Counted from the first letter of the stretch, positions 1 through 24,000 are shown. The stretch: DNA of 24,000 nt from Pseudohongiella sp. (GCF_040877505.1 NZ_JBBDNQ010000046.1:6432-30431); one strand, 5' to 3'. Numbers and translations are program-made. Notes: generated from the sequence alone by a model not told the origin.

Positions 1-348
1 CTGACCCTGCTCAGCAGCCCATTTCACCAGACGGTGGGCATCAAAGGTATTGGCGGTCAGGCGCTCCTGCAGTTTTTCAAAGTTGACGCCAAGCTCTTTG
101 GCAATCGTCATCATATTGCTCTGCGCTTCGCGCATCTCGTCCTCGCTGCGCCCGTACTTTTTCGCCAGCGCCGGCAGGATGGGCTCACCCTGGCCACTGT
201 GCGAGGGGTTCAGCTCAAAGGCATGCCACTGCACCGTGAACTCATAGTCCGATGCCAGCTGCGCCATGGCCTGCTGCAGGCGGGCATAACCGATGGCGCA
301 CCAGGGGCAGGCGATGTCGGAGACGATGTCGATTTGTAGTTTGTTCAT
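1..348 (-). CDS. DsbA-family thiol:disulfide oxidoreductase (FrnE/HCCA-isomerase-like), N-terminal part; gene runs off the window
   Basis: Absent from the ORF track because it has no stop in the window. The reverse complement of 346..348 is ATG, preceded by GGAGCG. Translation MNKLQIDIVSDIACPWCAIGYARLQQAMAQLASDYEF... carries a CPWC thioredoxin-fold active site near the N-terminus. Codon usage is GC-rich like the core genes. Confidence 0.8.
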   Translation of the reverse strand, partial: MNKLQIDIVSDIACPWCAIGYARLQQAMAQLASDYEFTVQWHAFELNPSHSGQGEPILPALAKKYGRSEDEMREAQSNMMTIAKELGVNFEKLQERLTANTFDAHRLVKWAAEQGQ

Positions 349-579
349 GGTGGGCGCTCCGAATTCTTCTTGAGGGTCAGCTCTATACTGCCAGTATTAT
401 TGTAAAGGTCTACGCTGATATTGGGTAACTCTGACGCATAAAGAGGTAGAACCATTGTGTGCTTCAAAATCGAAATATTAGCCGATTCATCTTCATATGT
501 TTGGTAGCCCATTCGCTATTTCCGAGCACTAACAATGAAACAAAAATCGTACCTTCCGACGTCAAACTCTGAGTATAGT

Positions 580-1080
580 CTAGAAGGCGGTATACCTCCT
601 CATTTCATCAACAAGAACCTCTTTAACGTTTGCTATGGCTTCTCCTAGTTTCTCGCTATACTCTTCCGATTCCTGATTGTATTTTTCCACAGATAAGTAG
701 CTAAACGAGGAAATTGTATCGCTATTGAAGTTCATCATCTCGGTTTCAGCAGATGATAATTCTTCTACTAAGTCGTCGAACTCCGGAAAATATAGCTCGA
801 TAAGTGCAACTGCCTTATTCGACTCTTCAGATCCTAGAGAGCCGTGTTGAGACTTCCTCAACTTAAGTAAATCATTATCACGCACACCTTTGAAGAAATT
901 TACAGACTCTTCCAGATAATAAGACTCCATGCTCAAGAGATGCTCATAGCATTTTTGGATAATCTCTCTGTAGTGTTTGTTGTGCTCTCTCTTGTTCGAC
1001 TTATTTTGAACGATATATACGCCGAGCAAAGTTAACATGCCACCCAGCATTGTTTGGAAAACGGGAAGAATGCTTTCCAT
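580..1080 (-). CDS. hypothetical membrane-anchored helical protein (N-terminal TM helix)
   Basis: 166-aa ORF. The N-terminus ILPVFQTMLGGMLTLLGVYIV is a TM segment, followed by a charged helical region. No family recognised. Confidence 0.55.
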   Translation of the reverse strand: MESILPVFQTMLGGMLTLLGVYIVQNKSNKREHNKHYREIIQKCYEHLLSMESYYLEESVNFFKGVRDNDLLKLRKSQHGSLGSEESNKAVALIELYFPEFDDLVEELSSAETEMMNFNSDTISSFSYLSVEKYNQESEEYSEKLGEAIANVKEVLVDEMRRYTAF

Positions 1081-1175
1081 AAAAAGGTCACCCTATTAAT
1101 TCTCTGATTCTTGTGAAAGTGATCTAAGTTTAATTGGAGTAAAGTAAAATAACATACTCGTTCTAAAGTGTTCTT

Positions 1176-2528
1176 CTAGTTCTCGTCGCTCTCTTCATTC
1201 TTTGAAGCATCCAAGTTGTCGAATAGCCTTTGGATTTCAGAAGGTGATCCAACATTTTCATACTTTCTTATGATATCACTATAGGTGCTCATATTATTCT
1301 CATCGAAGATAGTATTGTATTTATCGAGCCAATATTTGTAGGCTTCTACGCTCGCTTTGTTGGAGAGATTCTTATATTCGTCAAAATGTGTCGGTAGATG
1401 ATTTTTCATGTATTCTAGATTCCGAAACTTTTCTAAATCATCAGGAAACCTATTTTGAGACATAATCTCGCTAAGCTTCCCGAAACTAGATTCGTGCTTC
1501 TTCAAATATTCATTCACTATAAAATTCTGTGAATCTCTCAGTTGATTCAGATTATCAGCTCGATATTTATGTCTCGGCTTCGAATGGGAGGCTCTCGCAT
1601 CAATGATCGAATTCTCATCAACCTCTACCGACAGATAGGACTCACTATCTTTCATGAACATCGATGTGCTGTACATATGAAATGCGCTAATATCTGATTC
1701 GCCAAATATTTCTGCCTGAATCTCCGCTAGAGGTCCTATAACTTTGTTGCCGTTAGAGTGTATTTTATACCACCAATCATCCTTGGCATCATCGGTTACA
1801 AAGATGACGCTGGCTATATCTTTTTCTTTTGACTTCTGTATTATTTGTTTCCAGATGATTAGATCACCAAACTGCCGCTCGTAATTCAGTCCATCATAGA
1901 AAAAATGGGTATCCTCCTCTTTCTTAGCTTTTGACGCATCTTTAAAGCCCGGCGGAATTCTATTCCTAAACCGCTCCGCACCTTCTTTATAAAGGTTATC
2001 TAGCCATTCTTGACTTTTCGGTTTTTCACCAACTTTTCCTTCGAATAAGCTGTTTAAATCGTCTCTAATTGAGTCATGAGAACGAACGCAGGGTTGCTCG
2101 CTATTCCAATGTGCCACCGATTTTCGGTAGCTCGCTATACTTCTACTAATCTCCTTCTCAAGCCTTTCAGTATTCTCCGCTAACTTAGGAAAGCGGCGCT
2201 TCAATGCCAGCTGTTCGAAGTCAGATTTGAATACATTCTGTACCTTATCAAGGTTTCTATCTATTTCACTAAAAATACTTTTTTCATTCTTGATAACCTC
2301 TAGTCTTCGCTTCTGGTACTCGAGACCCGCGTGGTATGGGATCCAAATTTGCCCTTCTATAGATTTCAGTATTTTAAAGAAATCATTTCTAGTTTGGAGT
2401 GCATAACCATACAGATTAAGAAGCACGTTGGCATCGAACACAAAAAGTGTTTTGTCATCCTTCCAAAGATTTCCAAGCTCTTGTTGAGATGCGCTATAGA
2501 ACCCCCTAAATATATTTTTCATATTCAC
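1176..2528 (-). CDS. PIN-like nuclease-domain protein (PIN_8/DUF4935-type N-terminal domain) with a helical C-terminal extension
   Basis: 450-aa ORF. It carries FVFDANVLLNLYGY (first acidic PIN motif), GLEYQKRR, IPPGFKDA, FGDLIIWKQII and VIFVTDDAKDDWWYK. This order of motifs is what I remember for PIN-like domain-containing proteins. GGGGG lies 5 nt upstream of the ATG. Confidence 0.7.
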   Translation of the reverse strand: MNMKNIFRGFYSASQQELGNLWKDDKTLFVFDANVLLNLYGYALQTRNDFFKILKSIEGQIWIPYHAGLEYQKRRLEVIKNEKSIFSEIDRNLDKVQNVFKSDFEQLALKRRFPKLAENTERLEKEISRSIASYRKSVAHWNSEQPCVRSHDSIRDDLNSLFEGKVGEKPKSQEWLDNLYKEGAERFRNRIPPGFKDASKAKKEEDTHFFYDGLNYERQFGDLIIWKQIIQKSKEKDIASVIFVTDDAKDDWWYKIHSNGNKVIGPLAEIQAEIFGESDISAFHMYSTSMFMKDSESYLSVEVDENSIIDARASHSKPRHKYRADNLNQLRDSQNFIVNEYLKKHESSFGKLSEIMSQNRFPDDLEKFRNLEYMKNHLPTHFDEYKNLSNKASVEAYKYWLDKYNTIFDENNMSTYSDIIRKYENVGSPSEIQRLFDNLDASKNEESDEN

Positions 2529-2849
2529 CCCCTATATCCAATGATTTTTGATGATACTTCGAAAGCATTAAGCCCTTGTCTGCACACGCAGAGTAGGGCT
2601 GCTGGTAGGCGGCGAACTCATCTGGAAAGACGATTCCTATCTCCTCCCCCAACTTAGTCAGCTGTACCTCAGTCTATTCTGCCTGGAACAACCACTACAA
2701 TTAGTCTGGAGAAATTCGAAAGCGGACGAGTCTAAATACCCGGGCCTAAAAATTCATTGTTTCGGACAAGTACAATAGGCGTAAGCTAATTCTAGAAAAT
2801 ATCGTTTTGCAATGGAGGTAAATCAAATCATACCGTTCTCTTAACTTAT

Positions 2850-3059
2850 CTAGTGCCCTATCCAACAGGCTCGTGGTGTAACTGAAGTTCGATTATTATG
2901 GCAGCCAATAGTTTTATCTACCGAGACTTCGCTATTGGTGATAATCGTAGCAAAAAATTCCCATATACTGCTTTCCGTGATCTTGTCGTAGATAGCGTTG
3001 TTCGCTAGAACCTTTTCCGTGTTATACCATAGCCCAATGATACAATAATACCTGTTCAT
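2850..3059 (-). CDS. small hypothetical protein (weak call)
   Basis: 69-aa ORF co-oriented with the island genes. No recognisable domain and no convincing RBS. Confidence 0.3.
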   Translation of the reverse strand: MNRYYCIIGLWYNTEKVLANNAIYDKITESSIWEFFATIITNSEVSVDKTIGCHNNRTSVTPRACWIGH

Positions 3060-3115
3060 TTAGTCTAGCTCTACATACTAATTATACTCAACATCCCCCG
3101 AGGTAGGTGACACGT

Positions 3116-3574
3116 TTATACGTCCGATTTGGTCCTTTTGTTAGAGGCGTTCTCTTCATCACCTAATATATCGCTAATAAAATCATCCACACCAGCTGCC
3201 TTGTATGATATGGCTTTGTACAAATCAAAAATGCCTGTGATTCGTGGAAAACTCCAAATTGAATTCCCTTTTCTATCGACAAACTCAAGTTCAATAGCTA
3301 TTGAATAAGTGGGCTGATAAGCGTACGTATTAAACAAGTGATTATCCTCACTATTATCATATTCCCTTTTATATATTCTTAGGATTCTCCCACCGTATTT
3401 TGTCTCAAATACAGCGCCAATAATCTTGGTAAACCCAAATTCGGAACCTTCGTTCGCCTCGACTACTTCCCAGCGCAATGTGGACTCCTGAGTTAGTTCA
3501 ATTAATTTGGCTACAAGTGCTACTAACTTTTCGTCTTGCTTAGCCATTTCCTTGACTCCATTTGTCATCTTCAC
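3116..3574 (-). CDS. hypothetical soluble protein, translationally coupled to the upstream membrane protein
   Basis: 152-aa ORF. An alternative start at 3547 (MAKQDEK...) gives an ATGGCTAA start/stop overlap with ORF 3540..3986. No family recognised. Confidence 0.55.
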   Translation of the reverse strand: MKMTNGVKEMAKQDEKLVALVAKLIELTQESTLRWEVVEANEGSEFGFTKIIGAVFETKYGGRILRIYKREYDNSEDNHLFNTYAYQPTYSIAIELEFVDRKGNSIWSFPRITGIFDLYKAISYKAAGVDDFISDILGDEENASNKRTKSDV

Positions 3575-3986
3575 GAATGTTTGAAATTTCTTGGATCACC
3601 ATATTCATTTCAAGATAAACCGCTCTGATCGAGTTCTTATCTATACTCTGATTCTCTCGAATTTCCTCAATGATCAAACGGAGTTTCTTTAGGGATAAAC
3701 GCATTGTTCCAGAGGACTTATTCTCAAGACTCCTAATATTTACTTGCGCAATCGCCAGTTCTTCGATAATTGCATGACTAGAGTCCGGGAGGTTAGTCAA
3801 TTCACTAGAAATCGTTGATGCGTGATTCTGTATTTTCTTTAAAAGACTCGGTAGTCTCGCTCTAAAAAGAAACTCTTGCTTTATTTTTCTCACTCCCAGA
3901 AAAACATAGATAGTGAAACCAAGCCCAGTAATCGAAGCAAGGCCACCGATTCGGTCAACGTTCAGCCATGAAAAAAGCGATTCCAT
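3540..3986 (-). CDS. hypothetical membrane-anchored helical protein
   Basis: 148-aa ORF. The N-terminal TM segment is GGLASITGLGFTIYVFLGV, followed by a helical region. AAGGAAA lies upstream of the ATG. The architecture parallels ORF 580..1080. Confidence 0.55.
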   Translation of the reverse strand: MESLFSWLNVDRIGGLASITGLGFTIYVFLGVRKIKQEFLFRARLPSLLKKIQNHASTISSELTNLPDSSHAIIEELAIAQVNIRSLENKSSGTMRLSLKKLRLIIEEIRENQSIDKNSIRAVYLEMNMVIQEISNIREDDKWSQGNG

Positions 3987-4091
3987 GTACAGTATTTCCT
4001 TAGTTTCTATTGCTGCTAAAACGCGCAGCTAAGTGGTTGAGGCGAGTCCGTAGCAGAAACGCTGTCGCCGTGATTGGGCTTACTAAAGCTT

Positions 4092-4457
4092 CTACAATAT
4101 GTCATCGTATTTGCGTCCATCAATCTCGCTGAATTCGAATGAACAAGGAAGTGCATTCATTCCGGCTTTTGCCATGGCTGTTGCATGAAATATCCAATCA
4201 ACAAGTTCAATGGGAAGTTTGCAAAGTCCAAATTCGGATTCGAACTTAACTAGCACCTTTGGGAGGGTATACTTCCCTCCTGGAACTTGTTACGCAAGTA
4301 CTTAGATTTCTTAGCATTCTTCTTTAGATGCCATATAGAAGCCGACTTTTATAACTTCGAATACGCCCCCCTTCTCTTTGTCCGACTTCATTAGGGGAAA
4401 TTGCGACTCGGGCAACTTATTCCATTCTTCAGCAGAAATAACATGGCCAATTCCCAT
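4092..4457 (-). pseudogene. disrupted ORF (or two micro-ORFs) interrupted by three in-frame TAA codons
   Basis: ATG at 4457 with GAGGA upstream. The frame stays open on both sides of TAA codons at 4311..4313, 4302..4304 and 4290..4292. The reading is MGIGHVISAEEWNKLPESQFPL...SKEEC*EI*VLA*QVPGGKYTLPKVLVKFESEFGLCKLPIELVDW...YDDIL*. Confidence 0.35.
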
Positions 4458-4534
4458 TGCAAATCCTCGATAGCAGTTGAGGTTTGATGCCGCTGTTCAG
4501 CGGCGAAGTTGTCGTGCCACAGTTTTTGCGCTTT

Positions 4535-5326
4535 CTATGTGCTTTTTACTACCTTATGCCGCGCAATAGCTCGCTCGGTAAAGCCTTGTAGACCGTCGTA
4601 GTCGTCTAACCACAAATCGAGATTTCCATACGCATTCCTGAAATCATCCCATCGAGGATACTCGTTGACAAATAGCTCCATCCCTCGTGCAAACTCAAAA
4701 AGATTGTTTACAAGAGCCTGAAGCTCCGCAAGCCTGAAAAGGTAGGTAAGTATATTCTGAGGGGCGACGAGCATTTGAGCACCTACGGTAAAGGAATCTG
4801 GAATTCCGGATATCCGTGAATTATGAACCTGAAGCCTCATTAAAATGTAAGCTAAATAGCTACCCACTTCTGGATCTGCTTTTTCAATACAACGACTAAA
4901 AATGGTTTTGTACTCCTTCGGTGGTACGGGGAGCGCTGCCGCAAGTTCTCTTCTCCTGTTATTCCTTGGTTCAGACGCTCGTTCGTAGGCTTCAGATAAT
5001 AAGATTGCACTTAATTTGAAATACTCAGTTAGTTCACTCAATGCCTCTGGTAAAAATACTTTCGCGGCAATGAATTCCCTTTCTCTCTGTCTTTCGGCAT
5101 TGTATCTGCCGATATTAAAGGCGATAAGACTTGAAACGAAAGCGAGCATACCTACGTTCAAGCCTTGCCAGTTGTGCCAAACACTATGCACATAATTCCA
5201 GTCTCCGTCTCCGCTAATCCAAGGAAACAGAAACATGCTTAACCCATAGAGTGTTACTACTGGTATACCTATTCTATTGAGAAGTTCTATTACTACTTCA
5301 GGCTCCAGTATTCCTATATGTCTCAA
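4535..5326 (-). CDS. hypothetical membrane protein (2-3 N-terminal TM helices plus a helical cytoplasmic domain)
   Basis: 263-aa ORF with a TTG start at 5326 and GAGGG 7 nt upstream. TM segments are IGIPVVTLYGLSMFLFPWI and LNVGMLAFVSSLIAFNI. No family recognised. Confidence 0.6.
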   Translation of the reverse strand: MRHIGILEPEVVIELLNRIGIPVVTLYGLSMFLFPWISGDGDWNYVHSVWHNWQGLNVGMLAFVSSLIAFNIGRYNAERQREREFIAAKVFLPEALSELTEYFKLSAILLSEAYERASEPRNNRRRELAAALPVPPKEYKTIFSRCIEKADPEVGSYLAYILMRLQVHNSRISGIPDSFTVGAQMLVAPQNILTYLFRLAELQALVNNLFEFARGMELFVNEYPRWDDFRNAYGNLDLWLDDYDGLQGFTERAIARHKVVKST

Positions 5327-5383
5327 TATGTTTCCCTCAATCTACTGGTGGCGAACAATCTTGACCACTGGCGTTGTCACAGG

Positions 5384-5486
5384 ACACGACGCCTAAGTTC
5401 AGGGGCGTTTGAGACGATGACTATTTTTTGGCAGCAAACCTGGGCAATGGCTCAAACGTCCCTTGTAACGATTTGTTAGATGCCGC
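5384..5486 (-). repeat. attC-like imperfect bulged hairpin element downstream of the ATPase gene
   Basis: On the minus strand ATCTAAC (plus 5475..5481) lies 18 nt after the stop. Arms 5449..5469 and 5397..5415 pair as GTTACAAGGGACGTTTGAGCC / GTT-CAGGGG-CGTTTGAGAC, with two single-base bulges. A TTAGGC/GTCGTGT boundary follows at 5384..5397. Confidence 0.5.
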
Positions 5487-5499
5487 CTCACCCGTCGCC

Positions 5500-7017
5500 T
5501 CAAACTTGGAGGAAAAGTCGCATGGTCTCAATTGATTCTGTGAGTTCATCCGGGGTGAACAGTACGTTTTGGTCGTTCTCCGGATGATGAATTTGATGGC
5601 GAATGTACTCGGTAAGAATAATTTGCTGCGACACCGCAGAACCATCCTGCCGGAGACGAATGTACTGACGCTCCGGTTTGCCAAGTTTGTAGTCAGCCAA
5701 GCGTCCTTCTGCCTCAATGAACCCATATAGTTCGTTGTGATATTCATAGGACGCCTCTCCAAACGCAGAAAAATTTACTTCATTAAGGCTTGGATACGGT
5801 AGCTCATGTTCAAGAACGGGCGAAACTCGTTTCGGAGCCTGATCTGAAACCAGAATGATGTTCTCAAATTTCAGGCGCTTGACGATTTCGGGGCTGTGTG
5901 TTGTGAGCAATACCTGGGTATTGGGTGCTTCAGACAGGGCGATCAGCGCATCAGTCAAATCGCGCTGATGTTCTGGGTGTTGAGATGTTTCCGGTTCTTC
6001 GATGGCGTATACAATATCGGGCAAGTTAGCCTCATTTTGTCTCCTCTCTGCTTCTGCACGGAAAAAACTGATCAGCACGAGGCGCTTTACTCCACTTCCT
6101 CTCTTATTAATGGGGATATCATCATCACCGGTAATAGAGACGTTCTTGAAGACATCCGGCCACTTCAGGCTGGCGAAATCAGGAAGTTGAGGGTCGAGTG
6201 AATTGGCGATTGCTGGGTTCATTTCCCTAAGCTTTTGTAAGGTTCTCTGAGCCACCTGATCCAATCGTGCCTTCACCGTGTCCGTGACCTGCGCCAAATC
6301 TGCTTGAATTTGTGGATCACCGAGGATTTCCCTGACAGCGATTCGCATAGGATCCTGAACTTCATCGTCAGAATCGCTATTTTTTCGATCCGATTGGAAC
6401 AGCGTGTACAGCGGCATATACGCCTTGAGTTGTTCCCAGATGCTCCTGGCGTCAATCTTGGCAACTTCAATTTCGCAGTCGCCTAACTGTAAATTTGCCT
6501 GCCCACGCCAGATAGCTTTTCGTAGCTCAGCATTCTTTGTCTTATCCGGGCAGTCGAAACCGCCAGCTTCCAATATCTTCTTAAGGTCGGCGTTCTTCTT
6601 CAGAAGTAAGTCAGAACATTCTGGGTTTACGGGGTGATTGGCCCTAATAAATACCTTTTCCTTCCCCGCATTTGGGTATCTCTTGACGACATGCAGGGTT
6701 CGCGCCGACGTTAGCAGGTATTCCTCCTGCAGTGTCGTCTGGTTCGTGGCGTCAATGACGATATTTCCAGGAAGATCAGTGAATTCGATTTCGATTTCAA
6801 TGCAGTCCTGCCCTTGAGCAAGGCAATCTTTGTTTATATCGTCCTTGTCTATCTTTACGCAGCCTTTACCTTCATTGAAAAAGACGTCCAACGCTTCAAG
6901 AAGTGTTGATTTCCCAATGTCGTTACGACCGACAAGGACGAGCAGGTCATCAAGCTGTACCGTCACCGGGCTTGAATAGCTTCGAAACCGATTCACGGTT
7001 ACGGCTTTTATTTTCAT
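5500..7017 (-). CDS. AAA/ABC-type ATPase (AAA_15/AAA_21, OLD/AriA/GajA-like N-terminal ATPase) with a short C-terminal domain and no recognisable Toprim
   Basis: 505-aa ORF with Walker A GRNDIGKST and Walker B/D-loop IVYAIEEPETSQHP. The H-loop is LLTTHSPEIV and a signature-like segment is RGSGVKRL. The N-terminus MKIKAVTVNRFRSY... is typical of OLD-family/AAA_15 ATPases. Confidence 0.85.
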   Translation of the reverse strand: MKIKAVTVNRFRSYSSPVTVQLDDLLVLVGRNDIGKSTLLEALDVFFNEGKGCVKIDKDDINKDCLAQGQDCIEIEIEFTDLPGNIVIDATNQTTLQEEYLLTSARTLHVVKRYPNAGKEKVFIRANHPVNPECSDLLLKKNADLKKILEAGGFDCPDKTKNAELRKAIWRGQANLQLGDCEIEVAKIDARSIWEQLKAYMPLYTLFQSDRKNSDSDDEVQDPMRIAVREILGDPQIQADLAQVTDTVKARLDQVAQRTLQKLREMNPAIANSLDPQLPDFASLKWPDVFKNVSITGDDDIPINKRGSGVKRLVLISFFRAEAERRQNEANLPDIVYAIEEPETSQHPEHQRDLTDALIALSEAPNTQVLLTTHSPEIVKRLKFENIILVSDQAPKRVSPVLEHELPYPSLNEVNFSAFGEASYEYHNELYGFIEAEGRLADYKLGKPERQYIRLRQDGSAVSQQIILTEYIRHQIHHPENDQNVLFTPDELTESIETMRLFLQV

Positions 7018-7046
7018 CTTGTTATCACCCCATGTAGCAAAGCGGC

Positions 7047-7151
7047 AACTAATGCCCGTTTAAGCCGTAGCATTTTTGTGTTATTGTTTCAGCATAGCAA
7101 GTAACACAAAAACGCGTATGTTTTAGCGTCGTCTGGAAGCGCTTGTTATGC
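7047..7151 (-). repeat. attC-like spacer with a perfect 11-bp stem
   Basis: On the minus strand GCATAAC (plus 7145..7151) lies 8 nt after the stop of ORF 7160..7816. The perfect stem is 7073..7083 TTTTTGTGTTA / 7102..7112 TAACACAAAAA with an 18-nt loop. The element ends with GGCTTAAACGGGC-ATTAGTT (plus 7047..7053). Confidence 0.4.
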
Positions 7152-7159
7152 ATCTGCTA

Positions 7160-7816
7160 TCAGTCTAACCCTAGGAGTTTTCTAGCACCATCTGCAAGAA
7201 CCTTGCGCCCTTCTTTGGATTTTCCAATAGATACAACGAGTTTTACGATCTTGTTGGGTGCCGTTCTAAGCCACGTTTCTTTTGGATAATACTCTATGTC
7301 TTCCGACACCCTCTCTATACCATCCTTGAACTCTCTAAACTGAGTAGACGTTATAATCTGGTCTTCCTCAAGTTTACGTACCTTTTCTTCGAGACGAGAA
7401 AATTTCTCTCTCAGAGCATTGATCTCCTCTACAGTAAATTCTTCGTCTTTCGTCTGTTCGCCTAGCTGCTCCGATATTAGCTCTCTGAGCTCATTGACCT
7501 CACGATTTAGATCTTTCTCTGCTTTTAGTTCACTTCGGACCTCGCTAGTCCAACGAGGAATAGTTCGGAACACCTCGTCTAGTGAATCCACGAGCATTGT
7601 CTTGTTAGCAGTTATTTCGCCAGGCGACATTTCTATTCGGTAAATGTGCAAGGCCCGGTTCGCTGTGAAGTAATAAGTCTGATTGTGAAGGAACGTTATT
7701 CGTATCAAATCATCAATATCATCATCTCCGAAGTAACGTATAAAGTCATCGCTTGAAAAACATGTGGAATCTAGGACCGAATCTATCTCTTTTTGTATCG
7801 TCAATCGAAGTTTCAT
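7160..7816 (-). CDS. hypothetical coiled-coil protein
   Basis: 218-aa ORF. The central region EVRSELKAEKDLNREVNELRELISEQL...LREKFSRLEEKVRKLEED has heptad-like charged repeats. No family recognised. Confidence 0.6.
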   Translation of the reverse strand: MKLRLTIQKEIDSVLDSTCFSSDDFIRYFGDDDIDDLIRITFLHNQTYYFTANRALHIYRIEMSPGEITANKTMLVDSLDEVFRTIPRWTSEVRSELKAEKDLNREVNELRELISEQLGEQTKDEEFTVEEINALREKFSRLEEKVRKLEEDQIITSTQFREFKDGIERVSEDIEYYPKETWLRTAPNKIVKLVVSIGKSKEGRKVLADGARKLLGLD

Positions 7817-7834
7817 GAGGATTCCGCTTTATTT

Positions 7835-7897
7835 GCATAACGCTCTTCGTAATGGGCGAGGCGACAGCCCTGTCCAAGATTGATTTGATTGTTAGCT
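7835..7897 (-). repeat. attC-like 63-nt spacer
   Basis: The minus strand begins with AGCTAAC (plus 7891..7897), 14 nt after the stop of ORF 7912..8562. It ends with GTTATGC (plus 7835..7841), 18 nt before the ATG at 7816. Internal pairing is weak by eye. Confidence 0.35.
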
Positions 7898-7911
7898 GCC
7901 ATGACTTGAAT

Positions 7912-8562
7912 CTACAACACTGAGTCAATTAATGGCGCAACTTTTTCATATGCTGAGCTGACACCTGATGCCACTGCTATTTTTTCCAGTCCGCCCCATA
8001 GTGCGGCGATTATAGCTTTGTTTGGCTTAGTTTTAGCTAGCTGATCTTTGATACTTTCTACGTCAACTGAGTAGTCTAGTTTTTCTTGTTCGTTGAGATC
8101 GCTAGACGTAGCAATAGATTTTTTCAATTCATCTAAATGCGTTCGTAAATCTGCAAAATCAGCATTGACTACATTTCCATCGCCAAGTGTAATTATGTTG
8201 CTGCCTGTAGCTGTGATGTTGATACCAGCGTATCTGTCTTTAGGTTCAAATTGAGAGCCGCCTTCAATCTTGTCGATACCTTTTGCAGTGATTTCATAGA
8301 ACGTTGTTGTCTGTGGGATTGTTCCGCCTTTGACGTTTATGGTTTTTTCTATGTCAATGGTCTTTACCCAGTTGTTGTCAATTAGATAAGTTAGGTTTGA
8401 CATTACTTGAGGCTGTGCCAAACCATGGAGGGCTTTTAATTCACGTTTTGCATCGCTAATTTTTAAAGCAGAACCTTTCTTACCCATTTTGCTTGTCGCA
8501 TTAGCATTCCTATCGTAGAAATATTGGAGAATAGATTTTCTTATTTCATCATTTGGGTTCAT
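7912..8562 (-). CDS. hypothetical protein with a putative N-terminal winged-helix domain
   Basis: 216-aa ORF. The N-terminus IRKSILQYFYDRN...ISDAKRELKALHGLAQPQVMSNLTYLIDNNWV looks like a wHTH. A GSNIITLGDGNVVN motif is followed by a helical C-terminus. The start overlaps the upstream stop (ATGA at 8559..8562). Confidence 0.6.
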   Translation of the reverse strand: MNPNDEIRKSILQYFYDRNANATSKMGKKGSALKISDAKRELKALHGLAQPQVMSNLTYLIDNNWVKTIDIEKTINVKGGTIPQTTTFYEITAKGIDKIEGGSQFEPKDRYAGINITATGSNIITLGDGNVVNADFADLRTHLDELKKSIATSSDLNEQEKLDYSVDVESIKDQLAKTKPNKAIIAALWGGLEKIAVASGVSSAYEKVAPLIDSVL

Positions 8563-8855
8563 TTCAGCAGCTCATCAAATACATCCGGATATCCATAATT
8601 CACTGATCCTCTATTGCCCGGATTGCCAGGATTCCCGGCATTGCCAGGATTACCCGGGTTACCTATATTTCCGTAATTTCCCATATGCTTGTTTAGAACC
8701 ATATCTTTGTGTAATTCGCCGACATAACTTCCCGATAGTTTATGCACGTGTGTACCATTGATCTGGCCAACTGCTTTTCCATGCATATCGTGAATATATT
8801 TACCTCGAATATATCCAACCGCAGTCCCTCGAGAGCTGTAAATGTAATCAGTCAT
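8559..8855 (-). CDS. small repeat protein: three 16-residue G-x-x-V-G beta-hairpin-like repeats plus a (G-N-X)8 tract
   Basis: 98-aa ORF with GAGGA upstream of the ATG. The repeats are RGTAVGYIRGKYIHDM / HGKAVGQINGTHVHKL / SGSYVGELHKDMVLNK. They are followed by GNYGNIGNPGNPGNAGNPGNPGNRG. It is reminiscent of small '4-fold beta-flower'-type proteins (from memory, unverified). Confidence 0.6.
   Translation of the reverse strand: MTDYIYSSRGTAVGYIRGKYIHDMHGKAVGQINGTHVHKLSGSYVGELHKDMVLNKHMGNYGNIGNPGNPGNAGNPGNPGNRGSVNYGYPDVFDELLK
8607..8681 (-). repeat. coding tandem repeat, 25 codons of G-N-X triplets
   Basis: Minus-strand GGA AAT TAC GGA AAT ATA GGT AAC CCG GGT AAT CCT GGC AAT GCC GGG AAT CCT GGC AAT CCG GGC AAT AGA GGA, inside ORF 8559..8855. 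Confidence 0.8.
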
Positions 8856-8947
8856 AGAATCCTCGTGCAGCTAACGCCCTTGTTCTGGCGCGAAAACATG
8901 TTGGTACCGCTTTGTACGTCCCTAGTGAGCGTTCCTACTAGGACAGC

Positions 8948-9253
8948 TTATGGTTTCGGCATACATTTGAAGTGCAACTCCACTCTGGGAAAATTCCCCA
9001 GAATATACGGGGGTTCGGATTCTTCCGTTTCTATAGCTTCGAACACTTTGTCATTCGATTCACAGTACCGAGCGGCCTCACCGATAGCATCAGCTTTCAA
9101 CGTGCCCATACCCGAGAATCCAGAAGCTGCCTGTCGTGAGACCATATACGCATCATTACCAAGTGGCACAATGCCCGAATTCGATGCACAGGAGGTTACT
9201 AGTCCTGCCACAACAGCCAAGCCCATAATTTTCGACATCAACACGTTCTCCAT
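8948..9253 (-). CDS. putative lipoprotein
   Basis: 101-aa ORF. The signal peptide and lipobox are MSKIMGLAVVAGLVTS-C, with a possible true start at 9238. GTTAGCA lies 6 nt upstream of the ATG at 9253. Confidence 0.65.
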   Translation of the reverse strand: MENVLMSKIMGLAVVAGLVTSCASNSGIVPLGNDAYMVSRQAASGFSGMGTLKADAIGEAARYCESNDKVFEAIETEESEPPYILGNFPRVELHFKCMPKP

Positions 9254-9434
9254 TCGTGGTGCTAACAGCTGGAGTTCCTCTCGCCAGAACGCTAAACAAA
9301 TCGCCGATACACAGGCTCATCCCTATAGGAACATCGCCCAGTGTCTTAACATCAATCAAGGGAGAGGCCAAAGCCCAATAAAACCAGAATACTGAACCAC
9401 TTACAACTATCCAACAGGCTAATATAGGGTACAT
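9156..9434 (-). CDS. small hydrophobic ORF at the island edge whose 3' part reads out of frame through the lipoprotein gene (possibly truncated or chimeric)
   Basis: ATG at 9434, 26 nt after the cydB stop. MYPILACWIVVSGSVFWFYWALASPLIDV... is TM-like. After about 9266 the frame overlaps ORF 8948..9253 by 98 nt, with low-complexity, Cys-rich sequence. Confidence 0.3.
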   Translation of the reverse strand: MYPILACWIVVSGSVFWFYWALASPLIDVKTLGDVPIGMSLCIGDLFSVLARGTPAVSTTNGERVDVENYGLGCCGRTSNLLCIEFGHCATW

Positions 9435-9460
9435 TTCACACCACCCGCACAACCCACCCC

Positions 9461-10462
9461 TCAGTCATACTTCAACGCAGTAGCCTTGCCCCGGAATATC
9501 CGGTACACAAAAAACGTGTAGATCAGGATGGTGGGCAGCACCACGGCGGTGCCCCAGAAGGTGAACAGCAGCGAGGCGGTGCTGGCGGCGGATTCCCAGA
9601 TGTCCATCTGGCCGATGATGATGTCGGGCAGGATGCTGTAGGCCAGGCCCAGGGCGGCGAGCAGGCACAGGGCGATGAGGCCGGCGAACAGCAGCCATTC
9701 GGCTTTGCTGCGCAGCACGCGGGTGTCGAACACCAGCCAGATCAGCGCGCCGTAGATCAGGCTGCTGAGGATGGGCACCGGCAGCAGCCACAGGCTGTCG
9801 GGGAAGGAGAACCATTTGTCGGCGATGGTGCTGCTGACCAGCGGGGTGGCGATGGACACCAGCAGCAGGGCCAGGCCCATGGGCAGGATGGAGGTTTTGG
9901 CCCAGCGCAGGGCTTTGTCGAACAGGGCGTGTTCGGTCTTGATCAGCAGCCAGGCGGCGCCCAGCAATATGTACAGGGCGGGCAGGGTGATGGCGATCAG
10001 GCCGGAGAACAGGGTGTTGATCCAGCCGGTGTCCAGGCCGGTGATGTAGGTGCCCAGCATCCAGCCCTGGGCCAGTGATGAGATCAACGAGCCGGCAAAA
10101 AAAAGATTGTTCCACATCTGTTTGCGGTGGGACACGGCCTTGGCGCGGAAGTCGAAGGCAATGCCGCGCAGTATCAGCCCCATCAGCATGACGGTGACCG
10201 GGATATACAGCGTACTGAGGATGATGCCGTGTGCCTGCGGGAAGGCGATCAGCAAAATGCCGATACCCAGCACGATCCAGGTTTCGTTGGCATCCCAGAA
10301 CGGGCCGATGGCGGCGACCATGACGTCTTTTTCGTCCTCATCAGCCAGCGGCAGCAACATGCCAATGCCCAGGTCGTAGCCGTCCAGCACCACATAAATT
10401 AGCAGTGCCAGGCCCATGGCGCCGGCAAAAAACAATGGTAACCAGATTTCCAGTGCCATCAC
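9461..10462 (-). CDS. cydB: cytochrome bd-type ubiquinol oxidase subunit II
   Basis: 333-aa polytopic membrane protein. MALEIWLPLFFAGAMGLALLIYVVLDGYDLGIGML is the typical CydB N-terminus. The track start is GTG at 10462. An ATG at 10459 overlaps the cydA stop (TGATG). Confidence 0.9.
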   Translation of the reverse strand: MMALEIWLPLFFAGAMGLALLIYVVLDGYDLGIGMLLPLADEDEKDVMVAAIGPFWDANETWIVLGIGILLIAFPQAHGIILSTLYIPVTVMLMGLILRGIAFDFRAKAVSHRKQMWNNLFFAGSLISSLAQGWMLGTYITGLDTGWINTLFSGLIAITLPALYILLGAAWLLIKTEHALFDKALRWAKTSILPMGLALLLVSIATPLVSSTIADKWFSFPDSLWLLPVPILSSLIYGALIWLVFDTRVLRSKAEWLLFAGLIALCLLAALGLAYSILPDIIIGQMDIWESAASTASLLFTFWGTAVVLPTILIYTFFVYRIFRGKATALKYD

Positions 10463-11820
10463 AGTGCTCCTTCTGCGGCTTGGTCGGGGTTTTGCAGTCG
10501 GATGGACTGGGTCAGCGACGCGGCCGGTTTGGTGGCCATGTAGCGCAGGGTGGCGATGTAGGACACCAGCACAAACACATACAGTGCCATGTAGGCACTA
10601 AACGTCCCCAGCATCACGCCGGGGCCGTGATCGGCGACCACCTCTTCGGTTCGCATCAGGCCGTTGATAAGCCAGGGCTGGCGGCCGATCTCGGTGACAT
10701 ACCAGCCGGCCAGCACCCCCACCCAGCCGGAAAAGGTCATCCAGGAGGCGGCGTGCAGCAGCCAGGGCCCGGGTTTTTGTTTGCGCCGGAACAGTTGCCA
10801 GCCGGCCCACCAGGCCACGGCGATCATCAGCAGGCCAATGCCCACCATGAGTCGGAAGGCCCAGAACACTGGCGCCACCGGTGGATGTGCACCGGCAAAC
10901 TCGTTCAGGCCGCGCACTTCGCCGTTGGGGTCGTGGGTCAGGATCAGGCTGGCGGCGTAGGGAATCTCCAGCGCAAAGCGGGTGGTGCGGGTGTCTTCAT
11001 CGGGAAAGCCGAACACGGTGAAGGGCACCGCGCGGTGGGTCTCCCACACACCTTCGATGGCAGCGATTTTCGCGGGCTGGTGTTCCAGGGTATTGATGCC
11101 GTGCAGGTCGCCAATCACCACCTGCAGTGGCGCGGCGACCATGGCAATGGCCACGCCGGTTTTGAACACCATCAGCGTGGCTGGCCCGTCGACGCGGCTG
11201 CGCATGCGCCAGGCGCTGATGCCGATGACCAGGAAGGCGGCAGTGAGCAGGCAGGCGGTCAGCATGTGTGCCAACCGGTACGGGAAAGATGGGTTAAAGA
11301 TGATTTCCAGCCAGCTGCCGACCTGGAACACCCCGTTCTCCAGTACATAACCCTGGGGTGTCTGCATCCAGGAGTTCAGGCTCAGGATCCAGAACGCGGA
11401 CAGGGTGGTGCCAAAGGCCACCAGACCGCAGGCGATCAGGTGCATGCGGTTGGAGACGCGCTGTTTGCCGAACAGCATCACGCCCAGAAAGGTGGCTTCC
11501 AGGAAAAACGCGGTCAGCACTTCGTAGCCTAACAAGGGGCCGGCGATGTTGCCGGCGCGGTCCATGAAGCCGGGCCAGTTGGTGCCAAACTGGAAACTCA
11601 TGGTGATGCCGGAAACCACCCCGATGGCAAACGACAGCGCAAATATTTTTACCCAGAACTGGTAGGCGTACTCCCAGTTCTGGTTGCCGGTGAGTGTGTA
11701 GCGCAGGCGGAAGAAAAACAGGATCCAGCCCAGGCCGATGGTGATGGCGGGGAACAGGATGTGAAAACTGATGTTGGCAGCAAACTGCGCGCGGGCCAGG
11801 ACAAACGGGTCGAAATCCAT
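10459..11820 (-). CDS. cydA: cytochrome bd-type ubiquinol oxidase subunit I (short form, CIO-like length)
   Basis: 453-aa ORF. MDFDPFVLARAQFAANISFHILFPAITIGLGW is the canonical CydA N-terminus, and the GWYVTEIGRQPW motif is present. It is coupled to cydB. Confidence 0.9.
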   Translation of the reverse strand: MDFDPFVLARAQFAANISFHILFPAITIGLGWILFFFRLRYTLTGNQNWEYAYQFWVKIFALSFAIGVVSGITMSFQFGTNWPGFMDRAGNIAGPLLGYEVLTAFFLEATFLGVMLFGKQRVSNRMHLIACGLVAFGTTLSAFWILSLNSWMQTPQGYVLENGVFQVGSWLEIIFNPSFPYRLAHMLTACLLTAAFLVIGISAWRMRSRVDGPATLMVFKTGVAIAMVAAPLQVVIGDLHGINTLEHQPAKIAAIEGVWETHRAVPFTVFGFPDEDTRTTRFALEIPYAASLILTHDPNGEVRGLNEFAGAHPPVAPVFWAFRLMVGIGLLMIAVAWWAGWQLFRRKQKPGPWLLHAASWMTFSGWVGVLAGWYVTEIGRQPWLINGLMRTEEVVADHGPGVMLGTFSAYMALYVFVLVSYIATLRYMATKPAASLTQSIRLQNPDQAAEGAL

Positions 11821-11933
11821 CGTTGTCTCCGTATCGGGTTTGGCACGGTGCGTAGTGTGCCATGTTTTTCGGCTTGATAGTATGATACGAGATCAGCGGT
11901 TGTTGCCGGGCAAGCAAAACAGGGACAGGACTC

Positions 11934-13184
11934 ATGTCGATCGCGAACGAGCTGGATGCCATTTATCAACACCATTCCCGTCGCATACTGGCGACGCTGA
12001 TCCGATTGCTGGGCGATTTTGAACTGGCGGAAGAGGCCATGCACGAGGCGTTTGCACTGGCCCTGCAGCAGTGGTCGCAGGACGGGGTGCCGGCCAATCC
12101 TACCGCCTGGCTGGTCAGCACCGGTCGCTTTCGGGCCATCGACCAGATCCGTCGTAATCAGACCGCACGACGTTATGCGCCGCTGTTGGCGGAGGATGAA
12201 GAGGAAGAACCCGAGTTCGACGACCCCGCCATCGCCGATGATCGGCTGCGGCTGATCTTCACTTGCTGCCACCCCGCATTGTCGGTGGAGGCACAACTGG
12301 CCATGACCCTGCGTGAAATGTGTGGTCTCACTACCGAGCAGGTGGCGCGCGGTTTATTGCAGCAGCCGACCACGGTGGCGCAGCGCATTGTGCGTGCCAA
12401 ACGCAAGATCCGGGAGGCGGCGATTCCGTATGAAGTGTCCGCCGCCGATGCACTGCCCGCGCGCCTGACGGCGGTGCTGCAGGTCATTTACCTGATGTAC
12501 AACGAGGCCTATTCCAGCAGCCAGGGGGATGTAATTGTTAACGCCGACCTGGCGGTGGAGGCCATTCGTCTCGCGCGGCTGCTGGCTGAGTTGATGCCGG
12601 ACACGGCACACAGCGCGGACATCACTGGTTTGCTGGCGTTATTGCTGCTGCAGGATTCGCGCAAGGCCGCGCGGCAGGATGACGCCGGTCGCCTGATCAC
12701 GCTGGATGAACAGGATCGTGGACGCTGGGATCAGGCGCAGATCGCCGAAGGTGTGCAGTGTCTGCACCGGGCGCTGCGGCAGGGGCCAGCGGGTATTTAT
12801 ACGCTGCAGGCTGCCATTGCCGCCTTGCACGCACAGGCGGCGCGATACCAGGACACCGACTGGCCGCAAATAGTGGGTCTGTATGACGCGCTGTACCGTT
12901 TGTCGCCATCGCCGGTGATTGCCCTGAATCGCGCGGTGGCCGTGGCCATGTGCGAAGGCCCGGAGACTGGTTTGCAACTGGTGGATGAACTGGCCACCGC
13001 GGGCAAGCTGGAGCGTTATCATCTGTTGCATGCGGCGCGCGCGGATTTTTATCGCCGCCTGGGCCACACTGATGCGGCCCGTGATGCCTATGAAAAAGCC
13101 CTGGCGCTGACCGAACAGGCACCGGAACGCGCGTTTTTGCAGGCCCGTCTGGCGGCGCTGACGGACACCACAAAAAAAATCTGA
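11934..13184 (+). CDS. ECF sigma factor with a long C-terminal TPR-like extension (ECF42-type)
   Basis: 416-aa ORF. The N-terminal sigma-2/sigma-4 regions include ILATLIRLLGDFELAEEAMHEAF and LTTEQVARGLLQQPTTVAQRIVRAKRKI. A helical extension of about 230 aa follows. DGPF/YCII genes lie immediately downstream, the context I recall for ECF42. Confidence 0.85.
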   Translation: MSIANELDAIYQHHSRRILATLIRLLGDFELAEEAMHEAFALALQQWSQDGVPANPTAWLVSTGRFRAIDQIRRNQTARRYAPLLAEDEEEEPEFDDPAIADDRLRLIFTCCHPALSVEAQLAMTLREMCGLTTEQVARGLLQQPTTVAQRIVRAKRKIREAAIPYEVSAADALPARLTAVLQVIYLMYNEAYSSSQGDVIVNADLAVEAIRLARLLAELMPDTAHSADITGLLALLLLQDSRKAARQDDAGRLITLDEQDRGRWDQAQIAEGVQCLHRALRQGPAGIYTLQAAIAALHAQAARYQDTDWPQIVGLYDALYRLSPSPVIALNRAVAVAMCEGPETGLQLVDELATAGKLERYHLLHAARADFYRRLGHTDAARDAYEKALALTEQAPERAFLQARLAALTDTTKKI

Positions 13185-13256
13185 TCTCTTTGTCGATTGC
13201 TACCGGGCCGATGCGACTACTGCGTACGACGGAAACCAAAAGGGAGCAACAACACA

Positions 13257-14087
13257 ATGAAAGTCATGATAATGCGCAAAGCCGATACGGACACTGAAAA
13301 GGGCGTGATGCCGTCCGATGACATGCTGCAGGCGATGGCCGACTACAACGAAGAAATGCTCAACGCCGGTGTGATGATTGATGGCACCGGCCTGAAACCC
13401 ACCTCAACCGGCGTGCGGGTGCAGTTCAAAAGCGGTGAGCCCATGGTCATCGACGGGCCCTTTGCCGAAACCAAGGAACTGCTGGCCGGGTTTACCATGA
13501 TCAATGTCACGTCGATGGATGAGGCGATTGCATGGGCAAAAAAATGGCCACGCATGGACAGCGACGGCAATGTGACGCTGGAATTGCGCATCCTGTATGA
13601 AATGGAAGATTTTATTGACGGCGAAGGCATCGAAAAACACAAACGCTCTGCAGCACGATTGGCACGGCAGCCGACCAGCATGTCAACGCATCTGTCATTT
13701 AACGGCAATTGTCGCGAGGCGATGAGCTTTTACGCCGACGTGTTGTCGGGTGAGGTCACCTTCATGCTGCCGTATGCCGACACGCCCATGAAAGATGAGA
13801 CTGACGCTGACTGGCAGGACAAGATCATTCACGCCGAGATCAACCTGGGCGGCCGTGTGCTGATGGGCGCTGATGCCCCGCCAGCGATGTACGAAAAACC
13901 CACCGGCACCTCGGTGCAGTTGTACTATGACGATGTAGCCATTGCTAAAGAGGTGTTTGATGCGTTGCTGGCAGGCGGCTCGGCTTATATGCCGTTTGCC
14001 GAAACGTTCTGGGCCAAAGGCTTTGGCATGCTGACGGACAAATACGGCATTCACTGGATGATCAACGCGGGCAGCCCCGACGCATGA
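13257..14087 (+). CDS. YCII/DGPF-domain protein fused to a PhnB-like VOC (3-demethylubiquinone-9 3-methyltransferase-like) domain
   Basis: ATG at 13257 with AAGGGAG upstream; the track ORF starts earlier at 13197. The N-terminal half carries DGPFAETKELLAGF. The C-terminal half STHLSFNGNCREAMSFYADVL...AETFWAKGFGMLTDKYGIHWMIN is PhnB/VOC-like. Confidence 0.8.
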   Translation: MKVMIMRKADTDTEKGVMPSDDMLQAMADYNEEMLNAGVMIDGTGLKPTSTGVRVQFKSGEPMVIDGPFAETKELLAGFTMINVTSMDEAIAWAKKWPRMDSDGNVTLELRILYEMEDFIDGEGIEKHKRSAARLARQPTSMSTHLSFNGNCREAMSFYADVLSGEVTFMLPYADTPMKDETDADWQDKIIHAEINLGGRVLMGADAPPAMYEKPTGTSVQLYYDDVAIAKEVFDALLAGGSAYMPFAETFWAKGFGMLTDKYGIHWMINAGSPDA

Positions 14088-14112
14088 CTGGTAAATTTCA
14101 AGGAGCAATAAA

Positions 14113-14472
14113 ATGAAATACCTGGCACTGGTTTATTATCAGGAAAGCATCATCAATGCCATGAGCGAGCAGGAATGGCAGGATCTGAATCAGGAATGTA
14201 TCCGCTGTGTGGAAAAACTCAGCGGCACCGGCAATTATATTATCGGCCAGGCGCTGCACCCGGTGGAGACAGCAACCACCTTGCGCGTGCGTGATGGTGA
14301 GACCTTGGTGTCCGATGGTCCCTTTGCGGAAACCAAGGAACAGCTGGCAGGTTTTTATCTGCTCGATGCACGTGACCTGAACGAGGCCATTCAGCTGGCA
14401 AGCAACATTCCACCGGCGCGGCTGGGCAGTGTTGAGCTGCGCCCGATCCGTGAGCTGCCGCCGAAGAAGTGA
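14113..14472 (+). CDS. YCII-related (DGPF) domain protein
   Basis: 119-aa ORF with the DGPFAETKEQLAGFYLL motif. AAGGAG lies upstream of the ATG. Confidence 0.85.
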   Translation: MKYLALVYYQESIINAMSEQEWQDLNQECIRCVEKLSGTGNYIIGQALHPVETATTLRVRDGETLVSDGPFAETKEQLAGFYLLDARDLNEAIQLASNIPPARLGSVELRPIRELPPKK

Positions 14473-14475
14473 GGC

Positions 14476-14592
14476 TGGCGTAGTGAGACTCGTCGGCTTC
14501 TTGCGTCGTTCATTAAAGTATGTACAGTGTACATACTAATTGCCTCAGCCAGAGCAGCTGATAAAGATGAACAGGACGCTTACGGGAGCTAG
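14476..14592 (+). pseudogene. possible 5'-truncated brnT (DUF497 toxin) remnant
   Basis: There is no start codon. The last 17 codons (14539..14589) read IASARAADKDEQDAYGS, then TAG at 14590..14592, 5 nt before the brnA ATG. This resembles the conserved (I/V)ISxRxAxxxExxxY tail of BrnT, and the toxin-first gene order fits brnTA. Confidence 0.3.
14517..14537. promoter_or_regulatory. perfect 21-bp palindrome upstream of brnA (candidate operator or junction)
   Basis: AGTATGTACA-G-TGTACATACT: 10-bp arms with a 1-nt centre, 61 nt upstream of the brnA start. Confidence 0.4.
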
Positions 14593-14597
14593 CGAAA

Positions 14598-14813
14598 ATG
14601 AGAGAACACTACGATTTTTCAAAAATGAAGGGCAAGAAAAACCCTTACATCAAATACCTAAAGCAACCAGTCACCATGCGGCTGGATAAAGATTCTGTTG
14701 AATACTTCAAAGCCCTGTCTGAAGAATCCGGGATTCCCTACCAAACTCTCATAAACCTGTATTTGAGAGACTGTGCCGTCAATGAAAAGAAGCTGGAATT
14801 GTCCTGGGATTAA
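14598..14813 (+). CDS. brnA: BrnA-family antitoxin (ribbon-helix-helix)
   Basis: 71-aa ORF. The pattern YDFSKMKGKKNPY...VTMRLDKDSVEYFKALSEESGIPYQTLINLYLRDCA is the BrnA/CopG-type pattern. It is AT-rich relative to its neighbours. Confidence 0.75.
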   Translation: MREHYDFSKMKGKKNPYIKYLKQPVTMRLDKDSVEYFKALSEESGIPYQTLINLYLRDCAVNEKKLELSWD

Positions 14814-14829
14814 AAATTCATAACAAGGC

Positions 14830-15327
14830 TCAGCTGTCATAGGCATGCTGCAGCGCGGCAATATCCAGCTTCTTCATGCGCAGCATGACCTCAGTCACCT
14901 TCTGCACTTTCACCGGATCCGCATCAGTCATCATGTCGCCGAGCACTTTGGGCACCACCTGCCATGACACGCCGAACCGGTCCTTCAGCCAGCCGCATTG
15001 CTGAGCCTCTGCCGGACCGCCGTCGCCCAGCTGCTGCCAGTAGTGATCGATTTCTGCCTGCGTATCGCAGTTGATCTGGAATGAAATGGCCTCACTGAAT
15101 TTGAACACCGGCCCTCCATTGAGCGCGGTGAACGTCTGCCCGTCGAGCACAAACTCCACCACCATCACCGAGCCGGCCGGGCGTTGGTGAAACTCGAACC
15201 CGGCTTCGCCATAACGGCTGATGCGGGTGATGGCGGCATTCTTGAAAATGCCAATATAAAAGTTGGCGGCCTCTTCGGCCTGGGTATCAAACCACAGGCA
15301 GGGACTGACTCGGTGACTGATGGACAT
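14830..15327 (-). CDS. VOC-family protein (PhnB/YjdN-like, 3-demethylubiquinone-9 3-methyltransferase domain)
   Basis: 165-aa ORF. It carries VSPCLWFDTQAEEAANFYIGIF...FTALNGGP.FKFSEAISFQINCDTQAEIDHYW...CGWLKDRFGVSWQVVP, which is typical for this family. Confidence 0.85.
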   Translation of the reverse strand: MSISHRVSPCLWFDTQAEEAANFYIGIFKNAAITRISRYGEAGFEFHQRPAGSVMVVEFVLDGQTFTALNGGPVFKFSEAISFQINCDTQAEIDHYWQQLGDGGPAEAQQCGWLKDRFGVSWQVVPKVLGDMMTDADPVKVQKVTEVMLRMKKLDIAALQHAYDS

Positions 15328-15420
15328 GGGTAGGCTCCTGTTTTATCGGCTTTGGTATTGTATAGTCGTGCCGCTGCGCCGCCGTTCGACAATTGCGTTG
15401 TCGAGGACACAAAAAACCTG

Positions 15421-15451
15421 TTGACCTCAGCTTAGGTTGAGGAATTAACAT
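15421..15451 (+). promoter_or_regulatory. MerR-type promoter with a SoxR-box-like palindrome upstream of the MFS gene
   Basis: TTGACC (15421..15426), a 19-nt spacer, then TAACAT (15446..15451). The spacer contains CCTCAG-CTTAGG-TTGAGG (15425..15442). The layout is identical to the soxR-proximal promoter at 17560..17590. Confidence 0.6.
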
Positions 15452-15478
15452 GGCGGCCAATTCACAGGAGCCAGCAGG

Positions 15479-16954
15479 ATGACAAGCAGGGATCAGGGGC
15501 AGGAAATCATCGACGTTGTTAGCGACATCGTTAGCGACGGTGGTAGTGATGGTCGTGGTAAGGAGTCCGCTCAGCAACAAACCGCAACAGAACCGGCCAC
15601 GCAATGGCGCGCCGTCATCACGCTGGCGCTGGCGACCCTGATTGTGGCCAGTGAACTGACCATGTCGGCTTTTGGTCTGCCCCTGATCGCGCAGGAACTG
15701 GGGGTCAGTTCCCAGGCCACGGCGTGGGTGTTGCTGGCGTATTCATTGCCGCTGGCCGCCATGGCCATTTCCGCCGGCCGCTGGGTCGACCGGGCAGACA
15801 TTCGCTGGGTATTCATGTTGTCGCTGGTCGGTGTCGGGGTCACCAGTGTGCTGACTGCCGTGTCACCGAATTTTCCGATGCTGCTGTTAAGCCGCCTGCT
15901 GCAGGGCCTGGCCAGTGCCCTGTACCTGGCGGTGTATTTCCCCACCGTGACTGCCACCGTGCATGTCAGTGAGCGCGGACGGGCGATGAGCTATATCGCC
16001 ATGATCATGATGGTGGGCAGCATCGCGATGGCGCCACTGGGTGGTTATGTGGCGACTCATCTGGGCTGGCGCGAGGTGTTCCTGGTCAAGTTTCCGTTCC
16101 TGGCGCTGGTGTTGTGGATGGGTTATTACACCATCCCGGGGCTGACGCAAAATGCCGATGGCAGCCGCATCACCTGGCTGCAGCGTCTGCCGTTTCCGGA
16201 CTATTCCATGCTCAGGGAAACCTTGCTGATTGGTGGCTGTGTGGTGTCTGCACTGCTGGCGCTGGAACAGTTTGAAAACCGTCCGCTGCTGGGCGCCGGG
16301 TTGCTGGTCATTGCCACCCTGTTTGGTTGGGTCTGGAGTCGCCAGAGCTCGGCGCGTGGGGTCAGGTCTCTGCTGGGCCGCGCCGAATTTGGTTTGCCAG
16401 TATTGTCGCTGATGCTGCTGGCGTCGACGATGGGCCTGATGGTTTTCTCGTTGCCGTTTTTTATTGCTGACGTCATGCAGCGCAGCCCTGAAGTACTGGG
16501 TGTTGCCATGATGGCGTTTGTCATCACCGCCTCAACCGTCTCCCCGCTGGCGGGAAATATTTCCGATCGATACGGTCCGCAATGGATTTCCGTTTTCGGC
16601 GCGGTGGTGATGCTGGCCGGTGTGGTGAGCATGCTGAGTGTCACCGCGAACGCCGGCGTCTGGGCGCTGTCCTGGCGCATGGCCTGGATTGGTCTGGGCA
16701 TGTCGTTGTTTAATGCGCCCAATATGGCCGCAATACTGCACGCGGCGCCGGCCGGGCAGACGGGGACCGCCGGTGGTATCAGCACGGTGGCACGCACCTT
16801 TGGTAACGCGGTGGGACCTGCTGTGGCCGCAGTGGCGTGGAGTCTGGGTGGCGGCGGACTGGCCGGCTTTCGCGCCGGTGTGATTGTGTTAGCGGCCCTG
16901 ACCTTGTGCGGCGTGATTGCCCTGTTGTTGTCAGGCCGAAAATCGTCTGCCTGA
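15479..16954 (+). CDS. MFS transporter (DHA2/EmrB-like drug:H+ antiporter family)
   Basis: 491-aa polytopic protein. After a 45-aa hydrophilic leader, the N-terminal region ...LIVASELTMSAFGLPLIAQELGVS... is typical of this family. CAGGAG lies 8 nt upstream of the ATG. Confidence 0.85.
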   Translation: MTSRDQGQEIIDVVSDIVSDGGSDGRGKESAQQQTATEPATQWRAVITLALATLIVASELTMSAFGLPLIAQELGVSSQATAWVLLAYSLPLAAMAISAGRWVDRADIRWVFMLSLVGVGVTSVLTAVSPNFPMLLLSRLLQGLASALYLAVYFPTVTATVHVSERGRAMSYIAMIMMVGSIAMAPLGGYVATHLGWREVFLVKFPFLALVLWMGYYTIPGLTQNADGSRITWLQRLPFPDYSMLRETLLIGGCVVSALLALEQFENRPLLGAGLLVIATLFGWVWSRQSSARGVRSLLGRAEFGLPVLSLMLLASTMGLMVFSLPFFIADVMQRSPEVLGVAMMAFVITASTVSPLAGNISDRYGPQWISVFGAVVMLAGVVSMLSVTANAGVWALSWRMAWIGLGMSLFNAPNMAAILHAAPAGQTGTAGGISTVARTFGNAVGPAVAAVAWSLGGGGLAGFRAGVIVLAALTLCGVIALLLSGRKSSA

Positions 16955-17086
16955 GGCTGTCTATCTGACTGACCTGTGAACGACTACCTGATAAATAATG
17001 CAGGGTGATTCACATGTTTAACTGTGTTAATCAGGGCGAAATTTGACCGCATTACCGCGTATGCTTGGTTGGTTTCAAAAAGTCGG

Positions 17087-17548
17087 TCAGTCAGGGTCGG
17101 TTTCCAGCAGTCGGGCGCCGGGACCTTCCTCGCCCAGTTCATCCCAGGGGTTACGCAATGGGCAGTCGCGCAGTGACAGGCAACCGCAACCGATACAGCT
17201 GCTAAGCTGTTCGCGTAAGCGGGTCAGTTGATCGATGCGTTCGTCCAGATCCCGGCGCCAGCGCGCCGAAAGTTTTCGCCAGTCGGTCGCGGTCGGGTTG
17301 CGGCCGTCAGGCAATGAGCGCAGGGCATCACCGATGTCTTTCAGAGGAATGCCGGTGCGCTGTGCCACTTTGATGATGGCGACACGGCGTAACACACTGC
17401 GCGGAAAACGACGTTGGTTGCCCTGGGTGCGCCAGCTCTTGATCAGGCCTTTTTGTTCATAGAAATGAATGGCGGAGACGGTGACGCCGCTACGCTGCGC
17501 CAGCTCGCCAACGCTCAACTCGGTATGAAACGTGTCGTGATCGGACAT
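17087..17548 (-). CDS. soxR: redox-sensitive transcriptional activator SoxR (MerR family, [2Fe-2S])
   Basis: 153-aa ORF from the ATG at 17548. The MerR HTH is [26 protein letters not shown]. The C-terminal cluster motif is [17 protein letters not shown]. The longer track ORF (to 17962) is rejected. Confidence 0.9.
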
Positions 17549-17559
17549 GATAAAAACGC

Positions 17560-17590
17560 TTGACCTCAATATTACTTGAGGTTTTACCAT
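17560..17590 (+). promoter_or_regulatory. SoxR-box promoter (19-bp spacer), divergent from soxR, driving the FMN-reductase gene
   Basis: TTGACC (17560..17565), a 19-nt spacer, then TACCAT (17585..17590). The palindrome CCTCAA-TATTAC-TTGAGG lies at 17564..17581, matching the CCTCAAnnnnnnTTGAGG SoxR box. Confidence 0.75.
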
Positions 17591-17636
17591 GCGTTCAGTG
17601 ATGAGTGCAAGCCATAAGATATAAAGGAGTTCTGAT

Positions 17637-18230
17637 ATGGCATTCGACCAACCAAACGTGGAAAAAATCAAAGTGGCCGTGGTGATGGGCAGCACTCGTG
17701 CCGGGCGCTTCTGTGACACCGTTACCGCCTGGCTCATGTCGGCGTTTGAAGGACGCTGCGAATTTTCGGTGCAGGTCATTGATCCGGCCGAGTTGCCGAT
17801 GCCGGGCTGGGCCGATCTGCAGGAAAGTGCGGGCGTCGCAGAATTGCGACAGCGTCTGGATGACGCGGACGCATTTATTGTGGTGACTCCGGAATACAAC
17901 CATAGTTTCACAGGCGCCCTTAAAACCGTCATTGATATGGCGTATGAAGAGTGGCAGGCCAAGCCGGTTGGTTTTGTGTCCTATGGCGGCGTGTCGGGCG
18001 GACTGCGCGCCGTAGAGCAGTTACGACTGGTGTTTGCTGAACTGCATGCGGTGACATTGCGCGACAGTGTGAGTTTTGCCAGCGCCTGGAACCGCTTTGA
18101 TGAGCACGGCCAACTCAGGGAGCCTGAGGCGGCGGAAAAATCGCTGAACAGAATGTTGGCGAAACTGCACTGGTGGGCCAGCGCGTTGCGGGACGCGAGA
18201 CAACAACGGACGTACAGCCAGGTGGCGTAG
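17637..18230 (+). CDS. NAD(P)H-dependent FMN reductase family oxidoreductase
   Basis: 197-aa ORF. It carries [15 protein letters not shown]...[23 protein letters not shown]...[28 protein letters not shown] lies 8 nt upstream of the ATG. Confidence 0.85.
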
Positions 18231-18267
18231 GCGTCGAAATGTTATGTAGAACAACAGGAGAGAATGC

Positions 18268-19230
18268 ATGCAGGAACACCCCATTATCAGTGTCAAAAAC
18301 CTGAGCAAAGTTTACCCCTCAGGTTTTCATGCACTGGACAAGGTCAATCTGAGCATCAAACGTGGCGAGATCTTCGCCTTGCTTGGCCCCAACGGCGCCG
18401 GCAAGACCACCCTGATCAGTATTTTGTGTGGCCTGGTCAATCCGGGTGAGGGTGAGTTGAAGGTGGATGGCCTGGATATCATTCGCGACTACCGCGCGGT
18501 ACGCAAAAAGATTGGCCTGGTACCTCAGGAACTCGCCGTCAGCATGTTCGAGACGGTCTGGGATACAGTGACGCTGACGCGTGGTCTGTATGGACGCAAA
18601 CCGGACGACAGTTATCTGGAAAAGCTGCTGCGCAGCCTGTCGCTGTGGGACAAGAAGGACAGCAAGATTATGGCGCTGTCGGGTGGCATGAAACGCCGGG
18701 TCCTGATTGCCAAGGCCCTGTCGCACCAGCCGCAGATTCTGTTTCTGGACGAACCCACGGCTGGCGTTGATGTCGAGTTGCGTCGTGACATGTGGCAGAT
18801 GATCCGTCAGCTGCGCCAGGACGGCGTCACCATCATTCTGACCACGCACTATATCGAGGAAGCCGAAGACATGGCGGACCGGATTGGTGTGATCAACAAG
18901 GGTCAGATCGTGCTGGTGGAAGACAAAGCCGAACTGATGAAGAAGCTGGGCAAACGGGAAATGTTGATGGAGTTGCCTGCGCCGTTGTCGGCCTTGCCGG
19001 CTGGACTCAGCATCGATGGTCTGGAACTCAGCGACGACGGCAGCAAGCTGGTGTACACCTACGATACCCGCAGCGACTACGGCGAAATCGGCCGGGTAGT
19101 GCGCACGCTGTATGACCATGGCATTGAGTTCAAGGATCTGAAGACTTCACAGAGTTCACTGGAAGACATATTTGTCAGCCTGGTGTCCGGCGATGATGCC
19201 CGAACGATTGCACAAGGAGACCCAAAATGA
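18268..19230 (+). CDS. ABC transporter ATP-binding protein (ABC-2/DrrA/YadG-like)
   Basis: Walker [10 protein letters not shown], signature LSGGMKRR and Walker [13 protein letters not shown]. Confidence 0.9.
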
Positions 19231-19988
19231 ATTACCAGGCTATCAAGGCGATTTACAGGTTCGAAATGAAAAGAACATTCCGCACCATGTTGCAGAGCAT
19301 TGTATCGCCGGTGCTGACCACCTCCCTGTACTTTATTGTTTTTGGTTCGGCTATTGGTTCACGCATGACCGAGATCGACGGCATTGGCTATGCGGCGTAC
19401 ATTGTGCCGGGTCTGATACTTTTGACCGTGCTGGTGGAAAGCATCAATAACGCCGCCTTTGGTATCTATATGCCCAAGTTTACCGGCACCATCTATGAAG
19501 TGCTGGCAGCGCCCATGTCTGCGTTTGAAATCGTGCTGGGTTACGTGGGTGCGGCGGCGACCAAATCGGTGATGCTGGGCCTGATCATTCTGGTGACGGC
19601 GCGCTTCTTTGTTGATTTCTCGATAGTCTATCCGTTGTGGATGCTGGCCTTTCTGGTGCTGATATCCGTGACCTTCTGCCTGCTTGGTTTTATTCTGGGG
19701 GTGTGGGCCGATGGCTTTGAGCGCTTGCAGATTGTGCCGATGATGATCGTGATGCCGCTGACCTTTCTGGGCGGCAGTTTCTATTCCATCAGCATGCTGC
19801 CGCCGGTGTGGCAGACCATCACGCTGTTTAATCCTGTGGTGTATCTGGTGAACGGATTTCGCTGGGCCTTTTACGGCGTGTCGGACGTGAACGCTGCCTT
19901 CAGTCTAGGCATGATTGTGCTGTTTATGCTGATTTGTCTGGGCATTATCTGGTGGATATTCCGCACCGGCTACAAGATCAAGGTGTGA
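19227..19988 (+). CDS. ABC-2 type transporter permease (YadH-like)
   Basis: 253-aa protein with about 6 TM segments. The start overlaps the ATPase stop (ATGA at 19227..19230). Confidence 0.9.
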
Positions 19989-19997
19989 CCTACGCTT

Positions 19998-20924
19998 TTA
20001 CACCCAGCCCTGCAGCAACCCGTACCACAGGGGCAGGGTGATAAAACTGCACAGCAGGCCCAGCCCGACCAGCGCGGCGACAAGCCGGGGCGCCAGTGAC
20101 GCCCCGATGGCCAGCGCGCCGGCGGTGATCATCGGCGGCATGGCGGCCTGCAGAATCACCACCTGCATCAGTAACGGCTGCGGCTGCAACAGCCATAACA
20201 GGCCCAATGCGATGGCCGGCATCAGCAGCAGTTTAAAACCCAGCGCAAACACCAGCGGCGTGGTCTGCCCGGTCTCCAGTTTCAGGCGCAACTGGAAACC
20301 CACGGCAATCATCACCACGGGCACCAGCGTGGCGGCCAGCGAGTCCAGCAACAGTTCCATGAACGGTGAATAGCTCGTGCCCTTCAAAACCAGCCCCAGC
20401 ACCAGCCCCAGAACCAGAGCAACAAAGGCGGGGAACAGCAGGATCTTTTTTAGGATCTGCGCGCCACTGGGCCGGACATCGGCCGCCGGATTGAACCAGG
20501 CTGCCACAATCGCGGCGTAAGTGACCAGTGCCAGAAAGGATCCGGCCTGGTCATAGATGATGGCAAACGGCAGTCCGGCATCACCGTAAAACGCCTCCAC
20601 CATGGGATAACCCAGAAAGGAGGTATTGCCCAGTGGCAGCACCACCAGCAGTGCGCCCGTCACATTGCGCGGCCACTGCCACAACCTGGCGGCCAGCAGC
20701 ACGGCGCCGGCGGTCACCAGCAGCAGCGCCCAGGGCAACACCGCCGGTATCCAGAGCTGACTGGAAAAATCCAGCAGGGGTATTTTCTGCAACACCAGCG
20801 CTGGTAGCGCCACGTACAACACATATTGATTCAGCACAGTGCCGGTATCGGCGGGGAACTGCCTGACCCGGCGCAACAAAGTGCCAATTAGCAGGTAGAC
20901 CAGAATCAGAACAAAGTTTTCCAT
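19998..20924 (-). CDS. AEC (auxin efflux carrier) family transporter
   Basis: Polytopic membrane protein beginning MENFVLILVYLLIGTLLRR.... I prefer the ATG at 20924, 1 nt after the regulator's stop, over the TTG at 20945 used by the track. Confidence 0.85.
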   Translation of the reverse strand: MENFVLILVYLLIGTLLRRVRQFPADTGTVLNQYVLYVALPALVLQKIPLLDFSSQLWIPAVLPWALLLVTAGAVLLAARLWQWPRNVTGALLVVLPLGNTSFLGYPMVEAFYGDAGLPFAIIYDQAGSFLALVTYAAIVAAWFNPAADVRPSGAQILKKILLFPAFVALVLGLVLGLVLKGTSYSPFMELLLDSLAATLVPVVMIAVGFQLRLKLETGQTTPLVFALGFKLLLMPAIALGLLWLLQPQPLLMQVVILQAAMPPMITAGALAIGASLAPRLVAALVGLGLLCSFITLPLWYGLLQGWV

Positions 20925-20925
20925 G

Positions 20926-21885
20926 TCAGCTACCGGCCGCGTCAAGCAGGCGCTGGGCCTGGTCGCGTAATGCCTGTTTCAATTCCGTTGGGCCCTGCAC
21001 TGTAAATCGGAAAGGCATATGCGATAACCACCAGGCAAACCATTGGTAACTATCGGTGTGGGTGTTGAGCAACAGACCGTCTTCCTGTTGCTGAAACATG
21101 TCCACGATGTCCGGATGGAACCCAAACATCTTGGCCGCCGTATCAGCGTCAGTGTGCAGCACAACCGACACTGGGTATTCGCGCGGCATGTTGCTGAAAC
21201 TACGACTGAGGTGTTCGGCGGCATCAAAGCGTTGTGGTCGAGTAAAGCTGTGTTCCAGTGTTTTGACCTTCTGGATGCGATCCAGGCGGAATGAGCGAAG
21301 GTCCGAGCGCAGGTGACAGTACCCACTGACATACCAGCGCCCACGCCGGAACACCAGCCCGTACGGATCCATGTCGCGCTGCATCACCTCTTCCTTTGGC
21401 GAGCGGTAAACGAAACTCACGCGTCGTTCGGACTGGATGGCGGTGGTCAGTGTGAGCAGCGTGCGGTTATCGTAACTGGGCTCTACGCGCGGCAGTATCA
21501 GGCGGGTGGTATCGCTGACCGCGCGTACGCGCTGCTTCAGATTGGCCGGCATGACCCGTTCCAGTTTGGCCTGCACGCTGGCAATAGCCGGCGTTGATTC
21601 TGCCAGTCCAAGTTGCTGCGCCGCCAGCAGACCCAGCGACACTGCCAGGGTTTCTTCGTCGGTGAACATCATCGGTGGCAGCTTGAATCCGGCTACCAGC
21701 ATGTAACCACCGTAGCGTCCCTGTTCGGTGGTTACCGGAATGCCGAGCTCTTCCAGCACGGTGATGTAGCGGCGCGCAGTACGGACATCAACGTCCAGGC
21801 GCTGGGCAATCTCGCCACCGGTCAAACGGCCATGAGTTTGCAGTAGTTCCAGAAGTGCCATCACCCTGGTCGTTGGTCCGGGCAT
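20926..21885 (-). CDS. YafY-family transcriptional regulator (HTH plus WYL domain)
   Basis: 319-aa ORF. The N-terminal HTH is RVMALLELLQTHGRLTGGEIAQRLDVDVRTARRYITVLEELGIPV. The central WYL-like region includes RVSFVYRSP...DPYGLVFRRGRWYVSGY. Confidence 0.85.
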   Translation of the reverse strand: MPGPTTRVMALLELLQTHGRLTGGEIAQRLDVDVRTARRYITVLEELGIPVTTEQGRYGGYMLVAGFKLPPMMFTDEETLAVSLGLLAAQQLGLAESTPAIASVQAKLERVMPANLKQRVRAVSDTTRLILPRVEPSYDNRTLLTLTTAIQSERRVSFVYRSPKEEVMQRDMDPYGLVFRRGRWYVSGYCHLRSDLRSFRLDRIQKVKTLEHSFTRPQRFDAAEHLSRSFSNMPREYPVSVVLHTDADTAAKMFGFHPDIVDMFQQQEDGLLLNTHTDSYQWFAWWLSHMPFRFTVQGPTELKQALRDQAQRLLDAAGS

Positions 21886-21935
21886 AGTGCGTCCCTCTTT
21901 TGATGGCGGGTCAAGGCTGACTCGTTGGGGTTAGG

Positions 21936-23402
21936 TCATTGCTGCCAGCCGCCTCCCAGAGCTTTATACACACTGACGACGCTCAGTGCCATATCGGTTT
22001 CGCTTTGCGTTAACAAATCCTCTGCTTCCAGTTGGGTGCGCTGGGCGTCGAGCACGTCCAGAAAACTGTCAGATCCCGCTTCAAAACGCTCTGCCGCCAG
22101 GTTGCTTGCGTGTGTGCTGGCCTCGGCCGCTGACCGCAGTCGTGCCTGCCGTTCGCTCTCCCGGTCCAATGCACTGATCGCATTCTCCACGTCTTCCAGC
22201 GCCAGTAGCAGGGTTTGTTCAAAGCGCGCGAGCCCCATGCGTACACGAATATCCTGCGCATCAATACGATTGTGCACCCGGCCCATGTCAAATGCATCCC
22301 AGCTCACACGTGGACCGAACAGATAATTAAGTGTGCCGCCGGAACCCAGGTCGGCGAAATGTGTGGCCAGAAAGCCGATACTGCCGCTGATGGAAATACG
22401 CGGATACAGATCGCTGACACTGACCTGGTAACGCGCGATGTCGGCACTCAACTGATGTTCGGCGCGACGCAGGTCCGGGCGTCGTTGCAGCAGAGTGGCC
22501 GGGTCCCCGGTAGCGATGGACGGCGGTATTGATGGCAATGGCTGGACATCACTCATTTGCTGGACCAATGTTCGCGGCGCCTGTCCGGTCAGCACAGACA
22601 GCCGGCGCACGGTCTGCTCAATCTGGGCGTCCAGCGCCGGTAGCCGTGCACGTACCAACTCAAGCTGGGTCAGTGCCCGTTGCACATCCAGTGCATCGCC
22701 CATACCGGCGTTCATCAGTTGCACGGTCAGCTCGTGTGATTGCATCAGGTTGTTGCTGTGGCGTTGGGCCACACTGCGGCGTTGCTGCAGCCCACGCAGC
22801 TGAATATAACGTGCGGCCACTTCCGCGGCCAGGCTGACATAAACGCCATCAAGTTCTGCCTGGGTCGCTGCCACCTCGGCGTTGGCGGCGGCCACTGTGT
22901 GTCGCACGCGGCCAAAAAGGTCGAGCTCCCAACTGGCGTCAAACCCGGCGCTGTAACTGTCAAAAGGATTGTCCGGGGCTGGCCGGCCGCTGGCATCCGC
23001 CACGCGTTGCCGGTTGGCGTCCACCGAGCTTGAAGTGGTCGGTCGATAGTTCAGCTGTTCACCGTCGCGTAGCGTCCTTGCCAGCGCCAGGTTGTCCAGT
23101 GCAATACGCACATCGTGGTTATGTTGCATGGCTTCATCTATCAACGCATTCAGCCTTTGGTCGTACAGCTGTCGCCACCACTGCGCGACAACTTCTCCCG
23201 TGTCGATGGCAACAGTTTGCGAAACACCGGTCGACTGATCAAACGCAGTCGGCAGCAGGGCGTCGCCCGACGCGCGGGGGTCCACGGAGGAACCGGGTGC
23301 GGAGCTGGCGCAGGCCGTCAACAATACCAATGCACAAGCCAGCGTCAGCGCCCGGGCATTGGCGACATTAAGTTTAAATGTTGTTCCAGAAAGACGCATC
23401 AA
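21936..23402 (-). CDS. RND efflux outer-membrane factor lipoprotein (NodT/OprM family)
   Basis: 488-aa ORF with lipobox LLTAC. Its size and repeat structure are typical of OMF proteins. The start overlaps the upstream RND gene stop by 4 nt. Confidence 0.9.
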   Translation of the reverse strand: MMRLSGTTFKLNVANARALTLACALVLLTACASSAPGSSVDPRASGDALLPTAFDQSTGVSQTVAIDTGEVVAQWWRQLYDQRLNALIDEAMQHNHDVRIALDNLALARTLRDGEQLNYRPTTSSSVDANRQRVADASGRPAPDNPFDSYSAGFDASWELDLFGRVRHTVAAANAEVAATQAELDGVYVSLAAEVAARYIQLRGLQQRRSVAQRHSNNLMQSHELTVQLMNAGMGDALDVQRALTQLELVRARLPALDAQIEQTVRRLSVLTGQAPRTLVQQMSDVQPLPSIPPSIATGDPATLLQRRPDLRRAEHQLSADIARYQVSVSDLYPRISISGSIGFLATHFADLGSGGTLNYLFGPRVSWDAFDMGRVHNRIDAQDIRVRMGLARFEQTLLLALEDVENAISALDRESERQARLRSAAEASTHASNLAAERFEAGSDSFLDVLDAQRTQLEAEDLLTQSETDMALSVVSVYKALGGGWQQ

Positions 23403-24000
23403 TCGATCTCCGCAATCGGGGTAGTTTGGGGCTGTTCTACGGTTTTGGTTCTGCGAAAGCGCTCTTCAGCGCTACGCAGCACGACATAAAACACCGGGGT
23501 CAACATCAGACTGAACAGGGTGACGCCGATCATGCCGGAGAACACGGCCAGCCCCATGATGTTGCGCATCTCCGCGCCGGCACCGGTTGAAATCACCATG
23601 GGTAGCACGCCCATGATAAACGCCAGTGACGTCATCAGGATCGGGCGCAGGCGAAGCCGGGCTGCTTCGACGGCGGCCGCCGTGATAGTCATGCCCTTGT
23701 GTTCAAGCTCACGCGCGAACTCCACAATCAAAATGGCGTTTTTACTCGCCAGCCCCAGCAACACAAACAGACTGATCTGGGTGAAGATATTGATGGTATC
23801 GCCCGCCAGCCAGATGCCGACCAGGGCGGCAATGGCGCTGAGCGGCAGGATCATGATCACGGCCAACGGCAGCGTCAGACTTTCATATTGCGCGGCAAGT
23901 ACCATGTACACCAGTAACAGACACAACGGGAAGATAAGCAGTGCGGTATTGCCCGCCAGTACTTCCTGATAGGTCAGGTCGGTCCATTCATAAGCCATGC
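23399..24000 (-). CDS. RND efflux pump inner-membrane permease (AcrB/MexB family), C-terminal part; gene continues past the window end
   Basis: The C-terminal TM bundle sequence is LLGLASKNAILIVEFARELEHKGMTITAAAVEAARLRLRPILMTSLAFIMGVLPMVISTGAGAE. Confidence 0.9.
   Translation of the reverse strand, partial: MAYEWTDLTYQEVLAGNTALLIFPLCLLLVYMVLAAQYESLTLPLAVIMILPLSAIAALVGIWLAGDTINIFTQISLFVLLGLASKNAILIVEFARELEHKGMTITAAAVEAARLRLRPILMTSLAFIMGVLPMVISTGAGAEMRNIMGLAVFSGMIGVTLFSLMLTPVFYVVLRSAEERFRRTKTVEQPQTTPIAEID

What the first reader, a model, noticed from the sequence alone, without database searches (positions are those of the whole stretch)
4535..7816. OLD/AriA-like ABC ATPase lacking a nuclease domain, flanked by a coiled-coil protein and a membrane protein
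ORF 5500..7017 has the complete ATPase motif set of OLD/Gabija GajA/PARIS AriA-type ATPases. After the H-loop only about 115 residues remain. They show no DxD Toprim signature, only a faint IEAEGRLAD resemblance to the first Toprim motif. Such ATPases normally work with a nuclease or another effector. Here the neighbours are an unknown 218-aa coiled-coil protein upstream and an unknown 263-aa 2-3-TM protein downstream. Either the ATPase is a standalone cassette with a novel C-terminal domain (..NEVNFSAFGEASYEYHNELYGFIEAEG..YIRHQIHHPEN), or it forms a new ATPase plus membrane-effector system. The 142- and 173-nt structured gaps argue for separate cassettes.
Basis: partly seen in the sequence, partly recalled or inferred. 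Interest (0 to 1): 0.65.

Follow-up and report, generated by a model that had tools for sequence, protein, structure and literature searches.

The report
Toprim-less OLD-type ATPase integron cassette
The 505-residue ATPase is a self-contained mobile gene cassette, unrelated to its two neighbours, in which the usual nuclease domain of OLD-type anti-phage ATPases is replaced by a small, very conserved, undescribed domain that probably acts as the effector.

Summary
The three ORFs, the ATPase motifs and the 142- and 173-nt gaps are real. The three-gene "ATPase plus membrane effector" reading is refuted. In 80 genomes carrying the ATPase (54-94% identity) no relative of either neighbour lies within 8 kb, and no neighbour family recurs in more than 8 loci. 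DNA homology to other genomes covers only 7056..5389, one ORF plus an attC site. In 23 of 77 loci the 8-mer upstream of the gene is the reverse complement of the 8-mer after the stop codon, as expected for integron cassettes. The window's array lies in a 9-kb low-GC island with no integrase, and its core sites are degenerate.

The ATPase belongs to the OLD/PtuA/GajA clade. Plasmid relatives (38% identity over residues 1-391) carry an OLD-type Toprim where this protein has a 108-residue C-terminal domain (CTD). The CTD has no match in Pfam, NCBIfam, PADLOC, PDB or BFVD, although its model is confident (pLDDT 92). Its invariant R-x4-H ending helix 3, an acidic helix 2 and a variable insert fit the HEPN RNase description. 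Some members sit between hsdS and hsdR, where PrrC sits.

Most likely this is a single-gene abortive-infection candidate. It is a new variant of a known kind.

The parts
5390..7052 (-). Single-gene integron cassette. It has a 35-nt leader, the 505-aa ORF and its attC.
   Evidence: blastn homology to L002-L007 and L044 (85-92% identity) starts at 7052-7056 and ends at 5389-5473. In those loci the unit begins G|TTAGATGCC and ends ...GGCG|TTAG.
5500..7017 (-). ORF for the OLD-clade ABC ATPase with a C-terminal domain (505 aa)
   Evidence: AAA_15 E 2e-80. There are 6573 relatives at E<=1e-5, and the best 120 are 498-546 aa and 72-93% identical.
6904..6930 (-). Walker A, GRNDIGKST (aa 30-38)
   Evidence: K36 is invariant in alignment A1
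6082..6108 (-). ABC signature region, NKRGSGVKR (aa 304-312)
   Evidence: G309 is invariant even among the 22%-identical members
5989..6015 (-). Walker B / D-loop, IVYAIEEPE (aa 335-343)
   Evidence: E341 is invariant
5893..5904 (-). H-loop, TTHS (aa 372-375)
   Evidence: H374 is invariant
5503..5826 (-). Conserved C-terminal domain (aa 398-505). It takes the place of Toprim and is the candidate effector.
   Evidence: 347 clusters at 50% identity carry it. All 47 listed representatives of at least 400 aa also have the ABC ATPase. The AF2 model has pLDDT 92.1. Nothing matches in Pfam, PDB or BFVD.
5770..5793 (-). CTD motif 1, PSLNEVNF (E413 nearly invariant), in helix 1
5722..5745 (-). CTD motif 2, EYHNELYG (H427, E429, Y431 nearly invariant; L430 invariant), in helix 2
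5566..5607 (-). CTD motif 3, YIRHQIHHPENDQN. It holds R473-x4-H478 at the end of helix 3, then P479, E480, N481 and N484, all invariant.
5384..5483 (-). attC of the ATPase cassette. The R'' box is GCATCTAAC (5483..5475). The R' box is GTCGTGT (5390..5384), degenerate here and GTTAGnn in other genomes.
   Evidence: The + strand (the strand complementary to the coding strand) forms a hairpin of -15.8 kcal/mol, z -2.2.
7047..7151 (-). attC of the upstream (218-aa) cassette. R'' is GCATAAC (7151..7145). R' is ATTAGTT (7053..7047), degenerate where a G is expected.
   Evidence: GCATAAC is the exact reverse complement of GTTATGC (7841..7835), which opens that cassette.
7053..7840 (-). Separate cassette encoding the 218-aa coiled-coil-like protein (ORF 7160..7816). 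It is not part of the ATPase unit.
   Evidence: It has only 18 relatives. None lies near an ATPase homologue. Its relative P0393 has no AAA_15 neighbour.
4535..5389 (-). Start of a separate cassette encoding the 263-aa two-TM protein (ORF 4535..5326). It is not part of the ATPase unit, and its 3' end was not determined.
   Evidence: It has 211 relatives. None lies near an ATPase homologue. Its relatives sit in other contexts.

Best explanation
ORF 5500..7017 is an autonomous, promoterless, single-gene integron cassette (7052..5390). It is now fixed in an integrase-less cassette array inside a low-GC island.

It encodes an OLD-clade ABC ATPase in which the C-terminal Toprim nuclease has been replaced, at the same junction (about aa 392-405), by a 108-residue domain. 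That domain is the most conserved part of the protein.

The most likely function is a one-protein abortive-infection type anti-phage sensor-effector. [quoted passage not shown] Shown: the cassette structure, independence from the neighbours, the ATPase clade, the domain swap, the conservation pattern and the defence-type contexts. Inferred: the defence role, the effector role of the C-terminal domain, the RNase chemistry and the gating mechanism.
For: Cassette and autonomy
- Homology with other genomes is limited to the gene plus its attC.
- In 23 of 77 loci (17 exact) the upstream GTTNNNNN is the reverse complement of NNNNNAAC after the stop codon. Permuted pairs give a mean of 5.2 (1.2 exact) and shuffled downstream sequence gives 3.0. 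Seven different co-varying pairs were seen.
- No relative of any island gene lies near the 80 homologues, and there is no recurrent neighbour family.
- The gap upstream holds no sigma-70-like site.

ATPase clade and domain swap
- A family profile hits OLD 6p74 at 3e-26, PtuA at 2e-21 and GajA at 2e-21.
- 608-aa plasmid proteins are 38% identical over aa 1-391 (E 5e-79) and then carry OLD-like_TOPRIM at 423-494.

C-terminal domain
- R473, H477, H478, P479, E480, N481 and N484 are invariant, and E413, H427, E429 and Y431 nearly so, even among members whose ATPases are only 22% identical.
- The domain always follows an ABC ATPase.
- The confident model reads helix 1, helix 2, a variable insert with a beta-hairpin, helix 3 ending in R-x4-H, then helix 4. 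This matches the published HEPN description: the Rx4-6H motif at the end of helix 3, a polar residue after the R, an acidic residue in helix 2 and an insert between helices 2 and 3 (PMC3710099).

Defence context
- The order hsdM-hsdS-ATPase-hsdR occurs in L071 and L076. L051 has hsdM-hsdS-ATPase with hsdR further downstream, and in L025 hsdR overlaps the ATPase stop codon.
- Neighbours include restriction enzymes, BrxL, RhuM and nucleotidyltransferases.
- An E. coli copy lies next to a prophage integrase. A Klebsiella plasmid copy lies between two ISNCY elements beside a TIR protein.
- Integron cassettes are reported to hold streamlined single-gene defences (10.1101/2024.07.02.601686).
- OLD, PARIS, PrrC and RloC are all ABC-ATPase-gated tRNases.
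Against: - No experiment exists for any member.
- Foldseek finds no HEPN or any other fold for the C-terminal model (best E 0.37 in PDB and 0.27 in BFVD, TM below 0.25).
- Pfam gives one stray HEPN_Swt1 hit at E 0.12 among 48 members.
- The insert is a beta-hairpin, which is unusual for HEPN.
- The full-length model is poor (pLDDT 59.7), so the geometry between ATPase and C-terminal domain is unknown.
- Only 3 of 2.9 million viral contigs carry the full protein.
- Only a minority of loci are embedded in R-M operons.
- In this window the cassette has no promoter-like site and degenerate core sites, so it may be silent and immobile.
Confidence: 0.55

Rival explanations
1. The 218-aa protein, the ATPase and the 263-aa membrane protein form a three-gene system, with the ATPase as sensor and the membrane protein as effector.
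For: The genes are adjacent and on the same strand. ATPases of this type often need a partner.
Against: - None of 80 loci has a relative of either neighbour within 8 kb at tblastn E<=1e-3.
- Relatives of each neighbour occur without an AAA_15 gene beside them.
- attC sites separate the three genes, and homology with other genomes stops at those sites.
Confidence: 0.03
2. The C-terminal domain is a docking or adaptor domain, as PtuA binds PtuB. The ATPase would then work with an effector encoded elsewhere in the genome, or with the adjacent R-M enzyme.
For: PtuA and AriA are ATPase-only proteins that bind separate nucleases (and the literature). PrrC is held inactive by its R-M partner. Some members sit inside hsd operons.
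Against: - There is no recurrent neighbour.
- Most copies are lone cassettes, or lone genes between IS elements or beside a prophage integrase, where a fixed partner in trans is unlikely.
- Invariant His, Glu, Asn and Arg residues look catalytic rather than like an interface.
- Foldseek returned no significant match to any solved structure, PtuA entries included.
Confidence: 0.14
3. The protein is a single-gene defence as above, but the C-terminal domain is a new catalytic fold, not HEPN. It could be, for example, a metal-dependent nuclease using the His/Glu/Asn cluster.
For: Foldseek finds no match despite pLDDT 92. The conserved cluster H427/E429/H477/H478/E480/N481 could bind a metal. A beta-hairpin precedes the His-bearing helix.
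Against: The R-[HND]-x3-H spacing, its position at the end of helix 3, the acidic helix 2 and the variable insert all fit HEPN. The spacing between the HH pair and the two Asn residues is too short for a classical HNH motif.
Confidence: 0.22
4. The protein has no defence role. It might be, for example, a selfish stabilising or addiction gene of cassette arrays, or a DNA-repair ATPase.
For: No experiment exists. Integron arrays do carry addiction modules. The gene is widespread, with 55-94% identity across phyla, as expected of a selfish mobile gene.
Against: All the closest characterised relatives are anti-phage proteins. The contexts are R-M operons, a prophage integrase flank and restriction, BREX and TIR neighbours. 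No antitoxin-like partner ORF lies in the 35-nt leader.
Confidence: 0.06

Closest known systems
Class 1 OLD nucleases (P2 Old, Thermus scotoductus OLD 6p74), including the 608-aa single-gene plasmid relatives such as WP_203024216.1
   Same: They share the same ABC ATPase clade: the best PDB profile hit is 3e-26, and identity to the plasmid proteins is 38% over aa 1-391. Family-specific insert motifs are shared. All are single-gene units with the layout sensor ATPase plus C-terminal effector.
   Different: The Toprim domain (a Glu plus DxD) is absent. A 108-residue, mostly helical domain with an R-x4-H motif stands in its place, and the protein is about 100 residues shorter.
PrrC, RloC and other ABC ATPase-HEPN anticodon nucleases
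   Same: They share the architecture of an ABC ATPase plus a small C-terminal domain with Rx4-6H. Some members occupy the same hsdS-X-hsdR position inside type I R-M operons.
   Different: The ATPase belongs to a different ABC clade: AAA_15/OLD-type, with no AAA_13 hit. There is no detectable sequence similarity to known HEPN families, and the HEPN fold is not confirmed.
PARIS AriA, Septu PtuA and Gabija GajA
   Same: All have an AAA_15-type ATPase.
   Different: There is no adjacent AriB (DUF4435), PtuB (HNH) or GajB, and no Toprim. AriA is a more distant relative (1e-12) than OLD, PtuA or GajA.
Streamlined anti-phage integron cassettes (Darracq et al.; Kieffer et al.)
   Same: It is a single-gene, compact defence-like function carried as an attC-bounded cassette.
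   Different: The searched text of both preprints names no ATPase cassette. At about 1.66 kb this cassette is long for a cassette.

Membership tests
OLD family nuclease (Class 1) | N-terminal ABC ATPase of the AAA_15/OLD type | tested here: met
   Pfam AAA_15 E 2e-80; profile against 6p74 gives 3e-26.
OLD family nuclease (Class 1) | C-terminal Toprim domain with a conserved Glu and DxD | tested here: not met
   There is no Toprim hit and no DxD in aa 376-505. The sister proteins do carry PF20469.
OLD family nuclease (Class 1) | Single gene without a fixed partner | tested here: met
PARIS (AriA/AriB) | An adjacent AriB (DUF4435 Toprim) gene | tested here: not met
   The window neighbours have no such domain. 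No recurrent neighbour family appears in 81 loci.
PARIS (AriA/AriB) | Specific similarity of the ATPase to AriA | tested here: not met
   AriA 8ux9 scores only 1e-12, over profile positions 333-383, which is weaker than OLD, PtuA or GajA. The PADLOC AriA model that hits (373 positions, residues 1-379) mirrors the Pfam AAA_15 match.
Septu (PtuA/PtuB) | An adjacent HNH nuclease, PtuB | tested here: not met
Gabija (GajA/GajB) | Toprim in GajA plus an adjacent UvrD-like GajB | tested here: not met
ABC ATPase-HEPN anticodon nucleases (PrrC/RloC type) | [quoted passage not shown] | tested here: inconclusive
   The motif and the order of secondary-structure elements fit. Foldseek and Pfam give no HEPN match.
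ABC ATPase-HEPN anticodon nucleases (PrrC/RloC type) | Rad50/SbcC-like (AAA_13) ATPase homologous to that of PrrC | tested here: not met
   AAA_13 is not among the Pfam hits at E<=0.1.
ABC ATPase-HEPN anticodon nucleases (PrrC/RloC type) | Embedded between hsdS and hsdR of a type I R-M operon | tested here: inconclusive
   hsdS is directly upstream in L071, L076 and L051. hsdR is directly downstream in L071, L076 and L025. This is not so in this window or in most loci.
ABC ATPase-HEPN anticodon nucleases (PrrC/RloC type) | tRNA anticodon-loop cleavage | not testable with these tools
   This needs biochemistry.
Integron gene cassette | One ORF bounded by attC, with R'' (..AAC) complementary to the GTT.. 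that opens the cassette | tested here: met
   GCATCTAAC pairs with GTTAGATGC in L002, L004, L005 and L007. Pairs co-vary in 23 of 77 loci. In the window R'' is intact but both flanking R' boxes are degenerate.
Integron gene cassette | An integron integrase (intI) and attI next to the array | tested here: not met
   The window has no IntI-like ORF (tblastn with IntI1; Pfam). The array is bounded by a cydB-like gene and a DsbA-like gene. It is therefore an integrase-less attC cluster (CALIN type).

The most novel reading that the evidence does not exclude
The C-terminal domain is a genuinely new catalytic fold, not HEPN, Toprim or HNH. It would define an undescribed, widespread single-protein anti-phage system, spread as an integron cassette across more than eight phyla and present in E. 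coli prophages and Klebsiella plasmids, with a new way of coupling ABC-ATPase head engagement to nucleic-acid cleavage.
Probability: 0.2. Interest if true: 0.75.

Novelty: new variant of a known kind. Interest (0 to 1): 0.52.

Why it matters
ABC-ATPase-gated nucleases (OLD, Gabija, PARIS, Septu, PrrC) are a major branch of bacterial immunity. This family keeps the OLD-type sensor but swaps the effector for a compact, highly conserved domain that no curated library or solved structure covers. The family is widespread: 347 clusters at 50% identity carry the domain, in many phyla.

If the domain is an RNase, the family would extend the 'ATPase-gated tRNase' theme to a minimal one-gene form. It would also fit the report that integrons carry streamlined, compact defences.

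E. coli copies exist (WP_233618192.1, in 10 of 5,426 complete genomes), so the family can be tested directly.

Tried and rejected
- **Three-gene system:** rejected by forward and reciprocal context analysis.
- **Toprim remnant ('IEAEG'):** rejected. The stretch is not conserved in diverged members and is modelled as helix.
- **HNH or His-Me finger and GIY-YIG readings of the HH..N..N and Y..R..H patterns:** considered from the sequence. The spacing and element order do not fit, and Foldseek returned no significant match of any kind.
- **AriA identity:** rejected.
- **Rfam scan of the window:** nothing found.
- **Pfam scan of 48 diverged C-terminal domains at E<=5:** no consistent family.
- **Profile of the C-terminal domain against PDB sequences:** only chance hits.
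- **Foldseek of the low-confidence full-length model:** only confirmed the OLD, SMC and Rad50 head.
- **Literature:** searches found no description of this domain. The Krishnan et al. 2020 ABC ATPase classification could not be read. The HEPN paper's supplementary alignments are not held, so I could not check whether the APECO1_4465 or ERFG_01251 ABC-HEPN families overlap with this one.
- **IntI search in the loci:** only L015 has an IntI-like gene within 8 kb.
- **Not attempted:** I built no attC covariance model, and the 3' end of the 263-aa cassette was not determined.
Full report
**Observation**

- 7160..7816(-) encodes 218 aa.
- 5500..7017(-) encodes 505 aa.
- 4535..5326(-) encodes 263 aa, with a TTG start.

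The 505-aa protein matches Pfam AAA_15 over the whole model (residues 1-379, E 2e-80). It has Walker A, signature, Walker B and H-loop motifs. Residues 385-505 hit no Pfam model even at E 10, no NCBIfam or PADLOC model reaches past about residue 406, and the region has no DxD. The gaps are 142 and 173 nt.

**Setting**

Positions 350..9460 form a 42.7% GC island in a 58.2% GC background. The island lies between a cytochrome bd subunit II-like gene, which ends at 9461, and a DsbA-like gene, which starts at 348. All island genes are on the minus strand. The rest of the window encodes ordinary functions: a sigma factor, an MFS transporter, a MerR regulator, an ABC-2 transporter, a WYL regulator and an outer-membrane efflux protein. 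No integrase is present.

**The ATPase is a single-gene integron cassette**

A scan of one genome per species found 387 stretches encoding relatives. The best 80 are 54-94% identical over the full length. They come from Pseudomonadota, Bacteroidota, Bacillota, Actinomycetota, Chloroflexota, Cyanobacteria, Campylobacterota and an Altarchaeum MAG.

None of these 80 loci has a relative of the 218-aa protein, the 263-aa protein or any other island gene within 8 kb. Clustering all neighbouring ORFs gave no family present in more than 8 of the 81 loci compared, which include the window's own Logan contig L001.

At the DNA level, homology between the window and L002-L007 and L044 (85-92% identity) begins at 7052-7056 and ends at 5389-5473. 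In those loci the unit starts at G|TTAGATGCC, about 36 nt before the ATG. It ends with an attC that opens with GCATCTAAC, the exact reverse complement of GTTAGATGC, and closes with GGCG|TTAG.

This end-to-end complementarity is the mark of a circularisable cassette. It is found in 23 of 77 testable loci (17 exact) and with different, co-varying 8-mers:
- GTTAGATG / CATCTAAC
- GTTATGTG / CACATAAC
- GTTAAATG / CATTTAAC
- GTTAGGTG / CACCTAAC
- GTTGTGCG / CGCACAAC
- GTTAGTGG / CCACTAAC
- GTTAGGCG / CGCCTAAC

Controls gave a mean of 5.2 (1.2 exact) for permuted pairs and 3.0 for shuffled downstream sequence.

In the window the R'' box is intact, but both flanking R' boxes are degenerate: ATTAGTT upstream and GTCGTGT downstream. 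The strand complementary to the coding strand folds better than the coding strand (-15.8 against -10.5 kcal/mol, z -2.2). I did not compare this with what is known of attC strand bias. There is no sigma-70-like site in the 142-nt gap.

The upstream 218-aa gene is its own cassette: GTTATGC at 7841 is the complement of GCATAAC at 7151. Relatives of the two neighbours occur elsewhere without any AAA_15 gene next to them:
- The 263-aa family has 211 relatives. One sits in Spongiibacter and one in a Vibrio prophage.
- The 218-aa family has 18 relatives. One sits next to ribonucleotide reductase genes.

**What the protein is**

A family profile scores best against these solved structures:

| Solved structure | E-value |
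|---|---|
| Thermus class 1 OLD (6p74) | 3e-26 |
| PtuA | 2e-21 |
| GajA | 2e-21 |
| Retron PtuA-type ATPases | about 1e-16 to 1e-18 |
| AriA | 1e-12 |

Nothing aligns beyond profile position about 404. The low-confidence full-length model (pLDDT 59.7) also hits OLD first.

In plasmids, 360 records carry relatives that match only residues 1 to about 391, at 38-43% identity. The two examined are 608-aa single genes. They share the family-specific insert motifs, and the E. coli plasmid copy then has an OLD-like_TOPRIM domain at 423-494; the Pseudomonas copy gave no Toprim hit at E<=0.01. The window protein therefore belongs to a sister lineage of single-gene OLD nucleases in which Toprim has been exchanged for another domain at the same junction.

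**The C-terminal domain (CTD)**

A search of 1.84 billion representative proteins with residues 385-505 found 347 clusters (115 at E<=1e-10). All 47 listed members of at least 400 aa also have the ABC ATPase. These include members whose ATPase is only 22-26% identical to this one.

Across that diversity the invariant columns of the whole protein are G309, E341, H347, H374, L430, R473, H477, H478, P479, E480, N481 and N484. E413, H427, E429, Y431, S495 and I496 are nearly invariant. The CTD is thus the most constrained part of the protein. Its conserved residues are of the catalytic kind.

The AlphaFold model built on 48 diverse sequences is confident (pLDDT 92.1, pTM 0.82). The table gives its elements in CTD numbering; add 384 for full-length numbering.

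| Element | CTD residues | Notes |
|---|---|---|
| Helix 1 | 27-35 | |
| Helix 2 | 40-52 | holds H43 and E45 |
| Insert | 56-83 | short helix 56-60 plus beta-hairpin 65-83; longer and different in the diverged subgroup |
| Helix 3 | 84-93 | ends in R89-[H/N/D]-x-x-[H/D]-H94 |
| Loop | 95-100 | P-E-N-x-x-N |
| Helix 4 | 105-120 | |

Foldseek finds nothing in PDB (best E 0.37) or BFVD (best E 0.27). A profile search of PDB sequences and Pfam scans of all 48 members give only noise.

[quoted passage not shown] This matches the model element for element. I regard HEPN as the leading hypothesis but not as established.

**Context and mechanism**

The gene is found in these mobile or defence-type settings:
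- as integron cassettes;
- inside type I R-M operons, as hsdM-hsdS-ATPase-hsdR in L071 and L076, as hsdM-hsdS-ATPase with hsdR further downstream in L051, and with hsdR overlapping the ATPase stop codon in L025, which is the position of prrC in EcoprrI;
- next to restriction enzymes, BrxL, RhuM and nucleotidyltransferases;
- between two ISNCY copies beside a TIR-domain gene on a Klebsiella plasmid;
- directly after a prophage integrase in 10 of 5,426 complete E. coli genomes.

Only 3 IMG/VR contigs carry the full protein.

OLD, PARIS, PrrC and RloC are all ABC-ATPase-gated nucleases that cleave tRNA. Integron cassettes are reported to hold streamlined single-gene defences. From these I infer a one-protein abortive-infection system: the ATPase senses and gates, and the CTD cleaves RNA. 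The steps from 'defence' onward are inference.

**Comparison and novelty**

The protein works like a class 1 OLD or a PrrC. It fails the defining Toprim test for OLD membership. It fails the partner-gene tests for PARIS, Septu and Gabija. It fails the AAA_13 homology test for PrrC and RloC.

No model in Pfam (2025), NCBIfam (2026) or PADLOC (2023) covers the CTD, and sources name the protein only generically. I could not read the Krishnan 2020 classification or the HEPN paper's supplementary alignments. An earlier purely computational mention therefore cannot be excluded.

Verdict: a new variant of a known kind, and a good, testable candidate rather than a surprise.

Noticed in passing
window 350..9460: A 9-kb island of 42.7% GC sits in a 58.2% GC chromosome, between a cytochrome bd subunit II-like gene and a DsbA-like gene. 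All its genes are on the minus strand and several are separated by attC-like sites. No integrase is present, so it looks like an integrase-less cassette array (CALIN type) stocked with defence-like genes.
   Followed up: partly
window 7912..8855 (-): This is a two-gene cassette with an ATGA overlap. The first gene encodes a 98-aa '4-fold beta flower' protein (PF21784, E 1.6e-12) with a GNPGN repeat tail. The second encodes a 216-aa protein whose C-terminal half hits the PADLOC candidate family PDC-M14B (E 2e-7).
   Followed up: no
window 1176..2528 (-): A 450-aa protein with an N-terminal PIN_8 domain (PF18476, E 2e-65) lies in the same island. It is a possible further nuclease-type defence cassette.
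   Followed up: no
window 4535..5326 (-) and 4511..4518 / 5384..5390: The 263-aa two-TM protein belongs to a family of 211 relatives. One source names one of them 'phage abortive infection protein'. A Vibrio relative sits in a prophage after the O and P replication genes. Its cassette seems to use a non-canonical but self-complementary core, opening GTCGTG and with CACGAC after the stop codon.
   Followed up: partly
window 3116..3986 (-): Two overlapping ORFs of unknown function: a 148-aa protein with an N-terminal hydrophobic segment and a 152-aa protein. They are probably another two-gene cassette.
   Followed up: no
L002-L004 versus window, L005-L007 and L044 (downstream of the ATPase stop codon): The same gene carries attC sites of different length and centre in different arrays (about 52, 72 and 98 nt). 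They share only the R'' end and the last bases. This suggests that attC sites are remodelled or exchanged while the ORF stays 85-92% identical.
   Followed up: partly
L091:3498-4946 (E. coli SCU-316) and L090:3858-5321 (Klebsiella pA2508-emrE): Diverged members of the same ATPase-CTD family occur in enterobacteria. The E. coli copy lies directly after a prophage or satellite integrase and before a major capsid gene. The Klebsiella plasmid copy lies between two ISNCY transposases beside a TIR-domain gene. Both offer handy experimental entry points.
   Followed up: partly
P0148 (142-aa metagenomic fragment): An SNF2-helicase C-terminal motif (DRWWNPAVENQATDRA) is followed directly by CTD motifs 2 and 3. 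This is either a rare alternative fusion of the domain or a chimeric assembly.
   Followed up: no
L015:14792-15655: This is the only IntI-like gene (33% identity to IntI1 over 332 aligned residues) within 8 kb of any of the 80 ATPase loci. It lies downstream of the ATPase and is convergent with it.
   Followed up: no
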